A stretch of DNA of 64,000 nt, taken from assembly GCF_021028975.2 (NCBI RefSeq), contig NC_059436.1:25482001-25546000 (forward strand), read 5' to 3'. Of the stretch, positions 1 through 64,000 are shown piece by piece (position 1 is the first letter of the stretch; every line of letters starts with the position of its first letter). Under the pieces are notes generated by a model that saw nothing but the letters and a program-made list of their open reading frames with translations, had not been told where the DNA came from and did no database searches. The position numbers and the translations under genes are program-made. The DNA comes from Sphaerodactylus townsendi. Lineage: Eukaryota.

Positions 1-254
1 TTTCACAGTTATTGGATTGCACCCTACTTAGCTCCTGCCTGTCGCCCCTGTCCCCACTATTTCTTTACAAATATATGGTAGTGCTGTAGAAAAACATTAC
101 TGTAGAATACTTAACAATCTTCTAGCCGTCTCCCCAGTAGCCTTCCACAGTGGGGTCCTAAGATTGTCTCTACTCCCTCGTCAAGCGGCTTCGCAACACT
201 GAACCCTGGTTCCAGTGTTAGTGTGCCCCCTCAGGTTCCTTCAGGCGCACAATT

Positions 255-975
255 AAAAAAGGGGATTTTGTGAGCGACGCTTGAAGAACTGGAAATTATG
301 CTTTAAAGAAATACAATATAGGGATATCAATATAGTAGCATTACTTATATAGATCTCTCCCTCTGCTCTTAGGTTAGGCTAACTACATTTCTTAGTTAAT
401 TACCCAGACAAGGAGCCCCCCCCATCCCATAGGGGCTAATTTACTGTTAGATATTGGAGAGATAATGACCCCACTTTCTCGCTTATGCAGAGATAGCCAT
501 AAACAACCTGGAATGTCCTAAACTTGACCCCGTCCTCGATTTTTCCTGGCCTCTCAGGAACTTGGTATGACCTTTACTGTTGTTACAAGAAGTACCATAA
601 ACACGGTGATAGCCGGAGAAGCCAGGATGCAATAGATAACTGTTCTCACATTCACTTGGGTTAGAGATGCACTGCTTGGGAACTTGCACCAAATGTTTGA
701 CGATGGGATAATTTGTTGCAACCCCTAAATCTTTTGCAATGTATGTGACTCTGCTTTTGATGTAAATCTCTAAAGAGACCCTCTTGAAACCCTGGACCTT
801 TCTACCAGTTCAGTGCAGCTCTCATTTTAGGTGGGATCTGTGCTGGCTTAGAAATAAACTCTGCTTTTATTCTGAGTAAGACTTTTGTCTGTGATTGGGA
901 ACCTTTGCCTCTCTTTCTTCCCTCTGGCTTGAGGGGAGAAGAGTTCCCTTGCCCTTGGCCTAGGTGGCTGTAACG
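255..975 (+). mobile_element. Probable ERV/LTR-retroelement 3' LTR preceded by a polypurine tract
   Basis: AAAAAAGGGGA (255-265) then TG at 269; internal AATAAA at 853-858; lower GC than the flanks. The terminal CA is not clear. Confidence 0.35.
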
Positions 976-1039
976 GAAACTCTAGATAGAGAGGCAGCTC
1001 TATTATATTCATAATAACAATAATTCTAATCTGAACCTT

Positions 1040-1205
1040 GCCAACACCTGCGGTGGGGTTTTCAAGGCAAGAGAAGCTGGGAGGTGATTTGCCATTGCCT
1101 GCCTCCCCCTGGGCTGAGGGAGTCCTGAGAGAATTGTGACTGGCCCGAAGTGACCCAGCAGGCTTCATGTGCAGGAGCGGGAAGTCAGTTCTCCGCTGCC
1201 CTTGA
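1040..1205 (-). mobile_element. Sauria-type SINE fragment
   Basis: ggggttttcaaggcaagaga...gaggtgatttgccattgcct core, shared with copies at 10.3, 16.5 and 58.9 kb. Confidence 0.55.
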
Positions 1206-1698
1206 CCACAACATCATTTACCAAACACTCCTGTACACGACCCTATAATTCTGCTCGCATGCACAGGGGCCCTTATTCACGTGCAAGCGTGCCCTGTAGC
1301 ACCTGATGCGCGCGCTCTCTCACGCCTGCGCGCACACTTTACATAAGGGACCTTTAATTCCCCTGCCAGCGGCAGCATGTGCGGCCGGTGACTCTGCCTG
1401 CCAGGCACGGGGGGTGGTGGGGGGTGGGCACAGCTGAGGAGGAGGAGGAGAGGAGGAGGAGGAGGCCGGCGGGGGCCTTCCTGGAACCAGCCGACGATGA
1501 GCCAGGCGCTCCGTCCCCGCACGCCCCCTCCCTCCCTCCCTCCCGCGCCCCAGTCACAGGCCAGCCTGAATGGGGAGAAGGGGCAAGGCGGGAAGGCCAG
1601 TGATGGGGGGGGGGGGGTGTCTCCAGGGCAGAGTTGCGGCTGGCGAGCCCGGCCAAAAGCCCCCTCCCCACACACTAGAGCTGCCCCTGCTAGCATCA

Positions 1699-2900
<1,202 letters not shown>

Positions 2901-3889
2901 GGAAGACCCCGTAGCCAGCGGGCAGGTTGGGGGGTGAGCAGCACACCTGCGCCTGGCCTCGGCCCCTCGCCGCTCCCCAGGCTGAAGCCAGGCTTCCTAC
3001 CCAAAGAAGCCTGAAAACAGTGTTGCACCTGCCGTGTCTGCCTGTCTTTGTGCGGGAGTCGTGTGCCAGAGCCAGGTGTGTGTGTGTGTGTGTGTGTCTG
3101 TGAGTGCTTTTCACTTGGGAGAAAACCATGCAGAAAACTAACAACTCCGTGAACACAGTTGCAAACTAGATGCCTGTATTTCTATTGTTATTGTTAATGG
3201 CTTCATTTATACTCCGACTTTCTCCACGGGTCTCAAGGCAGGTTACAAATAAAAGTGGGATAAAAGCATTTGAATCTACCAACAAAGACTACCTGTCAAG
3301 CAGAATAAGAGGCTGGGCCTGCACCAATGGATGGCACGGCCCTTCCCAGGAGCAGGAGGCCCGACTGTTTCGTTGGCTTGTTTTTCTGGTGGGATTTCTT
3401 ACATTTGTTCTGATTTGGATGCTGGCTGCTCTTCTGCCGTTTGGCAGACTGCGCAAGACAGGAATGTGCAGCAGAGCATATTTGCAAAGGGGCCGGAATG
3501 CAGAATCACGCAACCGCCCTGCTCCGGAGGCTGCTTGGACGAGGGACGGAGGAGGAGGAGGAGTGTCTCATGGCACGGAGAGTCCTTCTCTGCTGCCTCG
3601 TCTTCCGTTCTTGCAACACTTAAGTTGCCCTGCTTCGTATTTCAGTTTGAGTCTGGCTGCGTGGCTTCTTGGAGGTCCTTGTTGCCTGGTCACCATTGGC
3701 TAACTTTGTGACCTGCCTTGAGGCCCAGTGAGAAAGGGGGACTACAAATGAAGTGAGGGAAATAAAAAGGAGCATGCAACTCTGTCTTCCGTGCTCCTTC
3801 TAACTGCACAGATTGGCTGGAAGGGGAGGGCGGCCTGGAGCCAGCAGAGGGTTGTCCTCGTTTTGGCCTTTCAGTGCAGGCCCAGGAAG

Positions 3890-4035
3890 GTGTGTGTAGT
3901 GGTTAGAGGGCTAGACCACGGCTTGAGGGCCCGGGTGCAATGCCCAGCCCAGTCACCCTGGAAGCTGGTGGGCTTCCTGGTCAATCCCTCTCTCCAAGCC
4001 TAATCTACCTCATAGGGCTGTTGTGGAGGAAGCAT
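3890..4035 (+). mobile_element. Old CORE/MIR-like SINE remnant
   Basis: tRNA-like head gtgtagtggttagag and cctacctcatagggctgttgtg core. Confidence 0.5.
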
Positions 4036-5004
4036 GGGGATAGGTAGAGAGCAGGGCTCCAGCCTTTCTTGGGGCTCTCTGCTTCTGGAGGCACCTGGCA
4101 GTTATTTATTTGTTCCATTAATACCATTTGCGGTCATAGAGGCTCTTGTGTTGGGGACTGGATTTCCTGACTGGAGTTCAAGCGCTCTATTCAGAGCCAG
4201 CCTGGGAAGCTGCCGAAATTCAGGAAAAGCAGCTCCTGCTGTGTCTAAATATGATTAAACAGAGGCTGCAAAAGCCCCTCCTCACAACTGCCTTTAAAAT
4301 GAATTTGAGCGTGTGGAGGGGGGAATTAGTGGGCGAGCAGCTTTCCATGCAGCCGCAAAGACTACAGCTGCCACAAGGCAGTGGGGCACAGTCCAGCCTC
4401 TGGCCTTCCGGAGGCCTGATCAGTCAATCATCAGCCTGCTCCCGTCCCTCAAAGGCTGACCTGCAGAGATGAAGCCAGAGGAGGCCCTCGCTTGGCTCTA
4501 GGGGAGGCCGTCTATTAGCCTATTCCAAGCAGGGTGGCTGCGTGAGCCCTCCCTGCAAGTGGGGCCCAGAAACCTCCCAGGATTGGAACCCCCTTTGGAG
4601 ACCCCGGCCGGCCGCTCTGGAGGCTGAAGCCCCGACTCTCGTGTTCTATCTAGTCATTTATTTTGGACTCTTTAAATTCAACGGATTGAGCGCCCTTCCT
4701 TCCCCAGACAGAATCAGGGTAGCTTACATTAGGAAACAATATGATCGATAAAATATTATCATCTATGTCTGACCTCCATTAATCTCTTCTAAGGGGAATG
4801 AAACCTTTATACCCCCCCTCCCATGAAATCTAGTATTCACCCCATTCTGCTTCTCTCCCAGGGTCCACCCGTCTGCAAGACCCCCCCCCCCCAAATCTGG
4901 CAACCTGTTCTCATGAATGGCCACCATGCGGATCCTCTTCTCTGCCTGTCAGCGAGGCAGCAGGAAGGCTCAAGGTGACCTGGCGGTTTAAGCCCACAGC
5001 TTAT

Positions 5005-5165
5005 TTCGCAGCTGCCCTCTGCTGAACTAGACCAAGGCTCACTTGGGCTGCTCAGACTGACAGGCGACAGGCGGAGGTCCCTCCCCTGACCTCCTGCTGC
5101 CTGGAGATGCCGGGGATCGAACCCGGGAGCTTCCGTATGCCAAGCAGAGGCTCCACCACTGAGCC
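5005..5165 (-). mobile_element. tRNA-derived SINE
   Basis: Reverse complement has A box ggctcagtggtggagc and B box ggttcgatccc followed by a SINE body; related copies at 40588 and 44140. Confidence 0.6.
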
Positions 5166-5958
5166 CTATTAGCCTCCAGTAGCAGGATATGATTTTCCAT
5201 TCCTTTTGCTTTCAGGGTCAGCTGCGGCGTCTCCCCCCCCCCCCCCGGGGAATCGTGCTGGTTCTCCCAGTGGGTGCAGAGACATCCGCTGACGTTCCAT
5301 CTTGGGTCCTAATCCACTAAAGCTCTTGCTCTAATCCGGAGCAGGGGGGGGGGGGGGGGGGAGATAGCAGCATCAGCAGCTGGTTCTGTGGCAGACCTGA
5401 GATCCACATGGTTGGCTCTTCTACCTACAAGCAGCATGGGCTGGTCAAGCACTCCCCCAGCCAGAGCTGCCAAGCCCTCCTACAAGGGAGGAGGGGAACG
5501 GCAGGGCTGCTGGCTCTCCATTACAAGCCCCCCCCCTTGAACAGAGCTGGAGGGGCTTACCCATCTTCCAAACTCAGTACGGCATGGCTGACACCGCCCC
5601 CCTTTATCCTCACAACCACCCTGTAAGGTAGGCTGAGAGTGAGCCTGACCTACGTTTTGCAGAGGGTGGGGGGAATGGACACCACAGTTCTTGGCCTGAG
5701 GAACTCTGAGCAGCAACTATGCTGGCCGTGACCATCAGTGCTTGAAAGAAAGTGGGGCATGGCCACCAGAAGCGCAGGTGGGCCAGGGAGCAAGAGAGGG
5801 CAGGGGGTGGCAAAAACCCCGCCCCATGCAGAACCACGTAATCACCCCAATTTTTAACCCCCCCCCCCCCCCCCCCAATAACCTGAAGGTGCCTGTCTGA
5901 GTGGGCCAGAAAGGAAGGAGAGTCTGGAGGCGACCCAGAGCGCATCGTTCCCATGTTC

Positions 5959-5964
5959 TTTAAT
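5959..5964 (-). terminator. Possible C2CD2L polyA signal (implies a 3'UTR of about 3 kb)
   Basis: ATTAAA on the minus strand at the end of an AT-rich stretch (5960-6120). Confidence 0.35.
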
Positions 5965-8900
5965 AAGTTAAAGGCCACACAGCAAGTGGAACTCTCCCAA
6001 CATATACAAAGGTGCAGAGTGTCACAATCATGATTTAAATACTTTTTAAAACTCTAGTCCTTTAAATATCTACACAAGTCCTATTTCTTTTGATCTAAAT
6101 GACCTGGGGTTACAATAATTCACCCACAGAAAAGGCCTCGGGTACAGAAGAGCCCCCCCCCCACTTTGGGGGGGGGGAAGGGGGAATCAGGTCAGGCTCA
6201 GTTTGGGGATTTGGTCCAGCAGCTGCACCAGTGAAGAAAGGGGGCACAACAGCTGCACTGTGAAGGGGTGGGGTGGGGGTCACACATAAGTAGGGGAGGG
6301 GCGACAGCAGCTCACCCATCCCAGAGCTCCATGCTCCCCTTGACCCTGCTGGCCAGGAGAAGACTGCCAGAGCAACAGGTGCACCCCCACCCACCCACCA
6401 CAAGATGTCACGGCAGCCACGAGGCCTCTGCTCTGTCCCTACTCCCCGACTCTGAGCCACGAGAGACGCTGCAGGAGGGGTGCCACCTGCCTGGAAACTC
6501 CGGCACGGCCTTTGCTGCCCAGGACACAGCCCAACCCCCCCCCCCACTTCACAGGACCTTGCAGGTCAAAAGACGCCATCAGCTCTTCCCCTCCAAGCAC
6601 ACCTGCTCAGTGTGGGGCCCGAGGTCACTGCGCTTCCACGCTGCCTTGGATAGAAGACTGAGAAGCCCTCTCAGCACCACCCCCCCTTGACAAAAAAGGG
6701 AACAGGAGAACAAGCTCTTTCTCCTCCGCAGGCAGAGAGACGAGGTCGGAGTCATGCCTCCCGGGGGGGGGGGGGGGGTTCCTTCTCAGAGGCTCACATT
6801 CTTTGCTGGCTTCCTCGAGGCTTGTATGAAAATACATCCCAGTGCTCCTTTCCCACAGGAGGCTCACTGAACCTGAGCCAAAGACAGCTCCCCGCACCCC
6901 CACCTTGGTGGTGATGCCTGTAACATGAACAAGAACATCCTCCCTCTGGCACCTGTGCTGCACTGCGGGTCAGACCCCAACTCTTCTGGACGCAGCAGCC
7001 CTCAGGCGGAGGGATCCGGGCAACCCCTCGCCTCTGGGCCCCCACCGCTCCCTGTGAAAAGGCGGCAAAGCATATTTAGACTGGCTGCAAATTGGGAAGA
7101 GGCCGATGGCTTCGTCAACCGCGCCGTTTGGCAGCAATGCCCACCCGCCCGCATGGGTTGAAGCTGGTCTCGGCAGCCATCAAGTTTGCAGGTAGTGCGC
7201 AGTGGCCTCCGGGGTCCTGGTGCAACTACAGACCTTCCTTTCCCTTGCAAGCCACAGCTGGGGGACCCCCAAAGAGCCTGCCTGGAAGCCCCCGATACCC
7301 GCTGAAGCAAGGGCCTTAAAGGAAATGGGGATAACGATGCCAAGGGTGTGATCCTCCAAACCCACCCTGGCTTTACTCCGCTTCAGAATGGAAGCACCTG
7401 ACCCAGCTGCTCCCAGTTGGAGTGGCTGGGGACAGGCTGGCAAGCAGGAATCTGCCGTGCTTCAACTGGACTCATTCCTATGGAAAAGGTGGTCCCTGTG
7501 CTCATGTGCGGAGGGCTGCTGGTGGAGCTGCCATTCCCGTCACCCCTCAGCCAAAGGAGAGCCACAGCTGCGTGGATCAGGCTCAGCCAGAGGGTGCCCC
7601 AGGGACCACCTTTCCACTGCGAGGGGAGCAGGACAGGGGCAGCTGGAGGAGTCTGTGCAATTCATCCCTGCTTTCCTTCTCTCGGAGAGCAGTGTGTCTG
7701 GCCTCTCGGGTGCCCCAGTGCACGTCTTGCTGCCAGAAAAAACCAGCTCCACATACAGAGCTGCGAAACACATTCAGCCCACCAGCACCTGCCAGCACAA
7801 ATCTCCCCCCCCCCGTACCCTCCCCCAGCCTTTCCTGTTTTCATTCCTTGAGAAGTTCATCTTGGATTATGCTTCAGCGCAGCCTTGGGTGCCTCTGCAC
7901 AGCAGAGCCCACGGCAGGATTTCACACAACCGTTTGTCTCACACTTGCCCTCTTCTGCCGTGGCTGGCCTCTGTTAGGGACAGGGAACAGCAAGTACTCC
8001 CAAGGGCAAGAAACAGAGAACTGGGGGGTTGGGGCTCTAAAGCAATTAGCCCAGCCTGCTTACTTACCCCACCCTCCTCACCTGCTTTTCTAGGCCCATC
8101 TATCCCCTTAAACTGCCTGCAGTCAAACCCCACCCCCACCAAAGGAAAGGCATTTTCTCTCTACCAAGCGTCTCCTGCAATTGTTGTAAAACCTGAGAAT
8201 TGACCTTTTGAGTGACCCCAGAGCTTGTCTCCCCATTATCAGAGCCCCCCCCCCACTTCCCCCCACCCCATACCTACCTGCAGAATGGGACCAGCCCACT
8301 CAAAGCAGATTCACCCCTCTTTCCCCTCACCACACTGCTTACTTGCTTGGGGTGCGGGGCACAGGGATTCCAAAAAAAGCCCCTCCGGGGCTTGGAGATG
8401 TGCCCCAGCCCCTCCCCACCCACCCTAGAATGCTCTCTGTGACATCCCCCCTCCCCGGCCACTTGGTCGGCCTCCCCTCTCATGCTCCACAGACACAGAC
8501 TGGGACAAAGGAGGATGAAACCCCAAAGAGCTAGCGCCACAGGCAGGCAGGCAGGATGCTCCTCCGTTGACAGAGCTGTCCCTCCAGACAAGCAACACTC
8601 TGGAGTCTTGGAGAGTGAAAAGACGGGTGTTTCCACGCACAGGAGGTCCCTGTCTTCAGCCGGAACACTGGCCTCCTTCCCCTCTGCAGCGGTGCCCACC
8701 AGAAGAGGGAGAGGAGCTGCACTCCAGATACACGCTCAAAGCCACCTTCTCTGCCACGCGCTCCCAGGGCCTCCCGTTCAGGCTGAAGTGGCGAGTGCAT
8801 CCTTCTCCCACACAGTGCCCAGGTTAGCTCCACACAGGGATGACAGGGCATTCGTGGGCACTCCACGGCAAGAGCTCCAGACAGCAACTGTGACCCCCCC

Positions 8901-9028
8901 CCCCAGGCAGACCCTGGCAGCCACTCCCTTTTCAGGGGAGGGGAGAGGAACGGAGGCCGTGATGCGAAGACAGAGTGGGGGAGGCGTCGACGGAGGGTCT
9001 GCTGGAGAGTCTTCCAGGGAGCAGAGGC

Positions 9029-12000
9029 TCAGGGCTTGTCTGCGGCCAGGGTGCTGCCGTTGGCCTTCGGCTTGGACTTGAAGGAAAAGCGCTTGATGAG
9101 TCGCCGGGAGAAGCTGCCAGATTTCTTCCTGGGGGCTGAACTTGCACCGGCCTTTGACAAGTCGTCGTGGGACTGGCTGAGGCCGGCTTCCTTCTGTTTG
9201 TTCTTCCTTCGGAAAATGAGCTTGGTGCCACTCCGCAGAAAAGTCACTACAGCGGGAGAGAGAAAGGGCTAGCACAGGGACCCAGCTGGAGCCACTGTGC
9301 CGGCCAGACCTTGGACAAGCGAATGGGGATGCCGTTTGGGCGCTGGTCATTTCCTACTCAGGCTCAGCCCAGATGCAACAGGCAAAGGGGGGGGGGCTCC
9401 TGGGGAAAGGCAGGCACCTCTGGCCATTATGAGGGAACACGCCAAGCCCCTGAACAACAACACACAAGCCAGCAGTGCGACTCCTAACACTTTGGCCCCA
9501 CAGATCCTGGGGGAACTAGCTGCAGACATTCTTCCTTTGAAAGGTCTCAGACTGGGACTCAGCTGCTCTCCCGGGGCTGAGCAGCACAGTTCAGACCCCC
9601 CCTTGCTGAGTTAGAGGGTTAGTGGAGCAGGGGACCGGGCAGGACAGCGGTGCTCCATATGCGCACACACACACACACAGGCCCCCGCCCCACACACTTT
9701 TGTGGAGTTAGACCCCTGAAAGAGAGTCTGGCATAAATATACCCAAGGGGGAAAGGTTGGGACTGTGGTGGGAAGACAATAGCTTCCCTAGAAGTGGGTT
9801 CAAACCCCCCCCCCCCCCCGCGCACAAACAAACTGATCCCCCAGCCTTTCAGAGGCTCGTAGCCCAGGAGGCCAGGATTGGGACCCCCGAACTTGCAGTA
9901 AGAACCCCGCTAGCTGGAGACAGAACAGCTCTGGTGGTTTCTGCTTGTTCAAGTTCTGCAAGGTGGATGTTGCATTTGGTTGCATTCTGACCTTCATGGG
10001 GGCTGGATTAACCCGGGCCCAAGGAAAGTGGGGCCAGTTTCACCTGCGGGGGTAACTGCTAGCTCTCCCCGCACAAACAGAGGTTCAAGTGAGAGGCAGG
10101 GCTCTTGGGGGGCTGCAAGCAGCTGTTTCTTGCCCCAGAGAGCCATGACCAGATGGACTTGCTCTCCACGCTGCTCTGGTCTCCTGGGCCTGGCAGAGGA
10201 TCACCAGGGTCTCAGGCAGAGACCCCCCCCCTCTAAAACCAGTGGGGGGGGGAGAGCTGTCAAGTCGCAGCCAACTTATGGTGGCCCCTGCTGGGGTTTT
10301 CAAGGCAAGAGATATTCAGAGGTGGTTTGCCATGCCTGCCTCTGCGTAGCAATTTTGCTGGTGGTCTCCCATCCAAGCACTAACCAGGGCCAGCCTTGCT
10401 CAGCAGCCAAGATCTGAGGAGACAGGCCTGGCCTGGGACATCCAGGCTGCTCTAAAATGGGGGCACTTCTGCCGCTGACCCACAGCCCTCCCTCCCTGCC
10501 CCGCTCCTCGCCAAAGGCCACCGAGAGCTGCAGCCAGAGGCATCAAGGGCCACAGCCTGGCGTGGAGGCTGCTGCCGAAGACCCTCCCCTTCCTCACCTT
10601 TGTGGTCTTTCAGGCTCCTGGTCTCCAGAGCCCCCGTGGACCCAGTTTCCGACTCCACGTCCTCCACCGAGGGTCTCTCCGAGATGTCGGAGCGGGTGGT
10701 CTCATCCAGCTCCTGACTGGCCCGGTGGGCGGAGTAAGAGGCCTCCTGCCCTGCGGTGCTCTGCGTGTGGTCCAGCATGCTAGCCATGACGGAGTCTTCG
10801 TGGAGGGCAGCGTCCAGCGAGGCCGCGTAGCCCAGGGACAGAGCCATTTCATCGTGGGCAAGGGGCACCTGGGGAGGGGGGCAACCAGAGCGACAAAACT
10901 GGTAAAGACCAACAAGGGAGAGGCGCCCCCCAACCCTGCCCAAGAAATGGCCGCTGACAAAAGGCTGAGGAGTCACCAGGCACCTTAGAGACCCCTGAGA
11001 TGATGAGGGTGCTGCGCTTGGTCGGCGTCTTCTTGACCGGTCTGTTGGTGGCGTCTGTCAGTTGCCTGATTGCCGCATCAGCGACGGGGTCCAAGCCATT
11101 GGAGAGATGGCTGCTTCCTGGGTGAACGAGACCACGGTTGGGGCCACGAGTTTGTGCATTTGGTGGCAGAGCTCCCAGGGGCTGCGGAGGAACCCTCCCT
11201 GCCCTGCCCGAAGGCTGGCTGAGGCTGGTCTTTATGCTGCCTTCACTATGGCCAAGCACTGAAGCAAGCATGTGCAAAGGGCAGCAGGACCGTCCCCAGG
11301 GGACATCAGCCCCTCCACCCCCAGGCCATTCCTTACTGGGTGACTTACTGCTACTAGTGGGCGAAGCACTGCTTGGGCAGCTGTTCTCCGGAAGCACGGT
11401 GGTCCCCTTCTCCGTCACTTCCACCTTGGAGGGGGACCTCGAGGGTGAATCTGGAAGAAGGGTGGGGGCACAGCGAGTGAACGAGGCCCCACCTGATCCC
11501 CCCCTCCCCACTCAGACCCGTGAAGCTGCTTCCTCGCTGGCCCACACAGCTCAGGGGTGTCGACCTTGCCTGGGTCCCCAAAGAGCTGCTTCCACGCAAA
11601 CAGGATCCTGCACTTCTAGTTTCACTTATTTACTGAAACACTTCCACTCCACCCTTCCTTGTGGCTCAAGGTGGCTTACAGTAATAGTTAAAACATCCCC
11701 TGCCAAAATTAAAATATGAAGCCCCAAATCTCTCCCCCCACCCTCAAAAAATGGCTGCCACTGAAACTCCCAGACAAAAGCCAGGCCAACAGGCAGGCCT
11801 AGCGGCATGTCCTGAAGCCAGTGACATCCAGGATCCATTCATGCCCCACAAGGGGAGGACAAGTGGGGGTGAAGAACAGCATCTTGGCAAAGGGCAGTCA
11901 GCTCCAAACAAGCCCTTTAGAGACATTCCTGCCTTCCTCCTACTGGACATCTGGGACGCCAGTTGAGAGCCCACCTTCTGCCCGAAATCCACAGATGAGT

Positions 12001-15000
12001 ACTGTGCTAGTGGGAGGGGGGTGCACCTCTGAGACCCTCCCTTTATAGCCTCCCACCCCTGCTGGGACTGTGGCCCCAGGGCTTCTGGGCCATCCCCCCT
12101 CCTCCTCGCTTCTGCAGATCCTCCTTTCTTGTCGAAGGGACCTTTGGCTGCACCCGGCAAATGGTCTTCAGGGCGGCCTCAACCAGACAGCAGCCGGGCC
12201 TGGCCCCAGAACTTACCAAGCTTGCAGTCCATCTTGGGCCTGGACTGGACAGTGGTGACCGTGGTGACAATGGTGCCGTCAGGCATGATGGTGCGGTCCA
12301 TCTCAATCTTTTTGGTGGGTGTGATGCTGGTGCGCAGTGCAGACACCGGCTGAAGTTCTGGCGACTCCTGATAGAGCAGCTAAGGAGACCCCCAAAGGTA
12401 AGCCCATCAGACACGCCGGGGCACCCCACAAGGGGTTAACAGCAGAACTACCACCTCCGGACCCCCTCAGGATGTTCTCCGGAAGCACGGTGGTCCCCTT
12501 CTCCGTCACTTCCACTGCCTAGAAGCTTCTAGCTCCAAAGCCTGCCCACTCAAGACATCCTGGCTGGTCACCCACCCCACCCCCACCCTGCAAGCCTGGG
12601 ATGCAGCACACAGACAGGCCAAGCGTGTTTCCAGCTCTCATGACCAGCAAGGAAACCAAATTTGGTCAGCTCAATGGCTCAGCCAGAGGAGGCCGGGGTG
12701 GGGGGAGGTTGGGGAGAGGACGGCTTTGAAGGGTTGGGGGCTGCAGACACTTTGCTTAGCTCTTTTTCTGGAATTATCTGTTTGTACACAGGATGTCAAA
12801 ATTACTACACAAACATACAGAAAGAAGGGGAGGAAACTGAGCAATGTATCTGGCCATGATGGCATGAGGGACCCGGCCCTGGGCATCTCTGTACAGAGCA
12901 TGAGCCACCACCACCCCCGCCAACCGCCTCACCTCCACCATCAGGGCCGCTGAAGGGGGCAACCTCTTGCCAGCCCCGGGATTCAGTAGGAACTGTTGGT
13001 GCCCATGCAGCTCTTGGGAGGAGGAATCCAATGGGACCGTGGCAAATCCCAAGAGTGTGTCTGGTAAGAGAAAATCAGCATTGGGAACCCCATAGGACTG
13101 AGCACTGACTGCCTCAAGCCAGGCCACACTGACTCGCTCAACAGCCCAAAATAGTCGCCCCAAACCCTGAAGGCAGGCAGGCAGTTCATGCCATATTTTT
13201 TTGTCGTTTAATGGAATTTCTGTGCTACCTGCCCAGAGGACCAGCTCAAGGTGGTTCACAAAGTAATGCAGCATAAAAACCATTAAAATTAAGAAAACTT
13301 AAGGACTAAAACATTTTTAAGTTTAAAAACCACTCTCATAAGACAATTCTGCTGATGTAGAAGAAATTTTAAAAGATCAACTCTTTAGTTATGTAGTCCT
13401 GGGTAAAAACATAAGATTTGGGCCTGATGCCTAAAACAGAGCAAATCAGGAGCCAGGCAAGCATGAAGGACTATCCACACACAAGGTGCGGCCCCTAAAA
13501 AGGCCCTGTCTTTGCTCAGCTAGTGCCTGCAGCTGGGACACCAAGCAAATGATCTGAAACGGGAGGCTGGGCATTCTCTACAGCCTTAACATTTTGATGT
13601 TATAAGAAAAGTCAAGAGAACCTCATCCATCTTAGCCCTGCACTGTGCAACCAAGCTCCTGGCCACCCCAGTTTGAACTCTCTGGCTTCTGTTCTTCTCT
13701 GTACTCCACATGAACAGCCCACCCTCCTTGCCCAAAAAGGAGGATGCCACAAGGGANNNNNNNNNNNNNNNNNNNNNNNNNNNNNNNNNNNNNNNNNNNN
13801 NNNNNNNNNNNNNNNNNNNNNNNNNNNNNNNNNNNNNNNNNNNNNNNNNNNNNNNNNNNNNNNNNNNNNNNNNNNNNNNNNNNNNNNNNNNNNNNNNNNN
13901 NNNGCTGCTTCTGAACACACTCAGCGTCAGCTCTTTGCTTCCCGGGCCAAGCTCTCTGCCCAGAGACAAAAGAGGAGGATTATTCCTGCTGCCCCTAACC
14001 CTTTCGCCCCCCCCCCCCCCCGCCGTCAAGTGCCACCAAGCAAGGGGGAATCCCCAAAGGAAAAACATTATGCCAGAGAAGGAAGCTTTTCCACAGATTC
14101 CAAGGAAATCTGATGAAGCCAAAGGGCGTGGCGGTTCTTTTCTGCCAAGACCCAAATCCTTCTGCATCCAAACATGCAAATGAGGGACTACAGAGAGGTG
14201 GTTCTGGCTCCTCTGCCTGTGCCACGGGCAGCAGCAGCAGCCCCCTGTTCCCTGCCTAGAGATGCAAAAGCAGTGCCCCTCCCTTACAAAATAAGTTTGT
14301 CAGCCCACTCCACTTGGCCGGTGGGGCCGGAGCTGCCGGCCAGCACAGCCGTGGTCCACCTCCGCTGCCGAGGGCTGTCCAGTTCCGCCACACAGCACAG
14401 CTGCCCGCTTTCTGAAAAGAAAATTGTTCTTAAAACCCAACTCTTTTCTGAAATGATGTCTAATAACCATAACAAAAACTGTGTGGGAACAGTGAAGTCA
14501 AGAAGTTAATCCTGAAATAGTGGCCACTGCTGTCTGAAATTCCAGGCTGTGATCTGTAGGTGTTCACTCAGACTGATTTAAGGAGCAGGAGTAAAAGAGC
14601 GCTCAGTGAGAAGGGTCATTTTAAATCTGGACATTGCCTTGCCTATAAGTTTCCTGAGACGGAAGTGCTTTCGCCTCCTGAAAAGGGCCCAGACGCCACG
14701 CTTGGCAGGTCTGGCTGGGCCCAGGACCTGCCAAGCGTGTCACCTGACCCTCGCTGCACATTTTAAAGCCTGCGGAAGGGACCGTCGGCCGAGGGCAGCG
14801 ACAGGAACCAGCCCTTTCAATACCCCTGCGTCAGTCGCCTGGCGTCTCCCCACAACCAGCCTGCAAAGCAGGACACCAGCAGCCATATCTTAAAGGGAGG
14901 GAACCGTAAGCGAAGAGAGGCGGAGTCTCCCAGGCCCCAGGGCTGAGCAAGGATGCGAACCCCCATGTTCCACCTCCAGACCCAACCTGCTGGCCAGTCA

Positions 15001-18000
15001 GCTTTCTGCTCAGTCCCTCCCCTGCCAGGCAGGAGAAACCAGCCAGCACCCTGCTCAGCACATCTGGATCCCGAGCTGCTGGCACCGTGTGCTCCTTGCT
15101 CAGTTCTGCCACCCAGAGGAAGCAGACAGATCTCTCCCCACTCTGGCTCCCCCCATGCAGTAGTCAATGACCACAACCCCCCCCCCCTTGCCTGGCCATG
15201 CCCAGCAGTCGGGACAGTGGCTGGGAGGCTCCCAATTTCTCCACCACACCTTGAGCATCCTCACAGTCCAAGCGCAGGGCCCGCAGATGCTGAAGCAGCA
15301 GTTTACGCACGGGAGTTGCTGCTGTGCTGGATGGGGACCCCTGAGTTTGCTTACTGCAGGACGCCTGGGGATGAGAGCATGAACAGAGGGGGATGAGCGG
15401 GGAGGCACTCACGGGCACACCCACCCACCCCTCAGCTGAACAGGGAAGAGGAGAAACACAGGTAGCCCTCCCCCCCCACGGCTCTCGCTCCAGGACCCCT
15501 TGTTTGTGGGGCAAAGCAGCCACCTCCCACCAGAGGTGGGATCCAACCAGTTCTCACCACTTCTCTAATTTTTTCTGAGTGCTGAGAAGGGGTTACTAAA
15601 GCAACCTCCCTGCCCAATAGGGACTGGAGGTGCGTGTGTGCGGCGCCGCCACTGTTTGAATCCCACCACCATCGGAACCTGTTATTAAAATTTTTGGATG
15701 CCACCACTGCCTCCCACCCCATAATCCACACAGGGCCACTAGGGGGCAGTCTGCGCTGCTCCTTCCCCCTCGAGCTCCACTCTTCTGAACAACCCTACAG
15801 AGGAGCAGCGCCCCGTCTTTCTTTATCACCTTCCCACCGGCAACGCAGGCCTCCAGATTGACCATCATGGCCGGCTGAGTGCTGATGATTGAGTCCTCAA
15901 TCAAGTCCTTGATGATGGACAGGTCTACCTTCCCATCACTGTCCTGGAAGGAGCAGAAGGAAGTTAAATCAAGACAAGAGGCTGAAAGTGGTCCTTTCCA
16001 GAGGAGAGGCAATTTGCTGCCCAGGCAGAGCTGGGGGGGGGGGGGGGGCCTGGCTGCACCTCCCAAAGGAAAACAGGGGATGGATCTGCCACTTCTGCGG
16101 AGCACTCATCACGACCGGCCCAGCTCTGTGGAGAACCAAACTTTCACCCCTTTATTCAGAGTCTCTCTCCCTGGGCAGGTGGGCCAAAAGGCTGTCTCAG
16201 CAGGTGTGGCAGCACCTTCCCATGCAGGTGAGCTGAGACCTCTGCTGCATTAGAGTCCTACCTCAAGTTGGGGGGATGAGCTTATGAGCAGAAGCTGGTC
16301 ACAAGAGGGATACAAGTTCTCTACTGGGGGTTTCATTTGCTATGAGCCACCAGGGCCTCTTCTAAAGCAGGGGGAAAATCAACATGGCTACCGACAGCGG
16401 CTGCCCTGACCTGGGGACCCAGCCTAGCCTGATCGCATCAGAGCTCAGCTGAATGGGAGACCACCTGAGTGGGAGACCACCAAGGAAACCCAGGGTGGCC
16501 ATGCAGGGGCAGGCAGTGGCCACCCACCTCTGAATGTCTCTGGCCCTGAAAACCCCACGGAGTCATCATCAGTCAGCTGCGACTTGATGGTCCTTCCCGC
16601 CACCACCACACCAACAGTCGCGCGCTCCAGAGTCTACTGTGCCCAGCCAGCGTGCTCTGGGCGGCCCTGTTACCACTTCAACTCTGAAGCTCCTCACCAG
16701 CACCCCAACACACCTGGTGCCCCAGACGTCTTCTAGCAGGATGAGAGGGTTCTAAGGAAGCAGTTGGGGGTTAAGCCTGCAGCGCTCTGCAAGGCAAGGA
16801 CAGGTGAGGGCCGGCCCATTAGGCTCCCCACCCCACACGCCTCAACAGTTGACTCACCCCGTGTAGCTGGAACTTGGGTACAATGGTCAGGTTCAAGTCT
16901 GGTCTCTCCTTGAAGGCCCAGGACACCAGCAGGCCTTCGTCCTGGATCTCCTCCAGATGGATCACCAGCTGGGCCAGGCAAACAGAAGAGAATCCCAATC
17001 AGCATTAGGAACCCCTAACTAGGAAGGTATTTTTTTTTGGGGGGGGGGTGGAACCCTGAGTCCCTTGCTTACGAAATACAGACGCTGTACAATGAGCTTA
17101 GAAGAGTTGGATTTATATCCCCCTTTCTCTCCTGTAGGAGACTCAGAGGGGCTGACAATCTCCTTTCCCTCCACCTGCCCCTGCACAACAAAACACCCTG
17201 TGAGGCGGGTGGGGCTGAGAGAGCTCTGAAGAACTGTGACTAGCCCAAGGTCACCCAGCTGGCATGTGTTGGAGTGCACAAGCTAATCTGGTTCCCCAGA
17301 TAAGCCTCCACAGCTCAGGTGGCAGAGTGGGGAATCAAACCCGGTTCCCCAGATTAGAGTGCACCTGCTCCTAACTACTGCACCACACTGGCTCTCAAAA
17401 ATCCAATCAGTTTGCACAAAGCCTCAAGTCAAACACAGAGGCAGCCAAAGCCAAGCCAAAGAGAGGCCGCTCTGTCCGTCAGCCTCAGCCTCCGCTCCTC
17501 TGCAGGAGCCCACAGAGCACAGGTGTGCCGCCCTCTCGCTTACCTGGGCCTGCAGCACAGCCAAAGTGATGTGATAGGTGTCCATGGAAACAGCAGCCGG
17601 GGACTGCTGAGTGACCGACACGGGGAACTGCATCGCATCAGCTGAAAGGTGGCAATGCAACACCTGGAGAACGAGGGGGGAGGGGGAGAGTTATGGTCCC
17701 CACCAGGAAGATCACCCAAAAGGCAACCACTTGCAGGAGGGGACAGCAGGAAGGAAGAAAAATCTGGGCACGCTCTACTTAAGTCAACCACTGGTCCGAA
17801 TGAGGGTCGGTAACTATGTTGGCCTCCCTCCAACCCCGCTATTTTAGAGAAGTGTGAGAGCCACTCCAAGACAGGCAGGCTCGATGCCTTCCCCTTCGAC
17901 TGAAACCCCTTTGCTGCGAGCAGGGGCTTGTATAGGCCCAAGTCAGACCCTCTGGCTCTCAAGCTCAGCTCTTCCTTCTCTGCCTGGCTGCTGCTCCACA

Positions 18001-21000
18001 CAGCTCCTGCTCTCTGATCCTTTGAGCTTGAGGCGTTGGGGACTGGACCCGTGACCTTCCCCATTCTTAGTACAAAGCGAAAGGTAATCACACCTTTAAA
18101 ATTTCTAGAAATGTTACACTGTAGACATGACAAGAGGTTTAGCAAATGACGTACGGACAGAGGAAGCGGAGAGGGTTTTTCCTGCCTCTTCCATAATGCT
18201 AGAATTTGGGGACAGCTGATTACATTGGTGGGCTATAGCATTAGAACAGACAAAAATGAATACTTTATTCAATGAATAATTAAGTTGTGGCATTGACTGC
18301 CAGCAGATGCAGTAATAGCTGTGAATTTAGGTAGGCTGAACAGGGGGATAGATTCAGGGGGAGGGATCCATGGATGGCTACTGGCCAGGGAGCTTCCGCA
18401 TTCAGAGGCAGCAAAGCTCTGCCCCCCCAGGGCCAGGGGGCAGCGCCAGAGGAGTGTCTGGGCCTCTGCGCCCTTCCTGCTGCGCTCCTGGACAGCTTCC
18501 TGGCCATAAAGTGAAGCCGGGGGCTGGACTGCAGAGGTCCCTGTTATGATTCAGAAGGCTCTTCTGATGCCGGGGGGTGGGGCGGGGGGCAAATCGCCAA
18601 GGAAAGGGCGGCCACTCAAGGATTAAGGGTATAGGACAGGAGGGAAGCCACTCAGAAGATGTGGTGGGCTGAGCAAAGTTTATGCTGGAACAGTATTTGT
18701 CAGTCTTGAAAGATGCCCCGAGACTCCTGTTCGTTTTTTCTGCAACAAACCCGCATGGCTGCCCTTCCGGAACTGGCCACGCTCCCTATTTCCCGTGCCA
18801 TCGGAAGGCACTTCCTGCTTCTTTGCACTGTTGGCCTCGGCCCGGCTCCTTCACCGCGTTCTAGGCGGACTATTGGCAGGAGCATAAAAATACCCCCCCC
18901 CCCTCCCACACACGGGGCATCTGTTCAGACCAAGGCTGCCCAAAGCACCCAGAGGGGGAAGACTTGCCATTTAACTCTGATCAGCTGTGCAGAACCTCCC
19001 CCCACCCCGGTCAGCTGTGCGCACCATGAGGCGGAAGAGCTGCGGACAGAGGGAGGGTGCCCAGAGAGCTGCTCACCATGCTGCGCTGTGACTGGTCAGC
19101 AGAGCTCACATGACTGATGTTGACTCCCGGCTGTAGTTGAGGGCTGTTCTCAAAGGTGATCTGGATGGAGCTCTGGCCAAGAACAGAACACGTTTAGGCA
19201 CAAAACAGGGACCCCCTGAAGCAGAGGGGACCAACGCAGCTGGCTGTCATGGCCGGAACCACGAGCCTCCAATGGCACAGGCCAAACCTACGTGCTGAAC
19301 TGCCTGCCCCTCAGAGGCCAGCTGGGACCCACTGGGAGAAACCCAAAAGTCAGGAAGCTCACGGGTCACGCAAGGGCCGCTGGCAGACTCTCCCACGGGC
19401 CTTGGCTGCGAGCTCCCACTTGGCAGCCCTGCCCCCCTCCCCTCCCTTCACAGAACGTGTCTTCCCTGGCAAGCCACAGTGGCCCCTGGCGGCACAGCGT
19501 GAGGCAGGCAACTGTGTTTGTCTGCAGAACAGGAGCAAGATTTGAGGCCAGTAGCTCCTTAAAGACGACGGTCTCCTGCTGGGCGTAAACTTCCCGGCTG
19601 TCTCACAGAGGCTAGGAGCCTTGCCTCTCGAAAGAGGACACCCCGGGGCTCTGGCTGATCTTTCAAGCGCTACTGGATTTGAATCTCGCCTTTGCCAGCC
19701 CAGAAACACCCCAAAGAGGCAGGAAGAGGCTTGAAAGGAAGCACGGAGACTCCAGTCCCGAACAGCAGGAAGGAAACAGCTCCCTGGGACTTGTCACATT
19801 TTCCACCTAGTGAGCAGCAAGGACATTTTCAAAAGAAACAAAGTGCTGCTGTCAAGACCCCATCCATGTTAGGTCATCGCTGTGAGATAACAACATTCAA
19901 ATGGTGGCCTGCAGAGAAGTGATACAGACAGCTTCCCCTGATGGATTTCTGCCTGGTATGCAGCACTTGAGGCTACATAAGCCCAGCCAGTGAAGAGGCA
20001 AAGCATTCCCCCCTGAAGGGTTAGCTTGTAAATGAGAGTTGCTTGCCCTGCCGGGGAGCTCCTGGCAACCACGGAAACCTGGAGGCTGAAGGAGGCGGCT
20101 GCTGGGTGCAGGGGCTGCCAGGAGAGGAGGCTCCATTCTTCACGGCTGGCCTGTGGCTGCGGAGTGACTCACAAAACCCCCCCCCCCCCGCTCTTCCCAT
20201 CTCAGCTCTGCAGGCTGCCCAAGAAATTCAGGCTCAGCGCAGGCAAAGTTGCCATGGAAGCCGCGGTCTGGAAAATCCAGCCTCCGTGGGGTGGAAACAG
20301 GCAGCGGAGAAAACGAAGCAGCCCCCTCGCAGGAGTCCAGGCTGGCCCCGACATGGTGCTGGGGCCTCTTTGGGCAGAAAGGCAGCTCCAAGTCCCAGGA
20401 GGAGGTATGGCTGGCAAGGATTCCTCTCCTGGCTGGAACTGTGTCCCCCACCCCACACACACACCTTATCCACAAGGAACCCAGAAGCTCTCCCCTCTTC
20501 CCACACAGATGTGGCCTCGGCATTCCCAACACAGATCACGGCAGAAAACAAGCGCCTCTTGATTTGTGGCCCCCACCAGCCCTGGAACTGCGGGCCGCCT
20601 CCCCACCTAGACATGACACGCACGGAATAGGGAGAAGGCACCTCTCCTTGGTCCCCACTTGGCAGGTAGATCTCGGCATCAGGAGCGCCTCAGGTCAACT
20701 CAGAGGCACGAAGCTGGTGGCAAGAACAGGGGGTGGATTCCACCTGGCATGGAGGGTCAGGTCCAAGTTCCCTGAACGGGGCTCTGAGGACCCCTCCATT
20801 GTTCATAAGCAGTTTTGCTCCCTTGGACTCCTTTTAAATCATCAACACACGCAGCTGCAGTCAGGGGGCGGGGTGGGGGTGTAGGGAGAAGGAGAGTTGC
20901 TGCCGGGTGCTTTGCCAGCCTTTTCTGGGCACAGAGGGGTACGGGGCTTATAGAGTCATACTAGGATTTCAGAGATCCAGCTTCAAATCCCCATCCCTGC

Positions 21001-24000
21001 CTCGGAAGTGTGCTGGGTCAGCTTGGGCCAGTTATATCCTCTCATACCCTACCTCGCCAGGTTGTTGTGAGGATAAAACAGAGAAGAGAATGATGTATGG
21101 CCCTTTTGGGTCCCCACAGCAGAGAATGATGGGATATAAAAGAACTAAATGAAGAGTTTTGAGATGCCTTTGGGTGGGGGGAAAGTACCTTGCTTGGACC
21201 CTTCTGGAACTCTCCAAGACTGAAACGGTGTTGGGAAGAGGCCGTTCCAGCAACAGGGGCAAAGCCCGGGGGCCTTGAGAGGGAAGAGTCTTCAACTGCT
21301 CTGTGGACCAGCACTGCAGGGAACTCCGCTCCTCTGCCTGCAGGAACCAGGGGCAGCCCCCCCTCCCCCCCAGTGCCTGAGCATCACTGAGAGGGCAGCA
21401 TTCTGCCAGGAGGGGCAGATAAACATCTGCTCACTGAATCCCCTCAACATTAGCCTCAAAAGCCCAAAGAAACCGTCCCATTTGAGACCCCTCTTCCCCA
21501 ACAATAAACGCAATGTGAAAACTATTGTTCCATTCCATGAAAGCTTCATGTATAAGATCAAGACGGTACAACTAGCACAGGTCAAAAACATGAACACGGC
21601 AACCCTGGCTAAGGTCAGATTTCTGCACCAGGAAATACAGCCCCAGAAGCAGCACAGCTTAGCTAAGCCAGGACCAGCGAATGCCGGCACTGGCCCACGA
21701 GCCACCTCCCATGACAGCAGAGAAGCCAAGACCCCAAAAGACCCTGTTTACTCTAAACCTAATAAGCCACACCCTGAAAGGGATACCTGGCCACAAACCC
21801 GGGTATCTCTCCCAAGAGCCAGGTCCTGCCCTGGGCATCTAGGACAGCCGATCCCACCCAGCAAAAGGGGAACCACCAGAGGACAGGAAGGTGAGGTTCT
21901 CCTCTGTGGCCAGGCACCGGGAGAGGGGCTGTCCAGAGGCTCCGCCCTCTAGATGGAGGCATAAGAGCCCCGCCTCACACAGAGCTCAGCATCAAACTGA
22001 ACTGCACCTGCTTGGCAGCATTTCTCCCATCTCCTCTCCCTGCCGTCTGCATGAAAAACCAGAAAGGGTCTGCTGCAAGAGGCGAGCCCAGCATGCCAAG
22101 AGCTCCAAGAGTTGATGGGGGGTGCGGGTGGTCAGCAACACAAATGCAGGCTTCAGCTCTCCTGCGTAGACCCTATTTGTGTTTTATTTTTAGGAAACCC
22201 ACTCTACATGAGCTCCCCAAATTACTGTAAACAATAACTGTAACACGGAAAAGGAACAAAAAAACCAATCAATCCAGCAGGAGTGGAGATCAGCAGCCAC
22301 CAAGGTAAATTTATCTCAGAGTCCTCCTGGGAAGGTTGGGGAGAGGAAGAGGAAACAGTGTTTCCTACCTACTGCCAAGAAAAAGATCTGGCCTTAATCC
22401 CCTTTTCAGTTGCCCAACAAAGGAGAAAAGGCATCCTACGAATGTTGGGGGGAGGAGGCATGCACTCCTCAGTGGCCAGACAACCAAATCCCTCCCAGAA
22501 GAAAGTCTGACCAAAGGGGACCCAACACCTTTGAAGAGGACTTTAACACAGAAGCACAGGTCTGCCCTTGCCCCAGGAGGGGACTCCATGCTCGAACCCA
22601 GTCTTGATTTCACGCTGCTCGTAAGTGTAAATAAAGGCTTTCTTTGCAGGTCCAACCAGTCCTGAGCATCTGGGAAGTAACACCGCGACTCATGGCTTTG
22701 TGTTTTGCCCACTCCTGCCCATTTCACCAAAGGAAAGCAAACCTGGATCAGCCAAACTGCAGCCCTTGAAGGAAAGGCTGCGCAGGCTGCTGTGCTCGCC
22801 AGGCACCACAGCAGGAATTGGCCAGCGGCTGGACTGAGGCCCACCCGACCTTCTGCAGCACAGAACGAGAGGCTGAGATACAAGCCAGCACTGATCTGGC
22901 CAGCACAGCCTGGCTTCAGGCTCTGCTCTGGCCATTCCAAGCGGACAGCAGGGCAGACCAGGCTAGCCAATCACAAGGGGAAGAGGCAGAAAAGCTCTGC
23001 GGGCCAAGATCCGATGGCTGCCACTTTCCATGCATGTTAATGATGTGGAATGACCCCAAACACCTCTAGGAAGCCTCAGGTGTTCCCCAGTTTGGCCACA
23101 CCAGCCAGGCTCTGGCCGGTTCTGAGTGGACAGTGCTCATGGGGGATCACACACACACACACACCCCGCCACTGGCTGCTCTTCCAACTTGGCACGACAC
23201 TGGAGTGTGGCTCCTAAATACCCCCGTCTCCCCCCCTTAGAGCTCTGAAGCTGGTTCCTGATGACCTCATTGCGCTGGAGACAAAACCAGGCCCTCGTCT
23301 GTCCTGCTAACCCGCAACTCCCGGTCCACTTTGGGAGGGGAGGGCTTTTTTTGTTGGTGTTTTCATTCAGTTGTGGGCTGTCCGCTCCACCCACGTGGCC
23401 GTGGAGAAACAGAATACCTAGAGTCATAATTATCCTCGTATCTGGAACGGTGGACCTGCCACCATGAGACAGCCACATCCGCTTTGTGGCATGCAGGCCC
23501 GGCAGGAAAGCAACTCGACCTTCCACCATTTGTACAGGTGGAAAAACAGGTGCGTACTGGTTATCTGAAAGGGGGGCACAACTAGGTTAACCAGCTTGCC
23601 AAACTGACGAAGCAGGTCCCTAACTTAATTGGGATGTCTCTTTGGGTTTTGTCTTCAAATCGTATCCTCTTCTCCCTGTCCAACGTTTTTAGCAGCAAAA
23701 TTGGCAAATTACCAGAAGAAGATAATTTCTTAAAGATGAAAATAACATTTAAACAAAAAATGAGCACAAAACTTGTGGGAGGAGCGCTGGCTACAGCAGA
23801 AAGGGCGGGTGTCCTTTTGGGTTCCTAAATCCTGGGGGGAGGTTGAGACGTGGCATCCTTTACACGGAGGATTTCTACTTGTTTCCTTTGCCCGGGGCCT
23901 GCCAGGACTGACCATTCGCCGCCCAGGGGAGGGCCAACCCAGCAACCCCCTCCCCACGGCCTTGACCGCCCGCGGCTTTCAGGACGGCGCCCGCCGGTTC

Positions 24001-24581
24001 CCAGCCCGAAGGGCAAAGAGCCAGGACGCCGCCCAGGTCCAGCGCCCGGGAGAAGCAGCGCGGCTCGCTTGAGGAGGAGGAGGAGGAGGAGGCGGCGGCG
24101 GCAAAGGCCGAGACCCCAAGAGCTGCCCTCGCCCGCCCCGTCCGTCACCGCCAAGGAAGCCCGGCGTGCCCCGGGCCCAGCAGTAAAGCCGCCGCGGGCG
24201 ACAGGGCCCCTGGGCATGTGCAAAACGCCGCCCCGAGCGCCTTACCCCGTGTCGCCGGGCTTGGTCGTTGAGGGCGCGCAGCCAGGCTCGGCGCCAGTTC
24301 TCGCGGAAGGCGCGGAAGGCGAAGAGCGCGGCCAGCAAGCCGCGGGCTCCGGCCGGCTCGGAGGCGGCGGCGGAGGTGGCCTGCCGGGCCCAGCCCAGGC
24401 GCCGCAGGGCCGCCCAGAGTCCGGCGGCGGCCGCCTCCCGGGAGCACGCACGGCCCCTGGCCCGCCACAAGCCCCGCGCCAGCTGCAGCAGCCAGACCCA
24501 GACGGTGAGCAGGGAGGCGCCGAACAGCACCACCAGCGCCGTCCAGCCCAGGCCGCCCGACGCCGCCGGCTCCGGCTCCAT
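9029..24581 (-). CDS. C2CD2L: C2 domain-containing protein 2-like (TMEM24), ER-PM lipid transfer protein; 14 coding exons
   Basis: Exons: 24246-24581, 19077-19172, 17544-17663, 16858-16968, 15830-15943, 15250-15364, 14288-14411, 13955 into N gap, 12933-13060, 12217-12379, 11349-11450, 10984-11117, 10598-10868, 9029-9246. Visible junctions are GT-AG and phase-consistent. Motifs [72 protein letters not shown] and polybasic [16 protein letters not shown] match C2CD2L. Confidence 0.95.
10255..10447 (-). mobile_element. 5S rRNA-headed Sauria-type SINE
   Basis: Reverse complement contains 5S-like ccctggttagtgcttggatgggagaccacc joined to a Sauria SINE 3' part. Confidence 0.7.
12473..12515. repeat. 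Exact 43-nt intronic copy of C2CD2L exon 11 segment (11382-11424)
   Basis: tgttctccggaagcacggtggtccccttctccgtcacttccac occurs at both positions. Confidence 0.95.
13757..13903. other. Assembly gap (147 N) truncating C2CD2L exon 8
   Basis: Run of N; the exon [17 protein letters not shown] runs into it. Confidence 0.99.
15531..15709. mobile_element. Non-autonomous hAT MITE with perfect 8-bp TSD
   Basis: TIRs cagaggtgggatcc / ggatgccaccactg; TSD cctcccac at 15523-15530 and 15710-15717. Confidence 0.85.
16405..16600 (+). mobile_element. 5S-headed Sauria-type SINE (degraded)
   Basis: tgggagaccacc twice, followed by ctgaaaaccccac...gcgacttgatgg. Confidence 0.55.
17100..17396 (-). mobile_element. 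Young tRNA-derived SINE (Squam3-like)
   Basis: Very similar to copies at 50287-50575 and 63047-63333. Confidence 0.8.
18110..18400 (+). mobile_element. Old CR1 LINE 3' fragment
   Basis: Degenerate match to the CR1 ORF2 end seen intact at 63675-63992. Confidence 0.5.
20950..21150 (+). mobile_element. CORE/MIR-like SINE remnant
   Basis: ttcaaatccc B box; cctacctc..ggttgttgtgaggataaaa core. Confidence 0.5.
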
Positions 24582-25631
24582 GGCGCACCAGCCGGCCCCG
24601 CTCACCACCGGCACCGGCACCAGCACCGGCGGCCGCCCCCGGGGCGCATCGCCGCCGCAACACCCCAGCCTCGCACCAGCAGCAGCACCAGCACGAGCCT
24701 GCCAGCTACATGGCGGCCGGGACGGGGGCGAGCGGGCGGCGAGGGGGGGGGGGGACTGCGTGCGCGCCGGAAGGCCGCGGCTCTTCTCGGCGGGGGAGGG
24801 CCCGGGCAGCCTCCCCGCCCCGGCCGCCTTAAAGGCACAGGCGCTCCCTCGGCCCCAGACCTCCGACGCCGCCGCCGCGTTCGCCCCTCCCTCGGCTGAC
24901 CCCTGGAGATGTCCCGGCCCCCGGAGGGAGCCGTAGGGAGGATGGACTTGATGGCCCTTGAGATCTCTTCCAACTCTATGATTCTATTATTCTTTCCCCT
25001 GCCCTCCCGCAGGCAGCTCTCCGTCCGGCCAATCAAGCCCGGCCCCGCCGCTTCGGACGCCTGCCTACGGGCCAGGGCTGGGCGCCTCACTCCTTCCCTT
25101 GCGCCTCTCCCGCTCTCGGCTGAGTCGCGCCGGCTTCCAGCAGACACAGCACGCTACAGCGCAGCGCGCAAAGCCTCCCATGGCGGCCCCTTTAAGGGGC
25201 CCCACCCGCCCGAAGCCTCAGCGCCCGGCTCAGCCAATCCGGAGGAAGGTGACGTGTAGCTTCGGGGAGAGAAAGGGCAGCAGTCGACAATGAGCAGGGC
25301 GCCGCCATCTTTAGTGCGGGCGCCCCTTCCCGGTTGATGGCGGCGGCGACGACGACGACCCCTGGCAGGCAGGCCTGGCTTTTTTCCGAAGCTCCGCCCC
25401 CGAGACCCCCTCCGGCAGTCCAGGGCGTGGCCTGGGCTCCTAAGGGGCAGAAGGGCGGTGGCCGGGGCGCTCCGCAGAGCTGCCAGGACCCAAAATGGCT
25501 GCGGCGGCTCTTGGAAGCCGGGAGGGAGGGGGTCACTGGGGCTGCTTCCGGGCGCGCGTGTTCCGGGGCGGTGTGGCGAGCGGGGCCGCGGCCTGGGGCG
25601 GCGTCTAGGGGGGCCGCCGGGGCTGTCTGCG
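24582..25631. promoter_or_regulatory. Bidirectional CpG-island promoter C2CD2L/DPAGT1
   Basis: Head-to-head ATGs about 1.05 kb apart; CCAAT at about 25029 and 25234, TGACGTG at 25250, YY1-like GCCGCCATCTTT at 25301. Confidence 0.75.
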
Positions 25632-30157
<4,526 letters not shown>

Positions 30158-30855
30158 GCTCTTCCTGTCTTCCTCGACCTGCATCCCTGGTGGGTGCTCT
30201 GGTTCAGGTGCCTGTGGCAGCCGGCCTGCTTCCCAGAGACAGAAGGCTTTCTTTCATGGTGGTCTACAGGGCTATGTGGTGCTTCTTAGCAAAGTTTTGA
30301 AAGTAGCCCTCTCATTACACTAGCAGATGCAGAAATGATTGTAACACTTGTAAAGGGGAGTCTGGATGTGGAGTATTGCTCTGTTGTGTGCTCACTGGGG
30401 AGGAGGCCAATTAGGCAGCAAGGGGACGCTGGGCTGCTCAGGCTTGAAAGGCTCTCTGCTATAAATCCCCCCCCCCCCCACGCTTTCAGCCTGTTTGCCT
30501 GTGCTGTGCCACTAGCCTCAGTGTGCAGGAGTCAGGACTGTTCAGACAAAGATCCGTGGCTAATGGCAGTTCCGGGGTGGGGGCTTGTTTTGGTGGTAGG
30601 AATGGTGTCTGGTGAGAATCAAAGAGGAATGATTGGAAAAGCAAAATTAAATGATTGCTTTTGCCTTCTGGGCCCGTGTCAGCCAGCCCTGAGGAGGTGC
30701 CCCTGGGCAAAGAAAGACGCCTCCTAGCTTGTTATAGTTGGGGTTGGGGTGCACTAGAGTTCTTTGAAAATGGTTAGCCAAACGGCCCTTTTCCTTTACA
30801 GCAAAGAGGTGGAAATCCTCTTCTTCCTCCATTCATGGTTCAAAAAATGATCTAA

Positions 30856-30861
30856 AATAAA
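30856..30861 (+). terminator. Putative DPAGT1 polyadenylation signal
   Basis: AATAAA about 700 nt after the stop, followed by a (GT)n/T-rich downstream element. Confidence 0.7.
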
Positions 30862-32159
30862 TGATCAACATCTCGTGTGTGTGTGTGTGTGCTTCTGTTT
30901 CTCTGCACTGACCAGAACCTTTTTCTGGCTCCTGCCTAAGGGTCCATAGTTATGAAATCTGACATTCTCTTTTCCACATCCACCGAATAACTGGGGCAGG
31001 GAGCTAGAAGGGTTGCGTAGATGCTGCAGTTACCTGTAGAAGGTAGACCGCTTCTCCCCGAATTCTTTGTAGTTGTCCATTTTCATTACCCCCAGAGCAG
31101 AGGGCTGATCATCCTTTTGGCCCATGTTCTGAAGAGGAGACACAGCATCCCACCTTGGAAGCCAGCAGACCAAATGGGCTGTGAGTGATCTCAGCCAAAC
31201 CCGATCTCTGAGACTCCTTTGGGGTTGCTGGTGGGTGCAGGCTTGGAAGGCAGTGATGGGCAGAAACTGGGCATGTTTCCTTTGCCTCCTGGCACAGGGC
31301 TGCTGGTGCTGCTCCTATGGCAGTCTGTGGGAGGGGTCCTGTTGAAGGGAGGTGTATCCAGCTTTAACATGGAGGCTGCATCACCCTTCAAAACATGTGC
31401 TGTGTCTGCGAGACAAAGGGGTTGGCTGAGCTGCAGAGCTCCTGCCTCATGAAGCACTGGTCGGGGCTCATGGTGAGTGGACCCATAGAAGGCAGCCCAG
31501 AGTGATTATCTTGTTTCTAACACCCAGAGATAGAAGGACATAAGCAATACCTGTTGTACAGACTGCAGTTTGACGTGACACTTTGTGAAGGAGAAAATCA
31601 CCATCGGCTGGCAGGAGAATGCCTGGGAGATCAGTCTGCATGCAGCTAGAGGTTCTTCGAGTTAGTTTGCATAGAATTTCCCTTAGGATCACGCTGGGGA
31701 TGTTTTCCTGGGTGAACAGCCAGCAAGTGAAATAAGCGACCACCCTGAAGTTCAAATTCAGTCCTAACATGAAAATTCCCAGTGTGGTGTATACTATTAG
31801 GGGGCCGGGCAATTTCAGTAAAAGGATTTCTTCATGGCCACCGGCTGTGTTGACTAAATGGGGCCAGCAGCCACCTGAATCCCAGTGCTGGGAGGTGATG
31901 CCAAGGCAGCTGGCTGGCCCCTTGGGGAAATGAGACGGGGGGGCTACACGGGCCGGATCCAGCAGTCCGCTGTTCCGCTTGTCCAGAGCTGGTGGCTGCC
32001 TGTGGCGTGGGGGTGGGTGCGCAGGTGTTGCCCCGCCCCGCTACCCCAGCTACGTGACGATGGGGGGGAGAGCCCCAAAGCAGGCACCGCCCCCTGGCTG
32101 CGCCCATGCCCTGTCCCCCTCCGGGAAGGGCGGGCGGGGCGTGGGGGCTCCTCTCCGCA

Positions 32160-32329
32160 GACTGGCCGCATTTGAATCGAGCGCGCTGCTGCCCCATTGG
32201 CTCCAGGCGCCGGCCAATGAGCAGCAGCCCCGGGCAGCCGCGTCCAATCGGAGCGCCGAAGGGGCCAGCGATGTAGATACTGCGCGGGGGCTACAAAAGC
32301 GGCGCGGCTCCAGGGCGGAGGGGGCAGGC
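32160..32329 (+). promoter_or_regulatory. H2AX promoter: three CCAAT boxes, CHR-like TTTGAA, degenerate TATA
   Basis: ATTGG at about 32196, CCAAT at about 32214 and 32244, TTTGAA at 32171-32176, TACAAAA at 32292-32298, about 30 nt before the ATG. Confidence 0.7.
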
Positions 32330-32740
32330 ATGTCGGCGCGCGGGAAGAGCAGCGGCGGCGGCGCGCGGGGGAAGTCGCGGTCGTGGCGGGCCGGGCTGCG
32401 GTTCCCGGTGGGGCGCGTGCACCGGCTGCTGCGGCGCGGGCGCTACGCTTCGCGGGTGGGCGCGGGAGCGGCCGTGTACCTGGCGGCGGTGCTGGAGTAC
32501 CTGGCGGCCGAGGTGCTGGAGCTGGCGGGCAACGCGGCGCGCGACCACCGCAAGGTGCGCATCGTGCCCCGCCACGTGCAGCTGGCCGCGCGCCACGACG
32601 CGGAGCTGGGCCTCCTGCTGGGTCGCGTCACCATCGCGCAGGGCGGCGTCCTGCCCCACATCCCCGCCGCCCTCCTGCCGCTCAAGGCCGCCGCCGCCGC
32701 CGCCAAGAAGCTGCCCGACCAGGCCTCGCAGGAGTACTGA
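32330..32740 (+). CDS. H2AX: Histone H2A.X (intronless, 136 aa, unusually divergent)
   Basis: H2A fold ([43 protein letters not shown]) with C-terminal ASQEY*; sits in the syntenic H2AX position between DPAGT1 and HMBS. Confidence 0.93.
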
Positions 32741-32924
32741 CCCGCCCCCCGGGCCGATCCCGACTCTGGTAGGTGACCCTCCGCGCTCCACCGGGGGGTG
32801 TCTTGCCGCAGGCTGTGCGGGCCTCTTCCAGGCAGCTGCCCGTCGAGCGGGGGCGGGGGGGGGGGAGGGGCGACGCCGTCGTGTAGCCAGCTCGTTTTCC
32901 AGTCACCGTTTTAACCACCATCTC

Positions 32925-32930
32925 TTTAAT
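32925..32930 (-). terminator. Putative HMBS polyadenylation signal ATTAAA
   Basis: tttaat on the + strand, about 108 nt past the HMBS stop. Confidence 0.6.
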
Positions 32931-33037
32931 CGCTTCAAGGAGTCCTTTCCCGCCACAGAAACAGCCCCCCCCCCCCCCCCCCCCCCCCCAATAAGGCACC
33001 GAGAGTGATCAGTCCCCACCCCAGCTGGGGCAGACAT

Positions 33038-36000
33038 TCAGGGCTGGTGAGGGCAAGGCGGTGGCGAGGCTGCCCTTCCGTTGCCCCCGCGTGGGAGTCC
33101 GACTGGCTCTCCGGTCTCGTTGAGCTGCCTGGCCACCGCGAGGATCAGCCCGGCTCCTTGGCTGAGCAGCAGCTCTGCCAGATCCACCCCCAGCTTCTCG
33201 GCTGCCTGCTGAGCCCGGCCAGGGACCGTCCTGGCGGTGATGCCCACGTGCTGCGTGTCATCGTTTGGCCCGTCTGTGTCCTGGGGAGAGAGGGGTGGGT
33301 TATAGAGGCCTGCCTGGGGCAACTTCACTTAGTGGCAAGAGCTAACCTGCAGCACTGATGCTCCAACCGTGGCTGCATGCTGCTTCAACACATGCGAGCC
33401 CCTTTGCTGCAGTTCCAGGTGCATTTATGCAAGTCTATGTGCAAGTCTCAGCTTTTCCCCCCACACTCCTCTTTAGCTTGTAAAGTGGGAAAGCACACAC
33501 ACACAGAGGACAATGCAAAAGCAGTAGGTGTTGGTACCTCTAGTGGGAAATCCACAGTGGCTTGCATGGTCTGCTGGAGGCTCTCTGCTCCATCCAGGCT
33601 GTAGACGGCCCCAGTCAAATAAAGCTAGAAGAGGAAGTAGGGATAGCAGCAGGCAGGTGAAAGGTACAGAAAGCAGCCGGCTCATTTTGGTCTCCCCTTT
33701 TCTAGTGCCCCATCTCCACCATTGTTGTTACCTGCAAATCCTTCACCGTGGTGCTCACTGCCACTGGGACGCTGCAGCCGCCCTCCTGGAATTGAAGGAA
33801 CCCCGTGGATTACTGGAGCATCAGCACCTGACCAGTCGCCCCACCCCTGCCGTGGGAGCAGGCTGCTTCATGGCTCGGCATTCGGACCTTGCCCTGCAAG
33901 GCTTACCAAACGCTTCATGAAGGCCCTCTCCGCAATGCAACACAGCACAGTCTCCCGATCATGCAAGACGGACACCAGCTCCAGGATCTCGTGGTCTTTG
34001 GCTCTCACCTCCACTGCCAAGGCACCCTAAAGGGACAAAGCCGGCAGGGCCCCCTCAGCCTCTCCCAAGGAGAACAGGCTCCTCTGCTTAGCACAGTTAG
34101 TAGCAGGTTGGAGGGAGACAGAGTAGTGGCAGCACCGGCCTCCTTAAAGGAAGTGATGTCGATTGATGGGGTATTCATTTCCATCCCCCTTGGCCCAGAA
34201 CAACCAGATCCAAAACAAAAGGAAGCCTGCAAACTCTGGTTGGGGAGGCTCCAGTGGAAGTGGGGTGAGTGGGTTTCCCCAAGCAAATTCACCCCTTCCC
34301 CATAGTTCTGGAAGGCCTTGGAGACACCCCAAGCACGGGGACCCCTGCTTTAATTAGATGTGCTAGCAAGAAGAATGCCAGAGCGACTTCAGGCTTGAGA
34401 AACTCATGCGCCTAGGGCAGGACGTAGAACCCTAACCCTTTGCATACCTGCCCAACAGCATACAAGCAGTCTGCAGGGCTCAAGATCTGAAACAAAGCAA
34501 GACTGGCAGTTAGACCTCACAGACTTCCTTTGGGACCCTGCAGTTGCTTCTAATAAAACTGTTTCCTAACTGCTGCTTTGGGGTCTGTTTTTAATGGCTG
34601 CCTGCAATTCTTTCCTGTTTTGGCAAATTCAGAATGTGGCTATCCTGGAGGGAAATTGTAAAACAGGTCATGAGGAGAGGGCTTTGGCAACTTTCTGAAA
34701 CCTGGCCTGGAAATTTGTCTCCAGCTTTGCGATTGTCCCATGAGGACCACCCTAGCCGCCCTCTGAGCCTTGTACCTGCAGCTCCAGCATGCTCGTAACC
34801 TGGCCTGTGGTGCCGCTCTGTGCTGCCACCTCTGGAATTCCAACATACCCCACAACGCTTTTTGCCCCACAGCACCTACCACACGTTCCTAGTTAACATC
34901 CAGCCAAAAGCATTCAACGCCTCCCGCTCTGAGCTCACCTGGCCCATACGGCTGTCCCAACCCATCCGCTTCAGGCCAGCAGCAGCCAGGATAATGGCAC
35001 TGAAATCTTCCTTCTCATCCAGCTTCTTCAAGCGTGTGTTCAAATTCCCTCTCTGTGGGGTAGCTTAAGGGAAAACAAAACACACCTCCGCAAGGCACAC
35101 TGACAGGTGCTGCTCTCTCTGGCCCCCAGGGCACACTGATCTCTCAAGGACCAAGGGAGACCAGCTCGCTTTGGCTGTCTCTTCATCAGCACACGCTCCT
35201 CAACAGGCTGGCCTAACCCCAACTCCTTTTTACACAACCACAGGCTTCAGCGCAAAGCCATGAGGTCTCTAAGCAGGAACCCCTAACCCCACAGATAGAA
35301 GGACTCTAAATTGGCATGTACCCTCTTGTGGTGTTGGCCCCACTTACATGCAGGGCTGCTTCTCCCTCTGCTCTGCTCATGTCAGGAGGGGCTTCTGCAG
35401 TGCCAGCCTGCCAAGGAGCCACATCCACAAGAGCCTGCCTGTGTTGGGCTTTCTCCTCTTGTGCAGCAGCCTGCCTGGAGGTAAGGAATGTTCCCACTCT
35501 TGGCTTTCCACAAACTTTGCAAAGCTGAACGTGGGGGCTTTTCTGCATAGATAATAAGGCTGCTCAGAGCAAAATGAGCTTGGATAAATGACTGGGACTT
35601 GTGGTCTTTGCTTGCTGTATACAGCATATTACAAGTACGATTCTACTGTGTAAATTTCTGTCCCGCTTAATATGCCACTGTTATTATTTATGTTGTGTTT
35701 GGTTGTTTCTTTCTGGTAATTCCTGGCTTCCAGTACCCTAATGCACTGGTTATTGAGTCTCCTTTGTTAGTGCTGAGTCACTAATTCACTTTGAGTCCCT
35801 GTGTGAAAGGTAGACTGTAAGTAACGTAAATAAGTAAAATGCCTCTGATTCAAAAGAGGCCCAGCGGTCTAATGCAGAACCACGAAAGGATACAATATCC
35901 CTGAACTCCAGTTGAGGAAACTTCCTCTTCAGCTGAGCTGCTCGACGGAGGGAGCTGGTGCCAACCACACTGCCGAGGGACAATTGGAAGCACACATCAG

Positions 36001-39000
36001 AACAAAGCCACGGCCGGGGACGTCCTTCCGCCATGACCGGCTGGTTAAGGGGCGGCAACTTCAGTCCAGAAAATAGGTGGCTCAGGGGAAACATGGGATT
36101 GTGCTTGGGGTGGAGAAAGCGGGCAGAGGGCGCTTTTCCGCCTCCCACAATATCAGGACTGGGGGACACGCAGTGAGGTTGCTGGGAAATAGGGAAATCC
36201 ACTGCCAGTGGGAGGTAGTGGTGGCAACCGGCAGAAAGCTGAACAAGGAGAGGTCCATTGACAGCTACCATCACCATGGTGCCTTAAGGGCAGCCTCCAT
36301 GTTCAGAGGCAGCAAACCTCTCAATCCCCTGGGCTTGGGTGGTGTCAGCAGGAGGTCTTGGCCTCCACGCCCTGTGTGTTGGGACCTGCAAGGCAACCGG
36401 TGGGCCACTGTCCTGATCAAGCAGGTTCTTGCAAAGGTTTGGGGTGGCAAAACAATGGATCTAACTGCAGCCAAGGGGAGAATATGCAAAAGACAGCGAG
36501 CTTCATGGTGGGGAGTGGGACAGAACTCAGCCCACTCGACCTGGCAGGAAGGCTGGCTGGGAGGGGGCAGCTGAGGGGCTGAGCATGACGAGCAGAGCAC
36601 AGCACACTCACCTCTTGCCAGGGAGGCTGCTGAGAGTTTCCCCACAGTGCTTAGGGTGGAAGACGACGGCATCGTGAGGGTTCTCTCTCCTGCATGGAGC
36701 CATGGGGGGGGGGGGAGGTGTCAGCTGAGCGTTAGCAGGATTCCCATGCCCCCCCACCCCGCACAACTGAGAGCTCCAGCTCCAGCATGCGCCTGAGGCT
36801 CCAGCCGGAGGTGCCCTGCCCCACAGCAACAGGGGCCCCAATCTAGCCCCAGGGGGAGGAGAGGAGGCTAGTTGGCCCAGGCCCACGCTGCCCCACACCC
36901 ATCAAGGTGGGCCTCGCAAAAGCGCTCCAACTCACTTGCAGACGGCACCAATAGTGAAGCCCAGGGGCAGGGATGTGGGCAGGTCCTTCAGCGAGTGGAC
37001 CACCAAGTCCACCCTGAAAACAGAGCAGAACAGAGAGGGGACTGGAGGGGACAGCAAACACCCAATGGGTGAGTCCAAGGCGGGCGGCGGCAGGATTGGT
37101 ACAAGAGCCAGGCAGCCTTGAGCAAGCACCATTCAGCATGGCCCACTTTTCAGGATTGTTGCAATAAGAATTTAACAAACATTACATAATATACTGGGGC
37201 ACAATGTCACAGGTGAGAACGCAAACACCCTGGCTAAAAGGGCAAGGAAACACTGAACGCTGGGCTCCTCTCCTGGGGGGTTTGTTTGGGGCAGCAGCTC
37301 TGCAGGAACCCAACATCAAAGAGCCCTTCCCCCACACCACATGCCAGGCCCCCCAGCCCTTCCAGTGAGGCCTGAAGGGCAAAATTCAGGCCAGCTCCAA
37401 AAGGACACTTACTCATTTCTCTCTAGTGCATTTTCCAGCTCCTTGGTGAAGAGGCTTTTCTCTCCAATCTAAGTGGGGGAAGAGGCCGCCTGTCAGTAGC
37501 AAAGAAGACCCTCCCACTAAGCCAGCCTCAGCCAAGGGAGACGGAGGGGACAAGACTCACCTTGGAGAGAGCCGTATCCAGGATCTTGTCTCCAGTGGTT
37601 GACATGGCAACTGTTGAAACACATACAGAAGGGGGGGTCACTCCAGCACCAGCGGGATGGATGCAGGAGACTGTGGTGGGGAGGGCTTGAGGCCCTGGGG
37701 GAGAGAGGGGTGTCCTGTCCTGCCAGGGCAGCAAACAGCCATGCATGGAGAAGGGTTGCTCTCTGCCCCCAGCCCTCCTTCCGTCTGCCTCTCCCACCCA
37801 GGGCCTTCTGTCCCCAGGCACTCACCAATCTCAAAGCAGAGGTGGGGGTGGTGGTCCTGGAGCATCTGCACCACGCTGTCCGTCTGGATCCGAGCCAGCT
37901 GTAACCCCAAGCGAAGACAGGTGAAGCCTTGGAGAGCATGCAGAGGGAGTGACCTGCGGCTGGGGTGAGCCCCTCAGGGGGAGCAGCCGTGGCCACGCCA
38001 GCCCAGCCGACACTCAGGGGGACAACAGGGGGGCTGGGCTGCTCCTGCCACAGCTGGGGGTCAGGCAGACTGGGTGCGCCCCTGCAGAAAGCCAGGGAAG
38101 CAGAGCTGGGGGGCACATGCACAGCCCCCTCCTGCCCATTTCCCTCTCATTCATGGTTAATGCCCCCAGGGAGGCCCCTGCAAGGGACTGCTGCACCAGG
38201 AGCCAGCAAAGGCAGATTAGCTGCTCTCCACCGCAAGGGTGGGGGCATTATCTTCCTTCACAAGCTTCCCCGCCCCGCCCCACCCCACCCTCCACCTTCC
38301 TTTCTGGGATTCTGCAGGGGAGACTTGAGGAGGAAACTTCCTTTGGCCAAGCAAGGGGAGGAGGGGGGGCTTCACCTGGCTCTTCCTGGTTCCGACACGG
38401 ATCGTGTGGTTTTTCGTGCCATTTTCTTCCTGCAAAGGTTTGTCTCCATTTATTCCAAGAAATTTGATTGTGAGTTCCTGCGTGGCAGGCGGTTGGACTT
38501 GCTGGCCCTTGGGGTCTCTTCCAGCTCTTATGAGTCTATAAGTGAAACTTCTCCACCAAATGCAAAGCTGGCCAGAGCCAGCATTAATCTCCTCGCGCTG
38601 GGCATCAGGCTGGCTGTGTGACCACAGACACGAAGAGGGACCCACCAGCGACCCACACTCGGCAGCCTTGCTCCATTCCGAGGGTCACCCCATCCCCAAG
38701 ACACCAACCATTCCTTAGGCGCTAGATGGGCAACCAAACGGAACAGTCTCCACTTGCTGAAATCCAGACCCCAAGCAGCTGGCAGGAGAGCCCTTCCTGT
38801 GGGCCCTCAACTCTACTCTCCACCTCACCCTGCCCTTCCTGCAGGCTGCTCCGGTGGCAGACGTGGCTCTCCCTGCACTCCAGGACCCGGCCACACCTGC
38901 TCCACAGCCTCCCAGTGCACTCAGCAGGCAGAGTAGAGACCTGGAGCCAAGCCTTCCTGCCCCCTTCCAGGCAGATGCCCAGCATGCTGCCCTTTCCTCC

Positions 39001-40215
39001 AGCACAGAAGCAAAGACATGAGAGGAGCCGAGAGAATCCACACCCACCCCTCTGCCCTACAGTCACCAAGTCCAGCCATGGAGACCATACGCAGATGGCC
39101 GGAAGGCGGGGCCAGCAAGCCACTCTTGCAGAGGACTAGGGACTAGCGTCAGAAGGTAGTCCGGCCTCTTGCTGGAAGGCCAGGGTGTGTGGGCGAGGGT
39201 GGGTGGGTGGGTGGGGGAAATGCAAGGCCTCAGTGACTGCTCCACCCAGTAATAAGGAGAGCAACCATCATGTGATGCCAGCAGCAGGAACCCAAAGCAG
39301 CATTCCAGGCTCTCCCCTCCCCCAGTACCTGACTAGGCCTAGACCCCTGAAGACTCCCCCAGTACCTGACTAGGCCCCAGCAGCACGTCCGCCATCTCCA
39401 GCACCCACGAGGTCTCTGCCAGCCACTGTGCGGGTGTGGGATCAAGGGAGCTTCTCTTCACAAAACGAGCCCCAATGTGGGGCCAGAGATAAGGAGAAGG
39501 AGGGGGCTGGATGGGCGGAGGCCTGGAAGGAGGACAGCTGTGGACGCTGCCAGCAAGGAGGCTGCCCAGGTCCCACCCACACAGAAAGGACTGTTCTGGT
39601 GAGCCAGCGGCAGGAGCAGGCATCCTTCTGACCCAAGCAGCAAACAATGGGGCCATTTTTGCAAATGAACAACGGTCATTTCACCCACGATTTTGCAGGA
39701 GCAGGGGGAGAATGGGTCCAACCCCCCAACCCCCTTCCTAATGCCAGGATCGTCTACTTCATGCTGTGCTTCAGTTTGCCAGGCAGGGGCTGCACCTCCA
39801 AAAGGATCCCACGTCACAGTCCCTTGAAGCAACTGATGGGGCATCCAAGAGTCAGGGGGCCTCGACAGAGTGCCAACCATCTGGGGAAGGAGACCGAGAG
39901 AGCCAAGAAGGCCCCGGGAGCAAAATGCACAGCAGGAGAAAGTCTGGGGGGTTTCTGCATTTCGGGAGCACTGGGGATAAAATCTGAACGTAAGAACTTT
40001 AGTGCTGTGTTGCATTTAATGTTGTTATAGAATTCACTATTGTGGCAGAGAAGACACAGTTTCAACCTAGGATCTGGAAGACCCACGTTCAAATTCCCAC
40101 TCTGCCACAGAAGCCTGCTGGGTGACCTTGGTTGGGGCAGTCCCACACAGAGCCTGACCTACCTTACAGGGTTGTTATGAGGATAAGGGGGAGGGCAGTC
40201 TACAAACCGAATATA

Positions 40216-40286
<71 letters not shown>

Positions 40287-41575
40287 AATAAGGACAGGAA
40301 AATGAGATCAACCACTTTAGGTCCCCCCAATAGAAAGAAAAATACTCTAAATACATTTCAGTACTTGACTTAATATCAAACCCATCCTGGAAGCTTCACT
40401 TAAGGCAATCCTAAGAAACACTTTCTTCTGTTTAACGCAGGTTGCAGTGCAGCTGGTGCCTAGGTTTTAATTTTGCATGGTGGCCTACGTAAGTCAATCA
40501 GGCAACAAGAATACGGCCATGGGCACCTCCATGTCAAGGGTGGGGGATGCTGGCAGTTTTTCTTATAGAAAACAGAAACCATCCAGGTGGGGGCCGTGGC
40601 TCAGAGGCAGAGCCTCCGCCTGGCATACAGAAGGCCCTGGGTTCAATCTCCTCTGCTGTGGACCCTGGAGAGCGGCTGCCAGGTGCAACTGACAATGCGC
40701 TCCTCCTTCACAGGTGCCACAAGACAGTTCACGGGTGCGTGTGTTTTTTTTTGGGGGGGGGGGAGGTCTCGGGTTCAATCCCAGGTGCCTCCACTCGAAC
40801 GCAGCAGAGAGCAGGTGGTGGGAGGTCAGCCCCAGATCCCGGGGAACCACGGCCAGTTCCAGGTCCCGTACGGACGGGGGGGGGGGGGGGCGCTGATCGG
40901 GGAACGGGCGGCTTCGGGTGGGCCTGGAGGCATATTCTCCCGTGCCCGTGGGGCTCACTCCCGCAACAACCAGGGTCAGCACCCGAGGACCCTTTCCGCG
41001 CAGTGAGACGCCGGAGGGTCGGCGGGGCCCTGCGCAAGCTCTGCAGTTGCCGGGCTCGTTCTGGGGGGAGCGGAGCAGAGCGCCACCCCCACCCCCCGCG
41101 GATGCCAGGCACAGGGAGGCCCCGCGTGGCTACGGCCGCCGCCGCCGCCCTCCCGGGCAGCAGACAGCAGGAAGCGGGGTCGCCTCTGCCTGCCGCCACC
41201 AGCCGGAGCACAGGCGCGGGCCCCGAACGACCGGGCCTCCCGTCTCCCCCCCGCCCCCCCCCCCCGAAAGCCAGCCGCCGCCTCCGCGCATTGGGCAAGC
41301 GCCGCACTCGGCTCCCGCGGGGATTTCGCAAGGCGGAGCGGGCGCCGCTTGGGGGCCGTAGCCAGGAAGGACCTCCTCCGGGACCCCTCCCCCGCAGGGG
41401 TCAACCAACCTGGCCTACCTCACAGGGGCCGCCTTTGCGTGCGGCTCATCAATCTCAAGTGCGCCGGGGGGGGGTAATTAGCTTGCAGCCCCCCCCCCGG
41501 GGCCAGGCCAGTTTTGCAGCCGCGCCCGAGGGGGCAAGGCGCCGGGAGACTCACCGCGGCCGGAGGGGCGCTCAT
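33038..41575 (-). CDS. HMBS: Hydroxymethylbilane synthase (porphobilinogen deaminase); 14 coding exons, 380 aa
   Basis: Exons 41555-41575 (MSAPPAA|gtgagt, least certain), 38376-38429, 37826-37898, 37561-37610, 37413-37468, 36936-37013, 36612-36689, 35894-35969, 34939-35052, 34448-34486, 33907-34026, 33732-33785, 33538-33624, 33038-33280 (1143 nt). Motifs [58 protein letters not shown] (cofactor Cys). Confidence 0.96.
35053..35893 (-). other. HMBS: U12-type GT-AG intron in HMBS
   Basis: Donor GTATCCTTT; branch-like TCCCTTAAG about 10 nt before the acceptor cacAG, with no long pyrimidine tract between them. Confidence 0.85.
39317..39376. repeat. 23-nt direct repeat x2 in HMBS intron 1
   Basis: ctcccccagtacctgactaggcc at 39317-39339 and 39354-39376. 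Confidence 0.9.
40040..40290 (+). mobile_element. SINE with (TAAA)n tail
   Basis: B box gttcaaattccc, CORE cctaccttacagggttgtt, then about 18 TAAA units at 40216-40288. Confidence 0.7.
40588..40700 (+). mobile_element. tRNA-derived SINE head
   Basis: ggggccgtggctcagaggcagagc...gggttcaatctcc. Confidence 0.55.
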
Positions 41576-41780
41576 GGCGAGGAGGAGGCGGCGGAGGGCG
41601 CGCGGCCCCGGCACAGGCAGCTCCTTCGCCCTACGTGCCCCGCGCGCACGCGCCAGCCGGCCTCTTCCTTCCCGACATTTCCGGGTGGGGCCCCTCCCCC
41701 TATAGCCCCCCCCCCCCCGGTCGGCGGACGAGCCAGAGAAAGAGCGAGCGAGGCCGGGCGAGCGGGGGCGACCACAGCGC

Positions 41781-41786
41781 TTTAAT
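41781..41786 (-). terminator. Putative VPS11 polyadenylation signal ATTAAA
   Basis: The only AT-rich hexamer between the VPS11 stop (41857) and HMBS exon 1. Confidence 0.6.
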
Positions 41787-41856
41787 GGAGGATCGCGCGC
41801 GCCAGAGAGGGGGACACACAGACACGGGGGGGGGGGGGGTCGGTGCGCGCTCCCGC

Positions 41857-44800
41857 CTAGGTGCTGCGCTGGGCGCGGGCGAGAGAGTCCCGGGGGGGCG
41901 GCAGTCCGGCCTCCATCCCCGCGGCCGCGCGCCCCGCCGGCAGGTCGGTCACGAGCGTGAGCTTGTTGAAGACGCCGCGGCCGAAGTGGTCGGCCACCAC
42001 CGCGAAGCCGTCCTGCGCGCACTTGAGCTGCAAGGGGTGGGGGGGGAAGAGAAGCGCCGTCAAGGGAGGCTGGGCGCGGGGGGGGGGGGGAGGGACAGGG
42101 CCGCCCCCTCCCGCGGCCCACCTGGTGCTGGAAGTGGTCGTGCAGGTCGCGCTTCTGCTCCTGGGCGCGGATCATGTCCATCACCTTGCGGTTCTCGGGC
42201 AGGCAGGTGGGGCACTCGGAGCCGCTCTCGGAGTAGCTCTCAAAGCAGTGCTGGTGGAAGGAGTGGCTGCACAGGAAGTGCACCGAGGGCAGCTCCAGGG
42301 CCCCCGTGCAGATGCTGCACTTCGTCTTCTGGAAGATCTTGGGGCTGCACCGGGAAGCGAAGGGGGGCGCGTCACAGGCTGCCACCCGGGGGCTCAGGGG
42401 GCACCACTGGACAGGAGCCAGGCCCCGGGGGCTCAGCTCCAGCTAGGTCTGGGTACCCACACCATCACAGGCCCTCGCCACAAGACAGACGCGTGACACC
42501 AGACACATCTCTGGGTTGTGGGTTTTCAATGCGCGGCCCATGCTCAGACCTAACCAGCAACTTCTCTGGAGGCGGCTTTCACAGACAATGGGGTCGTGAC
42601 GGGGGTCCCCCAAAGTCTGGCTGCCCTGGCAAGCCTTTCCCCACACCAACCCCAAGTGCACAAGAGCCTGGACCCCCACCACGCCGCTGGGGCCTTGAGT
42701 TGTGCACAGCGCAGCGGGCGGACTGGGAGGACAGATCAGTCCCCCCCTCCAAGAAATCCAACAGACAGTAAGGCCTGGGGGGTGGGGTGGGGGAGCACTG
42801 GGCAGCAGCGCCTCCCTCCGCCCAGAGACCCAGCAAGGCGGGTTTGCTGCAGCAGCTACCTGTTTTTCAGCTCCTCAATCTCCTTGCGGATCCGCTTGGT
42901 CTCCTCCCGGTATTTCTGGATCTTCTGTTCATCCTGCTCAATCTGGCGGCTCTGCTTCTGCAACTTGCTGACCAGGTAGTCCTTGATGACGGACAGGGTG
43001 GCTGTAGAGTTGTGGGCCAGGGTCTGCACAACTGGACACAGAAGAGCAGCGCACAGCTCAGCCCCCCCACTGCACCCCCACCTGAAACCCCTGCTTGCCC
43101 GCACACACACCCACCCGCCTCCCAGGATCAGAGCGTCTCTCACCAAGCAGGGGGGGCATGAGGTTCTTGGTCTCGATGTGCTTGAGCACAGCCCTGATGT
43201 GTTCCTTGCAGTCCTCCTCCTTGTGCGCAAAGTAGCCGAGGGCCTGCTCCCACAAGGCAGGCTCCTGGTCGCCATACAGCTCGCACACCTCCACCACCTT
43301 CCTGTGCTGCTCGCTCTGCATGTGGTAGTGCATGATCTGTTGGAACCTGGGGAGGGCAGAGGGCAGGTGAGAGCCAGTCCAGCGCCACTGCCCAGTGAGC
43401 GGCCTCCGAGGTAGCCTGGCTGGGAACGCCACTTGCTCCTCCCTGCACCCCCGGGCTGGCAAAGGAACCCTCCATGGCACTCCCCCCTCGCCAGCAAGAA
43501 CAAGGGCTGCCCCCCCACCACCTCCACACTCACAGCTTGCCCTGCTCATAAAGGTACAAGACACCGTCCTTGAAACTGTGCATCTGGCAGAGGACGAGGG
43601 CCTTGTCGAAGGCGCTCCGGAACCTCCCGCTCTTCAGCAGGGAAATGGCTTCATTGTGCAGTTTGTCTTTAACCTGCCGGAAGCCACAGAAGCATCAAGC
43701 TCAGGAGAGGGGCAGGGAAAGAACGCCCAGCTCACCGCCGGTGGGTCACCTGCCTGACTGCACCAAACAGCCCCATCCCTTCTAGCCAGCACTGGCCTGG
43801 TGAGAAGGAGGCGCTGCCCTCAGAGCAGAGATGGATGGACCAGGGGACCGGCTGAGCCCAAACGTCTAGCTGGGGCTACTGTGGCGTGCTGCATACGGGC
43901 CTGGCCCCTCAAATGTGTCCAGAATCTACAGCTGATGCAGAATGCTGTGGACAGAATTTTGTCTGAAGTGTGTTGCATAAATATGTCAATAAAAAAATAC
44001 ATGTGTGTTTATAATTCTTATCTACTATACCACTCTGCTCTCTTTTTTAAATGAAACAATTAAAATGTCTTTTTTTTACTTCTAAAAGGGGCCCAAAACC
44101 ATCACTAAGAGAGGGACACACAGCTTCAGGTAGCCAGGGAAACAGCCATGGCTCAACGGCCAAAATCTGCTTGGCATGTGGAGAGTCCCTCATTCAATCC
44201 CAAGAACCTCCAGTTAAAAAAGGACACGGCACGAGTAGGCGATGTGCAAGACCTCTGCCTGGAATGCTGCCGCCTGTCTAACCAGGAGGGTCCAACTCTG
44301 GTGCCCCAGATGTTCATGGACTACGGTTCCCACCTGTCCTTGCCAGCATGGTCAATTCCTATCCATCCCTGCCAGCATGGCTGATGGGAATTGTAGTCCA
44401 TGAACATCTGAGGCGCCAGAGTTGGACACCCCTGAACTAGACAGTCACAACCTTGATGAACGGGGGTGGTGGTGGTGGTGGTGTCTGACTCTGTGTCAGG
44501 CAGCTTCAGGTGTTCAAGCTGGCCCCGACATCCACTGAGGGAGCAGGAGGGCGGGCAGGAATGCTGCAAGGTGCACTCCTCAAAGAAACCAGCCCAGCCC
44601 CACTGGGCACTGGAACCACCAAGGCACAGACCTACCTTTGGGTCCTGCTCGTGTGCCCAGTTCTGTAGGCGGAGCTCCAGCAGTGTGTCAAAAACCCCCT
44701 GGGGAGAGTCCGGCTGCACCTCTGACATGTGCTCCAGGAAGGCTCGCAGTTCCCGGGAGTTGTTGGCAAAAATGGGAATGAACTCCTCTGGGTTGGCCTG

Positions 44801-47800
44801 TAAAGCGAGAAAGGAAGGCAGCAGCTGGGCCCCGCCCCCTGAGCACCTACCTCAGTTCCCCAGCAACACACCATCCACACCTGAACGCATTCCAAGAAAT
44901 ATCTGCCAGCAGCGTGGCAAAGTGGCTTCAGGCCTCCCGGGGGGTCGTATTCTGCCCGCTTTTCTACTAGTGAAAATGTGATGTGTGGGATCATGGGACC
45001 TGAGCGGGCAACAGCCACAAGGAGCTGTGGCATGAGTGAGGAGGGGGCTCTGAGAAGCAGCAAGAAGGGTCAAGCCGATGCCCTGGGCAGCTGCCTGCTG
45101 GCAAGAGACATTCACGGAGCTTCGCATGCACATAATCCCTGGCTCCCAGCCTGGCTTGCCCACTGAACAGACCAATAGTGTTTCCTGGCAGCTCCGCCCC
45201 CCCTCCCCATCACAGTCAGCAGCCTAAGAATCACAAGGTCGCTTCCTGCCCCGGCTGCTCCCCTCCACGTGTGGTGTACCTTCTGCCCTTCTGGCACTGC
45301 TGGGCCCTCTCGATCCCCTGCTGGCCGGTAATCTGTGCACAGCACCTTCAGCAGCTCCGTGGTCTCGCTGGGGACGTGATGCATGAGGATCTTGCCGTAG
45401 CGCTTCATGTTGCTCTCTGCCTGCTCAAAGGGCAGCCGGCCAATGTAGTGCAATGCCTCCTGGTAGTTCTGTAGGGCAAAGGGGGGACTGGTGCCACTGC
45501 TTTGTCTCGCAAAAGGATGTAACCCTCTGATGGTGAAGCAAGTTGCTACGCAGCTGGCGGGGGGTTGGGGGGGAGCCAAGCTAAGTGGTAATCATGCGGT
45601 GGCTCTTTCCCAACCAAGCCTTGGTGTGATCTTTTTATTGGACTCAGCCCAGTAGGAGATGTAAACACTGAAGGTTTTGCTGTCCTTTTAAAAGGCTCCC
45701 TTCTGCAGCTTTCAACTCCAGAAATGCTTTTTAAAAAATCAAAAGCAAGACTGTGAAGGGCCAACTTGGCAAGCCTGCAAGGTGCCCGTTCTGGGGCCAC
45801 ACATGCCTATTTCCCTGCAAAAGGGATCTACCAGCCTTCACGCCCAGCTCATCTACCCACAAGGCCCAACAGAAGAGCAGAACTCCCCTCTCCCAGATTA
45901 GCTATTTCCTCAGAAGAAACCAGAAGACAGACACCGCAGGAAGGTAGATAAGTGACTCCTCACCTTGATGTCTTCCAGCTGGACCTTCAGGTACCACTCA
46001 TGGTGGGCGTGTTTCTCAGCCAAGTACACTGCATGGGAGTAACAGCCCGCCTGGCGTAGCACCTTGATGGCAGTCTCCACATCAAAGTGCACCTCGCTCT
46101 CACTCGTCTACATGACAAGACACAGCAAAAAAGCCAGGTGAAGCCCTCAGAAGGAATTCAGCTCACTTCCCCTGGACCGTGAACCCCCCACCCCACCTGA
46201 AGGCCGAGAACAGAATGCCTGTAGGACCTCAGTTCTGCCAGCAAGAATGCGTTGGTTGCCTTTCCCCCCGGGCAGCCACACGGCTCTCGTTTCAGATCCG
46301 CAACCAGAAACATCATCTCTTGGAGCACCCAGCAGCTTCCGTTCCTTGCCAAGAGAAGGCGCAAAGCTTCCCAGCTGCATGAGCCAAAGCCAGCGCCATC
46401 CAGCCTGAGACGGCCCCCAAGAGAGTTCACTTGATTGCAGGGGGGCACGTGACTCCTGCCCCCCTCGAGCCCCAAGGGCTCTGGGAAAGCAACCACAGCC
46501 CCCTTCCTCTCCCTTCCCCACCCAACCTTGATGAACTCCTCCAGCCTGGCGATGTCTTTCAGTTTGGTGTAGCAGTTGAGCAGCAGTGTTGTGTGGTCTG
46601 CGTTGGCCAGCGACTGCAAATGGAGGGTCTGCAAGTAGGCCGTCAAGTTGTGTATCCGCTGAGCATCCAAGAATTTGCGGATGACGTAGGATGGCTCTAG
46701 CTTCCCAATGGTGCTGGGGAGAGAAGAGTCTCTTTGGGGTGCCTCTAAGGAGCTGCTAGCAGAAACCCTCCCCCCTGCAGCAGGCCCCTCGCGAGGAAGC
46801 CGCTCTGCGCAGGTCAGAGCAGCCGCGATGCCCAACATTCCACCTCAAACCGTGCAAGGGAGAAGGTGAAGTGAAGTCTTTATCGACGGTCAATGACCAA
46901 ATACAATACAATTCTCCAACATAGCAAAAACATCTGCAACAGAGCAGCAAATGCAAATCTGGGAGGTGGTGCACAGTATGCTCAAATGCTGAAGTTACGG
47001 CGTGACAAATTAAATTTGCATATCAACATTTGCACTCCATAAGATCCCAGGGGGAGGGAGGGCGATCTGCTCAGGGCACCTTCCCCACTAGAAGTGGTTC
47101 TCAAGGGTCTGGTTTAAAAAACAAAAAAAAGACAACTGGAGATGGCAGGAACTGAACACCCAGATGCCTTAAAATCAAAGCAGGCAACCTCCCACGGGGC
47201 CACCGTCTCCTTGCCTACAGGTGTGCATTACAGGTCTGCTTGTTCCCCATGTCACCATTGCCCCCTGAGCACCCTCAAGAGAAGCAGCTGAGCACAGCGT
47301 TGATTTGCCTGTCAGATAAACTTGCAAACCACACATTTACATGACTTGTTTTCTTTCCGGGCAACACTTCTCTAGTATGGCTGCACAGAAGAGAAGACAA
47401 CAGGAAGAGGGAACAGGCAGGCTGAGTCAGGCACAGAGTTCAACTCTGTGGAGCTCCGACGGTTGCCTGCCATCACTGCCAGGGCCCCCTGCCCCTTCCC
47501 TACCGGATATACTGCTGGATGGCCCCATCGTGGTTGCCTTTGTTGTACAAATGGTCGCCATACTGACGGAAGATCTCTGCCAGCCCATCACTGTCCAGGT
47601 GGTGGCTTCTGGCCAGGTTAATGGCCATTTCAAACAGGTTCTTCTTGAAGAGCATCTGATGGGTGAGAAAAGAAGTTGTTGATTAAGACGTCCTGCCACA
47701 AGAATAAGCCAAGCGGGGATCTGGTTGGGTCAGGCTCACAACTGGCCCAGGCTGCTGCCAGCCCCAGAGAGGTCTGCCACGGGACAGCCCGAGCCCCCTT

Positions 47801-50800
47801 GCCTCCAGCTTGGTCTGTGTATCTTTCTCCTGCAGCGTATGGAGCTTCCCATCCCGAGTGAGAACATACAGGCATCCCCACTCAGCCAAGACATCCACCA
47901 CGTCGTCAAAAACTGAGCTGTAGGCAATGAACTTGTTGCTGAGGTCATAAATGTTCACGATTTGCTTGTCAGAGTTTTGTGGGTCACCCCCTGCAAAGTC
48001 AGACCTGCAGCACAAACAAATGAGAGTGAGGGAGTGTCCCCCCACCCGATTACCCCCCATAAAACATTTCAGAGAGCTCATTGCTGCTGGATGTCATGAG
48101 GACAAGCTGCATGCTTATTCTTAGTACTAGCAGCTCAGTCCAAAGGGGGAGGGGGGGAGTGCTAGAGAAGCGGTGTCACTCTGTTGCTGGGATAAATGCC
48201 ACTTGCTCTGGCATAAGAGGCATTTACAATGGCACCAGGGTACATATGCCAGTGCTGGGAAGTAGTGTGAGAGTGTGATGTTGGTGTGGTGGCACAGCCA
48301 GCATGGTGTACCTCCAGCGCAGGGGCTCGTGACGGCGCCAAAGGGGGCATTCCTAGGGGTGAGCCCTTTTGTACTGGGAACGCCCACTTAGTCCAGTGTA
48401 AAGTGACACCAACAAAAACCATGGCACAGCACACAGAGCTGAATTATTGGATTGTGAAAAAGGCCTCCCCCAGTGGCAGATCTCATGTCAACAGCTGTCC
48501 TCCTGGGATCGCTGGTGTGCAGCACACCCGGGAGAAGAGGCATTGCCTGTGGATGGATATTTTCTTCTGCACAAGTGCCCAAAAAATCCCCCACCAATTC
48601 TTTCTGTTCCCTTGTATAAAACAAAGGACTGTTTCCATTTCCTCAGGCTCTACAATCAGTGAGGACACATCAGTGCATCAAAAGAAAATTAGAGGGTCTC
48701 TCACCCATTGTTCTCCAGCACACAATAAAACAAATCCAAAACAAATGACTCTGTCCCAAGGTGCCTTACTTTGGAGAGGTTTTTCGATCTTTAGACACAA
48801 TGACAAGGTAGCCCCGATACCAGTGGGCAATCAGCTTCTGCCCTTCAAAAGCAAAGCACGGCCCACGCTCATCCGGCTGGTACAGGTACACACACTCATC
48901 CCCTGCAACGATAAACTGCAGGTCCTGGGAGGGGTCACTCAGTGTACAGCAGCGCAGCCCACATCCACGGGTGTCCAATTCCTGCCGCGGGTAATCCTTC
49001 ACAGACAGCGTGTAGCACTGTAGTGTCCACCAGACAAAGACAACAACAATGAAACTCATTCACAGGGATAGTAGATGGGCCGGGACGTTCCACCTTGGTC
49101 CATCCCCGCCCCCCACCAATCAAGCCCAGCATCCTACCTGGATGCTCTCAGTGGTAGCAACAAACAGATGAGTTGTTTTGCCAGACTGGCGGAAGGCAAG
49201 GCCAGTAATTGGATAACTGCCTTCATGGAGAATCTGAGTCTTACTGTGTCGATCCCTTGTAATGTCCCCTTTTGTAAGTACAACACTTCCCCCTGTAAAA
49301 CCTAAGGAAGCAAAAGAGTAGAGAATACTGTATTTTCATGGCAGTCCTAGAACATCTGATGCTCTCTACCCATAGAAAACAGACTGAAAGTTCCATTACA
49401 TCAAGGTGGAAAGCAGAAGTAGTATTCTACCATTGAAGCCAATTGCTTTCTCTTCCCACTCAACTAGCATGTGAAGCTAGTGGTGTTGCTTTCACTTACC
49501 AATAGCCATGAAGTTCAGATTCTCATGGACTGTGAGGCAGGACACAACTGTGGGCTTGTTGCCTGGTATTGCAGGGAAAATTCTTGTACACAGGGGGTTT
49601 CCACCATCATGCTTCTCCAGATTCCAGACTTTGACCTGCAAACCGTCCCAAGGAGACTTTTTTTAGAGAAAGCACCCGCCTCTGAAGTGATTCTGTTGTA
49701 TTGATAGCTATCTCTTGCTGACTACAAAAGATAGCTGCTTGCCCTCCCCCCTGCAATAACGTAAAGAATAAGTCTGGGGCCACATCAATATTCCCAAGGG
49801 CCACCCCAAGGCAGAGAACTGCAAGACATAACTTCAACAGGCCTCAAGAATCAGGATATAAGAGAAATGGAATTGTCAATAGCAGATGTCAAAACTCTTA
49901 TTCTCTTGTTTAGCTGAGGTCAAGTCAAGATCAGATAAGAACAAACCAAGATTGCAGGACAGCAGATCAAAGTTTACCTGTCCACAAAGTCAATTTTTAT
50001 TTCTTCATTTGATTTTAGACAACTCTCTCCTATTGCCAAAGCCTCAGAATAGTTTACAACATTTGCTTTCAGAAAATCCACACAACAGTGAACAATTAAA
50101 CCATGGCACCCCAAAATAAAGCCCAGCAAAGGGTGGAACAGTCTAACGTTAAAGTGGCCATATTTGTAACCATACTGGTAAGGAGAAAGCAACAAAGGAG
50201 GAGAGAGGCCAGCTAATATGGATAAAAACTGTCATTGCCCTCACCCATAGGCCTGGCAGAACAATTTGGTGTTACGGGCCCTGGTGAAGAAGAAGAAGAG
50301 TTTCTCTCCTGTAAGGAGGCTCAAAGGGGCTGACAATCTCCTTTCCCTTCCCACCCCCCACCCCCCCACAACAAACACCCTGTGAGTTGGGTGGGGCTGA
50401 GAGAACTCAGAAGAACTGTGAGTAGCCCAAGGTCACCCAGCTGGCGTGTGTGGGAGTGCACAGGCTAATCAGAATTCCCCAGATAAGCCTCCACAGCTCA
50501 GGCGGCAGAGCTGGGAATCAAACCCGGTTCCTCCAGATTAGAATGCACCTGCTCTTAACCACTACAATACTGCTGAAGTGAGATAGATCTCACAGGTCCA
50601 TGGTCTCATTTAGACAGTGTTTCACCAGGCTGGGACCAAAGCCGAAAAGGCTCTGTTTGATGACAGAAGGACATTTTTGGGGACAGGATCACCAGTAAGA
50701 TTTCATACACAGAGCATAGTGCTCTTTGAGGAAGCATATCGAGAGAGGCAGTTCCACAGATATAACAGTCCCAGACCTAGACAGGTAGGGCACAATCGAC

Positions 50801-52055
50801 CAACCTGGTGTAGATGGGAAAATGCTAGTGTGGCTACAGTTGTGACTGGGGCCTCTGTAGAGGGAAACATCAAGGATCACGCCCAGACTCATGACAGATG
50901 GCTTAGAAGTCAGTTGCACACCATCAAGAGCCAATCATTCAGCCAAAAAGATAAGGGTGGTATCCATCTTTTATCTTTAGAATAGCCAGTGATGTAGATT
51001 AAAAGAGAGTCAGTGTGGTATAGTAATTAAGAGCAGCGGGACTCCAGATTTCACGTAGAGCACTGGGTTCGACTTTCCACTCCTCCACATGGAGCTTGCT
51101 GTGTGACTTTGGGCACCATCAGCAGAGACAGGAAAGGTCTCTTGCCTTGAAAACTCTACAGGATTCCCATACGTCCGCAGCGTCTTAATGGCACACATGC
51201 ACAAACAAGCTAAACTGGGAGTGTGTCTGTCTCAGGGATATCCAGCAAGCTTAATGGCAGAAGTGGATTTGAACCCAGGTCCCTTGCACTCAAATCCAAC
51301 CATAGCACCACCATGCCAGTGCTGCTGTTTGTGACCAGAATTCTCTGAGCAATAGCTAAGCACAAAGAGGAATCTGGCCTGTCAGCCAGAGCTTGCAGGC
51401 TTCCCTCACTTACCAAAGGATTAATGCCTTCCTCGTCCTCACCAATAGACACTAAGATGCTGTGCTGCTTCAGCTGGTAGAGGTGAGTCACTCTCAATTT
51501 ATAAGCCTGGAAGGTGGCGAGTTCAAGGGAGCGCGGCAGGAACCAGATCTGACCTTCCATATGTAGGTTTCCGTTAAGGGCCTCTCAGGACAGTGGAGAA
51601 GGAGCCAACAAGAGACAGGCCCCGATTTCTGCCGCTCCTTCCTCCAGTCACCCCCAGGTAGAGACCGCGTCCCTCTCCGCCCACAACAACCCTGCAAAGT
51701 AGACCTATAGAATACAAAGCGACGGGCTAAGTGAAAGTGCGGCTTTCCCTGAACCCGAAGTCCGACCGCGGTCGGGTTACCGGCAGTCGCAGGCGCAGCC
51801 CTCCCGCAGCGGCCCCCAACCGCGCCCTTTTCTGGACAGCAGCAGCACTAGCAGCGCCGCCGCCGCCGCCGCCGCCACCGCCGGAAGGATATCCCCGAAG
51901 ACGAGGCTGCCCCGGCCCGAGTCGCAGACGGCGATGCCCGGCGGCAGGAGCAGAGCATTGCCGTTGGCGCCGCCGCCCTCCAGCCCCGGGCGCTCCTTCT
52001 TCACTGTCTCGCAGTCGAAGAAGGCGAAGCGGCGCCACTGCAGGTAGGCGGCCAT
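41857..52055 (-). CDS. VPS11: VPS11 core subunit of CORVET/HOPS; 16 exons, 934 aa
   Basis: Exons 51893-52055, 51414-51562, 49500-49635, 49138-49301, 48770-49017, 47803-48004, 47504-47655, 46527-46713, 45964-46107, 45280-45468, 44636-44797, 43534-43673, 43144-43346, 42860-43031, 42122-42344, 41857-42027 (2805 nt). Starts MAAYLQWRRFAFFD; contains LEPSYVIRKFLDAQRI; C-terminal RING CSIC...HFLCSHSFHQHC...CPTC; ADHFGRGVF. Confidence 0.96.
44140..44434. mobile_element. tRNA-SINE (44140-44280) followed by a hAT MITE (44283-44434) related to the 28.4-kb element
   Basis: Inverted tccaactctgg..cagatgttcatggactac / gtagtccatgaacatctg..ccagagttgga; TSD imperfect. Confidence 0.7.
47656..47802 (-). other. 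VPS11: GC-AG intron (VPS11 intron 6)
   Basis: TKLE|MLFKK continuity requires the donor GAG|GCAAGG. Confidence 0.85.
50287..50575 (-). mobile_element. Young tRNA-derived SINE (Squam3-like) with (CTT)n tail
   Basis: Copy of the 17.1 and 63.0 kb element. Confidence 0.8.
50600..50960 (-). mobile_element. L2-clade LINE fragment
   Basis: Translation LDGVQLTSKPSVMSLGVILD, typical of the region after the L2 RT domain. Confidence 0.6.
51005..51200 (+). mobile_element. Sauria-type SINE
   Basis: tRNA head cagtgtggtatagt..ggttcgact plus tctcttgccttgaaaactc. Confidence 0.55.
51563..51892 (-). other. VPS11: U12-type AT-AC intron (VPS11 intron 1)
   Basis: Donor G|ATATCCTT, branch site CCTTAAC (51573-51579), acceptor ...cctAC|; splicing restores FG-D-MEGQIW. 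Confidence 0.93.
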
Positions 52056-52631
52056 CTTGCTGGGTCCCGGGGAACAGTCATGTGACGGCGGCGCGCGGGA
52101 CGCCGGTCCTTGTAGTCGGGCAGCGCGGCGCCCTCGCAAGCCGGCGACTGCCGCGGACAGAGGCGTTTGCGCATGCTCCGAGCCGGGGCGGTGTCCCGCC
52201 CCTTCTCTCGCTCGGGGTCGGACCAAGCCGCGACGTGGCCCAATGGCGGACGAGTGCGGCAGCTCAGCCAATCAGGCGGCGCCGCGTGCGCGCCGGAGGA
52301 GGCTCGTTGCGGAAGGAGAGAGACGCCGGCCGGCCACCCGCCTGTTCGCCCGTTGGGCCCCGCTCTTCTCTGGCGCCCCGGCCCCGCTGCCTGCGAGAGA
52401 CCGAGCGAGAGAGCGCGAGAGAGCGGCTGGGCGAGGCGGACCGGTGCTCGGGCGCTCCTCTCCTTCCGTGGCGGCGGCGGCGCTGCGGCTCTGCGGGGCA
52501 CGTGGGCAGGCAGGAAGGAAAGGAAAGCAGGGGTGCGTGGCCCGGCTGACCGGCTGGCCCCGAAGCGGCGCCTCTCCGGGCTGAGCTGCGTCCCGCTTTC
52601 CCTCCCGCAGACGGTGGGCACCGCCGCCAGG
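52056..52631. promoter_or_regulatory. Bidirectional promoter VPS11/HYOU1 with ERSE-II and ERSE-like elements
   Basis: CGTGGCCCAAT at 52234-52244 is the reverse complement of ERSE-II (ATTGG-N-CCACG); CCAAT-N9-CCGCG at 52268-52286 is ERSE with one mismatch; NRF1-like TGCGCATGC at about 52168. Confidence 0.8.
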
Positions 52632-55600
52632 ATGTCCCGCTGGCCCTTGGCCGCCCTGCTGTTGCCGCTGCTGCTGGCCTGCCTGTCCCGCCGCTCAGGT
52701 AGGTGGGGGAGGAGGGGGGGGGACGGGGCACTCGTGCCCTGCCGCGGGAGCGCGCCTACCTCGGCTGCCTGTTCCGCACCGCCCGGAGGGGGCGGGGCCT
52801 CGGGGGATGTGTGGCCTCTGCTCCGACCCAGGGAGCCTTTGCCCTTCGCCGCCGGCCGGGGCTGCGGGGGCATCTCACGAGAGGATGCTTTGGGTGGTGT
52901 CCCTGTGGCTGAACAGCAGAACAGATTTCCGGGATCTTGGGAGACTTTTCAGGTTATTCGGGGGGGGGGGTATTGTTTGGGGCTGCAGATCTCTTTTGGA
53001 CCAGGTGTATTATGTGATCCTGCTCTTTTGGTGTGGCAGATGCGCTGGCTGTGATGTCCGTGGATCTGGGCAGTGAGACCATGAAAATCGCCATTGTCAA
53101 GCCAGGAGTCCCCATGGAAATTGTTCTGAACAAGTAAGTGGCACCTGGTGGGCCACTGCGAGTGGCAGAAAGCTGGACTAGATGGACTCTGGTCTGATCC
53201 AGCTGGCTTGTTCTTATGTTCTTCTTAAGTGGCTGGGGAGAAGCAGGGCTACTCGGGCCTGAATCCAGAGTGCTGAGGAGCAGCAGCCTCACCTGACCTC
53301 ACCAAAGAGGTCTCGGGTGCTGGTGTGGTTTCATCCACTAGCTGGGCACCTGGTGCTGCAGTTGAAACGGGACGTTCAGCAGGTGCTTCTCAGGCTGTGG
53401 CACAGGCTGTAGAGCGGAGGCTCAGCATTGGAGGGGGCGTGGCTGCTGCACATGGAAAAATTATGTTTAATGTTCCTTCTTGCTTCAGGGAGTCTCGGAG
53501 GAAAACACCGGTGGCTGTGTCCCTAAAGGAAAGCGAGCGCCTCTTTGGTGACAGTGCCATCGGAATGGTGAGCCTGAGGATTCTGCTGCTACTTTTTCTC
53601 AAGATAAGCCTCAAAGGGATCCAGGGGTCAACTCGCCCCCCCCCCCCCCCCGGCACCCCCCACAACCTAATTTCTGTGGCCCTGCGGGCACGCTGTCATT
53701 TTTGCCATTGAAGGGTAGAAAGTAAGACTGTCTTCATATAAGGATATTTATTTTTATAGTGCTGAAAATGCTGGACTTTCGTAATCATATTTTATCGATA
53801 AAACACGTTTTGATATTCTAATTGTTGCCAAAAGCGTATACATCAACAGCATACATTAGAATTACCATTGACTAATACTGCATACTAATTTTAAGTAAAA
53901 GTTTGTGATTCGTTCATTCCAAATGTTCCCTCCATCATAGGATTTCTTTTCAGTCTGCTCCCAAATGTTGTTAATTTTCTATTGGAAAATTAAAAACATC
54001 TCCAGATTTTTACATGGTATGTATTTTCAGTGAAAAATTGTTCTGTTCATTTAAAAAAGAGAGAATATTTCACAGGAGGTTCCCCCCCCCCCCCCCGGTT
54101 CCCATCATAACAGTTTAGGGGAAAGTCCTTATTTTGAGTGCCTGCGTGAAGGTCCCTCAAGACACTTCCAGTGTGTGGCAGCTGAAGGGCTGAGTGTCCT
54201 CCCGCGTGGCCTCCCATTGGCAGCACTGTTCAGGTCTTGCCCACTGAGGGCCCTGCCTTCCTTTTTCAGGGCCACTCCATCTCCTGTTGGGTCTTTTCCT
54301 TCTGCCTTCAACTTTTCTTATGTCTGTTGTCTTTTCCAGTGAGTCCTCTCATATTGTGGCCAAAGTACCATAGCTTCAATTTAGTCATTTTAGCTTCTAG
54401 GGAGAACGTGCTTGTTTCTCTTTTTGGAGGTCCACAGTATCTGTAACGTGGTCTTTGAATGCTACGTTTCAGAGGAATTTACTTTTTTCCTGCCTGTTTT
54501 AGTCATTATCCAGCTTTCACAGCCGTACATAGTAATGGGGAGAACTGTGGCGTGAATTCTCTCGATCTTTGTCGCCAGTGGCATTTCCATACACTTGAGA
54601 GCCTTTTCTAGCTCCTTTGCGGCTGCCCTTCCTAATCTCAGCCTCTTTCTGATTTCTTGGTTGAAGTCTCCCTTTTTGGAGAGGGGTGAAAAATGTTCTC
54701 CATTTTTTGTTCCAGAGCATTCACTTCTTTTAATCATGGAGTAGGACGCTTTCATTCCTGGCAGCCCAGTTTTGAAATCTGTACATCAGGAAGTCTTTTT
54801 TGAGTTTGATTTCACATGGAATGAGGTGCAAATGTGCATGTTTGACTTTTAGACTTCCATCTTGTTTTCAAACGCTGCCTTGCTCACCAAGTGTACTAGT
54901 TTAAACAAGCTGATTGCTTAGGATTTGTAGCCGTGGTTTCTAAGCTGTGCTGCAGGGGGCAGGTCAGTGGGAGGGGGGGTTGGGCTGCCGGGGCATGGAC
55001 CAGTGAAGCGGACTGAGCAGTCGGTTCGTGCTTCTTGGGGTTTTTCACTCATTACCTCACTTCCCTCCCACAGTCCATCAGGACTCCCAAAGCGGCCTTC
55101 CGATATTTCCAGGACCTCCTGGGCAAGCACACAGAAAACCCCCTGGTGGCGCTGTATCGGCTGCGGTTCCCAGAGCATGAGTTGGTGAAGGATGCCCGGC
55201 GGGAAACCGTCAGCTTCAGGCTGTCGGAGTGAGTGGCTGGCTGGGGGCTGGAGAGGGCCACGGGATGCAGCTGGCGAGGGGGCACTGGGGCCTCTTTTCA
55301 GCATGGCACTGGGTGGGGGGGGGGGGCTTCTGTGGGAATGTGGGGTCGACCTCTACTTCTGAGGCTCTGGTGTGCTTGTACTGGCCACAATGAAGAACAG
55401 GGAAGTCCCACCTTCTGCAAAAGAGGCTGCTCTGTTCTATGATGCTGTACGTGTTCCCCCCAGCCTCCGCCTTGCCTGCAGAGCTGCCTTACCAATAATG
55501 TAGAGCAGGCCGTGGAAAGTGAAAGTTACCGGGGTGGGGGAGGGTGCTGTGCTATGCTAAGTTTTTGGGGGTTTTTTTGCAAAAACCTTCTGGCGTGTTG

Positions 55601-58600
55601 AATAGCCACCCACTCAGAGGGTGGGGACCAGTGGGGAGGGGAAGCACAACTTGCATTCTCCAGACATCTCCACATGAGCACCCCTGCCACAGGCTGGACT
55701 ATCTCTGTCGCCAGGCAGCTGCTGCTGTTGAAGGGCAGTTATGTTTTGCTTCGACTGCTGCAGGATTTGTGGCAGGGAGTCAGCTCTGGCTGGTTTTGAA
55801 CTGCAAGCATGCTGAGCTCCTGCCGGGCCTCCTAGATGGGATCCAGAGGTTGCTGGTGCTGGGTTTTATTCTCCTTTTCTTCCTTGCAGGAAAATCCAGT
55901 ATTCTCCGGAAGAGATTCTGGGCATGGTCCTGAACTACTCTCGCTCCCTGGCAGAAGAGTTTGCAGGTTTGGAATGACTGCCTGTGTCAGGACACAAAAG
56001 ATGTCTTTAGTGTTGGGAGGAGAGGTAGATGTGGGGACAAAACGAGGTGTAAAGTCCATCTGCATTTAGTAGCCAAGTCAGGACAATGCAAAGCAGGAGG
56101 TGCCTTTTGCTGCTCTTGCAGAACAGCCCGTCAAGGACGCCGTCATCACCGTCCCGGCCTACTTCAACCAGGCAGAGAGGAGAGCCGTGATGCATGCAGC
56201 GAAGGTGGCTGATCTCAAGGTTCTGCAGCTCATCAACGACAACACTGCTGTGGCCTTAAACTATGGCGTATTTCGAAGGAAGGACATCAATGCCACGGCA
56301 CAGGTGCTTGTGGGTGGAAGGGGAGGGCTGCAGAGTGAAGGGGGGCTGCTCAGCACAGTGCCAGTGTGGCTGTGTGCCATGGGAGACCCACATCTCAATC
56401 TCCGCTCTGCCGTGGAATCTTACCAGGCAACCTCAGGACAGTCTCACGCACACACTTAGCCTAGCCTACCTCCCAGGACTGTTATGAAGATAAAATGAAG
56501 CAGCAAAAGATGGAAGCCACTTACGTTCTTTCCAGTTTACTGATTTGGTTTTGAATGCCACCTTCCCCCTCACAGGCTCAGCGATTTCAATATAAAATTC
56601 AACAAAATCACAATTTAAAAGAATCAGTTAACCTTCTCTAAACCCCAGTGGCAATAATGGGCAGTCACGATACTTTCCCAGTGAAAGGGTGGGAGAGGGT
56701 GAGGCTGCTCAGCCACATGCCTGATGGAACAGCACTGTCTTACAGGGCCCAGGTCTCTCTAGACGGAGCGTCCCACCAGGCCCTGGTCAAGGCTACCAGG
56801 CATCTTTTGGGCCAGGGATCACCAGCTGAAGGCAGCCATTTGTGAGCGGTGGCGTAGAGCCAACGGGACGGGGTGCAATGCACCAAGGGCACACCAGTGT
56901 GGGGGCGTGGCAGGGGCGCAGGATGCAGGCATGCCACAGGCGCAGTTCCCCCTCGCTCTGCTCCTGTCTGTGGGTGACATAGTGGGAGTGACAGTCCCAT
57001 AGGTATGCTTGCCATTTAAGCCTCTGAAGGTGAGTACCAGAACCTTGAGCCTGCTCCAGTACTCTACCGACAGTGCAGCTGGCAGAGCACCAGTTGACTG
57101 TGTGCCCGCCACAGGGTCCCCGCAAGGACCCAGGCTGCTTCCGAAGCAGGCCCGAGAATACCCTTGCATAGAGCGAGTTGCAGTAGGCCAGCTGAGTTTG
57201 TTGCATGGATCCCTGTGGCTTGGACAGGTGGGGTGCTAGTTGTCTTGCCTGGGGAAGATGGTAGAAGGCCCGGAAGCCTACCTGTGTGACATGAGCCTCC
57301 ATTGCCAAGGAACATACTCAGACTCTTCCTGACAGTTTGCGCAGAATGCAGCTGCACGTGTCTAAAGTTGGTAATTGGCACCCCCCCCACCCCCACCTAA
57401 ACTTCTTCAGTCTAGCCACAGGACCTCCACCTTCGCTGGACTGAGTTTCCACCAGCTCCCTTTAAGCCGTTCCACCGTGGCCTCCAAGCCATGTCCCAGC
57501 TGAACTGGGCTGGCAAGCCTGCATGGGCCTCACCAGGCAAGACTGCAACCCTCCCCCCCTCCCCCCCCCCAGCCAAGCTAAGCCAAGTCACATTTAGGTA
57601 ATATTTAGTACTCGAAACAAATCCGTTTGACTCCCCTGATCTAAAAAACCCAAGGATGGTTCCTTTAAGAGCGGCACCACGGCTACTTGTAGCCCCCCAG
57701 GGAACGTACCTGTGCTTAGGGACAGATGAATAATCCCTATGGGAGGGGAAAGGCCTGAATATTAAAGAAGTGAATGAATAAATAAATAATTTGTTTGCGG
57801 TGTTTAAGGTGTTTGGGCTGCTTTCCATTGTAGAGGAAGCAGAGAGCTCTCTGCCTAGTCCAGTTCTTAGAAAAAGGGACCTTACATCCCGCTTGAACCT
57901 GCTGTGGCCAGAGTTAATGTCTCAAAAGCACAGGGGTAGTTCAATAACAGATCTGTGTGGTTTGTTGCCTGCTTCTATTTGCCTGTGACCTTTGTTTCCA
58001 GAACATCATGTTCTACGATATGGGCGCTGGCAGCACCGTGTGCACCATTGTCACCTACCAGACCGTGAAGACAAAGGACTCGGGGACCCAGCCGCAGCTG
58101 CAGATCCTGGGTGTTGGGTAGGAGTCGGATCTGTTGGGAGGCAGCTTTGGAAAGTGGTGCCTCTCTCAGCCGGGTGCTTGCATGGGACACGCCAGGGGCA
58201 GGTGCCAAGCTTCACCCCATGTCGCGGAGCAGCCGATGGTTGCTGAGCAAAGCTCCCGCCTCTGCCTTCTGCTAGATTTGATCGCACGCTCGGGGGGCTA
58301 GAAATGGAGCTGCGCCTTCGCGACCACCTGGCCACCCAGTTCAACAAGCAGCACCCGTCCAAGGACGTCCGGCAGAACCTCCGGGCCATGGCCAAGCTGC
58401 TGAAGGAAGCCAATCGCGTGAAGACTGTTTTGAGTGCCAATGCTGACCACATGGCCCAGGTAGCTGCACTTCAGTTGCTGTATGTAGGGATTGCTCAGCA
58501 TGCCGAAGAACTTGGCGGCTCTGGACGGCACCTGTTGCTGCTAGCTGTTGCAGCCTCAGCTGCTGGATCAGGTAGCATCTGGCCTCGTTATGCGTTGCTG

Positions 58601-61600
58601 ATGTTCGGGTTTCATCGTTAAAAGGAAGTTTAACAGCAGAAAAGCCCCCTCCCCCCTTTCTTTTTTTTTTTCTTGGAGAGAGTGAGAGCAAACTGGTTTG
58701 TGGGAAGCGCTGTCTGACAGGATGCTCTGGCCTCCCCTGCCTTCCCTTTCCAGATTGAGGGCCTGCTGGATGACATTGACTTCAAGGCCAAGGTTTCCCG
58801 GCAGCAGTTTGAGGATCTGTGTTCGGATATGTTCCAGCGGGTTGCAGGACCTGTGCATCAGGCGCTCCACAGTGCCGGGATAAGCCTGGTAGGTGCGGGT
58901 GCCCTTGGTGGTTGCAGCTAACTTGCGGTGGCCCCTGCCAGGGGTTTTCAAGGCAAGAGATGTTCAGAGGTGATTGGCCATTGCCTGCCTCTGCACAGCA
59001 GCCCTGGATTTCCTTGGTGGTCTCCCACACAAGTTGTGACCACGGTTGACCCTGCTCAACTTCTGAGATCTGGAGACACGAGGCTACCTTGTGCCATCCA
59101 GCTCCAGGCGTGGGCCTTGGGCTCTGGGCTGACCGACCTTTCTCCACATTTCTAGAATGAAATTGATCAAGTGATCCTGGTTGGAGGGGCCACTCGAGTG
59201 CCAAAGGTTCAAGAAATTCTGCTGAGTGTGGTGGGCAAGTAAGTGCCACGCGGGCTCCTCGTCCGTGCACCTTTTGGGTCAGATCCAGGTGGGCCTGAAC
59301 GTGCTTTTTCTTGTGCCAAACTCAGGGACGAGCTGGGGAAGAACATCAACGCTGACGAAGCTGCCGCGATGGGGGCTGTCTACCAGGCAGCTGCACTCAG
59401 CAAGGCCTTCAAAGTGAAGCCGTTCCTCGTTCGGGATGCTGCCCTTTTCCCCATCCAGGTGAGCTGGGGCGGTGGAGTGGGCACATCACGGGTAGGGCAG
59501 AGGCCCAGTTCTCATGGAGGCTGTGGGCTAACTGCATCTTGCCTCCTCTGCCTCCCAGGTTGAGTTCACCCGTGAAGTGGAAGAGGAGGATAAGTCCAGG
59601 AGCCTGAAGCACAACCGGAGGATCCTGTTCCAGCGCATGGCTCCCTATCCGCAGCGCAAGGTCATCACCTTCAATCGCTACACAGATGACTTTGAGTTCC
59701 ACGTCAACTATGCGGACATGGCCTTCTTGAGCGAAAGTGACCTGCGGTGAGTGGAGGCTTTGGGGCCAGACCAATCCCCCACCACACCCCAGTCATGGGC
59801 GTCCATGTTGGAAGCTTGTGGTGTCTGTGCCTGGGAATGGTCTCCTCTTAAAGATAGGTGGCAAAGCAATTGAGCGGGTAAAGGAATGTGAACGTAAGAA
59901 GGCGCCTGCTGGATCAGACCAGAGTCCATCTAGTCCAGCCCTCTGCTACTCGCAGTGACCCATCAGGTGCCTTTGGGAGCTCACGTGCAGGATGTGAAAG
60001 CAAGGGCCTGCTGCTGCTGCTGTTGCCGAGCACCTGGTCTGGGGGGATGGGGGGGTGGGCAGGGTACTCTCTGTAGACAGTGGGCAGGGAATATTGTTTC
60101 CCAGGCTTCTTTGAGAGATCTTGCCTTGTTCTCCCACCTGAGGAATGGCCATCATCGCAAGGGTGCTGGCTGCTCCACCGTGGCTCTTGCATTGGTCTTT
60201 GCAGGATGTTTGGGTCCTTGAATCTCACCACAGTGAGGCTGCGAGGTGTGGGTGAGAGCTTCAGGAAGCACACAGACTACGAGTCCAAAGGCATCAAGGC
60301 GCATTTCAACATGGACGAGAGCGGCGTGCTGAGCCTGGACCGGGTGAGTGCCGCCTCTTGTGCTGGGGCCTCGGAGGCTTTCCCATGGGCCTTTCTCACC
60401 TCTTCTCCGTTGCCTTCTAGGTGGAATCGGTGTTTGAGACTGTGGTCGAGGATAAGCCAGAGGAGGAGTCCACGCTTACAAGTAAGACTTTCAGGCTGTG
60501 GCCACGTCTCGGGCAGCCAGTGATGTAGCCCTGTCCTCAGCCTCACAGGCAATTGAGGTGGGGGAGGAAGAGTCTCCTCTGCCTGCTGTGATGATTCAGG
60601 GATGGCCTGGCCTGTTTCCCTCCCTTGCCAGCCGCCAAGCACTGGCAAGAATTCACCCCTTGTTTGGTTACAGTTTTCTAAACGTTATGCATGGGCATTG
60701 CAATCCTGGCCGGGGGTGGGGGAGGCGCCCGCAGGTATTTGCATTACACCCAGGGATGGTGGAGGCAGTGGTGCAGCTGAGCAGCTGCCAAAGAGGTTAG
60801 TTGCGCCATGGCCAGCCCCGGCATGGCACTGAAAAGAGCAGTGCCAGCGAAAAGGAACATCAATGCAGGAGTGGAGTGGGAGGGCCCAGGGCAGTGATTG
60901 ACAGGTCAGCTGACTGCCAGCAGGGTTGATTGCAACTAATGTGGAAGTCACATTAGAAGTGTGAATGGCAGGGGCAGACTCTGTTGTAGGTGTGGTTGCC
61001 ACACTAACTATGCCCACAAAAGACCTTCTGAACTCTGCACACTACAAATCAGATCTTTTGGGAGAGTGACTCATCCTGCACAGGTATTTCCCCAGCTGGG
61101 CTCTGTTCCCCCCACCCACCAAATCCTCTTTCTGGACTCGGCTTCAGCCTCCTCACCGTCCTCCAGTCAGTGGCTGATTGTGGGCACCTGTTCATGGCCT
61201 CCAGGGCTTTCCCTGAGTCCATAAAACCAAGGAACTCCCCAGCCCCGGACTGGCACTGCACGCCACAGCTCCACTGGCAGTCTCTCCCTGGCATGCTTCT
61301 ATGTTGGATGGTCTCAACAACACAGGAAACAAACTCTGTCATACAAACTGCATAGTGAGGCTCTGAAGTCTCTTCTGGGGCTGGGGCCACAGTGACTCCG
61401 TGCCATGCAAGGTGTTGCTGGACATATAGCAGAGCAAAAGTTCTGGGTGCTGCTTCGCCACCACCAGATGAGATGAAAGATGTGCAGCGTATCCTGTGAA
61501 ATTTAAGCCTTTGCCAGGTTGGAAGAATACCTGTGACTGGTACCTTTATCAAGGTAGCACCTGTGCACCCCTCTGGAAAGGCACAATTTTAAGGTTGTGT

Positions 61601-62238
61601 TTGTCTTCTGGAGAGAACTGTCAACCAGGGCAATCAAAGTGCCAAATAACTAGCTGGATCCCTGAACGACATACCTGAGTGTTGTCTGGCTTTTCTGCTA
61701 TACTTGAACCTTGTCTGTCTTTTGGGCAGAGCTTGGGAACACCATCTCGAGCCTGTTTGGAGGGGGAAGTTCTGTGCCAGAAGCCCCTGAAAACCTGACA
61801 GAAACTGTTCAGGTGAGTGCTGTACTGCTGGCTACGCAGATGGAATGGAAAGAAACCTGGAGCCTGCTGCAAAAATTCAGCACTGATGGGGCTACCTCAA
61901 GCACTTGTGTGTGGCCAGCAGGAGCCCTGGGGGTGGATGGTTTTAACACCGCCCCGGTTGGTGGGCCCCTCCACACCCCTGCCTGACTGGAAAAGCTTTG
62001 CTGTGCTAAGTCCACACAGCTCATCTGAGGATGTGTTTAACCCTTGCCTGACCAGGAAGAGGAGGAGAGCCAAGCAGAATCAGGAAAGGAGGACCAGAAA
62101 GACAACGCTGGGGCTGCTGGTGAGGAGGAGGTGAAGCTGCAGCCGCCAACGCCCGCCCCGGCTGAGGAGAAAGTGGCTGCAGAGGCCTCTGCAGGAGAGG
62201 ACCAAGAAAAGGATGCGGGCAAGAAGCACAACTCCCAG
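52632..62238 (+). CDS. HYOU1: Hypoxia up-regulated 1 (GRP170/ORP150), ER HSP70-family NEF; first 16 coding exons, gene continues beyond the window
   Basis: Exons 52632-52698, 53040-53133, 53489-53567, 55074-55228, 55890-55966, 56122-56303, 58002-58117, 58276-58459, 58754-58888, 59156-59238, 59326-59458, 59559-59746, 60205-60343, 60421-60481, 61730-61812, 62056-62238. Signal peptide then [11 protein letters not shown]; [70 protein letters not shown]. Confidence 0.96.
53140..53228 (+). mobile_element. CR1 3' terminal fragment
   Basis: Very similar to 62750-62830 (cacctggtgggccactgcgagt...ctgatcca...ttatgttctt). Confidence 0.75.
54225..54680 (-). mobile_element. RTE/BovB-like LINE fragment
   Basis: Translation [17 protein letters not shown]...[24 protein letters not shown]-clade ORF C-terminus. 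Confidence 0.8.
58912..59106 (-). mobile_element. 5S-headed Sauria-type SINE
   Basis: Similar to 10255-10447. Confidence 0.65.
59890..60040 (-). mobile_element. CR1 3' terminal fragment
   Basis: Same sequence and orientation as 63492-63640. Confidence 0.75.
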
Positions 62239-62502
62239 GTGGACATAAAAGCAGGCTTTGTTTCAGCGGGGGGTGGGGAGGGGTCTGTGCCAATGAAATC
62301 TCACTCCTGCATGTCAACATGTTAGCATCTGATGGCTGAGTGCATTGAAGAACAGCAAGATCCCAGTTCAGTCGCACCTCAAAGTGCAACAAGATGTTGG
62401 GGAATATGAACATTTGCGAGTCCCTTTGTCAGATATGAACTTTGACCCTCATCAGCACATTCTTAGAGAATCTTCCTGTACTCTCAGGTGCTACTGAGAA
62501 TC

Positions 62503-62830
62503 ACACTTCTTCATGCAACCTGTGATTGGTGTTTGGAATATGCTGCCACAGGAGGTGGTGATGGCCACTAACCTGGATAGCTTTAAAAAGGGCTTGGACA
62601 GATTTATGGAGGAGAAGTCGATCTCTGGCTACCAAGCTTGATCCTCCTTGATCTGAGATTGCAAATGCCTGAGTAGACCAGGTGCTCGGGAGCAGCAGCA
62701 GCCGCAGAAGGCCCTTCCTTTCACCTCCTGCACGTGAGCTCCCAAAAGCACCTGGTGGGCCACTGCGAGTAGCAGAGTGCTGGACTAGATGGACTCTGGT
62801 CTGATCCACAGGCTCTTTCTTATGTTCTTA
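62503..62830 (+). mobile_element. CR1 LINE 3' end (5'-truncated)
   Basis: Encodes WNMLPQEVVMATNLDSFKKGLD; ends ttcttatgttctta. Confidence 0.88.
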
Positions 62831-63046
62831 CTGAACTCAAATCTAGACTCTCCACTGCAGACCATCACAGCCACCCTCTGAAACTATCAGCTGGAAAACT
62901 ACCATTTGCTGCACATGGAACCCTTTCTGGCTGAAGGGTTTGTCTCACGTTTTGGTGTTGTCAGAGCTGGCTCTGCAGGAGAGGTCCGGCTTCTTAAAAT
63001 CATTTGCTGTTATGTACAGTCTGAAAGGAGCAAGCTGGGTACTCAG

Positions 63047-63333
63047 GAGCAGCAGTGGCGGAGGAGGTTAAGAGCTCGTGTATCTAATCTGGAGGAACCG
63101 GGTTTGATTCCCAGCTCTGCTGCCTAAGCTGTGGAGGCTTATCTGGGGAATTCAGATTAGCCTGTACACTCCCACACATGCCAGCTGGGTGACCTTGGGC
63201 TAGTCACAGCTTCTCGGAGCTCTCTCAGCCCCACCTACCTCACAGGGTGTTTGTTGTGAGGAGATTGTCAGCCCCTTTGAGTCTCCTGCAGGAGAGAAAG
63301 GGGGGATGTAAATCCAAACTCTTCTTCTTCTTC
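63047..63333 (+). mobile_element. Young tRNA-derived SINE (Squam3-like) with (CTT)n tail
   Basis: A/B box head, body shared with the 17.1 and 50.3 kb copies, cttcttcttcttc tail. Confidence 0.8.
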
Positions 63334-63491
63334 ATGACCCTGCAAACTGAGGGTGCTCTCTGAAATGTGGTCTTCTTGTGGATATTGCTAAAGTCCAGCT
63401 AATTAAAAACAACAACAACAAGAATACTCTGTCAAGTTCTTGACTGCAAACAGAGCCAGCGTGGCATAGTTAAGAGCAGCAGACTCTGACG

Positions 63492-64000
63492 AACATAAGA
63501 ACTAGCCAGCTGGATCAGACCAGAGTGCATCTAGTCCAGCACTCTGCTACTCGCAGTGGCCCACCAGGTGCCTTTGAGAGCTCACGTGCAGGATGTGAAA
63601 GCAATGGCCTTCTGCTGTTGCTGCTCCCGATCACCTGGTCTGTTAAGGCATTTGCAACCTCAGATCAAGGAGGATCAAGCTTGGTAGCCATAGATCGACT
63701 TCTCCTCCATAAAACTGTCCAAGCCCTTTTTAAAGCTATCCAGGTTAGTGGCCATCACCACCTCCTGTGGCAGCATATTCCAAATGCCAATCACACGTTG
63801 CATGAAGAAGTGTTTCCTTTTATTAGCCCTAATTCTTCCCCCCAGCATTTTCAATGGATGCCCCCTGGTTCTAGTATTGTGAGAAAGAGAGAAAAATTTC
63901 TCTCTGTCAACATTTTCTACCCCATGCATAATTTTATAGACTTCAATCATATCCCCCCTCAGACGTCTCCTCTCCAAACTAAAGAGCCCCAAACGCTGCA
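63492..64000 (-). mobile_element. CR1 LINE 3' end (continues beyond the window)
   Basis: ORF LGLFSLERRRLRGDMIEVYKIM...TRGH...WNMLPQEVV, the canonical CR1 ORF2 C-terminus. Confidence 0.93.

Follow-up and report, generated by a model that had tools for sequence, protein, structure and literature searches.

The H2AX gene of the gecko Sphaerodactylus townsendi lies at its syntenic position and encodes a protein that still ends in SQEY, but its histone core differs from that of human H2AX at 23 sites, 12 of which are changed in the Sphaerodactylus lineage only. The reading we favour, with a probability of about 0.58, is that this is the single syntenic H2AX of the species, that the recent replacements accumulated mainly under gene-specific relaxed, still partial, purifying selection with function retained, and that the older replacements were fixed with a GC bias.

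Few proteins evolve as slowly as the cores of H2A-type histones, and H2AX serves as a universal marker of DNA breaks. Literature searches returned no paper on the evolution of squamate or gecko H2AX, on the AT->GC layer of replacements described below, or on the absence of the histone stem-loop in squamates. The S. townsendi genome paper documents resequencing and RNA-seq data. All coordinates given here refer to the window, the whole stretch of 64,000 nucleotides of S. townsendi contig NC_059436.1 that was analysed.

Results

The H2AX gene and its neighbourhood

The initial annotation had placed an intact ORF at the syntenic H2AX position, and this was confirmed. The ORF begins with the ATG at 32330 and ends with a TGA at 32740, has 136 codons with no internal stop, and is flanked by DPAGT1 and HMBS in the order C2CD2L-DPAGT1-H2AX-HMBS-VPS11, according to gene calls with their Pfam families. 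The gene and the neighbours used in the analysis are:

25632..30157, + strand: DPAGT1, upstream neighbour and synteny anchor (gene call)
32330..32740, + strand: H2AX coding sequence, intronless, 136 aa plus stop, C-terminal SQEY, GC 77.6%, GC3 97%
33038..41575, - strand: HMBS (porphobilinogen deaminase), convergent neighbour and rate control (gene call)

Both the H2A fold and the docking domain are present (Pfam Histone PF00125, E 9e-13; Histone_H2A_C PF16211, E 3e-13), the best PDB matches of the ORF protein are H2A/H2AX chains (E 1e-52), and the C-terminus reads QASQEY followed by the stop, with the SQEY motif kept in all squamate orthologues of the alignment. HMBS adjoins H2AX in seven other sauropsids (Heteronotia, Gekko kuhli, Eublepharis, Crotalus, Pogona, Tiliqua and a bird), and in Podarcis DPAGT1 lies upstream of H2AX. 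Since the gene occupies the DPAGT1-HMBS position in other sauropsids too, the ORF is the true syntenic H2AX orthologue rather than a stray copy. An identical protein is recorded in assembly GCA_021028975.2. Among the best 120 hits the nearest proteins are gecko H2AX (Euleptes with 86%, then Heteronotia, Gekko and Eublepharis), followed by those of snakes and lizards. These 120 hits contained no other SQEY-type H2A of S. townsendi, and neither did the 90% clusters around the query and around Euleptes H2AX; the 64-kb window has a single H2A gene.

The UniProt model of the protein (P0121, 'Histone H2AX', 185 aa) adds an upstream exon at about 32183-32329, running through the CCAAT/TATA region. 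This exon is probably a mis-annotation, because the methionine of MSxRGK starts all orthologues.

Comparison with human H2AX

Human H2AX was represented, at the protein level only, by the PDB chains 9q80_C and 6k1i_C in an HMMER alignment. Over core residues 16-119 the two proteins are identical at 81 of 104 positions, and the alignment reproduced every one of the 23 core differences that had been listed from the letters of the sequence:

S19W, Q24R, K36R, H38R, E41S, P48A, T59A, I62V, N73H, K74R, T76V, I79V, L83V, I87A, N89H, E91A, N94G, K95L, G99R, N110H, Q112P, V114A, K118L

The other residues named in the initial annotation also behaved as described: K9, K13 and T120 are lost (to G, R and A, respectively), the C-tail is 6 aa shorter than in human and contains an Ala run, and K5, K15, K119 and the terminal SQEY are retained. 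At position 120, which in H2A is the BUB1 site, almost every squamate H2AX has Ala instead of Thr. The acidic patch needs a correction. Its residues E56, E61, E64, D90 and E92 are indeed kept, but the patch is not wholly kept, since E91, one of the six H2A acidic-patch residues (PMC10606924), is replaced by Ala.

Compared with vertebrate H2AX more widely (human 9q80/6k1i and bird P0061), the S. townsendi gene has in common the H2A fold with its C-terminal domain, the terminal SQEY, an intronless gene between DPAGT1 and HMBS, a CCAAT-rich promoter, the ubiquitylation sites K15 and K119, and most of the acidic patch. It differs in the L1 loop (RYAS here, HYAE there), in the shorter, Ala-rich C-tail, in a degenerate TATA box, and in lacking the 3' stem-loop that the bird gene carries at +36. 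With respect to the human protein, the 23/104 changed core sites, 12 of them lineage-specific, include P48A as well as E91A and N89H, which alter the acidic patch, and T120 and K13 are lost in addition. As regards the RNF168-site lysines, residue 15 is Q in Euleptes, Gekko and Heteronotia, where K13 is kept, and Sphaerodactylus has R13 together with K15.

Layers of divergence

The core differences were sorted into layers using a 29-sequence protein alignment and a codon-by-codon table, Euleptes being included at the protein level only and the mammal-like protein P0046 as a protein row only. The squamate orthologues compared were those of Euleptes (P0013), Heteronotia (P0020), Gekko (P0016/P0122), Eublepharis (P0021), snakes, lacertids and agamids. 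Four layers were distinguished:

Shared with birds (1 site): K36R
Squamate-wide (7 sites): K74R, I79V, L83V, N94S/G, G99R, Q112P, V114A
Most or all geckos (3 sites): H38R, N73H, N110H
Sphaerodactylus only (12 sites): S19W, H24R, E41S, P48A, T59A, I62V, A76V, V87A, N89H, E91A, R95L, R118L

Some positions changed more than once: K95R and K118R are squamate-wide, and Q24H and T76A are gecko-level changes, and each was altered again in Sphaerodactylus and is counted in the lineage-only layer. The gene consequently shares K36R, K74R, I79V, L83V, N94S/G, K95R, G99R, Q112P, V114A, K118R and T120A with other squamate H2AX, along with extreme GC3 and the lack of a stem-loop, and it shares Q24H, N73H, T76A (also H38R and N110H) and the short Ala-rich tail with gecko H2AX. 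What sets it apart is the last layer: other squamate H2AX proteins have 0-3 lineage-specific core replacements against 12 here, and most of their genes keep TATAAA and the proximal CCAAT.

About half of the apparent rapid change is old and shared with other squamates. The claim of rapid evolution made in the initial annotation holds for 12/23 sites, which are confined to the Sphaerodactylus lineage and accompanied by a raised omega, and fails for the 11/23 old shared sites; in the same proportions, the alternative that the residues are an old divergence shared across sauropsids is right for the 11 sites found in birds, squamates or geckos and wrong for the other 12. Judging from the alignment, the 12-site layer arose after the split between Sphaerodactylus and Euleptes.

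Rate of the recent burst

Polarity was taken from three-taxon comparisons, and rates from codon branch likelihoods marginalising over ancestors. Over the 104 core codons we counted 15 nonsynonymous and 4 synonymous changes unique to the query, compared with 0 and 4 unique to Heteronotia (p=6e-5); Gekko, in the same three-taxon comparison, has 3 and 6. At the protein level, 10-12 residues are unique to the query and 0 to Euleptes, its closest sampled relative (p=0.0005-0.002). With the GY94-F3x4 model the query branch has an omega of 0.24 against a background of 0.034 (LRT p=2e-4), and omega=1 is rejected (p=0.013); with MG94 the values are 0.37 and 0.049 (p=1.5e-4), and the test against omega=1 falls short of significance (p=0.08). 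The increase in omega on the query branch is thus about 8-10 fold, and branch dN/dS is elevated under both models (0.24-0.37 vs 0.03-0.05, p~2e-4).

The absolute value of omega depends on the model, crude counts giving about 1 and codon models 0.24-0.37, because dS is compressed by GC3 saturation. With GC3 near 1 this compression inflates naive omega everywhere, and pairwise NG86 dN/dS, for which bird vs squamate dS is only about 0.3, was not used as evidence. Since all 12 replacements are younger than the Euleptes split, the true omega of the terminal branch may be higher.

HMBS served as the control. Over about 200 codons of this gene the query has fewer unique nonsynonymous changes than either gecko (14 vs 28 for Heteronotia and 13 vs 31 for Gekko). 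A lineage-wide cause such as small population size, or a regional one, was rejected since HMBS next door is not accelerated, and a raised mutation rate was rejected since synonymous changes are equal in the query and its sister geckos. The acceleration of H2AX is real, gene-specific and lineage-specific.

The 12 sites favour columns that are less conserved among 97 non-squamate H2As (mean conservation 0.84 vs 0.96, p=0.001), with 2/12 lying within the 54 columns that are >=98% conserved, and positions 41, 59, 62 and 118 change in other squamate H2AX proteins too. The burst nevertheless replaced Q24, P48, N89 and E91, which are near-invariant in the 97 diverse H2As, and the replacements are non-conservative (BLOSUM62 -0.42, against -0.65 expected from random single-nucleotide changes). 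Replacements no milder than random ones, at sites that nevertheless spare most of the best-conserved columns, point to a constraint that is strongly relaxed and not absent.

Base composition

The coding sequence has a GC content of 0.776 and a GC3 of 0.97, with flanks at 0.54-0.56. The slow-evolving Heteronotia gene has a coding GC of 0.779 and a GC3 slightly above that of the query, and GC3 ranges from 0.88 to 0.99 across all sauropsids sampled. At the replacement positions of the older layers we found 15 W>S, 3 S>S and 0 S>W changes. The roughly 15 replacement changes of the query layer comprise 6-7 W>S, 4 S>W and 4-5 S>S, and 3/4 of its synonymous changes are S>W. The initial annotation had offered GC-biased gene conversion (gBGC) as a cause of the divergence. 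The AT->GC bias is strong in the older layers, as would be expected if fixation had long been GC-biased in this intronless and very GC-rich gene; the recent layer shows no GC gain, and gBGC alone does not explain the Sphaerodactylus burst.

Variation in other individuals

Two samples of the same organism (X1 and X2) yielded independent DNA contigs that span 31300 to about 32953 without a break. Within the coding sequence they differ from the query by a synonymous G>A at 32728 and by an in-frame GCG insertion after 32351. The former (X1, X4) sits in the Ser codon of SQEY, and the latter (X2) falls in the Gly/Ser-rich N-tail. Sample X4, which carries a second organism label, has two differences in the coding sequence, both synonymous, so that no nonsynonymous variant was seen in the coding sequence of the resequenced individuals X1, X2 and X4. 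All indels in the H2AX tail are in frame, including the segregating one. The possibility of an assembly error, raised in the initial annotation, is contradicted by this agreement.

In a more distant congener (X7, organism C), 32352-32863 is covered (512 nt) with <=14 mismatches. Since 19 core nucleotides separate the query from the other geckos, we infer that the congener shares at least part of the burst.

Promoter and 3' region

The promoter and the spacer downstream of the gene contain the following features:

32171..32186, + strand: E2F-like promoter element TTTGAATCGAGCGCGC, identified by resemblance, conserved in geckos and Crotalus and slightly altered in Tiliqua
32196..32248, + strand: three CCAAT-type boxes (ATTGG 32196-32200, CCAAT 32214-32218, CCAAT 32244-32248), from the promoter alignment
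32264..32273, + strand: proximal CCAAT position, mutated here to CCAGCGATG, from the alignment and a spacing table
32292..32297, + strand: TATA-like box TACAAA, from the promoter alignment
32741..33037, + strand: convergent spacer/3'UTR region from the H2AX stop to the HMBS stop, about 298 bp, without stem-loop and without AATAAA/ATTAAA

The query promoter retains the E2F-like TTTGAATCGnGCGCGC box and the three CCAAT boxes. The proximal CCAAT, located some 24 nt 5' of the TATA box in five other species, is mutated, and contigs X1/X2 show 0 differences over 32264..32273. The TATA box reads TATAAA in six slower-evolving species (Heteronotia, Gekko, Eublepharis, Crotalus, Podarcis and the bird), and among the species compared TACAAA is otherwise present only in the fast-evolving Tiliqua (L008, about 2964-2969). 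A weakened core promoter may be linked to the relaxed constraint on H2AX, a connection drawn from two lineages, Sphaerodactylus and Tiliqua.

Mammalian H2A.X typically, though not as a strictly defining feature, has dual mRNA 3' ends, formed by a stem-loop and a downstream poly(A) site. A search for the histone stem-loop (RF00032) gave no Rfam hit in the window either at gathering or at E<=10. Since Rfam at gathering missed the obvious stem-loop of the bird, the stem-loop was judged by a consensus scan with shuffles over the 1500 nt after each stop (32741-34240 in the window, and loci L002-L009). No stem-loop was found in 8/8 squamate H2AX loci, where the best matches have 8-10/24 mismatches (9/24 in the query), which is chance level; the bird locus has one with 1/24 mismatches, 36 nt after the stop (L009:3465-3488). 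AATAAA/ATTAAA occurs at +92 to +228 in five squamate H2AX loci, and in the S. townsendi spacer the only poly(A)-like motif is an AATAAG at 32990-32995. This pattern suggests that H2AX went over to polyadenylated mRNA only throughout the squamates, at the same time as the protein changes common to them all, and with it a changed coupling of H2AX supply to S phase.

A G-run at about 32849-32870 and a 25-nt C-run at 32965-32989, about 100 nt apart, could pair with each other, and short-read contigs break there. Hits to miRNA families on both strands of 32848-32990 were rejected as artefacts of this pair.

Discussion

The history that we propose would begin in the squamate stem and continue in geckos, with AT->GC replacements fixed by GC bias. 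After the split from Euleptes, 12 further core replacements would then have accumulated in Sphaerodactylus, mainly through relaxed purifying selection, possibly tied to a promoter weakened by the change of TATAAA to TACAAA and the loss of the proximal CCAAT. The affected parts of the nucleosome would be the L1 loop (R38, S41), the L2 loop (H73, R74, V76), the acidic patch (H89, A91) and the docking/C-terminal region (G94, L95, P112, A114, L118). The features that break signalling requires are kept: the histone fold, the DNA-contacting arginines, K15, K119, 5/6 acidic-patch residues and SQEY. Since these are retained, S. townsendi H2AX most likely still functions as a gamma-H2AX platform, its SQ serine being phosphorylated and the resulting pSQEY-COOH read by BRCT proteins.

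The comparison of relaxation with adaptation is based on a single sequence for each lineage and on very few polymorphisms, and some observations count against relaxation: the MG94 omega is not significantly <1 (p=0.08), and Q24, P48, N89 and E91 were hit although near-invariant. Positive selection would also yield hits at near-invariant residues and replacements of random-level radicality. It could have changed the nucleosome surface of H2AX (E91A/N89H, L1, L2, docking) and thereby its stability or partners, which would agree with a burst made of replacements only (15 vs 0, with synonymous changes equal) that spared HMBS, with the functional standing of the four named residues, with non-conservative replacements that include an Ala at position 91, typical of the short H2A.B variants (PMC10606924), and with present polymorphisms that are synonymous or in frame, a hint that constraint is back. 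However, branch omega is <1 in both codon models (0.24, 0.37), the sites are scattered along the fold without clustering and prefer variable columns, as under relaxation, and the variation of positions 41, 59, 62 and 118 in other squamates suggests low constraint there, so that we regard adaptive remodelling as rather unlikely. A fuller version, in which H2AX was adaptively re-engineered in Sphaerodactylus after loss of the replication-dependent stem-loop had left squamates with a purely polyadenylated variant, with an acidic patch weakened as in H2A.B by E91A/N89H and with a changed L1 loop and docking domain, is unlikely; if true, gamma-H2AX nucleosomes would be less stable or would bind different acidic-patch readers. 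That gBGC also caused the lineage-specific replacements, through fixation of mildly deleterious AT->GC alleles, we consider quite unlikely. It would suit the GC3 of 0.97, the spike of coding GC (0.78) within flanks of 0.54-0.56, the 15 W>S vs 0 S>W of the older layers, the 15/19 W>S of the Tiliqua acceleration and a rate of W>S per AT site about 3-4 times that of S>W per GC site in the query layer. Yet W>S accounts for no more than 6-7 of the roughly 15 replacement changes, the 4 S>W are opposed by gBGC and the 4-5 S>S ignored by it, coding GC is no higher than in Heteronotia with 3/4 synonymous changes S>W, sister geckos of equal or higher GC3 have 0-3 replacements, and HMBS is not accelerated.

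A decaying, unexpressed or functionless gene whose ORF is open by chance is very unlikely. The crude branch dN/dS near 1 (15:4), the MG94 test of omega=1 (p=0.08), the degraded core promoter and the lack of a poly(A) signal or stem-loop near the stop would point that way, but the ORF is intact at its syntenic position, SQEY, K15, K119 and all DNA-binding arginines are kept, tail indels are in frame, the most conserved columns are avoided (p=0.001), omega=1 is rejected under GY94 (p=0.013), conservation extends to the E2F-like box and three CCAAT boxes, and in the related organism C the region is present, with <=14 mismatches over 512 nt. The initial annotation had also suggested a neofunctionalised extra copy accompanied by a conventional H2AX elsewhere. 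This idea found no support, as the gene holds the ancestral DPAGT1-HMBS position and no other H2AX-like S. townsendi protein occurs among the best 120 hits, in the 90% clusters or in the window, and it is highly improbable. The locus is GC-rich and flanked by homopolymers, which would favour a base-calling or assembly error, but contigs from two samples across 31300-32953, whose coding sequence differs by a single synonymous SNP and a 3-nt insertion that keeps the frame, and X4 with its two synonymous differences, reduce this explanation to a negligible chance.

The H2AX of Tiliqua scincoides (P0053, L008:3001-3384) is an independent case of acceleration, with 17-19 unique nonsynonymous changes vs 1-4 in Podarcis and an omega of 0.11-0.17. 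It resembles the gecko gene in the parallel replacements T59A and I62V, in changes at positions 41 and 118 and in TACAAA, and it differs in that 15/19 changes are AT->GC and coding GC reaches 0.805, so that gBGC fits Tiliqua better than Sphaerodactylus. The short H2A variants of mammals (H2A.B and relatives) likewise evolve fast, and Ala91 is typical of H2A.B (PMC10606924). The short H2As, however, have lost several acidic-patch residues, the docking domain and the C-tail, and are without SQEY. An assignment of the S. townsendi protein to the short variants (H2A.B/L/P/Q) was rejected, as its docking domain is of full length, 5/6 acidic residues are kept and SQEY is present.

If relaxation with retained function is the correct reading, H2AX can lose about nine-tenths of its constraint and still keep the SQEY tail. 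The single syntenic H2AX of one vertebrate lineage has taken 12 core replacements, one in the acidic patch, and that of its sister lineage none, which provides natural variants with which to ask what parts of its core H2AX needs. The same divergence calls for caution in antibody- or homology-based work on H2AX in squamates, and the clade-wide AT->GC layer would be a clean example of GC-biased fixation rewriting a histone.

Two minor points concern the genomic setting. The published sex-determining regions of S. townsendi are on LG3 and LG1. Heteronotia binoei has a tRNA gene some 1.9 kb upstream of its H2AX (L002:1069-1140, - strand; Rfam tRNA, 51 bits).
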